The notes under the pieces are model-generated. The model had not been told where the DNA came from and searched no databases. It saw only the letters and a list, made by a program, of their open reading frames with translations. A stretch of 63,857 nucleotides of DNA, filler included, from Dugesia japonica (lineage: Eukaryota), in assembly GCA_001938525.1 (NCBI GenBank). It is 6 parts of 6 records of this genome, joined end to end, with 100 filler letters (N's around TTAATTAATTAA, not from the genome) between each part and the next. Parts side by side here need not be neighbours in the genome. Positions count along the whole stretch, not along the records: positions 55,571 to 63,857 come from MQRL01612304.1; 5 more parts are not named here. One strand, written 5' to 3'. Within the stretch, counting starts at the first letter, position 1. Every line of letters starts with the position of its first letter. Both the position numbers and the translations under genes were made by a program. Shown here one piece after another: positions 1 through 63,857 of this stretch.

Positions 1-237
1 GCCTTGTTTGATCCAGCATGACATAATCATTGATGAGTATAATTAATTAATTTGACTCCCATTTGATTTGAGATACAAATTTTATTTTGAATGTTATAAA
101 TATTTTCAATAATTTTAAATTTATTATTTCTTTCAAAGTAAAAATTTTCTTTAATATAATCGATTGCCTTACACCATTCTTACCCTTTACAACATTCATT
201 TTGTAACATTAGTACCAGTATTTTAGTTTTTATGTTC

Positions 238-239
<2 letters not shown>

Positions 240-304
<65 letters not shown>

Positions 305-354
305 NNNNNNNNNNNNNNNNNNNNNNNNNNNNNNNNNNNNNNNNNNNNNNNNNN

Positions 355-421
<67 letters not shown>
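240..421. repeat. (TTA)n microsatellite spanning an N gap
   Basis: Pure TTA repeats on both sides of the gap. Confidence 0.97.
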
Positions 422-422
<1 letters not shown>

Positions 423-714
423 GATAGAACACAAGATTCTTCCATAATGTTTATTTATTAAAATTCAAATTATAATTACAAAATGGATAATATTTAAACA
501 AAGTTTATATATCAATTAATAACTGATATTTAACTACTCTCTTTTCTAATTTTAAGTTTCTATCTTCAGACATTCCAATTTTCTGGCTTTCAGTTTTCCT
601 GCAAAAACTTTAAGCCCATGGTGTGGGCTTATGAATTTAATTATATTTTTATGGACCTTGATATCTTAAATCGTCTTTCTTCAGCTAGTGTGGATCCACC
701 TTTACTAATAATTC

Positions 715-3130
715 TTACCCTTTATTATATTGTCTATATGTTTGTCTGTCAAATTCATATTTGCTTAACTTTTTAGCCACTTCTTGTAAGCTTCCATTTC
801 CTACTTCATTCATTTTTTTATGATCTGAACTTTCTTGTTGCAGTAACCCATCTAAAACTATCCTCCTTCCAAGGATAATTTTAAAAGGAGATACACCAGA
901 TAATTTCTGTTGAGTCGCTTTCATAGAAAATTGTATTCTTTGCAGTAATTTGTCCCAGCTTGCTTTCGAGGATCCATATTTTATCGCTGTTACCATCATA
1001 TCTCTCAATATTCTAATGCTTCTTTCTGCTAAGCTATTTGATTGATGTTGATATGGCGATGCAAACTCTTGTTTTTATCTCAAATTTATCTGTTAGTGAT
1101 TGGATTAATTTTCCTTCAAATATCTTTCCTCTATCAGTTAAAAAAGACTTCTGTTTCCCAAAACGTTTTATCCATTGCTCTTTTATCAGACCAACCACTG
1201 ACTTTTCAAACTGTTTATTCAATGCTACAAAATAAACTAACTTACTAAATCTGTGCTTCAGGAAAATAAGCAATATCCATGACAACCTGTTCTAAAGGTC
1301 CAAATTCTGTTCTTGGTATCAAACACTCTTTCGTTCTATCCGTGTATGTCTTTCAAATATTGCATATCATGCATTTTTTAATTTGTGTGTCGACAATCAC
1401 TTTCCTTTTTGGCCAAAAATAATTTACACTTAAATATTTTGTCAGTTTTTGTCCTCCTACGTGGCATGAAATTAATAAAGTTTGGGTATCGATTGCCCTG
1501 CAAGTACTATTTTCTTTTTTTTATTTTCATTGATAATTAACATTTCATCATTCATCTCAAATTTATCCATTTTTGAATAATATTTACTTTTCGTCAACAT
1601 AACACTCAGTTTACTATCACCCTTTCCTTTTTCTATATATTCTTTTAACAAGATCATTTCTTTGTATTTCTTTGATACGACAATTATCAAAATTTGTTTT
1701 TTCTAATACATTGATTCTTTTAACCCGAGCTTGTTCTTCTTTGGCATCTTGAAGCGATGTCTGACATTGTGAACACCAGCTTTCACCTATTCTTGAAAGT
1801 CCATTGTCATTACCACGTGCTCCTCCTTTACTAAATTCTAGATCGAAATTAAATTCTGTTAAATTTGTTATCCATATTTGGAACGGTGAAGTAATAGGTT
1901 TACTCATCTTCGTCATAAAATTCAGAGGTTTGTAATTTATTCTTGTTCTTAATTCTTTTCCGTATAAATAATACAATGCTAACTACTCATTGCGAGTTAC
2001 ACAATATTTTTTTTCATGATCATTTAATGTGCGAGAACCATAAGCTATTACTCGTTCAAATCCATCGTTTGTAACTTGGCTTAAAACTCCTACAATTGCC
2101 CCGAAACTAGCATCCGTATCTAAAGTCATTTAACTTTTATCCTTTGGAAAAGCCAAGATAGTAGCACTACATAACTTGATCTTTAACATTTGAAAACTAT
2201 CCTATTATTCCTTTGTTCATTCGATAATTTTTCATGGCCCCAGTGGCTGCATATGAGAACTTAGTCTTTTATAAACCGCATGTAATAATTGTTTAGACCT
2301 AGAAATGCCCGTATTTGTGTGGTGCATTTTTGTGTCTTTGCTTCCCGAATTTTCCTGATAGTATCGTCATTTGTCTCTACATTTTTAGCATTAATTGTAT
2401 GACTCAAGAAACGCAATTTCTCAGAATTGAATTCGCATTTATCCAGATTTATCTTTAAACCTGCTTGTTTGAGTAAAGAAAAAACTTTACCAGCCCATTC
2501 ATCATGCTCTTGTTGAGTTCGTCCATATATCAAAATATCATCAAAGTATATTAGTACTCCTTTGTACAACATTCCGTTGAATAATTGATGGATCAAACTT
2601 TGGAAAGTTAATGTTGCAGTGCACAATCCAAATTGCATGCGATTAAAACAAAACTGCCTCATCTTTGTACAAAAAGCTGTTTTCAACTTCAATTCTTCAC
2701 TTAACTCAACTTGGTAGTATGCTTGTCCCAAATCTAGCAATGAAAAAAATTGATCCTTTAAGCGTGTCTAAAAGTAGTTAAATATCAGGCACAGGAAAAA
2801 AGTATTTCTCTGTAATTGAATGAAATTTTCGGAAATTCAGACACATTCTTATTGTTCCAACTTTCTGCGGTACAATGACTAATGGTGAATTTCAATGACT
2901 TCTGCAACTCTGGATAATATTTGCTTTTTTAAGAATTTCTAATAACTCATCAATTTTGCTTTCCAAATGCATTGGTTGTCTTTTAGAATTTAACATTATT
3001 GGTCCTCCTTTTGTTTCCATGTGATGCTGTATTGTTGTTATAAATCTAAGATCATATTTCTATGTCATAAATGTTCTAAATGTTCTTCTATCAGTCTTCT
3101 AATTTATTGATTAACATTCTTTTGAATATT
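715..3130 (-). mobile_element. Degenerate Ty3/Gypsy pol (RT - RNase H - integrase), frameshifted pseudogene
   Basis: ORF 2261..2740 has RT motifs LDLGQAYYQV, MQFGLCTA and YFDDIL. 1617-2200 is RNase H-like (INYKPLNF, GNDNGLSR). 715-1470 is integrase-like (FLTDRGKIF, SPFKIILGR). The RT-RH-INT order is Gypsy-type. Confidence 0.92.
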
Positions 3131-4119
3131 AAGAACATTTTTCGGGCATGGTTAATTTGGGTCAGTTTTAGACAATTATTTATTCGGTTATGGTTAATTT
3201 TGGTTAATTTTTGAGCGATTTGGATTAAATTTTTCTCAGTATTGGTCAGTTTGAGATGAATTCTTACGGAAAAAGTAGAATTTGTTTAAATTTTCAAATA
3301 TTTTAAAATCATTTAAAACTTTTGTGGTAAATTGGTGAAAATAGGTCATTTTTGTTAAAATTTTCAGATTTTTACAATCTTTAAATCAAAGTTTTATGGG
3401 AATCCTGGAAAATTTTTTTGAAGAGATTTTTACATCAATCGATGCAGAATTCGATGGAGATTATTTTTCACAATTAACAATTTTTCGAAAAAATTATTTC
3501 TCATCTTTGCATTAAATAATTATTTCTATTAGATAGAGAATTCTTTACTGATTCCAAATATATAAATCTGAAATCGCCAAAGTTTATATGGAATGAAATA
3601 AATAGGGTTTTGTAGTGAAAAATCTCAAATTTTGAATTTGGTGCTCAATTTTCTCTGCATACATACCTCGTATGGTTTCAAATTTACTATTATTTTACTC
3701 ACAAGGAAAGAGTGACTACGTAAAGTTAAAATATCGTCTCGGCCAAAATGCTTCCTATCGAAGATATTCAGCTGTCCTCTCGGATTTGGTAACTTTTTTC
3801 GAAAATAGAAAAAGTATCTTAAAATTGGTCAAAGAGGTATCTTTTCGATAGAGAATCTTTCTTTAAATTCAAATATGAAAATCGAAAATCACCAAACCTT
3901 ATAGATAAAAAGTTAACTATAAAAAACATGTACTTCATTTTTGGGAATCTGGGAGGAATTATGGAATTTCGAAAGGGTAACTAAAATGTAATTATAAATT
4001 AGTCTATCCGATAGAGAATTTTAGTTTTTGTAAAAAAAACATGAGTATAAATCACCAAACTTTATAGATAAAAAGTTATAAAGAAAAACAATGTGTAAAA
4101 TAATTCGACAATTATAGGA

Positions 4120-4950
4120 ATCAAACCACCACTGATGAACTGTAAAAGAAATGCTATTACCGCTGTACTATGCAGTAATCCATCTTCAGTATTCAATGAA
4201 ATCATTGGATCCTCCTCACCTTATTTATGTCCTACTAAAGAAGACATCATCAAATATTTTACACAAACTCACATCTTCAACCATTGTCCAGCCATGAAAA
4301 ACCAGAAGTACAACAAGCACAACAGAATTTTAGAAAGAACAGCCGTGATCTTCCGAAAATGGGACTGTTACGTACAGTATGACTGCTCACCGCAAGGCCT
4401 CGATACCAAGCTGAGACCTGATCTGGTTATTACTAGCAATAGGAATAACAAGATCCACATTCTGGACGTCAAAGCACCCTATGACTCTCTCGAAGGCTTC
4501 AAGAAAGCTCGATCTGACAATAAAATAAAATATGAACAGGTTCGGAAAGATCTTGGGACCAAGTACCGCAAAGAGGTTACACTCGATGCTATTGTCCTTG
4601 GTACCCTGGGATCATGGGATCCAGCAAATCAGATCCCAATCCAAGTCCATTGGACTTAACAATAGAGAAATTAAATACATAGCTCAGGCTTTGATAGAAA
4701 ATGTCATTAAGACTAGCAGTCGGAGTTTCTTAGACCATCTGATAAATGAAGCCAGATTCAACACAATTGATGGTACTCCACTCCATTGATGTTTGAGCTG
4801 GGTTTGATTAAAACTCGGCTGCCCGTAGAAAAACATAAAAGTTTAAAAGAAAAATTAAGGTTACGAACTCGTCTGTACCTAATTGGACTTGTTTCATGGA
4901 CTAGTCATCCAGTTGTTATGATAAATAAACCTTACTTTGATAAAAAAAAA
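4120..4950 (+). mobile_element. 5'-truncated non-LTR retrotransposon with restriction-like endonuclease (NeSL/R2/R5-type), 3' UTR and A-tail
   Basis: ORFs 4135..4659 and 4532..4789 carry a partial zinc knuckle HIFNHC, KHN (RHN-like), LRPDLV, HILDVK, K-x-KY and AIVLGTLGSW. The 3' UTR has AATAAA at ~4924 and an A run at ~4942-4950. Confidence 0.85.
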
Positions 4951-5236
4951 GAAAATATTTCAAATATCATTATTAATAAGGATAAAAAATCATCAAACAT
5001 TATTATTGATGAAATAAATTAAAAACAAGTACTTATTATGGGTTGCTCTCATGGATAATTATAGTCTCTTATGAAAAACCATCAAATTTTGAAAAAACAA
5101 AAAGTCAGTGAAATTTGAACATCATAGGATCTATTAGATAGAGAAATTTTTACGGGTTCTGTATATCATCATCTTAAATCGTCAAACCTTATATTAGTAA
5201 ATCTGGTAAAATCCGAAAGAACAAAGTTTAAAATAA

Positions 5237-5305
5237 GTGGTCATTCATTGGATTCGAGCCCACCACTAATGAGTTGCAAAGGAAAGTTTTTACCACTGGA
5301 TCATT
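5237..5305 (-). pseudogene. Degenerate tRNA-like / tRNA-SINE head fragment
   Basis: Minus strand shows A-box-like TCCAGTGGTAA, loop TTGCAAC and B-box-like GGCTCGAATCC. No pairing acceptor stem. Confidence 0.3.
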
Positions 5306-6554
5306 CATACAACAAAACATTTTGAAATATGGATAAAAGACATCATACATTATCATTAATAGAATAAAATTAAAAACAAATACTTATTATTTGTTGTTAT
5401 CATGGATAATTGTAATCTTATATTATTGTAATCATATTATTTGATCACAGAATTTCCAAAAAATAAAAAGTAACTCAAATTTGAACATCAAGGTATCTAT
5501 TAGATAAAGAATTGTATTTTGAGTAAGAAAACCATGGTTATAAATCACCAATCTTTATCATTGATTAAATAAATTGATTAAATAAAATCATCAAATCCCA
5601 CCTGATTTCATTACATTTTTCATTACATTCTTAAAATCTGGACCAAAGTTCTTGTTTTTTATTGGTCAAGTTGGATGGTGGGTGAAAATCTAATGAAATC
5701 GAAGAAAGGATGTAGAACTTAGTATAATTATTCAACTTTTATATAAATTTATTAAAATTCCAAGTAACTTAAAGAAAATTTACACATATTTTAAAACTTA
5801 GTCTACATTTTGTATTTGTAATTTGTATACTTAGTTAAATTTAATTTTGAAATTTGAAAGTTTACATTCATTGCAAACAATGAATTTAAACAAGATTTAT
5901 TAAAAATGTTAAAATAATTAACTATTAATTTTAAAGTTTCAATTAAAATACATGCATCACTCATTTTATTTGACCAATAATTTAAATAAAAATCATAAGT
6001 AACACAATACAAAAATCAATAAAAGTTTTTAATTTAACAAAACCGGATTAAAATTTCATAATTCAATTATTTTCAGTCTTCATCAAATCATTTGGGTGAA
6101 TATTTCATTTTTCTAAACATTTAAAATTAAAGNNNNNNNNNNNNNNNNNNNNNNNNNNNNNNNNNNNNNNNNNNNNNNNNNNNNNNNNNNNNNNNNNNNN
6201 NNNNNNNNNNNNNNNNNNNNNNNNNNNNNNNNNNNNNNNNCATAAAATTCATTAATATTAGTATAATAATTGTCAAACTTTATCCTTAATGAATCAAAAA
6301 GCAAGTACTTCATAAAGATTGTTTTATAGTAATATTAAATATCGATTTGAAATTGTAATGGACTTAATACCTAATCCAATAAAATAAACCATAACTTATT
6401 AATGGAGACTTGCAATAATAACATATGTAATCAACCAATGAAATAATCAACTGTCAACATTTAATACATGAATATGATGAAAATATAGCAAAATCAGGCA
6501 AAATAATGTAGAAATGAGCAAAACAGGGTAAAACATGGTAAAAACAACTTAAAT

Positions 6555-7539
6555 ATGGTAAATTATAGTAAATTATGATAATCAGGGTAAAACCAGATTA
6601 AAAACAGAGTAAAAATGAGAGCCAATGTGTTTCAAAATTGGTTAAAAACGAGAAACATTAAACCATTAATCAGATAAAAGACTATAAATTATAAAACAAT
6701 GAAACATCAAATGAATTCACTGTGGAATATTAATCAATAAGATAAAAGTAATTACAAAACATATAAAAATATAACAAAGTAATTATTAATATTTATTTAA
6801 TTAAACGATGTATTATTCTTTCAAGTCTCAATCGTGCGCAGCAATCATAAGTGTTGGAGGAATTAAATTCTTTATCTAAGTATATTTTTATCTATTCATC
6901 AATATCAACCCATGTACACGGCTTTATCTTGTACCAGTATACTTCTGGTGCCCAATATACTGATTCATTCTTAGGATTTGGGAATTCTTCTTCTAATACC
7001 TCAAGAATCTGATCTAAAGTAAAATAATTAATTAATTATTATAATTTAGATAAAATACGTTTTTCTACAACATATTCGTCAGCAATATAATTCTCTATTT
7101 TTATTGAGTTTATAGTGAATTCTTCTGTTTCCATGTCTTCATAATCATCTGTTTGGTTATCAAAACATGGTTCTATCCATGAAGATTCATCATCATTCAC
7201 CATCCATGTTTCTTTCTGAATGTCAAACGTTTTTTCAGTATAATCTGACATTATCTATAAAATAATACTAATTAAATTTAGTATATTTAGGTTTCATATA
7301 AATAAATTCAACCAATCAAAATTTATCTTAATTTTTATTGGTATTTACTCACAGAAAAACTATTACATAAACTTGATAATGNNNNNNNNNNNNNNNNNNN
7401 NNNNNNNNNNNNNNNNNNNNNNNNNNNNNNNNNNNNNNNNNNNNNNNNNNNNNNNNNNNNNNNNNNNNNNNNNNNNNNNNNNNNNNNNNNNNNNNNNNNN
7501 NNNNNNNNNNNNNNNNNNNNNNNNNNNNNNNNNNNNNNN

Positions 7540-7606
<67 letters not shown>

Positions 7607-7686
7607 TGAAACACAATGGCTCTCATTTTTACTCTGTTTTTAACCTGGTTTTACCCTGATTATCATGATTTACTATAATTTACCAT
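6555..7686. repeat. 81-bp near-perfect inverted repeats (6555-6635 / 7606-7686) enclosing a small decayed spliced gene
   Basis: ATGGTAAATT...GCCAATGTGTTTCAA and its reverse complement, with few mismatches. Confidence 0.85.
6795..7255 (-). pseudogene. Two-exon acidic protein remnant of unknown function
   Basis: Exon MSDYTEKTFDIQKETW... then AG acceptor at ~7014 and DQILEVLEEEFPNPKNESVYWAPEVYW...DE*IKIY...DCCARLRLERIIHRLIK*. One internal stop. Confidence 0.45.
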
Positions 7687-8329
7687 TTAGTTTACCATGG
7701 TTTAAGTTTACCATAGTCTTACCATGGTTTCAACAAGAAAAATATAAAATTTTATCTTGCAAAACATAGATATTCCTTTCTATAAAATCCTTTACATTTT
7801 GCCTTCATCCTTGCTTGCTCCTTGGCTCCTTGCGTGCACCTTGGCAAACCTGCGTGCACTTTGGTTTTCATTGGTTTATTTATCTTTTAAATATAAATTA
7901 TCAGTCAGTAAAATCAATATTTTAACTATGACTAATATCTTATTGCACGGCTTAGCTTTTGAAAATTTAAGTTTCACTATTGGAAACTATGGACTATTCA
8001 TAGAAAATACAAGTTTTACCATTAGAGAATATGAGTTGGGACATTTATTTTGGCTATTATATAAATATAGTATATTCAAAGGTAACAATTATTTAATCTA
8101 GTCAGTAATTATACTGCATTTATTTTATACTTAATCATTTAATGTTTAATTAGTCTATTTTTGTCACTTTTGTCTATTTTGCCATCATTTTCATCTACTT
8201 TAGTCATTTACCTCCTATTTCTACAATTTACCCCTATTTAGCCACATTTAGCTATGTTTCTCTTATTTCATTTTTAAAAATTTTAAATTTTCATAATATT
8301 TAAACAACATGAACAGTTTGACAGGGTTC

Positions 8330-8870
8330 TTATAAAACAATCCGATAAAAAAATTTTAAAAACTTTAAAATTTAAGCAAAATTGACTTTTAATATGAATT
8401 TCCTTAAAATTCAACCCAAACTGTCCGTTTCCGAGGAAATAATTAACCAAATTAATCATTCCCGAGGATATATTTGACCAAATTAAGCCAAAACAAACCA
8501 ATTTTGACCAGATTCAACCTCACAGAGACATTTTTAACCAATTTCACCCAAACCACACAAAAACTACTCCAAATGATCAATCTGGAGGAAATATTCGATC
8601 CCATCATCCAAAACTGACCAATGTGAGTAAATAATTGACTAAGATTGTCCAAAGAATAACCCAGCTGACCAATCTTGAAGAAAAATTAGACTAAGTCACT
8701 CAAAAATTACCCAATCTGAGCAATTCCAAGGAGAAAATTGACCAATTTCAACTAAAACAGTCAAAAATTGACCACATTTGACCTCACTGAGAAACTTTCC
8801 GACCAAATTCACCTAAACAAACCAAAATTGACCTCATTCTATATCACTGAATAAATCCCTAACTAAACAT
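8330..8870. repeat. Subterminal array of AAA(A/C)TGACCAA-like short repeats, loosely inverted relative to 3140-3330
   Basis: Many TGACCAA/TAACCAA units. The reverse complement resembles the GGTCAGTTT/GGTTAATTT units at 3140-3330. Confidence 0.55.
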
Positions 8871-8993
8871 ACAGTAAAAATTAAACAGGAAAAATTAAAC
8901 ACCACTTTTAATTTCTTTTAAAAATTTTATCCCCTTTTTAAAAAGGGGGGAGGGGGAGGGGGCTTTTTTATGGATAAAATTAAGAGGGGTTAT

Positions 8994-9012
8994 GCGCCAC
9001 TATCTACCTACT
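8994..9012 (-). mobile_element. Polinton/Maverick-type terminus (AGTAGGTAGATAGTGGCGC on the minus strand)
   Basis: GCGCCACTATCTACCTACT preceded by a G-rich patch. One of seven copies of the motif. Confidence 0.65.
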
Positions 9013-9090
9013 ATGCTGTTTTTTATTTATTTATTGTTTAGAATTTTTTTATTTTTATATATTAACGCAATCATTTTATTTAGAAAAAGA

Positions 9091-9222
9091 ATGGTCCTAC
9101 AAAAAGAAGTCTACAAACAAGTATTAGACGATTATTGTAAGGAGCTATATCTACGCGGCCATTGTGAATGCTACAAGTGTAGATATATGCTTCTTGAGAG
9201 ACTTATAAATTTGTATAAATAA
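9091..9222 (+). CDS. 43-aa Cys/His micro-ORF (HCECYKC), copy 1; possibly the terminal exon of a longer gene
   Basis: MVLQKEVYKQVLDDYCKELYLRGHCECYKCRYMLLERLINLYK. 25/43 identical without gaps to the copy at 36643-36774. Confidence 0.6.
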   Translation: MVLQKEVYKQVLDDYCKELYLRGHCECYKCRYMLLERLINLYK

Positions 9223-9372
9223 ATTTTTTGTTATTAAATTTGTTTTTATTTGTTCATATAGTTACTATGTTAGTTATTTATAATAAAGCTTTTATTTATT
9301 TTGGTAGTAATTAATTACTTATGGAGTATTGTAAGCAATTTATTTATTTTAAATTTTTTAGTTATTACTTGA

Positions 9373-9472
9373 NNNNNNNNNNNNNNNNNNNNNNNNNNNN
9401 NNNNNNNNNNNNNNNNTTAATTAATTAANNNNNNNNNNNNNNNNNNNNNNNNNNNNNNNNNNNNNNNNNNNN
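9373..9472. other. Artificial scaffold spacer N44-TTAATTAATTAA-N44
   Basis: Identical 100-nt construct at five positions. TTAATTAATTAA gives stops in all six frames. Confidence 0.95.
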
Positions 9473-10640
9473 AAAGGACATCAAGAAAACGACTGTCGTT
9501 ACATAAAGAAAAAATGCGGAAACTGTGGAAGAAAGGGACATCTAATCGAAGAATGTAAGAACCCAACGTTACAATGTTATTATTGCCGAAAAACTGGTCA
9601 TCAAGTACTAAACTGTCCTAAAAAGAATGTCGAAACAGTAGAAAAAATTTGAAAGAAGGAGAAGAAGTGCGTTGGGTAAACGGAAAGCTAAAAATATGTA
9701 CAAAAGAAACCACGAATAGGCGAGAGGAAAGATTGTACATGTTGAGCACAAATTCTGAAGATCAACCAAAAGGGGTTAGTAAACAAACAATTTTTATGAT
9801 AGAAGGAGAAAATAATCAATCATCGCGCAAAACTAACGGGATCATTATAAACCGGGAAGAAAAGGAAGCAAAAAAGGATATAATNNNNNNNNNNNNNNNN
9901 NNNNNNNNNNNNNNNNNNNNNNNNNNNNNNNNNNNNNNNNNNNNNNNNNNNNNNNNNNNNNNNNNNNNNNNNNNNNNNNNNNNNNNNNNNNNNNNNNNNN
10001 NNNNNNNNNNNNNNNNNNNNNNNNNNNNNNNNNNNNNNNNNNNACGAGCAAAGGATAATAGATTATTTCGGATTGGGTTTACGAGACCTATTAATAAAAA
10101 GTTATGTGGTTTCAAGTAAACCTCTGGACTTGGCAACGGCTATATTAGAGGCAGAAGCAATGAGTGAAGTATTGGCAGAACAACGACTAATTATCGGAAA
10201 AGAAACCGTTGGTNNNNNNNNNGAACAAACTATAAACAAAATAGATGCCAGAATTGTCGAAGAACTCACCACAGTACCAAGCAATATACAATCATCTATT
10301 CATTTTGCAGCATTTGCGGTCGGGAAAATCACACCATAGGTAAATGCTGGCAAAGATATTTTAGTAAATGCGGAAAGAAGGGGCACCCAGATGAGAGATG
10401 CCTACTTAAGAGAATCAAAACAGAAGAGGATCAAAGTTCAAGAGATGATAACGAAGTTAGCGAAACTCATAACCAACAAGTTATAAACCAAAGCCCGGAA
10501 TCAATAAGATTACACATCCTAAAAATCAAAGTGCCCGAAAACCTAGAAATCCAAGAGGTATTACCAAAGGCTCAACGAGTACAAAAGTGTTACAGTTGCA
10601 ACAAACGAGGACACCAAGCTAAAGATTGTCAAACAAAAAA
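9473..10640 (+). mobile_element. LTR-retrotransposon gag remnants with multiple CCHC zinc knuckles
   Basis: 9473-9620 reads KGHQENDC..CGNCGRKGHLIEEC..CYYCRKTGHQVLNC. 10044-10640 has capsid C-terminal-like GLR..I..YV..SKPLDLATAILEA plus knuckles CSICGRENHTIGKC and CYSCNKRGHQAKDC. Confidence 0.85.
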
Positions 10641-12808
10641 TAAGCACTTTACAAAATTTAATATCTTCGGTATTATTTTTATCTTATGGTCTGCAACTCT
10701 AGAAGTCTTAGACCTTTTTATAAGATTTTAAAATGTGTAATAAAAATGAAATTAAGCTCTCAATTTATACTAAAGAGGTACGCATGCAATTTACTGAAAA
10801 TCATAAATATTTACTAAATTAATATATTAATTCATTAAGAATTATAAATGTTTATGAAAAATTATTCGTTCAATTTCTATTTTTACAAAAATTTTCAATT
10901 TATTTGCACAATTATTTACAAAATTTTCGATGAAGTTATTAATACCACATCCGCATTTTAATGAAATTACATTAGCATAGAATTAAAATTTGTACATCCA
11001 CATTAAACCAGATCTGTTTAATGGAATTACATAAACGAAATTAACATAAAATTAAAATTTGTACATAAAAATAAAAATAAATAAATCATGTAAAAATAAT
11101 TAAAAGTCAAATTGAACATAAAATAATAGAGTCAGATTGATTTCAAAAGTCAAATTGCTTTGAATTGTTGCATCCATTAGTTTTTGATTTATATAGTTGG
11201 AATTGTTGGATTGCCATCAATTTGTAAGTGTGTATGAGCTTAAATTTGTATGTATGTTTTATGTAATTATGGGCTTGGGCTTTCTTCAACATATAACACT
11301 TATATCTTTTCTATATAACCTTAAATATTATTATTATAGATAATAGATATTATTATATTTAAACTATATAGTCGACATTATATATATGAAAAAGAATTTT
11401 ACTTTTTATAAATTATAATTGTAATACAGTATTTCTTTACAAATGCGTTAAGATTTTTACCACTGAGTGTTGATCCAAGTAGATCTTGAATCTTTTAGTG
11501 ATTTGAAAAAAGGGTAGTAAACTAACATTTGTGTACGTATTTATACCAACAGGCCACTCGGTCATTACATGCAAATTAAAAATAAAATAAAATATTTGTA
11601 AAAATTTTACATTTAGATTAAAAATAAAGGCGGATATTTACAAAAGATTTATAAATTACATAATAATTTATTAGAATATTACCTTTTATTAATAAAATCC
11701 GACAAAAATTTTATAATCGATAATTATAAACAAAATTCATTATTTCATTATTCGATCAATAATTATTAATAAAGTCCGATAAAGGTGATTTGTAAACAGG
11801 ATTTACAATGTATAATTAAAATTAAAACTGTTTTTACATTAAAAATAAAATAATAATTACATTACTAAATGTAAAATAATAAAATTGTCACAAGGATTGC
11901 AATCGAAACTGTTAAAAATAAAAATAAAATTGATTAGTCAGCAATGTACAATTGTCACAATTAAGATATAATTAAAGTTAATCATGAATGCCGAAACTGA
12001 TCGTAGAAATTGAATTTGAATTGAGGGACCCGAATTGAGGTTTGGCTGGCTGAGGAGTACATTTGAATGTTTGTATTGTGGTTTGTTGTGCATGTTTGTG
12101 TATTGTGTATTTGTATGTTTCCCAACAGCTTCAATGGTTTGATCATTTGAATTGAGTGTATTGAATACAATCTATTAAAATCAAGTTGTTTTTTGGAGGA
12201 ATTTAGAAATTTAGAAATCACACGACGTAACTGAATTTTAAGCTATCACATAACAAAATAATAATAATTACTTAGTTTACTATGAATCGTACAAAGCGCT
12301 TGGCTTTTCATTTTTTGTCTNNNNNNNNNNNNNNNNNNNNNNNNNNNNNNNNNNNNNNNNNNNNNNNNNNNNNNNNNNNNNNNNNNNNNNNNCTTATTTT
12401 GACTACCGCGTCTCAGGGTACTCACTTACATCATTCAAATTGAACACTTGATATATGATGTTTACTATATTTATTTCGTTTTTCACTTATTTTTACCTTT
12501 GAGTAAAATGTTACATACTAGAAATTCAATCGATAATTTACTTGAAGCTTTAAAAAACAAGAGAACATTTTGAATCCAAGTTCTCTAGAATTTTCGGAAT
12601 TATTAAATTATAGGTTCAGTGGATGAATTCACGATATCATTCATAAAATGGTATGGAAGTTTCAAGATTCCCAAAATTTTATCTACATTGAGGAATTAGA
12701 TAACATTGAACTACGAGTATTATTTAAACATCTGTAAAGCAAACATGACTCAGAATCTGGATAGTTTGTTTAATCTCGATCCATTCATTAATGCGATGAT
12801 ATAAATAT

Positions 12809-12837
12809 AGTAAGTAGATAGTGGTGCACTGGATCAA
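12809..12837 (+). mobile_element. Polinton-type terminus (AGTAAGTAGATAGTGGTGCACTGGATCA)
   Basis: Near-identical to the terminus at 35420, including the GCACTGGATCA extension. Confidence 0.65.
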
Positions 12838-25881: not shown

Positions 25882-27263
25882 ATTTGAAACTAATTGAGAT
25901 CAACGAGCATTGTGTATATATTTATATAATTGATTTTTAAAGTTATTTAAGAATAAAATATATTTGAAATTGAGATAATATTTTCAAATAATTGAATTTA
26001 AAAAAATATCTTCATTTTCCAAATTTACTATGATTTTAACTTTTCATTATTTTTCCTCAGATTCTTTTGACTATTAAATTAAAAGAAACTGCAATAAACA
26101 ATAAACAAGTATTTTTCAAAATAAAAAATGAAAGTAAATTTATTTTTAAATAAAATTTCTAGTAGACATTTAATTTTATTTATGTATTTAATTTTATCCG
26201 TGTAAGTATAAATTTATGTTACACGGATTTATTATGGGGTAATAAATTCAAATCTGTACTCAACTGAAATTTTGTACTCGAATTTATCTTAATTGTTTCT
26301 TAATTTGCTAACTTATTATAAGAAAGAACTACTACAATAAATTATTTTCTATCTTTAACGTTTATAAGTTTTCTAAGCCATAGCTTGATAAATTTAATTA
26401 TTATTGTTATGATTTTTGCTATTTATATGTTGAAATCAAATGCTTTATATTAAAATTTATAAATTTAGTGATTAAATTCATTTTATAATAATTGCGAAAA
26501 TAATTGTTGGACTTACCCATTGAACGCATTTGAGATTTCATTACATTAAAAACTTTGATTAAAGTGTTGTTTTGTTTCTTTTTATTTCTTTTTTTTTTGG
26601 TTGTTATCCAAATTTTAGACTTTTGTCTTCTTCAGGAATTTAACTTTTTGATTGATTTAACAAATATTAGAAAATTTACAAAATTGTTTGCATTTTATTG
26701 TAATTTTTTTGGATAATTTTAATTTAATTTAAATTTTATTAATTAAATTTTATAAATTAAATTTATATTCATATTGTATACCTAAATCATATTTCTATAG
26801 TTAATTAAATAAATCTGTGCAAAGGAACATTATTTGAAAATAATTTTAAATTTGAAAATTGAAACAAAGTTTAAATATGAATGGACAAGTAAAATGGAGA
26901 GAAGACTAATCTAAAATTTCATTGAATACATTTAAGATTTCAAAGCTTGAAATGATAATTAATATTACTGTTAATTTAAGAATTCAATGAATTTACATGA
27001 GCTTATATTATACTCATTTTTAATTAGTATTTAATTTAAAAATATTTACTACTACATCATCAAGTTATGCTTTTTATAAATTTTTTAACACTTAAAGGTC
27101 GTTTGAGAATTAGAATATGCAGATGAATTTATGCAGATGAATTATTATAATTACTAATACTATTTACAAAAATATATCATTACTATTTTTTGTATTTGAT
27201 TATTTTTGAGATTAATAATAGTTTAGTTTTATGTGACATGAGTGATAGAATTGATAAAATTTC

Positions 27264-27574
27264 GGATCATGGCTTTTTTACCTATTTGCGCTTTCCGGCA
27301 AAAAAAGAAATTAAATTTAATTTTTAAAAATTTTTTAACGCTAACAACTAATCCTAACCCCTTACCCTCACTATAATACTAGTCCTGACTTAAGGCAAAA
27401 AAAGATAAATTGAATTTAATTTTAAAATTTTTTTTAATTGTTTTGACCCTAACTCTAATCCGTAACCTTAACCCCCAACCCTCAATTTTATTATATATAT
27501 ATATATATATATTTATAAATATTTTTACATCATGGCTTTTTTTTTACCGATTAGGTTAAAAAAAGCCATGGTCC
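27264..27574. mobile_element. 311-bp MITE with GG termini and perfect 8-bp TSD (Merlin-like)
   Basis: TIRs GGATCATGGCTTTTTT / AAAAAAAGCCATGGTCC. TSD AAAATTTC at 27256-63 and 27575-82. Internal CTAACCC motifs. Confidence 0.85.
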
Positions 27575-28946
27575 AAAATTTCATACTAAACTTTGAAGCT
27601 TGTGGCACATCGTAATTTCCTTGTCAATGAATTTCAAGAATCAATTGTTACCAACTGTTAAGTAACAAACCAGGCAAGCTCTTTATTAAATCACTTATTA
27701 AGTAAGTCAAAATAATTCATGTTAGTAAATTTGTTAATGTTACATACATTTCATAATAAAACCTTTTAAATGATATTTCAAAATTTATTTCTTTATTACA
27801 TGTTTCCACAGAACATCGGTTATCTGCAAAATCTCAAAAGATTATTGAGAAAGAACTGTGTGATGATTAGATCGATAGTATATAGATAGGATTGCATCGT
27901 ACCATCGCTCTCCGGGAAGAAAATTTGTTTACATCAACCAATCAGATTGTGCTTACCCGACTAAATATTATATATAAAATGTTTTACAAATATCGTTTAA
28001 TTGGTAATCAATTTCGATAACATAAACAACAGAATGTTACATAATAAATGTGCTATCATTTATAGATGTACTTGTAAGTTTAAATTAAGTTAAATTAATG
28101 ATTGTTTTTTTAAATTAACTTATTTTTACGAAATTTCGTTTAAATTTATGGATTTTTATTTATTTGTTTATATTGTAGAAAATTAAATTTGGTGTTTAAA
28201 AATTAAATTAGTGATGTTATCAAGTTATTCGACCCAGAATTTTACACTGGTCAAGAATAACATTATTAAAATCAATAAATTTCATACACAACAGCAATAA
28301 AAGGAAGAAATATTAAAATCAACAAATGCCATTAAGCAAATTTCTCCAGATCTGTATTAAAATTTGCTGCTCCTTGAACAATATTAACATTAGGATTCTC
28401 CCATGACAATATTAATATCAGAAGTCTTTTCTGAAAATATTAATATTAGAATTTTCTATGTACAATAATAATAATAATNNNNNNNNNNNNNNNNNNNNNN
28501 NNNATAATAATAATGATAATAATAATGATAATAATAATGATAATAATAATGATAATAATAATGATAATAATAATAATAATAATAATAAAAATATACAAAA
28601 ATAGTTAGAACACCAATCATAATAAAAATATGTATTCACATTATATACAATTGGAATATGTTTGATAAAAATCGTCTTGTAAATACTGCAGGGTTAGATG
28701 GATTTCTTACACTGACTTGATTGAATCTGAGTCTTATTTATTACGAGCCAATATTTAAAGTAAACTGTCCGTTCTATTCTATTACTAAATTTTATGCATC
28801 TCTTGGTTCTGTTACAATTTTATTGCACATGTATTGTACTCATTTTTCATGTAATACAATTTTCTTAATACATTTCATCGATATCATGTGGTATTTGAAA
28901 GTTTTCATAGACTTCTAGTAAACATTTGAAAAATTTCATACTTCTA

Positions 28947-29735
28947 CGGGTGTTCAAAAATGTGTTAAATCATATCCTTGTCGGATACATTCAATACATG
29001 AATTAATTCCTGCAGGCGAATTAAAACGGGTTGCCTACTATAATTGGTTTCTTGAAAATCTTGCTGATGATGATGTGGTGAATCGCACTTATTTCACAGC
29101 ACTTATTTGACTGTATTCATTCTGAGAATAGTCATATTTGAAGTGATAAGAATCCACATGACTATGTAGAATCTTCTTTGCACCCACTAAAAATTGGAAT
29201 CTGGATTGCCATTAGCAAACAAATAATTGTGCCTATTTTTTTACCAACATTATTAACAGCAAACGCTACCATTCAATAATTGAAGAGTTTGTAACTTTGC
29301 TTGATCAAGATGAAAAAAATCGTTGTTTCTTCCAGAAAGATTCTGCAACAGCCTATACATCACGAGTAACCTTGAAATTTTTAAAGGAAGTATTCGGTGA
29401 TAGAATAATTTCAAAAGGAATATGGCCTCCAATATCACTGAATCTTACTCCATTTGATTATTTTCTCCTTGGCTATCTCAAACAAGGTATACAAAAAAAA
29501 CCATCACACTATAGATAAGCTAAAGGTTAACGTCACAAACGAACTTAATGACATCCCGGATCAAACCATTATCAATCTTTTTGAAAGTACGAAGAAAAGA
29601 GTTCGTTTGTGCTTAAAAAATGAAGGGCAACATTTTTAACACTTTCTGTTATTTGTTGTCTACAACTTTTAAATTAATTATTCAATTTCTATCAAATAAA
29701 TATGTTATGAGTTCGGGAACCTTTTGAACGCATTG
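28947..29735 (+). mobile_element. Internally deleted Tc1/mariner-superfamily element (maT/DD37D-like)
   Basis: FFQKDSATAYT...FGDRIISKGIWPPISLNLTPFDYFLLGYLK. Degenerate TIRs TA-CGGGTGTTCAAAA / TTTTGAACGCATTG-TA. Confidence 0.85.
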
Positions 29736-29984
29736 TAGCAATTCTTTACTCTTATATCAAATCATTATTAGATGGATAGATTTTATTGAATATGTAAAGT
29801 GTATTTTATGCCCTAAATGTAGTGAATTACGAAAAGCCTAAGATTCGGTGAAAACCCATAATGAAATACTATATGTAAGATGAAAACTCTCATATTTAAA
29901 CCACAATGTTAACTATAAAAATTCATCACAGCAGCAGAGTAATAATTCATTAACAAATATCACTTAATAAAATTAATCAGTAAA

Positions 29985-30620
29985 TATATTTAAAATATAA
30001 ACACCCAATTCACTGACTCACTCACTCGGGATCGCTGATATTTATGTTGATATTTAACTATATATTCATTTATTACTGACAATTATCAGTAGCTAAAGAA
30101 ATAAAATTATAATATATTTCCAATAATATAAGTTTCTGAATTTCTCAACGAACAAACGCAGTTGTCATGTAGCTTATGTACTTCCTTTAAAAAATGTGCT
30201 CATGTCTGTCATGCTCTTCAGAAATTTCAATACAAAGAAGGGACTGTGTAATGGTCCCGATGAGTTATCAAAGAACTTGCTCGAAATTTCATCAAAGCAA
30301 ACATTATTTCGGAATACAAAACAAAGGAGCAAGTGTGCTACTCTTTTATTTGTCATACGTTGCCACTATTTCCATATGATTTCAGCTAATGCAATCACCG
30401 TTAATAAGTCCTATGATCGAGTAAGAATTCAGTTGCATATGTATGTATTTGCACACCGCCAACTTTCAGTTGCTCTTTTAAGATCAAGACCAACAAGTTA
30501 AGTCAAAGTATTAATGACAGAGAATTCGAGGAAAGGACTATTACTATATGATGTAAGGCAATTTAGTCACAATGTTGTGTATACCGGAAAAATTCATCAA
30601 ATAAATACTAACGTTTCATT
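29985..30620 (+). mobile_element. Helitron remnant (Pif1-helicase C-terminal part)
   Basis: MLFRNFNTKKGLCNG, AITVNKS, DRVRIQL..VFAHRQLSVALLRSR and NVVY match the Helitron helicase motifs GLCNG / AMTINKSQG / VFSHGQLYVA.SR / NVVY. An (ACTC)n tract lies upstream. Confidence 0.8.
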
Positions 30621-31371
30621 GTATGAGCATTAAATCTTACTTCTCTTTTTAAAATTCAAACCGAAAGAAATTTTACAAAAGATACTCTTATTATTCTCAT
30701 TTTAAGATTGAAAATTAAAAAAAATTCATAAATTACGGGCAATTTAATTTACTCTGTTTTGTAAAATAATAAACCAATTTTTTTAAAATTAGAATGCCAA
30801 AATATTCGGAATCCAACTATATCAATTTGCTTCTGATATAACTGAACCTTAAACTATTAGTTCTTCGCTGTGAAACCATAAGCTATCACTATCGTTTATT
30901 AGCCTCAATACTACTCTCCAAGTTTTTACCCATTAGTAGATAGACAATATAGGATAGTGCCTTAAACACTAATATCGAGAAATTCAGTGTAATTTAGATT
31001 ATAATAATTTTTACAAATAATATTCTCACTATGATCAAAACTAAGCAGACTAAAATTTTATTCACTTATCAAATAATTGAAACATGATCAATAACTAATA
31101 ATTCACACTATATTTTCAGAATAAATTGTGTTTAATAAATAATTAAATAAGATGACTTATGTATGTAAACAGGTTTTAAAAGACATTTCCAATTATTTCA
31201 AATTAGAATGAGTACTTGATCTTTCTTATCGGCAGAAATTTCTGTTTCATTCAACTAAAAATATTCCATAAAACGATTATTTTTATTAAAAATAACTATT
31301 AGCAAATACATTTAATTACTTGGAATATCTGATTATTTCAAGTTGAATGCTTTAAAATATTAATGCTAATA

Positions 31372-31996
31372 GGGTCTCTTTTTTTGAAACAGTTAAACAA
31401 GCTACAAATTTATCTTGTAATAAAATATATTATAATAAACTTTTTTATTCACCGGTTTTCGAAAAGAATAAACACTTTTAGCTACAGCTGTAAATTTTTA
31501 TAACATGTATTTAATATTTGTCATCTTCAATTATAACTTTTTAATTCATTTAATTTGTATTCTTCATGAGATTACATAATTAAATATATAATCAGAATTT
31601 TAACTTCTTGTGGTTTTATTTATTTAAATAAATTGTGTCTAAAACGATTATTTCAAAGAAATGTCATAATAGCATAATAAAGAAGTGAAGTGAAGTGCAT
31701 TCTTTCATTTAGATTATTATCACAGGTAACTCATGATTGATTCACAAGATATTTTTTGTTTGACGCGAGTCACACTCGTGATTATTGCACAAAGGATTAA
31801 TATTTAAGAATACTATTAAATGGATTAAAAAGTTTTAATTGAAGATGACAGATGTTATAAACATGTTATAAAAATTTACAGCTGTAGCTAAAGGGGTTTA
31901 TCCTTTTCGAAAACCAGTGAATAAAAAAGTTTAGCATACTATAATTGATTATGAGAAATTTAGAGATTGTTTAACTATTTCAAATAAACGAGACCC
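31372..31996. mobile_element. ~625-bp MITE with ~190-bp TIRs flanked by TA
   Basis: GGGTCTC...TTTAGCTACAGCTGTAAATTTTTATAACATG and its reverse complement ending GAGACCC. Confidence 0.85.
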
Positions 31997-33174
31997 TATT
32001 AATGCTTTAGCATTAATATAATATAAATATAATTATAAACATTTGTTTATAATCAAATTCAGGTTAAAATTAAACGACAGAGAATCACATAATTTTATTT
32101 TGTAAATCTAGAATTCTGTTCGTCTGAGTAAGTATTTTCTTGTATAAAAAAAATTCTATCATTTTATTTTGAATCATTTTAAAATTATAACTTACAATGT
32201 AAGTTTTCGAAATTACTAAAAGTTACTAAATTAGAGGAAAATTAACTATTTGTCTAGAAATTATTAAAAAAATTATTATATTATCTTCAAAGAAATTTAA
32301 GTATTGACATAAAAATTACACCCAAAATATTTGTACAAAGATTTTTCTTTAAATACAATTTTTATGGTTCAATAAATAATGTTCACATTTAACGAATTTC
32401 ACCATAAATATTGCCATGATAATTTCTATTAAAAAAAATGCAATAATGAAATTTAATAAAATAAAAAATATAAAATTAATTTATGTAACAATAATGACTT
32501 TTATTAAAATGAAAATTGAAAGTTTTATGAAATATGTTTAAATGTACGAAATATATATTGCTGAACTAAAACTTTCCTGTATATTATACTGTTATTTTAT
32601 CCAGCTAAGATTTTTCGGTAGCAATTTAAATCAAATTAAATGAAAAATGAAAAACTAATTTAAAAATTAATAAAATTACAGATTATCTTTAAATTATAAG
32701 GATTTTTAATCCCAACACAAATGAAGCAAGAAAATATTTTTTGAATAAAAGCGATTATTTAAAATCAAAAAACAAACCAAAAAAATTATTTCTTTGAAAA
32801 ATTTTCATTCAAAAAATTAATAATAGTTTCTTGTGACCAATTCATGCTTCATTTTTCTAGATAATGATTTTATCATTTCTTTATTTTGCCTGATATTTTG
32901 ATTAAAAAATTAAAACACTGAACAATTTACACAAGTATTTAAATGTAAAAATAACTTGTTTTTTAAAAATATGAATTTGATATTTAATTATTTAGTGCAA
33001 AGCATAACTACGTTAAACATAAACAAGAATGTGTTATTTAATTGTATGCCTCGTTTTCAAAACTCCTATGAAATTAAAAGAATGATAAAATCATAAATTT
33101 TCATAAATATCAAATAAATAACAATTGAAATTTAAAATTTAATTCAATTAGAGAAAATCGTCTACACACTAGTA

Positions 33175-35419
33175 CAGTGATGGCGAACGTGCGACCCACG
33201 GGTCATGCAGTGACCCGCGTAAAAAATTATCTAACCCGTTGCATGAACATTTGTAATATGATTGATTTTATTTCAAGATTTCAGCACTAGTTGTTTTCGA
33301 ATTTTCAAGGGTTTTGGTGTGATGAAAGTGTTGGGCTAGAACGCCTAAAAAAGAGGTAATAAAGAGTTAAAAAGTGTCCAAACAAATGAATAAAACGAGC
33401 AGAAATAAAGAAATTTACTAATACTGGACCAGAAAGTTGATTATTATAAGTATTATTATCATTATTATTATGTAATTATTATTACTATAATTATTATGGA
33501 TTTATTATAAAAAATATCGTAAAATGAAAATTAGACGTACGGGACCCTAATATGGATAATAAAAAGAAATTTTTCGAGAAATAAGACAAGAAGGTTTAGA
33601 TATAATGATAAAAATAATCTACACTAGTATAATATTATATTAAATGGTGTCTCTACGACCCTAATTATTTATGATATTAACGGTAATTACCGTTTAGTAT
33701 TGTTATTATCTATAGTGCAAAATAGTGCAATAGTATAGGAAAATTAAAGACCAGTAAAGAATATCGGTGTTGTAATCTCTGATAGATCTGCTTGCGTGCA
33801 ATATTTATCGTCGTTTGGCTCAAAAATTGTTTGCCGGATGGTCATATCAGCAGCAGCAGCAGGTGAATAATTTCAAACTTTTCGATTAAATTTTTTTTAT
33901 AAATAAATAGTAATTATAAAATATAGGCAATTTAAAAAATATACCATAAATTTTTTAAAATTTATAAACTGTCATAAAAGCTGTATTTCTTTAAAAAATG
34001 ATCATAAATTTTTATTTATTTTAAAAAATGCCATAAAATTGTGAAGTAATTAAAAATAAAAAATTCATATTCGTTAAAATGTTTTGGACAAATCAAAATT
34101 TAGTTTAAAAAATCATATAAAGTATCAATGTCATCGTTATTTACTGCTGTAAAAAAATTTATGGCATTTTGTAAATAAATCAAAATTTATGTATGTTAAA
34201 ATAATGCAAAAATTTATGGCATTTTTTTAAATATTCCTAAATATATTTATTATTAAATATATCATCATGTCAATTTCTAAGAAATCAAGATTATATTAAT
34301 ACAATGAAGAGTGGCTTTTTAAGTCATTGAAACAGAGAGTCATTGAAACAGAAAATAAGACCGTCTGTCTTATATGCGGTGAAAGTATAACTGTTCGTAG
34401 TTATAACGTAAAACTACATTTTGAAACAATGCATAAAATCTTATTTCATTGACAGAAGCAGAGAAGAAAAAATATTTTTCACGACAAAAAAACAATATTA
34501 GTCTCAAACAAGTGCGTTTAATTATTTTTTAGAGCCAAGAAAAAAGATCACGTGTGCTAGCTTTCAACTGTCACATTGTATTGCACGACTTGGAAAACCT
34601 CTTTCTGAAAGAGAGTTTTTTAAAACAGCATTATTAGAATGTAGTGGATCCTTATTTGCTGATTTTAAAGAAAAAGATCTCATTATTAAAATGATAAAAG
34701 AATTACAATCTAGTCAAAACACTGTTATAGATCGTATACTGGCATTGGACAAAGATACTTCAACTCAATTAATTTGTGATTTAAACTTTGCCGAAATGTA
34801 TTCGGTTTCCTTGAACGAGAGTACAGATATAACAGGTAAAGCACAACTTGCAGTTTTTATTAGATTTAAATCTGGAAATATTATGAAAGAAGAATTAATA
34901 AAATTGATGAATTTGATAGGAAGAACTATCGGTACTGAAATTATGAAGGAATTTACGTTAAACATGACTGAGATGAATATTGATTTAAAGAATATTATTT
35001 CTGTAACAACTGATGGTGCCACAAGCATGATTGGTAAAAACATGGGATTTATTAAATTACTAAAGGAAATTATTGGACATCCTTTAATTGAATTTCATTG
35101 CCTCATTCATCAGGAAGTACCATGTGCAAAGGCGGCCTTAAAATCTTTTTTAAATGTTATGCTAATTGTAACAAGTGTTGTTAATTTTATATCCGTACAA
35201 GCTTTAAATAAGCGAGAATTTTCCCGGTTGTTAGAAGAAGTAGATTCTCAAAATTCAGGACTTCTAATGTACAATAACGTTCGATGGCTTAGTCGTGGAC
35301 AAGTTTAAATCGTTTTGTTAGTTTGATTGATGAAATGAAACTCTTTTTAAATATAAAAGAAAAAAAATATTCAGAATTGATAAATGATAAATGGTTGCAT
35401 AACTTAATGTTATCTTGTG
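33175..35419 (+). mobile_element. hAT transposon (Buster/Charlie group, GTF2IRD2-like transposase from ~34267), truncated by an insertion at 35420
   Basis: 5' TIR CAGTGATGGCGAAC with flank CACTAGTA. BED-like VCLICGE...HFETMH, SLNESTDI, VTTDGA, HCLIHQE, VRWLSRG. Confidence 0.92.
33925..34238. mobile_element. AT-rich foldback MITE nested in the hAT 5' region
   Basis: AGGCAATTTAAAAAATATACCATAAATTTT vs AAAATTTATGGCATTTTTTTAAATATTCCT, with further internal inverted copies. Confidence 0.6.
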
Positions 35420-35472
35420 AGTAGGTAGATAGTAGCGCACTGGATCACCCCCCATAGACAAATAACTTTTAT

Positions 35473-35742
35473 AACAAAGACAATGAGTCATAAGTATGAC
35501 TCATCGATGACTGAAACAAAGACAATGACTCTTCGCGACGACTCATCGATGACTAGAACAAAGACAATGAATCATCGCGACGACTCATCGATGACTAGAA
35601 CAAAGACAATGAATCATCGCGATGACTCATCGATGCCAAAAAACAAAGGCAATGACTCATCAATGACTAGGACAAAGACAACGAGTCATCGATTTTCTAG
35701 ATCAGTATGACTCACCATTTTTATAGATCATGACTCATCGAT
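35473..35742. repeat. 42-bp tandem repeat rich in TGA(C/G)TCA
   Basis: Unit ATGACTAGAACAAAGACAATGAATCATCGCGACGACTCATCG, about 5-6 degenerate copies. Confidence 0.9.
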
Positions 35743-36642
35743 TTTTTTAAAAAAATTTTTATTGTAAAATTTTTTTTCAAATTTTTATTGTAAAATTTTT
35801 TTTCAAATTTTTTTTTAAAAATTTGTTTTTTAATATACTTTGTCTTGTTATCCTAACAAAAGATAATGTTATTTCTATTATAATAGATTACGGAAAACCT
35901 ACTGAATTTCATGGAATACAAATGAAATTCTTTAAAAGACCAGTAATTTATTAGTTTCAAGTAATATATATTTTTTTAAAATTTATTTTATTTTTTAATA
36001 TTTTCATTTAGAAACCTGTAAAGATACAACGATCTACCTATAGTTTGTTGTTAACTAATATCAATTCCAGTGCCATGAATATTTTGAATTTATTATATCA
36101 AAGAATTGATCCATCAATTCCAATAAAGGATATGGTTTTCATCAATTACAACGATTCGGAAGAAACTGTATTCGAAAAATTTGAAGAATATTATATCCAA
36201 GTGGAAATACAAGGAGTTAAGAAAAATGGAAGCAATATGACATCAATAAACAGAAAAATTGTGCCTCCAATTTGGAAAATTCGAGAGATTTATTAATTGA
36301 GTCCTTAATAATAAATGTTATTGATGTTATTTTTTTTTAACAAAGAAAATATCTATCAAATTAAAATTTAATAAAAATTAAACTCTATTAAATAACTACT
36401 NNNNNNNNNNNNNNNNNNNNNNNNNNNNNNNNNNNNNNNNNNNNNNNNNNAATATCTATCAAATTAAAATTTAATAAAAATTAAACTCTATTAAATAACT
36501 ACTAAAATAAATAAAAACTTAACGGCTAATAAATAAACTTAAAAACTCAATTAAATGAAAAAAAACTTTATGATAAATAACTAACAAAATTACTATATAT
36601 ATATATATATAAAAAAGAAAACAAATTTTAACAACAAAAAAT

Positions 36643-36774
36643 TTATTTATTTAAATTTACTAAATTTTCCAACAGAGCGAATCGACATCTGTAACATTCG
36701 CAATGGGCTCGCAGATATATTTCCTTATAATAATTTACAAGNATGGCTTCGTAATCATCTTTCGCGAGCGTCAT
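36643..36774 (-). CDS. 43-aa Cys/His micro-ORF (HCECYRC), copy 2
   Basis: MTLAKDDYEAxLVNYYKEIYLRAHCECYRCRFALLENLVNLNK. The downstream DNA is also similar to 9222-9290. Confidence 0.6.
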   Translation of the reverse strand: MTLAKDDYEAXLVNYYKEIYLRAHCECYRCRFALLENLVNLNK

Positions 36775-37167
36775 TTTTCTTCTTTACAAAATTATTGCAA
36801 TAATACCTATAAATAAATTATAATTATGAATAATTAAAAAAAAATATATTAACTTTTTCATGAATGAAATCCTCCTGCCCATCAGAATCAGCGGATTCTA
36901 TACATGTTTTCCTTATACCTTCAAATTGAATTGGATACATTTTTTTCTTTAAATTAATAACTGAATAAAATAAAAAACGTAATGTGTTATATACAATTAT
37001 CTGTTTAACACAAATCGACCAATTGAAATCGTCCAATGAAAAACAAGTAATTATCAAACAATAAAGTGCCTTGTTATACTTGCACTCATATTTCATGATT
37101 TATGTTGTGAAATTAATCAATTAAATTATACAAATCAGAAATTATATTATCTACATATCCTTGATAG

Positions 37168-37267
37168 NNNNNNNNNNNNNNNNNNNNNNNNNNNNNNNNN
37201 NNNNNNNNNNNTTAATTAATTAANNNNNNNNNNNNNNNNNNNNNNNNNNNNNNNNNNNNNNNNNNNN
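37168..37267. other. Artificial scaffold spacer
   Basis: N44-TTAATTAATTAA-N44. Confidence 0.95.
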
Positions 37268-37912
37268 CATTAATTTCATCTAATTTAAACAAAAATAATT
37301 AATTTCACTAAATTAAAACAAAAAATAAATAATTTAACCTAATTTAAACAAGAAATCAAAAATATTTATCAATTTGAACAAGAAATTTAATTTCATGCAT
37401 ATGACTCATCAACAAATAAATAATTAAATAAAAATAATATAATCGTAAATAAAAAAAATTGAACGAGGCACACATAAAAATTACGAGCAAAAGTAACGTA
37501 ATCAAATCGTTCCCGCAAAATACATGTAAAATTCTTAAGCCACAATTACGTAATCACGTGCACACATCTTATCTATTTTCATCGCCCTACTAAATAAATG
37601 TAAAATTCTTACACTACTTAAGATTTTCTATCCTGGGAGGGATTGTGGTATGATGCTGAACGATCTACCTACTATTGTTTCTAAAACATCATACGCGTCA
37701 GCATGAGATAAATTACAATTTAATTTATTAAACCTTTCATTGACTAATTTTTCTGTAAATCATTTAGAATACTAATTATTATGAGTAATTCGAGCAATTA
37801 ATTTAGACTCTTACCTGCTTGGATAAAAATATACGGGAGAGACCAAGAACGATGAATTAGTTCCTTAATCATATTACTTTTATATTTTAAGTAACAAAAA
37901 CTGGCAGGATTT

Positions 37913-37930
37913 AGTAGGTAGATAGTGGCG
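37913..37930 (+). mobile_element. Polinton-type terminus; a shorter opposite-facing one ends at 37673
   Basis: AGTAGGTAGATAGTGGCG. ATCTACCTACT at 37663-37673. Confidence 0.65.
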
Positions 37931-37944
37931 TTACGGCAAAACTA

Positions 37945-38509
37945 ACAAATTTATTCACCCTCAAAAATCCCCCTACGATAACTCATACGATTGTGCCGTA
38001 GTGCCATTACCCTTTGTAGACCAAACCATCCATCCTACCACATATGTCCTTTAAACAACCTATAGCCAATATTTTATTTCCAAACACACATATCTTAAAA
38101 ATCCACAAGAAATTATTTCCAAGATCTCCTCACCCATGATTTGTGTGCTTGGTTTTTGGAATAAAAATGGTTTTGATCGGATCAGATTTTTTTGATCCTG
38201 GGGGTGTGTATATGGAAATTTTTTAAAATATTTTTTGTGTTTTTCAGGTTTTTAGGGTTAAAATAAAGTAGGTCAAGTTGAGGTGGTGTGTGTATGGGAG
38301 TGAAAATGGACTCGAGGGTGTTTGGAAATCTTGGAAATAATTTCTTGTGGGTTTATAAGATATGTGCGTGTTAGAAATAAAATATCGGCTATAGGTTGTT
38401 TAAAGGACTTATGTGGTAGGATAGATGGTTTAGTCTACAAGGAGTAGTGGCACTATGGCACAATCGTATGAGTTATCGTGGGGTGATTTTTGAAGGTGAA
38501 TAAGTTTGT
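37945..38509. repeat. ~185-bp inverted repeat (37945-38129 / 38324-38509) just inside the terminus
   Basis: The arms are clear reverse complements, e.g. GATAACTCATACGATTGTGCC / GGCACAATCGTATGAGTTATC. Confidence 0.92.
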
Positions 38510-39309
38510 GTGTAGTTGATGGATTTTGTTGGGTGATGAGTAGTTGAAAAGGTAATGTNNNNNNNNNNNNNNNNNNNNNNNNNNNNNNNNNNNNNNNNNN
38601 NNNNNNNNNNNNNNNNNNNNNNNNNNNNNNNNNNNNNNNNNNNNNNNNNNNNNNNNNNNNNNNNGGAGGTGGAAAATGTTATGTATGGAAAGGTAATTAA
38701 TTATCGGTGGTTTTAAGATTTAATTGAAGTTTTTCTGCGGAGTGGGTATGACGTAATCATTTTTTGAAGATAGTCGATTTTAATAAAACAGCACATTTCA
38801 TAAAAAATATTAATTGAAATATTGATCATTTGAAATAGATGTATTTTTTTGAGTAGATTTTATGTATGAGAAGGGCGGTTTTTTATATTTTTTGTAGAGG
38901 ATGATGGTAGTTTTGATATTTTCAGTGGCAAACCTTTTTGGTGGGAAATTTAAATTTTTATTTTTTGATCAGACTTTATATTTATGCGGTAGTCTAGATA
39001 TTTTGCATGGAATATGGGGAGTCTCTACATTTTGCATTTTATGGGTAAGTCTCTATAGTTAAGTATGGAAAAGGGCAGTCTCTATATTTGGCATCGGATG
39101 GGACAGTCTTAATAAAGTTGATTTTAATTAAAAATGAATCATTTGTTTAAAATGATGATTCTAATTAAAACTGATTAATTTGTTTAAAATGATGTTTTAT
39201 GTAAAAAATACATGAAATTTTAGCAGACTTAAAATTTTGAATGGGATGGAACAGTCTTGATATTTTTACAAGAGATTAGGTAGTATTGATTTTTTTAAAC
39301 AGTCTTGAT

Positions 39310-40670
39310 ATTAACCCTTATAGATTAATATAGTGTTTTTGAGTGTATTATTTATAGAGGTTAATGAGTTTATAGGGTTTGTGATTGTATAAATAACTTA
39401 AAATTACTGTATAAATACCTTATAAATTTATATAAAAAAAACTTATAAGTAAATATTTTTTATGAATGCATAGGGTATTTTGAGTATATTGGTTTATGGA
39501 TGTGTATGGTTTATGAGTGTAAAGGTTAGTGAATATTGGAACGTTTCTTTATATAACTTAAAATTACTGTATTTAAAATTACCTTATAAGTCTATGAATG
39601 TATATTTTTTATGAGTATATATGGTTTTTGAGTGTATTATTTACATACTTAACGTGCAATATACCGTTTTGAGGTTATTATTTCCATAGTTACCTTGTGT
39701 TATTTAGATAATAACTGTGCAATACAGAGTGTAATATCGTGTGGAACCTTTTCATATATATAACTTCAAATTACGGTGTGAATATCTTATAAGTAAAATA
39801 TTTTTATGTGTGTATGAGATTTTTGAGTGTATAGATTTATGAATGTAAGACATTTTTATATAAAATTTAAGATTACTGTATAAATACCTTAAGAGTAAAT
39901 ATTTCTATGAACGTATAGAGTTTTCGGTGTATATAGTTTATGAATGTAGGAATTATTAGTGTATAGTGTTTAGGAGTGTATTATTTACATAATAGCATGG
40001 TAATATTAACATATTAACCGTAAATTATAGGGTTTATAAGTGTATATGAAAAGGGTTCCATACTCATAAATCTTAAAAAATCATAAACGCTATACTACAC
40101 GGTTATTATTTAAATATTACAAAGCACCTATGTAAATAATGCACTTAAAACCGTATATTACAGGGTAAATATGTAAACAATAGACTCCTAAACCATATAC
40201 ACTCATAATCTTTATACACTCATAATCTCTATACATTCATAAACCCTATATACTCATAAACTCTATTATAGGGTTACTATGCAAATACTACACTCATAAA
40301 CACTAAACATACATAAAATATATTTATTTATAAGTTTTGATATAGACTTATAGGGTATTTATACAGTAAATTTAAGATATTTATACATGAAAATATTTCA
40401 AACTCTTGAACATTATACACTCACAAATTCTATACACTCATAAACTCTATACATTTATAAAGATATTTACTTATAAGTTTTTTATATAGATTTATAAGGT
40501 ATTTGTACAGTAACTTTAAGTTATTTATGCAATAACAGACCCTATACACTCATTAACATATATAAACAATACACTGAAAACCGTATTTTACACAGTAAAT
40601 GTGTAAATAATACACTCAAAAACCCTATACAATCATAAAAAATATTTACCTTTTTTTTGTGTAGGTTTAT
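39310..40670. repeat. Palindromic minisatellite (unit ~CACTCATAAACCCTATA); orientation flips near 40055
   Basis: TTTATGAGTGTATAGGG-type units on the left, reverse-complement units on the right. Same family at 20080-20245 and 22022-22190. Confidence 0.85.
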
Positions 40671-41033
40671 TAGTTGTATACGAAAATGTTCCATGCTTTT
40701 ATGATTTTTAAAAGAAAAGTTCCTAGCTAATATGTTTTTTATGAATACATGTAACTACTAATATGTTTATTATGAAAACATCTCAATACTAATATGTTTT
40801 GTTTAGAAAACAAATGTCATAACTCATATGTTTTTAATTGAAAATTACCTAGCTAATATGTTTTTTTATGAAAAAAGTTCTATTTTTATATCATTTTAAT
40901 TGCAAATAAGAAAAAGCAATTAAAGAAGTTTTAAAAACTTGCAAAAAGTACCAAAAAGAAACTGAAAATGATGAATGGAAAATAGATATCATTATAAACA
41001 ATTCGCTAGTATGTATTTGTTATTGAAATAAAA

Positions 41034-41358
41034 ATGAAATTAGAAAGAAGTATTCCGTTTTATACCGCGTTGATTAAATTATCAAGATTATCTAGAATGA
41101 AAATTTTGAAATCATTTCCACAATATGTTAAAGATGATTTAATTGAGATTATTGTAAATTTTGTTCGTGGTAATGTAAATTTAAGCGACTTTTAAAAGGA
41201 TGTATTGAAAAAACATAAAATAAACATTATTAACTCTTGTGAATACAAAAAATTGGAAATTTATGAGGCAAATAGTATTGTATAATCAAGAAGGGCGCTT
41301 TTTATCAGCATTACCACCAATTGCATTAGTAGCATTAGGAGTAACTCATTTCGAATAA
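41034..41358 (+). pseudogene. Polinton small conserved ORF with Q-x-G-G-F-like C-terminal amphipathic peptide
   Basis: MKLERSIPFYTALIKLS...LIEIIVNFVRGNVNLSDF*KDVLKKHK / LLTLVN...YNQEGRFLSALPPIALVALG. Resembles the small ORF upstream of Polinton integrases (N.L.GNV.L...L..HK...QxGGFL..L). Confidence 0.7.
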
Positions 41359-41909
41359 ACAATGATCCATTGGAGCAATAATTAAATAAACAATAGGCCG
41401 ATGGCAACTATTATCTAATCTAGACCTGGAATTTGCATCGAATTATTGTAATGGGGAACCTAAAAACAATACGGATGAATCCAAAAACCTTAGCAGAAAA
41501 ATTAATGAAATTAATTTCAAACATCAAAAGAAACGACGAAAAGGTGATTATCAAGTCAACTAGCATACAGTCTGAACAAGCCGACGTTGAAAGGATTTTC
41601 AACAAGTGCATATAAAACATATGGTATTGATGATTGATGGTAAATGGATCTAATGGAGATGATTCAATATTCAAATATAATTAAAGGTTACAAGTATATA
41701 TTGACATTGTTAGGTAATTTTATAAATTTGCAAATATTTTTAAAATTTAATGCAATGTTATTAGTTTAAATTTTTTAATGTAAATAATTAATAAAAAATT
41801 TTAATAATTAAATTTTATCGCTTTATTTTTTAATTACTGTAAATTCGAAGTTTTAGATTTAAAAAAATATATTTTTAATAAATATAATAAATAATAATTA
41901 AATAATTAA

Positions 41910-42635
41910 ATCTAAATCTGCTAATGATATGGAACAAGCAATCAAGTCAATGTTTAAAAATGGACACCCGGATAACTTATAAACGGATTTGAGTAAGGAA
42001 TTTTTTTTATTCAACTGATAAATCATCTAAAAATAAACCATTATAGTGTATTCTCGCAAAATAAAGCTACGCATGAAGAGAAATTAAATCGTAAATTGAG
42101 AGATGATTTGAAAAAGTACTTTGTACATGTTGTCAATAAAATGTGGATAAATGTTATAACGAAACCTTTTCATAGTAATAATCATTCTGATCATAATGAT
42201 TTAAATGGAGCAAGACCGGTCGATGTAAGTAAAAACAATCAGTTAAAGTTATAGTTATCACGAAAATATCCAATAGCAAATAAAAAACCAAAATATAAAG
42301 TTGGTAATCATGTGAGAATTTGGAAAATATCAGCTTCACCCTTTATCAAGAATTTCAATAATAACTGAAGTGATGAAGTGTTTCAAATAACAAAAATTAA
42401 CACAAAACTAAATCCAGTCATATATGTTATTAAAGATATTGAAGATAATATCATACAAGGAAAATTCTAAGAACATGAAATTCAAGTCATTTCACCACTA
42501 GAGATATGTGGAATGGAAAGAATCATCAAAAAAAAGGGAACCGGAAAGAATAAACAATATTATGTAAAGTAGCATGGATACGAAAAAACAAGTTGAATAT
42601 TAGCATCGCATATAGTCAATCAAGAAGAAAATTAG
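41910..42635 (+). pseudogene. Polinton/Maverick retroviral-like integrase with C-terminal chromodomain, decayed
   Basis: PDNL*TDLSKEF, NKATHEEKLNRKLR, YKVGNHVRI, N*SDEVFQI, YVIKD..IIQGKF*EHEIQ, KQYYVK*HGY. Confidence 0.9.
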
Positions 42636-42636
42636 G

Positions 42637-42862
42637 ATGAAATCAAGTAATTTCTATACTTTTTTATCGAGTAATAGTTGTCATCTTATTCATTCGGATA
42701 ATAATGCTAGTAAATTCATTGTTGAGCTTTAAAATCCAATTAACATGGACAGTCAGTGGGAAGTAGCATTGTTAAATTTTACTTTTGTATATCAAACATT
42801 TTCGTTATCAAGCAATTCTAAAATTCAATACATGTATAAAAAACTATTTCAAAGGAAATGAC
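42637..42862 (+). pseudogene. Polinton minor capsid (penton) N-terminus
   Basis: MKSSNFYTFLSSNSCHLIHSDNNASKFIVEL*NPINMDSQWEVALLNF fits the FY..L.SN......N....F...L..PI.L...WEV.L pattern and follows the integrase directly. Confidence 0.75.
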
Positions 42863-42902
42863 TGTTACGATTAATCATTATACTTGAGAATAGATAAATA
42901 TG

Positions 42903-44225
42903 TCAGCACTGAAACAGTCCCCACCAACGCAGCTGACTAATTTTGACAATTTGACTGTTTTGGTGTTTTTGAATACATGAAAAATATCTTGGAATTCGGG
43001 TTGGAACGGTCAAAAATTTGCTCGTGAAGGTCGAATATTGAAAACTTGTTTTTTAGATCTTTCGGTCAAATGTTATCGTATGGTTTTGAATTTTAAATCG
43101 ATCGTCTTAGAATTGAAAGATGAACATTTCTGTATATAATGTCTTATATGAATATGCTTAGTTCTTTCAGAAAAGGTATGTCAGCAAGCGAACGAATTTC
43201 TCGACCAAAATTTATTGTATGGTAATGAAAATGATAGCATTCAATTCAAAATAAAATTCTTAACAGTTTATGTATAGGGCTTGTTGAAAAAATATACTTT
43301 TTTTGAAAGATAGAAAATTCCCGGTTACCATGAACCACCGAGGATAAAAAATTAGACTGGGAAAATACTTCTGATAATCAAACAAATTTGGTATCCATTA
43401 ATTCAGAATTTAAAACTAAACATTTTTTATATATCATTTCCTATATGAATATGCTTGGTTCTCTCAGAAAATGTATGTCAGCACGAAACACTTTAACTTG
43501 TTTTTTAAATTTCTCAACCAAAACTTCTCATATGAATCTAAAAATGATAGCATTCAATTTGAAAATTAAATTCTAAACATATTTTGTATAGGGTTTGCTG
43601 AAGAAATATTCTTAGGTTAAAAGATAGAAAATGACCGGGGCCATGTCTCCCCGAGGATAAAATATTATTTTTCTGGAAATACTTATTAAAATCAAACAAA
43701 TTTAGTATTGTTAAACTCGGAATTAATAATTAAACATATTTCTCATAGGGTTTGCTGAACAAAATATTTTGGTTCTCTCAGCAAATGTAGTGCAGCACAG
43801 GAACACTGGACCTTGATCTACGAATTTCTCCACAAAAACTTATCCAATTGCTTTGTAAATGATACTATTCGATTCAAAATAAAGTTCTGAACATATTTTA
43901 TACATGGTTTGATGTATAAATATGCTTAGTTGAAAAGATAGATAAAAACCGGTTACCATGTCCCACCTTGGATAGAAAATTATATTTTCTGGAAAATACT
44001 TAGGATAGTCAAACAAATTTGGTCATTCTAAAGTCAGAATAAAAAACTGAACATATTTTCTATAGGGTGTGTTGAAAAATATTANTGGTTCTCAAAATAA
44101 TATATAATTATATTATAAATTATAATTAAAATAATAATAATTTCTAAAATATTTTAGACCATTAAACTCAGAATAAAAAACTGAACATTTTGTATATAAA
44201 GTTTGCTGTAAAAAATGCTTTATTC
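42903..44225. repeat. Unclassified repeat with ~300-bp tandem units that interrupts the Polinton penton gene
   Basis: Recurrent ATAGCATTCAATT, GAAAGATAGA, AAACAAATTTGG and GGTTACCATG blocks at ~300-bp spacing. Confidence 0.7.
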
Positions 44226-44714
44226 TAATAATTTTATTTCATGTGTTAATTTTAATTCATTAAATTTCAAAATTTTCTTTTTATTTTAAATTCATGATTT
44301 TTCCAGTAATTTTTTCAAATTTTAATGATTTTATAATATAAATTTTGATTAATTTTTAAAACAAGCGTCAAAAGTTTTATAAACTAATTACATNNNNNNN
44401 NNNNNNNNNNNNNNNNNNNNNNNNNNNNNNNNNNNNNNNNNNNNNNNNNNNNNNNNNNNNNNNNNNNNNNNNNNNNNNNNNNNNNNNNNNNNNNNNNNNN
44501 NNNNNNNNNNNNNNNNNNNNNNNNNNNNNNNNNNNNNNNNNNNNNNNNNNNNNNNNNNNNNNNNNNTAATTACACATAATTTTTCAAAATAGTACATATT
44601 TTTCTAAACATATTAGACTAAAATTAAATGAAATTATTGCAATAAATTAAATAATTTACTTGAATTGACTGATATAAGCAAATACTTTGACAAAATATTA
44701 TCTATGTGTGGTTT

Positions 44715-45140
44715 TAATTGGTGTTCATTGGTTTACAATGTCTAATACTTTACTATAACTACTGGCTTACTCTTACTACTTGTTTACTGTATCACATAGG
44801 TTTACTATTTCACTTGGGTTTAATGCATCCATTGGTTTTACTGTAGCACGTGGGCTTTACTGTGTTTCAATGGTTTTATTGAAACACGTGGGCTTTACTG
44901 TGTCACATTGGATTACTCTATCCATTGATTTACTGTGACCATCGGCTTTATTGAAACATATGGGTTTACTGTGTCATATTATCTTCATTGAAACACATGG
45001 GCTTGCTGTAACACATTCGTTTACTATATCCATTGGCTTACTCTATCCATTGGTTTACTGAAACCCATAGGTTTTATTGTATCAAATCGGTTTTCTGTAC
45101 CCATTTGCTTACTCTATCGACTTGTTTACTGTATTTACTA
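44715..45140. repeat. ~20-22-bp minisatellite (GGTTTACTGTATC(A/C)CATT)
   Basis: About 18 degenerate units. A second ~21-bp array lies at 45635-45865. Confidence 0.8.
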
Positions 45141-45868
45141 ACTTTCTATATCTCTTGTTAAACTCGGTGAAATATTTTTAAAACTTAGAGAAATCAAGGA
45201 AATTAATAGAAATTTAATAAATCTTAATAAAATTGGTCTATATTATTACATTGTTTTCTACTTTTTACTATAACAGTTGGTCTACTTTATAAATACAACT
45301 ACGAAATAAATACAACAAAGTACACCTAATGAATACTATAAATCTATTAAACCTATTATATTTAATACACTTGAATGAAATTAATTCAATTTAATTAACT
45401 TTACTGAAATTAATGAAAACATTTAATAAATCTTAATAAAATTAGTCTATATTTTAATAATAAGTCTATACATTGTAATGAAATTTCTTATGGATTTAGT
45501 AAATATTAATCAAACTTTTTGAAAATTTATTGACATTTTATAAAATCAAGTTATTCAATTAAAATTTAGACTTAAAAAGTTTCAAACTAATGCACAATAG
45601 ATTTCATTAAAATACGAAAAAGCTTCGATCAAATGTACAATAGTTGGTTACAATTTATTCATATTGGTTATAATTTACTCATAACTTTCAATAATTTGTA
45701 CACAGTTTGCTATATTTTACACATAGACGGTGATAATTTGCTCATAGTCAACTACAATTTGTGCATAGGTGTCAGTAAATTACACATTGATAGTCGTAAT
45801 TCGTACATAAGTATTTGCTATTTGTACATAGGTTGTGATAATTTGCTTGTAAGTGACTACAATATATT

Positions 45869-45968
45869 NNNNNNNNNNNNNNNNNNNNNNNNNNNNNNNN
45901 NNNNNNNNNNNNTTAATTAATTAANNNNNNNNNNNNNNNNNNNNNNNNNNNNNNNNNNNNNNNNNNNN
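45869..45968. other. Artificial scaffold spacer
   Basis: N44-TTAATTAATTAA-N44. Confidence 0.95.
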
Positions 45969-46028
<60 letters not shown>

Positions 46029-46672
46029 TATTATTTTTAAAATAACATTTACAAATTAGGATTATTGTTATCCTTTTTTTCTTATTGCTTCAAAAAAAGA
46101 TTCTATGCCACATTTAGTATGAAACCTCGTGTTTATAAAAATTAAAACAAAAGCTATTAGAAAATCAATAAATTGATGAATCAAAACATCATTGAGTAAA
46201 TATATTTTTACTTTTCCACCTGATATCAATATAGTTTCACAAATGAACGAAACAAATAAGTTTGTTGACAATAATAACATTCATCATTAGTTCGTTTATT
46301 TTACTAATTAATGATGCTGCTGTATTAGATAATTTATTCATTTATTTTATGTAAATATTCTTGTAAAATTATTAATCATCATTTCAAAAAATTAAATATT
46401 TGTGAGAAACGTAAAATACAATTTAATTTAAGTTAAAATAAATATCATAAAAATAAATAAAATTGTTTTCCTGTGAGCAGACAATTTATATCAGAACTGA
46501 AATTTTTGCAATTAAAAAAATAATTTCATGAAATACTTTGCATGTGGTTAAGATAGTCCAATTAGTGGCCAAAGTTAATTAATTAAAAATTGTCTGAAAT
46601 TAGTTTGTCATAAATTTTCCGACTTTTATAATATTGATTATAATAAAATTGATAGTGATAATAATGCTAACA

Positions 46673-46740
<68 letters not shown>

Positions 46741-46831
46741 NNNNNNNNNNNNNNNNNNNNNNNNNNNNNNNNNNNNNNNNNNNNNNNNNNNNNNNNNNNN
46801 NNNNNNNNNNNNNNNNNNNNNNNNNNNTAAT

Positions 46832-46892
<61 letters not shown>

Positions 46893-46908
46893 TAATAATA
46901 AAGATTAC

Positions 46909-47475
46909 GGTACAAATATTTCTTGAAAATTATTTATTATTTGTTTCCCGACCATTATAATAGCCAATTGTTGAGCAAGTTCAAATAAACAACTTCCATT
47001 ACTACACTCTTCATTTCGTAATCCGAAAAACAATGAATAATTACCCGGATATCCATTAAATCTGAAGTATTTCAACAAATAGATTAAATTTTTTAAAAAA
47101 GAAAGTCAAAATAGTCACCTTCCTTTGAAAAATGCAATGTAGAATATTGAAGAATAAAAGTTTACAAATTGAAATAAATACACTTTTAGAATTAAATGGT
47201 CTTCAAATTGAGTTTGAGTTCGATGCATTTCTAAAAGTGTAATTAATAATAAAAAAATAATTTTGAAAAATAAAATCACCCCATTGTGTAAGTTTGTAGG
47301 CAAGTTTCTCATAAACTCGTCCAAGGCACATTATCAAAATTAAATTGACGAAAGCAGCACTTGTATTGGCAAAAATTAATGCTTTTGAACGTAAAAGTGG
47401 ATTATCAAATAGAGGGATAGCAATTAGGACACGATAAATAATAACTGCTATGATGAAAATGATGATCAGCACAAA
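46909..47475 (-). CDS. Anoctamin/TMEM16 family gene (ANO7-like), three internal exons: 47475-47280, 47230-47119, 47061-46909
   Basis: GT-AG introns of 49 and 57 nt give a continuous frame: [15 protein letters not shown]...[57 protein letters not shown]...[37 protein letters not shown]. Confidence 0.93.
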
Positions 47476-48062
47476 CTGAATAATTTAAATTTTTAATAAC
47501 TATATTAAATAAAATTATTTTTGTTTAAATCATTGATTAAATTTAAATTGAATTTTAAATTAAAAAATTAATGATTTTCATATTAACAAATAGAAATTTA
47601 TTAAAATAGTATTATTTAAAATAAATTATCAAATAATATCACCAAGCAAAATTTATGGCAGTATTTCATTAAAATCTCAAATGAAAGGAAAACAATAATG
47701 GTATTTCAATAGCAAAAGAATAAATCTTGAGTTACAAGCAATCAACTTCGAGGACAATTATCATTTGATAGTTCTCATTCAAAAAATTTAATTTTACAGT
47801 AAATTTGAATCGAGTCTGGTTTTCTGTTTTTATTTCTAAAGAAGTGCTTTAAGTTGATATCTTTTGTCTAGAGAGAAATTAACCAATTCAACGCAATTAT
47901 GTTGTATAAGTACAGTAGGTAAGAATCATAATGAATCTGTTTATCATTAACGGTTTTAGTGTTATCACTTCTGAAATGTTATGTCCAAGTAATACTTAGA
48001 TTTTTAAATAAATTTAAATTGTAAATTTTTCAGTCACATTATATTAATTAATTTAAAAGCTT

Positions 48063-48133
<71 letters not shown>

Positions 48134-50854
48134 NNNNNNNNNNNNNNNNNNNNNNNNNNNNNNNNNNNNNNNNNNNNNNNNNNNNNNNNNNNNNNNNNNN
48201 NNNNNNNNNNNNNNNNNNNNNNNNNNNNNNNNNNNNNNNNNNATGTTTGACTGTTTGATGATATAACGGCCAACAAGATCAATTGCGTAATTACTATACT
48301 AGATCTCACTAATAAACCAATAATATTGTGGTATACTACACTTGTAAATTATCAGTTCTTATTCTATTCTTATTTATATTTGACATGTCGAACATACTGA
48401 ATTGGCAAAAGTTTATTAAACCTTCGAGAATATTTCAAGTATTAGGAGACGTTGATGCATTTTCGGAGGACACCTATAAGATGTTTTGAATTATCGCAAA
48501 AAAGCAGAATAAATGAGAAATTAGTTTATTAAAGCGTTTGTGGATTCAGATTTATGAAAACACGATTGGAGACAATTATGAAAAGTTGAAAAAGCTTTCG
48601 AACCAAAGACATTTTGAGTTAAGAATTTGAATCTGAACTTCGTTACAGAATATGAGAAGAATCATGCTCACAATCTTTTGACTAGTTCGAAAAATTAGCT
48701 GAATGCATTCTACTACACAAGCTTACTAAGCCAGTATTGATGATTTTTGTTATGAATAATGCGTTCGAAGAAATTAGTAGAAAACGAGAATTGAAACAGG
48801 CATTAATCCACAAAAAATCTTATGCTGAACTCATTAAGAAAAATAACTGATTCAGATCAAATGATGTTCAATTCAAACACAATCCGCAAAATAATAATAT
48901 AAATCGATTTAATTCGGAGAGAAATAATAACAGATATTGGACATTTCGGAACAATCGAAGATTTAGTCATTTTAATTCTAAATTTTATTACAAAATACGA
49001 TTGTTCTGCGGATATGAGGGACATATTAAGAGATGTTATCAAAAACTTCAAAGTACTTTATGCAATTGGCAAGGATATTGTCTAAGTAACTGCTGGTTTC
49101 ATGAAAAAGGGTTTTTGAATGATAAGAGAAATTCTTTGAATCAACAAGATAGATCATAAAAACTGAATGCCATAAATTCAGATATTCTTCTTTAATTATT
49201 CTTNNNNNNNNNNNNNNNNNNNNNNNNNNNNNNNNNNNNNNNNNNNNNNNNNNNNNNNNNNNNNNNNNNNNNNNNNNNNNNNNNNNNNNNNNNNNNNNNN
49301 NNNNNNNNNNNNNNNNNNNNNNNNNNNNNNNNNNNNNNNNNNNNNNNNNNNNNNNNNNNNNNNNNNNNNNNNNNNNNNNNNNNNNNNNNNNNNNNNNNNN
49401 NNNNNNNNNNNNNNNNNNNNNNNNNNNNNNNNNNNNNNNNNNNNNNNNNNNNNNNNNNNNNNNNNNNNNNNNNNNNNNNNNNNNNNNNNNNNNNNNNNNN
49501 NNNNNNACTGCTGGTTTCATGAAAAAGGGTTTTTGAATGATAAGAGAAATTCTTTGAATCAACAAGATAGATCATAAAAAATGAATGCCATAAATTCAGA
49601 TATTCTTCTTTAATTATTCTTCACAATTATTTTCATAATTATTANNNNNNNNNNNNNNNNNNNNNNNNNNNNNNNNNNNNNNNNNNNNNNNNNNNNNNNN
49701 NNNNNNNNNNNNNNNNNNNNNNNNNNNNNNNNNNNNNNNNNNNNNNNNNNNNNNNNNNNNNNNNNNNNNNNNNNNNNNTTCCCAACACCAAAAGTAAACT
49801 GATATTAAAAATCGTAATCATAATTGTTATGACAAAATATCGCAAGAATCTAATATTTGTAATAGTGCTACAAGCCAAACAAATTTGATTGGCTGCTTAA
49901 TTCAAAGAAATTTGTAGAAAAAATTAATAAAACTTTACTTTTCCATTAAGCAATTTAATATTGTACGAAATTTCTTTATTGAAATAAATTATCAGTTCTA
50001 TTTTACTTTAAAATATGAAAATGAATAATAAAACACGAAATTGACACTATTAAAAGAAATGTCATAATTTATTCAAGAGTTGTTGTAATTGACACATAAA
50101 GACATGTCATAAATTTCTGTCCTCAAATTTCCCACTGCTCTAGAANNNNNNNNNNNNNNNNNNNNNNNNNNNNNNNNNNNNNNNNNNNGTATAATGTCAA
50201 TATATATTTTTTAATTTTAATTTTCAAATTTTTCTAAGTAAAAGAATCATTTTAATTTAAACATTAAAATACCAAACAAAATATTTGTTTACGTATTAAT
50301 ATTTTGAAAATATTCTCCTACATAGATTAAGTAAAAAATATAATTTTTAATTTTCCAAATGCGTCAGAAAATTTATTTTGAATTATTAAAATAAACACAT
50401 TAATATACTTTATTGATTACAAAATTAGTGAGTAAGGGATAGATTCCCAGAAAATGAGCTGTTCACTGATTGATGAATTTTCTTTTTGTCACTCATCACA
50501 ACTTGAAACCTGCCGAAAAAGTTTTCTTCATCATAAATTGTTATGTTTGCATCATCGTCAGTGGTTATTTAATACACTAATTTAAAATCATAATCCTAAA
50601 AAAAAATTTATTCTGAAAAACTCAAACTAATCCAGAATATTGTATCTCACAATGAGCATATTTGGCAGTGTGGTATATATTTTTTTATTCAATACCGAAA
50701 TACCGGTATTGGATGCACTACTGCTAATATTTTATTTCCAATAACAGAATTACAATTCTGGTATTTAACTTCTTGAAACATGAAATCGTTAAAATAAAAC
50801 TGTCTAAATAAAATAAATTAGCAATTTTTATTTATAAAATGTTATATTAATGTA

Positions 50855-51096
50855 TTCATTTAAAATAAAACCTTCGATAATAAAGTTTTTTATTGTTTTT
50901 TGAGATTGATTTGATATTTCGACTTTGTCTTTGTCAGGAATTGACTTCCTGATGAAAACCAAGTCGAAATATCAAATCAATCTCAAAAAAACCATAAAAA
51001 AAATTTTTTGATCGAAGCTTTTATTTTAAATGAATTCTAAAAAACGATCAATGGTTATGTTCAACAATTATTTTCGCAATAATTTCATTTGTAAAA
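50855..51096 (+). mobile_element. Penelope-like element remnant: inverted pLTR pair plus tail, 13-bp TSD
   Basis: Palindrome 50854-51035. TSD TTATATTAATGTA at 50842-54 and 51097-109. Hammerhead core in each arm. Confidence 0.7.
50940..50982 (+). ncRNA. Minimal type I hammerhead ribozyme motif, partly decayed
   Basis: CTGATGA (50949-55), short stem II, GAAA (50966-69), TA-TC. Flanks ATTGACTT / AATCAAT can form an imperfect stem I. The opposite arm reads CTGACAA-AGACAAAGTC-GAAATATC. Confidence 0.6.
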
Positions 51097-51340
51097 TTAT
51101 ATTAATGTAACTTATATTTACAATATTCAATATTCCATGTTTTAAATTTTATTTATTTATTGAAAATTATAGATGAAAAATTTCATTTTTTTTATTATTG
51201 TAATTAATCCTATACACCACGGTTTCTTAAACTATGTTCTGCGAATTGTTTATTTCGGAGGATAAACTGTTACCAGCGTTTTNNNNNNNNNNNNNNNNNN
51301 NNNNNNNNNNNNNNNNNNNNNNNNNNNNNNNNNNNNNNNN

Positions 51341-51840
51341 TTGTGTATCCAGATGATTTTGAAGCGATTTGAACAGATAGTAGTCCGCTGGAGCTATATT
51401 TAGGGAGCACTAGTGATGTTACATTACTTCCTAATCTAAGTCTTTCAGTTTAGACTTTGTTGCAAAATCAGTATGTAATCTGGCGTTGTAATAGTAAAAT
51501 ACTAAACTTTTCTTACTCACCAATTTTGGACGTTTCTTTGAAAACACTTACTTTAATTATTCAATTTGACCAACGTACTTTGTCGCAGTAATAGTATGAC
51601 CACTTGAAAACAGATCATAATAAAGAATGTCTTTTTAATGCCATCAAATCAGGTTTGGTAATATATAACGAGGATTCATCTAAACCTCACCATGACTTTC
51701 AACGCTTAATGTTGTTGTTAACTACCCATTTATCGTCCCCTGTTATTATCTACTTAAGAAATAGATCCAATGAATTTATTTTAGAAGAAAATTACATATC
51801 TCAACACGATCTACTGTGTTTTATTTCTGATTAACCATAC
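51341..51840 (-). mobile_element. mariner (DD34D) transposase remnant
   Basis: ITGDDKWVVNNNIKR, YNARLH, SLNIAPADYYLFKSLQNHL. Confidence 0.85.
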
Positions 51841-51879
51841 GGGAAATGCAATTATATTACCACCAAATATACTTATATA

Positions 51880-52795
51880 CATGGTGTTTCATAAGTCACT
51901 TAAAAACCAAAAAAATTTATTATGAATAAAATATAGGCAGGTTATAGTACAATTAATGTAAGTATTATAATCAAGTCAGGAATATTTTTAATGTTCATAA
52001 TAAATGTTCAATATGTCCAACATTTTCTGCCACTTCAGCCTTCTATCGAACAACCAAGTTTTCAATGGCTACTGCAGTAGTCTCGCGAGAAATGATTGCC
52101 GCTGCTAGTTTTATACGGTAAATCAATTCTTCTTTAGTTTTAGTCTGATTTTCATGATAAATTATTGATTGCATATGACCTTATAGCCAGTAATCGCATG
52201 GATTTATGTCTCGGGAAAGAGGAAGCCAGAATTGGGGAATGTGTCTGCTGATAATACGGTTTTTTCCAAATTGTTGTAACAGAAGCTGTTTAACATCACC
52301 CATGATATATGCAGGCGTCCCATCCTGCATGAAAATAGCAGAACAAAATTTCCTATTTTTTCTCAAATCCGGTAGAACATGCTCTTTAATCATTGAAAGA
52401 TAGCTCTTGTCATTGACAGTTTCACGGTAGATAAAGGGGTAAGAGTAAAATGTTTGGAGACGTCCATCCATACCGTCACTTTTTGTGAATGCAAAGGAAT
52501 TGTGTGGTATGCTCTTGGGTTTTGAGCAGACCAGATGGCATAATTCTTTGTGTTTATGGCGCAATTCACAAAAAAATGGCATTTATAGCTCCGCAAGATG
52601 TTATTCAACATTTCTTGAGTGTTGAGAAGCCACTTTGCAAAATACTTTGGGAGGAGAACATCAGTTGATTTCAGTTCTTGTAGCATCGTGAATTTGTAAG
52701 GAAATAGCCTAAGTTTGTTGCGAAGAATGCGGTATACGCTGCTGTGAGGGATGTTTGTTTCATCTGAGATTCCTCTAGAAGAAATAATACTCAAA
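51880..52795 (-). mobile_element. maT/DD37D-like Tc1/mariner transposase remnant with one TIR
   Basis: LRLFPYKF, PLHSQKVTVW, FMQDGTPAY, WLPLSRDINPCDYWL. TA-CATGGTGTTTCATAAG end at 51880. Confidence 0.88.
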
Positions 52796-52854
52796 AAAAT
52801 CCAATACCTTCAAAAAAAAAAACAAAAATCTTGAATCAATATTTTAAAAATTAA

Positions 52855-53345
52855 TTTTAATATTTGGTGGGCATTTCGTCAGCGTTAATAACAGCTTGTC
52901 ATTTGCGTGGTATACTTTCAACAAGGTTAGTGAGAAACGTTGTTGTTAAGTTTTTCCACACAACTTCTAAAATTTGAAATAATTCATTTTCATTTTTTGG
53001 ATTTTCTGTCTGCCACTTGTTTATCCAGAAAAATCCATACGTTTTCAATATGATTTAAATCTGGACTTCTTCAAAAAAAATGTCACTTGTTTTGCTTACA
53101 TCAACAAGAGAAGCAATTTCTTTTATTGACAGTGGATTCTTGATATTAATTTTTCTTCTGCCTTCTGATTTAATAATTGTTGTCGTTTGTTATGCAATAT
53201 TGAATTTTAAACTTTTTTTAAATATGATCTATGGTAGTGGCATTAAGAATTTGATTTCTTGGAAAGATTTTATGACATTCAATTTGTATTTTCGTAATAC
53301 GTAATATCTCATTCTTGAATTCAATGATTTTTATTCTTTCGTCAT
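52855..53345 (-). mobile_element. Internally deleted Tc1 (DD34E) transposase remnant
   Basis: SPDLNHIENVW...LFQILEVVW...NLVESIPRK*QAVINA...TKY*. Confidence 0.82.
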
Positions 53346-55470
53346 TATTAAACATTTGAATTTTTATTTTTTAAATATATTGCAAATAACTATATGGGAT
53401 TTTAGAAAGGATCCCTGTAGATGAATATTATTGAAAAACCTTGTGATTAATAATTATGTAAAGTAAATTTATATTTCAATTTATTATTTGAAAACAGTAC
53501 ACAACTTATTCCACAACCCAATATTTTNAATATCAGAACTAATAGTTGGAGACATATTCTTATTCACACAATTTAAAGATAAATTAACAATATTTAAAAT
53601 ATTATCAAAAAAAAATATTCGCACATATTAAAATTATTTTAACCAATTCTTATTTTAATTAAATTAAAGTAGTTTAAAAATTTTTTCGAAAGAAAGTTGC
53701 ATGTATCGTTGATGATTGGATATCATAATCCCACCAATAAGAAACATGATTCTGTCTACTAAATTAATAAGAGTTCTTAACGTTTTTTACTATTAAATTT
53801 TGAGAGGTTATATATATATATATATATATATAAATTTGTATATATTTAAATGGCGTCTTTTTTAATGATTTTTGAACTGTTTTTGTTTTAATAATTTTTT
53901 TTAATCAAATAATTTTCTTTTTTTTATATTAGATAGTCAACATTTATTATTTATTCGAAATAAATTTAAAGAAATAATCAATAACTTTTTCCATTAACAA
54001 TAATATTTAAAAAATATTTTTCCAAATGATCAGTTTATATGAACAATACTTTTTATTTATGAATTATTATTGTTTTCTTATTCATATTTATTCTTCACTG
54101 ATTTTCTAAAAAAAATCTAATAAATGATGTATTTTTTTTTATTTATTTACTTTATATACGATAGAAAGGTAATGGAATATGAAAAGAAATTTTCGCTCAA
54201 ATAACGATTTTTATTTTCTATTATTTTGCCAGCAGCAAAATACGCATTCAAACATAAATATTATTTGCTAATATTTAGTATTTAATAAACAATTCATAAT
54301 CACAATATTTTCTGAATATTTCTAGTTTTGTTAACTGTCAATTCGAATAAACAAAAACTTTTTTATTTGAATATTGAGTTTGATATTTTAGCTATTTAAA
54401 ATAAGAACTTTAAGGATTTTTATTATTTCACGTAACATATTTTTAATTATGACAATATATACTGAGAAATAAATCCTTGATTGTATGTAATTGTGTGAAA
54501 GGTTATTCGAAACGTTTTAACTCTACATTTTTATTATTTAAAGCGTGATTTTCTAATAATATAACTTCTTTCTTGATTGACATTGTTCTATTTCCATTAT
54601 ATATTCATATTAGGTTATATTATTAATAAAATCTAATTGTTTTCTTATTTAAATGATAAACAATACTAGATGTAATATATTTGATTTTGGTTCTTTTGTG
54701 GGTGAAAGTAATTTTTCTTATTTTCACTTATCGGTAATCACAATTGTCAAGATAAAATTCTATTGCTCTTAACTCTCATTCATTTTGTTTTACCACATTT
54801 GAATGTTAGATTTCATTAAATTTTGGAACTATAAGGTCATAAATTAACAATTTATTTTTCTAAATTTCCTAAGAGTAAGCAGAATGTTCTGCATTATCAT
54901 AGTACACCAGTTATTGAATGATCTTGAACTGGTCATTGACTATCCTTCGTGATATACTTCTTGTCTATGATTTCNNNNNNNNNNNNNNNNNNNNNNNNNN
55001 NNNNNNNNNNNNNNNNNNNNNNNNNNNNNNNNNNNNNNNNNNNNNNNNNNNNNNNNNNNNNNAGTTTTCCATTTTTATTTCTTGTAATAACCATTAATTA
55101 GTAGTAATTGGTCAACTAAACTACAATTAAAACTCATTTACTAAGAAATTTACGAAGTTTTCTCTTGTAACTCATGTTTTTGACCAGATCATTATCTATC
55201 ACATTTTGAACAGAAATTACTCGTATTCCCAGTTATTCGGACTCATAATTTCTCGTAAAGAAATCTTTGCTAATTCTATTTTATTTTTCACGCCATCTAC
55301 GAATGAAAAACATTATTCACTAATGTTTGGTGATTTATATATTAAACAAGTTATATTATTATTCATAGAAATCTTCTTGCATAGTTATATGAAAGACAAA
55401 AATATGGAAACTTTTACCTAATTTAATATTTTTAATATCTACAAAGATTCTTTAGTTTTTCCACAAAACT

Positions 55471-55570
55471 NNNNNNNNNNNNNNNNNNNNNNNNNNNNNN
55501 NNNNNNNNNNNNNNTTAATTAATTAANNNNNNNNNNNNNNNNNNNNNNNNNNNNNNNNNNNNNNNNNNNN
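55471..55570. other. Artificial scaffold spacer
   Basis: N44-TTAATTAATTAA-N44. Confidence 0.95.
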
Positions 55571-55670
55571 TGTGCTGCCGCCTATTTACATTAGAAAAAT
55601 TTAAAAACAGTTATGTAATAAATTTTTACACACGGGTGGGGGGGTTCTACTGAATGTGTGCTGGCTACGT

Positions 55671-55689
55671 GCGCCACTATCTATCTACT
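55671..55689 (-). mobile_element. Polinton-type terminus
   Basis: GCGCCACTATCTATCTACT preceded by a G run. Confidence 0.65.
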
Positions 55690-57479
55690 TCTATTATATT
55701 TAAACAATGATTTATTTATCCTTGGTGTAAATAATAACTCTATGATATTTAAACAATGATTTTAATTATGATGTATTTTGATTTTCTGATTAATTTTATT
55801 TGGAACATTTATTTTTATTTTTGAACATTTATTTTATCTCAAAAGTTTTATGTTGTAAATAATAATTTTATTTATCTGTACAACTAATTTTTTTTAACAG
55901 AAATATCTATTAGTTTGATCATTGATGTGTGTATAGCCTACATATGTAAAATTATTATAAATGCTGATCAGTTTTGGCTAATTTTTAGAGACTTTTGATT
56001 CAGCTAGAATCCGATCTCTCTGNTAAGGCATCTCTAGCTTGTTTCTAAAATTTTGCTTATAGGTGTAACACTATAGTTATATTATTATATATCAAAAATA
56101 AATTTATTCAAAGTATTCTTATTGGTTATTTATTTATTAAAGTATTGTTTATATAATACTGTACGAACATACAAATGGAAAAATCAACACCCGTAAAATT
56201 TGCAAACATATTATCAACCAATAGTTATAAAATAATTGAACCATAAAAAACTTGATGAGTAGAAATACCCAACAAATTTGATGGCGCGAACCGGGAATCA
56301 AAATAATAAAAATTATTAAAAGCAGTTTTAAATCAAGCAGGTGTTCAGACCTTTATTAAAATATACCGTGTATTGATCAGTTTGATATCAGATATTGGAG
56401 AAAATCCTACTACGATCTCTTATCAAAGTTGATTAATTTGATCATCTTAAGTTTGGTATTAGATTTAGATTGAATTCCTGCCGCAATCCTTTAGCAACGT
56501 TCTGATAATATAAAATTAGTTCCCTTAAAGTAATAAAGTTAAAAGTGATTCAAAATTTACCGGTTGAAACGAAACTCACGAAATTGTTTGATTAGTATTC
56601 CGGTTAAAACGATACCGAAGAATTTGTTGATTAGTATTCCGGTTGAAACGATACCGAAGAAAATAACTGTTAGTATTCCAAATGAAAAAAACTGAAGAAA
56701 AAATCATTGGAAAAAATATAGTATATAAATTGCGAAACAAAGATATTAAAAAAATGGCTGCAGCAAAAATTAAAAATGAAAACATACCATTTAAAAATCT
56801 AACAATGAAAGATCAGGTAGGAGGTGGATTTGGATACCGTGGTAACTTGAATATAATACCCATAGAGTTCTATGCAGGGAAACCTGAGGAGTTCGACGAG
56901 TACTTTGAGCCTATGCAGGTTTGTGCCACAGCTTGTGGATAGACAGAAGCAGAATTAATTAAAAGATTGCCACTTTATCTAAAAGAATATGCATTAAAAT
57001 GTTATAAAAATTTGGATGCCAAAACTGATAAATGGAATTACTTAATAGCAAAATTGAGAAAAAAGATAATAGTTCCAAGTGAATTAGAAAGAATTTATAT
57101 ACAAAAGTTTAGAGATAGAACACAATTAGGAAATGAAACAAAGGGCGAATATATATACAAATTAACGAGATTAGTAGAACAAGCTTTTAGAAAAGGAGAT
57201 AATACGGGTCATATTATAGAGTTTCAATTCCTAAATGGGACACATAAACATATTCGCGATGCTCTAATTGCAGCAGAGTATAAAAATTTAGAAGAATTAA
57301 CAACAAAAGCCAGAAAAATTGAAACAAACACAAAACATAAAGAGAAAACCAGACAAATATATGCAATTGAAGTAAGTAATGAGGGATCGTCATGGAACGA
57401 TATGCGATAGGCATATCAAAATCGTCAAGATAGTAGAAAAGAGCAAGATGTGAAATTTAAAACAGATTACTACCAAAGA

Positions 57480-57700
57480 AATGATAACAACTACAACAGA
57501 AACTCAAGTCCTGGAAGACATAACAATAATTATGACAGACATTCAAGCCCTGGAAGGAGCTATAGCAATAATAATCGAAATTCGAGTCCTAGAAGGAATT
57601 ATAACAACTATAATAGAAATTTCAGCCAAGATAGAAATTATGATAAAAAACGCAAGTCCAGCGAATGGATATAATCGGCATAATCGAGGATATAGTCCAA
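57480..57700 (+). repeat. 33-bp coding tandem repeat in gag (NYNRNSSPGR-like, ~5 copies)
   Basis: NYNRNSSPGRH / NYDRHSSPGRS / NNNRNSSPRRN / NYNRNFSQDR. Confidence 0.85.
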
Positions 57701-58276
57701 AGAGAAATGATAATAGAAGGAATCCAAACGCGTATTTTTCAAATGAAGGTAGAGATAAATTGAATAACAGAGGGCAAATAAAGTGTTTTTATTGTAATAA
57801 ATATGGACATGTGGCAAGAGTATGTAGAAATAAACCAAATCATTCTAGAAGTATTCTAAAGAAAGATGTATCATTCAGCCCAGAAACAAGAGAAACTAAT
57901 GCTATTGAAGTAATCGATAATGAAGCTTATAGAAATATGAGACTCGAGTTGGAAGATATGAAAATACATTATCAGCGTATGATGGAGAGACAACAAGAGA
58001 AAGAAGAATATGAAATAAATATGCGTGAACCAACAGAAGTAGATTAAGATGCAGTTGATGAAAAGAAGCAGGAAATATTGATAGAGAATGTTCGATTAGA
58101 AATAACGATTGGAAAGATGTTAATGAATATCCTATCAACTTCCAAAACATTAAACCAGTAATAATCATTTAGCAAAAAATCGAAACAAAATAGCGATATC
58201 AAAAAATTTAGAAACAATAGACGAGATATTTCAAAAATATAGTGAATATATAAAAGGAAACGAAACGTTGCAAGAG

Positions 58277-58525
58277 TCATTAAAGATCAAGGTGGTAGCA
58301 GGAAAAAACGAATGCTCAGTGACAGCATTAGAATTAACAGTACATTCTTGTACGAAAACGAACAAATTATATAAAATAATAAAGAGAGATTAACCAGTAT
58401 TGTTAAAAACTGAAGATGAGATAAAACTATCATTCTATGAACAGAACTAAAGGAAAATAGAACATTGATGGAATATGGAATTATTCCAGGAAATAATAAT
58501 ATCATAAAAGCAACAATCATTAAAC
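58277..58525 (+). pseudogene. Ubiquitin-like domain between Gag and protease
   Basis: SLKIKVVAGKNECSVTALELTVHSCTKTNKLYKIIKRD*PVLLKTEDEIKLSFY[fs]TELKENRTLMEYGIIPGNNNIIKATIIK aligns by eye to ubiquitin (ITLEV..., [20 protein letters not shown]). Confidence 0.7.
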
Positions 58526-61500
58526 ATAAGCCGCAAATATTACCAGACGATCAACAACAATCTATGGAAGAAATTTTGAGTATGATGGCACAAGCAGATA
58601 AAGCTGAAGAGGAAAGAGCAAGCCAACAACAGCCACCAACATCGACCACAAGAAATGAAAACCATCAACATCAGATGATGTAGGAAGCGAAATGCCAAGA
58701 CAGAAAATATTTAAAGACAAAGTATCAGATTATAAAAGATTAGAATTAGAAAGAATTGATAATATGGAAAAGCGTGGTATTTATAAAATTAATGATATTG
58801 AGAAGGCGCGAAAACATATGCTTTTCCCAATACAAAGAGAGAAAAAATATCAATAATGGTTGATAAAGTAGAAAAGGGAGTAATGAAGACGATGTGAATT
58901 TTGAATCACTATTGCACGCAGATCATTTTAAAAGGGCAATGCGCAATTTTGTAGATAGATATTTAGGAGGAATGCAATGATTTGGTAATATATTCTCATG
59001 TATTTTATTCTGGTGTATGTCCTAACATTTTTAAAATTAGCGGGTCATCAACTACTTTCTCTCAGACAATTGCATGCAGTTTTCGGTTACACATTGAAAT
59101 TAGGAGCATGTTTTTGCCCATTTATTGCAAAACACATGATTGTGCTAAATCATAGTGAAAAAATAAAAAATCTAGAAAAATATCGAGGCGTATATACAAT
59201 AAACATGGATGATGAGCAAGAGTTAAAAACGTTAACTAATGATAGATCATCAGATACAGAATATAAACCATATAAACAAAAAAATAGCGAATTAGAACAG
59301 ATAAAAAGAGATGATTCAACACAATATAAATATCAAAAGATATACTCAATGTCAGTCATAGATTCAGATAACAATAGACCCACAACTGATATTATAATAA
59401 ATGGAATAAGGATACCTTTTTTAATAGATACACGAGCAGTATCCTTAATAATAAAGTAGTCATGGTTAAATAAACCCCAAAGACAGAAAATAAAAATCTA
59501 TAAACCAGAAGGTATAAAATCATTCACCGGTCATATAATAAAAACAAAAGGCATAATTGAATGTAAGGTCTTAATTGGACAAGAAATTGTTACACATTCA
59601 TTTAGAGTGATGGAAAATGGAACACAAAATTGTATTTTAGGTATGGATTTTCTGGAGAGGTTAAAAGGATATGTCATTCATTTGCAAGGCAGCACGCTTA
59701 AGATGGTAACATGATAACCAGTACTAGATAGAGGTAATTCAGTATGTGCAACAGAGTTAAAAACAGTAGAACGCTGTAGTGAATGTAAAATACCTATACA
59801 TACAGAAGTACAAAATATCAAATCATATATTTTTGAACCAAATGAGAAATTGATAGAGAAAAATAATTTATCAATGATGCCCGAATGTGTAGAATCAAGA
59901 AAAGGGATAATACCAATGAGAATAGCTAACTACAATAATTACAATGTGATACTTCAAAAAAAAATTAGGAAATTTTTTGAAAATGGAAACGAATATGAAA
60001 TATATGAAATTGTAATTGAAGAGCAACAAAAGAAAGTGAACTTACAGAAACAGAATAAACAAACCCCGAATATAAAATAAACAAAAAAAGTTGGTCAACT
60101 AAATAATCATGAACTATTTGAGCTTATAATGGAAAAACAAGAGAAAATTGACAAAATAATTGACAAAGAACTAATAAAGNNNNNNNNNNNNNNNNNNNNN
60201 NNNNNNNNNNNNNNNNNNNNNNNNNNNNNNNNNNNNNNNNNNNNNNNNNNNNNNNNNNNNNNNNNTTGGACAAATATGAGGATGCATTCGCTAAACATGA
60301 GTTTGATATGGGAGGAACAAACATTATAAAACATATAATAGATACAGGTAATGCAAGACCAATAAAACAACGACCATATGTAGCACCGTATGCGTTAAGA
60401 CCAGCAATCAAAAGAAAAGTAGCGGAACAAAAAGCAAATGGAATCATTTTCTCAATGGGCATCGCCAATAGTACCAGTTAAAAAGAAAGACGGTGAGATT
60501 AGAATGTGCATTGATTACAGAAAACTTAATGAAGTTACACAAAAAGATACACACCCATTTCCTAAGATACATGAACAATTCAATAAGTTAATGAATGCAG
60601 AATACTTTTAGATGCTAATAAAGGTTATAATGTAATCCCAGTACAAGAAGAGGATCGAGAAAAAACAGCATTCTGTACTGATGATGGATTATATGAATTT
60701 GTCAGATTGCCGTTTGGGCTATGCAATGCACCAGCTACATTTTAGAGACTAATGAACACAGTATTAACTGGTGTGGAACATGTAGTTGTGTATATGGATG
60801 ATATACTCATAGCGTCTGAAACATTTGAACAGCATTTAATTAATATAGAAAATGTACTATCTAGAATTAGAAAAGTTAATATTAAATAAAAACCCACAAA
60901 GTGTAAATGAGCAGAGGAAAGTGTTTTATTTCTCGGACATATTGTATCATCAAAGGGATTGGAGCCAAATCCAGAAAAGGTAAAAGCGGTCCAAGATTTT
61001 CCAGTGCCAAAAAGCGTACAACAATTACAAGGATCTATTGGTTTAGTGGGATATTATCGGAGATTCATACAAGATTTTGCAAAAATATCAGCACCATTGG
61101 TAGAATTAACCAGAGGTATGAAAACAAAAGGTGAAAGCAAAATTGTCATGATTGTAGAACAATTAGATGAAAAATCAAACAAAGTCTCAGAAGAAATGGG
61201 GCCCAAAACAACGAGAAGCTTTCGATACATTAAAACAACGATTGCTAACCGCTCAAATATTAAGATATCCTGACGTTACAAAGCAATTCATAGTAATGAC
61301 ATATGCAAGTGGATATGCCATGGGAGCAGTGCTTGGTCAGGAAGACGAAAAAAATAAAGATTATGTAATTGCATATGCCAGAAGAATGTTAAAAGAAGCA
61401 GAGACAAGGTATTCAAAAATTGAAAAAGAATGTTTAGCTATCATATTTGCGTTAAAACAATTTAGACCATTTATATATGGAACAGAAATAATTATCCGAA

Positions 61501-62966
61501 CAGATCATAAACCCTTAGAGGGTTTGTGGAAAAATAAAGATGCATCCAATAGAATACTGAAGTGGGCAATGAAAATTCAAGATATGAGCATAAACATTAT
61601 ATACAAGCCAAGTAAAGCAAATAAAAATGCTGATGCATTATCAAGAATTCCAGAAATAAATATATAAGAAATGATGTCAATTGTTATAACAGGAACAAAC
61701 ACAAAAACGTTTCTGGAGGAACAAAATAAAGATAAACAAATACAAGAGATTAAAAAGATGATGCTTCAAGAAAAGAATACTAAATATAAAATGTATAAGA
61801 ATTTTCTTATGTACAATAATTTAGAGAAAAATCTGATGGTTGTACCAGATTCTCTAAAGCAACTATTATTATTAGAATATCATGATGGAGCGCTAAGAGG
61901 ACACCTATCTAGTAGAAAAACCACGTCAAGATTACTACAAAAATACTATTGGGATAATATCAAAGAGGATGTAAAGAAGTGGTGTTTAAGCATGTAGTAT
62001 CTGTGCCACAAGAAAGAACACAGGAACAGAAACCAAAGTTCCATTACAACCAATTCCAATACCCAGCTCATCAATGGAAACATGTGTAATGGATTTTTTG
62101 TGCAAATTACCAACAACTATAAAAGGCAATAAACATATATTAGTATTCAATGACTATTTCACAAAGTGAGCAGAGGCATTTCCTACCAAAAATGAAACAG
62201 CAGATACATTAGCAAAGTTATTAGTTGAAAAGATAATATACAAATATGGAGCGCCAAGAAAGTTGCTACCAGATAGGGCAAAGAGTGTTCTCAATGAAGT
62301 CATAAAACGAGTAACAAATATGTTTGATATTAAAAAAATAAATACGACGGCTTATCACACACAAACGGACGGATTAGTTGAAAGATTTAACAGTATATTA
62401 TGTAATAGATTAGCGGTTTTCGTAAATAAACATCAAAATGATTGGGACCTATTTATTAAACCAACATTGTTCATACATAATACAACTGAGAACGAAGCCC
62501 CGGGATATTCACCATTTTATCTTATGTACCTCAGACAAAATCATATGCCAATAAATATAGCATTTATATAGCATAGCCAAACGTGTCACAATATATGGAT
62601 AATCCAAATTATGTCACAAAAATGCAAGAAAAACTACAAGAAGTGTATAAACAAGCCAATCTAGAAGTAAAATTCAAATAGGAACAATACAAAGACTATT
62701 ATGACAAAAAAGCTAAAGAATATAATTTACAGTTGGAGATAAAGTAAGAATAAAGACACTAATCACACAAAAGTGGTTAACAAATAAATTAGCAAGACCT
62801 TACGAAGGTCCATATGAAGTAGTAAAAACAACTCCTACAAATTTACATATAATAAAAAACAAAAAAGATGACCCCATGATTGTGGCAATTAACCGATGCA
62901 AAATAGCGGAAGCAGAAATTGAACCTAAAAAACAACACAAATGTAACCTTTGATCAGGATCACAAA

Positions 62967-63814
62967 ATGCATAACCACTCTTTGTACTAACTTTAGTGAC
63001 ATTATTAACAGTAGATGTAGCTAAAATGGAGAAAGGAGAAAATTTTGGTATTATATAAAGGATAATATATATTCTAATAGCATCGTACTGAAGGCACCAA
63101 ATAATATAGCAATTGCTGCAACGATAAAAGATCACGTAATCGATATAGCAAATGAATACACTACGAAAAAGAGATATGTTTTCGCAGCAGTATCAATGAA
63201 ATTCAGCAAAGGGATAGGCCAGATAGAGATAAAAGGACTAAAAGCTGATACAAAATATAGAATTTGGATACAGTATAGAATGAGCGGAGTCAAATTATTG
63301 AAACAGTATGTATTCCCTACACTACCAGAAAAATTGATTACAACAAATAAGGACTACTTCAAGTAAACAAGAAAAGCCGAATACAACCAAATCACAGATA
63401 AAGACAAGATTTGTGACTATTCCTACAAGACAAGAGAAGTTAAAAATAACTAAACCACAAATAAAAACAAGTATTCGTCACAATACACTAATATGTAGTA
63501 ATGTTACAGTGAAAACGACAACGAGTGTAATAACAAACAAAAATCCAAAGAGAAATAGACAGACTTTGATTAATAGCATAAATTTAGATCATCAACAATT
63601 GTGACATAAAATCTTACAATTATGGATTACCACCACAACAGTAAAACCATTTGACATAAAAATATTACATCATCCTTTCTCAATAATGGGAATGATTGCA
63701 TTACTCTTCCTCTTCGCTTTTATAATTACATTAATCCAAATACATAAGCGATATAGGTTGAAGAGGCAGCGTTATCGCCGTCGCAATACCCCGCATATTC
63801 CAAATTATGTCTAA
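62967..63814 (+). pseudogene. ORF3 in env position: type I membrane protein with signal peptide, FN3-like domain, Thr-rich stalk, TM helix and basic tail
   Basis: Reconstructed over three frameshifts and one stop: PLFVLTLVTLLTVDVA; NIYSNSIVLK...IEIKGLKADTKYRIWIQY...FPTLP; RTTSSKQEKPNTTKSQIKT / VTIPTRQEKLKITKPQIKT; FSIMGMIALLFLFAFIITLIQI; HKRYRLKRQRYRRR. Confidence 0.7.
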
Positions 63815-63857
63815 TGGACATTGGTCTGAACACCTTGCGGTAAATTTCAAAGAGATA

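Follow-up and report, generated by a model that had tools for sequence, protein, structure and literature searches.

A decayed planarian Ty3/gypsy element carries the remains of a predicted surface-protein gene behind its integrase

Introduction

Env genes of the gB type are found across animal Ty3/gypsy elements, according to a 2026 survey that leaves the mechanism of entry open (PMC13524379). Nematodes, bryozoans and flatworms have errantiviruses of the gB/chuvirus type, for which the published layout is GAG-ENV-POL. The accessible text of the survey cites the pairing of gD with gB in herpesviruses, where gB needs gD, gH and gL, and states that the entry of the gB-type errantiviruses is unknown (PMC13524379). 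Additional genes may also follow pol: as far as the available text of these papers goes, Tor elements have env-like genes with internal promoters in this place (PMC4402516), and bdelloid elements have extra ORFs there, small transmembrane (TM) ones included (PMC5408684).

The Env proteins of insect errantiviruses are of the F type: they have about 500-600 residues, are Cys-rich, and contain a furin site in the ectodomain as well as a fusion peptide. Attachment glycoproteins that act beside a separate fusogen, for instance RSV G with F, are built from a small head and/or a mucin-like stalk, with one TM region.

Here we study a gene, ORF3, that lies directly behind the integrase of a decayed element in a 63,857-nucleotide stretch of DNA from Dugesia japonica, below called the window. 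An original prediction, made by reading this DNA, had described ORF3 as a membrane protein with a fibronectin type III (FN3)-like domain in the env position of the element.

Results

The element and its surroundings

The window belongs to an AT-rich, repeat-rich animal assembly, and the decayed Ty3/gypsy element occupies it from about 56280 to its end. The features are collected in Table 1. The order typical of Ty3/gypsy elements (Metaviridae), gag and then protease, reverse transcriptase, RNase H and integrase, is seen both in the order of the Pfam matches and in colinear tblastn matches to gypsy polyproteins. From gag to integrase the element spans about 6.3 kb, and the pol frame ends in HKCNL followed by a TGA at 62951-62953. 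The window stops before the end of the element; neither an LTR pair nor a PPT was found in it, and the 5' LTR is not delimited. The end of the primer-binding-site-like motif is presumably similar to a tRNA T-arm.

When searched with tblastn against the Gag regions of gypsy polyproteins, gag gives a best E of 2e-7. Ahead of its CCHC knuckle, at 57411-57760 on the plus strand, there are Asn/Arg/Ser-rich repeats with SSPGR-like units. For pol there are 135 matches, the best at 65%, and the nearest relative is one protein (P0001) with 64-65% identity in RNase H. The same protein is the sole supported neighbour in a quick RNase H tree of 59 rows, a row set that holds no described gB-type errantivirus. 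No locus related to the integrase, RNase H or env pieces was found in viral, metagenome or genome contigs. Further, no tRNA, Rfam family or unusual RNA fold (z -0.8) was found.

Table 1. Features of the element and of the gene behind its integrase, in window positions.
Feature	Position	Strand	Evidence
Primer-binding-site-like motif, TGG start	56282..56299	+	read from sequence
gag, decayed, one CCHC knuckle (57784-57825)	56667..58047	+	zf-CCHC E 9.3e-4
C-terminal remnant of a chuvirus/gB-type (class III) Env, likely	58737..59165	+	PF24664
Aspartic protease, decayed	59421..59714	+	gag-asp_proteas E 0.0037
Reverse transcriptase (YMDD) and gypsy-type RNase H, decayed	60266..61667	+	RVT_1 E 4.4e-7; RT_RNaseH (PF17917) E 1.1e-34
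Integrase, decayed: H2C2, core, GPY/F motif at 62807	61668..62953	+	Integrase_H2C2 (PF17921) E 1.7e-14; tblastn
ORF3 start ATG 62967 (pol-frame TAA five bases on) and signal-peptide-like leader (62978-63013)	62967..63024	+	
Predicted beta-rich ectodomain, FN3-like E-F motif at 63223-63270	63025..63366	+	
Thr/Lys-rich stalk, in-frame TGA 63602-63604	63338..63676	+	
Predicted transmembrane helix, 22 residues, hydropathy 2.72	63677..63742	+	
Arg/Lys-rich cytoplasmic tail and stop	63746..63814	+	
Possible start of a further ORF: ATG 63807, five bases before the ORF3 stop, other frame, 17 codons to window end	63807..63857	+	

The rest of the window contains host genes and other repeats. A Ski/Sno-family (SKOR-like) host gene is found at 24694-25881 on the plus strand (395 codons without a stop; PF02437 E 1.7e-35, PF08782 E 3.4e-22), and an anoctamin exon at 47203-47484 on the minus strand (PF04547 E 3.1e-6). 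Translation reveals five more decayed transposon pieces, at 715-2767 (-), 9622-10731 (+), 21350-21823 (-), 34502-35308 (+) and 52181-52809 (-), which we take to be a second gypsy pol, gag-like knuckles, and pogo/Tigger-like, hAT-like and mariner-like pieces. There are also pairs of N runs, 44 bases each and 12 bases apart: one is at 55471-55570, where the spacer between the runs, at 55515, is TTAATTAATTAA, and similar gaps are at 9373, 24272, 37168 and 45869. Because these pairs are assembly linkers, the element and what precedes it are not necessarily contiguous.

A probable env remnant upstream of the protease

The segment between gag and protease likely holds the C-terminal remnant of an env of the chuvirus/gB type. 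Its best match to PF24664, the Monjiviricetes fusion glycoprotein, has 23.8 bits, which is under the cut-off of 27, and covers positions 466-542 of the 653 in the profile. The E-value is 7.5e-4 (4.3e-4 when trimmed) and improves to 1.3e-5 when the piece is read through with X; on read-through the score rises colinearly, from 18.8 to 23.8 bits. The Pfam scan, made on 39 pieces of the window, also gave a probably false family at E 7.3e-4 on another piece. We consider the env remnant likely real because of its position and this colinear gain. Two hydrophobic stretches (1.26 and 1.94) follow the match, the last of them in frame with the protease (58989-59459); by themselves these two stretches have no match.

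Most of the Env ectodomain is absent from the present copy. Some 460 positions of the profile before the match have no counterpart, and no full Cys-bridged ectodomain (domains I-V) is found in the approximately 300 codons that separate the knuckle from the PF24664 match, as these contain 1-6 Cys per frame.

A broken stretch in this interval, at 58290-58525 on the plus strand, looks by eye like a ubiquitin-like domain, judged against the pattern that we assume for such domains; it has no match in Pfam or PDB. By eye 58270-58350 is also similar to the start of flatworm gB ectodomains. We set this candidate aside, as the segment can be read as ubiquitin-like too and neither reading has a tool match.

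Since the likely env remnant sits between gag and protease, the right comparison for the element is with GAG-ENV-POL errantiviruses of the gB/chuvirus type, and not with the F-type ones of insects. Further, with a likely env upstream ORF3 becomes an extra gene and not the occupant of the env slot, so the env position assigned to it in the original prediction is not confirmed.

Anatomy of ORF3

A hydrophobic leader does follow directly on the end of the integrase, as had been described, though it is only moderate (best 19-residue hydropathy 1.46). The ectodomain block, 63025-63363, consists of 113 codons free of stops, with IEIKGLKADTKYRIWI at 63223-63270 and FPTLP at 63313-63327. In the stalk T and S make up 26% of the residues and there are two N-glycosylation sequons. 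The stalk also contains the duplicated unit that had been reported from it: 63364-63408 recurs at 63427-63471, in frame and with a period of 63 nt (21 codons), 33 of the 45 bases being identical. The hydrophobic helix is found where it had been placed, and in the 20 residues after it there are 9 K/R. The stop, TAA at 63812-63814, overlaps an ATG at 63814; this TAATG overlap is real, and its ATG opens 9 codons only.

All pieces of the decayed ORF of about 280 codons that had been proposed are thus found in their places, but in the present copy they do not form one ORF. Three frame breaks (just after the ATG, between leader and domain, and between domain and stalk) and the TGA in the stalk split it, so a whole protein of about 280 codons is something that we infer. 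Read in this way, ORF3 is predicted to be a glycosylated type-I membrane protein, topology and glycosylation both being predictions. There is a single Cys, the furin-like words (RxK/RR) are confined to the tail, and no Pfam Env family is matched; at this length, ORF3 is indeed unlike the F-type Env, in agreement with what had been claimed. The sole Met-Gly sits inside the helix, without Ser/Thr at position 6.

In composition ORF3 resembles the element: its A content is 0.428, compared with 0.409-0.448 in gag and pol and 0.341 in the flank. There is also a shift at 63620, with a C content of 0.22 versus 0.14-0.16. ATG-NN-TAA is present at both ends of ORF3. As the element's 7574 bases contain this 8-mer 6 times, and the TGA at 62951 precedes the first of the two, translational coupling is only suggested.

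The features were compared with composition-matched Markov simulations. A TM helix with a basic tail was obtained in none of 1000 simulations, nor at any site in the first 56 kb of the window in six frames; the thresholds of this test were fixed after a stricter first setting, above the observed value, had missed the helix. A stop-free run of at least 113 codons appeared in 9 of 1000 simulations, and the level of duplication in the stalk was matched by 1 of 200. The FN3-like pattern appeared in 0 of 1000, for a pattern that was written after the motif had been seen. The domain order and topology of ORF3 exceed chance.

Fold and relatives of the ectodomain

The FN3-like domain of the original prediction was based on the motif at 63223-63270. 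The motif is present, but an FN3 fold around it is unsupported. Within it, GLKADTKY has an Ala where the FN3 E-F signature L-x-P-x-T-x-Y has Pro. Trimmed pieces of the ectodomain score 12-12.4 bits against Pfam fn3 (cut-off 25, E 0.19-0.26) over about 20 residues, a level that GH36C reaches as well, and the untrimmed piece has no Pfam family.

In addition to Pfam, a profile was purpose-built from 124 bacterial FN3 domains selected by the motif, of which all five that were checked are Pfam fn3. For the ectodomain, a decayed and AT-biased query, this bacterial profile gives 0.9-1.1 bits, compared with 30-111 for 62 held-out members. The N-terminal part of the ectodomain scores -1.2 bits, where the members have a median of 26 and a minimum of -1.1. 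Among shuffled sequences 53 of 1000 score as well or better when everything is shuffled, and 787 of 1000 when the motif is kept. The likeness to FN3 rests solely on the 16-residue motif; beyond it nothing fits, as judged by the profile over strands A-G with its strand-B Trp and strand-C Tyr. Given the bacterial origin of the profile and the state of the query, the domain may be a strongly diverged FN3.

Two single-sequence structure models disagree: one is mostly beta (pLDDT 44), while the other contains a long helix (pLDDT 48). The mostly-beta model aligns weakly to an Ig-like adhesin and to other sandwiches, with a best Z of 5.2. The FN3/Ig-like fold that had been anticipated did not emerge from Foldseek, where the ectodomain models have no match at E<=0.001, and FN3 is not among the 50 VIA rows listed. 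All Atlas matches are below 0.9; those at 0.86-0.87 and 0.78-0.82 are to C-terminal beta-sandwiches of glycosidases, which belong to another clan, and are leads only. Overall, the ectodomain is probably beta-rich, with FN3 unproven.

The 113-residue domain has no homolog among 1.84 billion representatives. None of 77 candidates was confirmed in a search of longer proteins only, and none of 194 pattern matches from metagenomes; the best match in PDB has E 0.56, and plasmids and phages give E 5-8 only. For the TM/tail piece 0 of 11 candidate homologs held. The homolog searches showed no likeness of ORF3 to host receptors or viral accessory proteins, and PDB, Foldseek and structure searches gave no sequence or fold match to viral attachment glycoproteins.

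Other copies of the element

To study other copies, the public contigs of run X1 (organism A) and run X8 (organism B) were used together with raw RNA reads of the runs X12 and X15, all at 80% likeness. The numbers of aligned records are 18036, 2784, 365 and 21, in this order. Depth is given as a percentage of the average over ten pol bins, and summed contig depth is not copy number. The gypsy family of the element is clearly abundant.

Depth changes sharply along ORF3. In X1 and X8, respectively, it is 23% and 18% of pol at the integrase end and leader, 2.8% and 1.6% in the ectodomain, 1.5% and 0.3% in the stalk, and 89% and 98% in the bin of the TM helix and tail (63622-63857). The spacer between protease and reverse transcriptase, at 5.2% and 5.9%, is above both ectodomain and stalk. 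Position 62985 is covered by 35 contigs of X1 and 10 of X8. Position 63302 is covered by ten X1 contigs, so the ectodomain is not unique to the present copy. Such a profile could come from a constant anchor whose outer part is hypervariable and, equally well, from an outer part that is absent in most copies.

The env remnant has a depth of 75-149% of pol in these contigs, and the bin before it 47-57%. Among the 18 loose ends listed of 1376, none indicates a large insert at 58460-58840 in other copies. Depth and loose ends give hints that the shortened env is common to many copies, where it is possibly a family-wide membrane anchor within the polyprotein.

Two joints in X1, from 56317 to 63700 and from 62150 to 63232 (among 15 listed of 70), imply that in other copies ORF3 shares a molecule with the 5' end and with the integrase. 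Across the first joint 26 letters of one contig were compared by eye: half of the bases equal the TM start, and the residues are still mostly hydrophobic. From the composition, the pol-like depth and the two joints, the TM/tail of ORF3 is native to the element family, and the earlier claim of a native gene holds to this extent.

The contig that fuses the 5' leader (56317) to the TM region (63700) also shows, at the level of DNA, a derivative of the family that has lost its interior. In RNA run X12 the TM/tail is covered about like pol, 7.5 reads deep; no read lies over 63098-63359 and no RNA joint is among those listed. The RNA reads are few and mostly less than 90% alike. First mates are mostly on the plus strand, in libraries whose direction lacks a host-gene reference in range.

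Discussion

The reading that we prefer takes ORF3 for an accessory gene, now broken, of a Ty3/gypsy family with many copies; it would encode a single-pass surface attachment glycoprotein acting beside a gB-type fusogen. We give this a probability of roughly 35%; the attachment role is proposed by analogy with herpes gD and gB. The leader would send the protein into the secretory pathway, a small beta-rich domain would be displayed atop a glycosylated stalk, and the helix and basic tail would fix the protein N-out, all as predicted from the sequence. On particles or producer cells the protein could then bind target cells. Fusion could be done by the class III Env, either of an ancestor with a whole env or of intact relatives in trans, and the ATG-NN-TAA at both gene ends may allow several 3' accessory ORFs in a row to be translated in a coupled manner.

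The low depth of ectodomain and stalk, 0.3-3% of pol, fits the fast-changing exposed part that such a protein would have. Against this, the same low depth equally fits a family in which most copies lack the ectodomain of ORF3, and the Env ectodomain is absent from the present copy; should this hold for the whole family, a fusogen in cis would be missing altogether. Also against it count the env match under the Pfam cut-off, the disagreement of the two low-confidence structure models, the lack of X12 reads over the ORF3 ectodomain, and the further occurrences of ATG-NN-TAA in the element. The wider proposal is a retrotransposon counterpart of herpes gB plus gD, that is entry by two proteins, a class III fusogen between gag and pol and a fast-evolving receptor-binding glycoprotein of a new family behind the integrase, coupled to it by stop-start signals. 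This we regard as unlikely in its entirety.

A family that had instead shed its fusogen would make ORF3 a membrane factor of a new sort, independent of env. The Env ectodomain would have been lost and its anchor kept in Gag-Pol, with ORF3 serving envelope-independent cell-to-cell transfer by adhesion or protrusion, in the manner of the sORF2/FAST-like proteins of MDG1-group elements (PMC11952523). The missing Env ectodomain, next to a remnant and preceding stretch at considerable depth, agrees with this. So does the single TM followed by a polybasic tail, which sORF2 proteins share, some of them downstream of pol (PMC11952523, accessible text). However, these proteins have 63-107 residues, are typically N-myristoylated and come from env-less elements, as far as they are described there; ORF3 is about three times longer and has a leader and a predicted folded, globular domain. 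A family-wide loss of the Env ectodomain also depends on short contigs and on the few loose ends listed. We find this alternative rather doubtful, though it is the likeliest of the rivals.

A variable outer part on a constant anchor would fit an arms race with the host as well. ORF3 could then be a host-directed membrane factor outside entry, which blocks receptors (superinfection exclusion) or serves as a decoy or against restriction, and the available text on the planarian Burro elements does describe accessory domains that meddle with the host (PMC6431247). Against it, no host receptor or viral accessory protein came up in the homolog searches, and we think it quite unlikely.

The pieces may also not be one gene. 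A TM/tail common to the family, as a small ORF or a cis-acting 3' sequence, would then follow a segment inserted or captured in a minority subfamily, in agreement with the contrast in depth between the two, the composition shift and the three frame breaks. However, the succession of leader, domain, stalk, TM and tail is that of a type-I protein, the stalk unit is duplicated in frame, and the leader bin has an intermediate depth; neither an RNA structure nor an Rfam match explains why the TM/tail is constant. This makes two segments distinctly improbable. Very improbable is a functionless passenger captured from a host FN3-type receptor: the E-F motif, the terminal F-x-T-L-P and the Pfam fn3 score point to it, but only the motif fits FN3, the searches yielded no homolog, the composition is that of the element and the TM/tail is kept across the family.

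On the attachment reading, which we prefer, a protein like that of ORF3 is a concrete candidate for the partner that gB lacks in such elements, and others could be sought behind pol in GAG-ENV-POL elements. As a counterweight, extra ORFs behind the integrase are common and the present copy is dead. ORF3 is a predicted orphan surface protein, represented by one dead copy, that makes the stated question of entry testable. In the openly accessible literature searched, judged by titles, the beginnings of abstracts or accessible passages, no paper describes a gypsy element of the gB type with a second surface glycoprotein.

How does ORF3 compare with known systems? With paired viral attachment glycoproteins, herpes gD with gB and RSV G with F, the analogy is functional only. 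The ORF3s of the bdelloid elements Vesta4 and Vesta6c are also membrane ORFs after pol, of 210-230 residues and, for Vesta4, without homology to known env; in the accessible description they have two TM regions, cysteines, RXXR and a coiled coil, and they replace env (PMC5408684). In contrast, ORF3 here has one TM, one Cys and a stalk rich in Thr, and the element still has a likely env remnant besides.

The giant planarian gypsy elements Burro/GYPSM1 have an env in frame between gag and protease, as the present element likely does in remnant form, and they share with it accessory ORFs and a high copy number, in their case thousands (PMC6431247, available text). Burro has a Ubi/SUMO-like domain before env, for which the present element has a resemblance by eye only, without a tool match. 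Compared by description, the Burro polyprotein has about 4,900 residues with BIR, BCL2, MATH and ankyrin domains, whereas the element here has its 6.3 kb and one knuckle.

The GAG-ENV-POL errantiviruses with HSV/gB-type ENV from Nematoda, Bryozoa and Platyhelminthes, described by Chary and Hayashi (PMC13524379), are similar in their gypsy pol, in the chuvirus/gB-type env sequence between gag and pol, a likely one in the present element, and in being multicopy. The word fibronectin has 0 matches in the accessible text of that survey. Compared with these errantiviruses the present copy is without the Env ectodomain, and it carries behind its integrase an additional predicted surface-protein ORF of a kind that this text does not describe.
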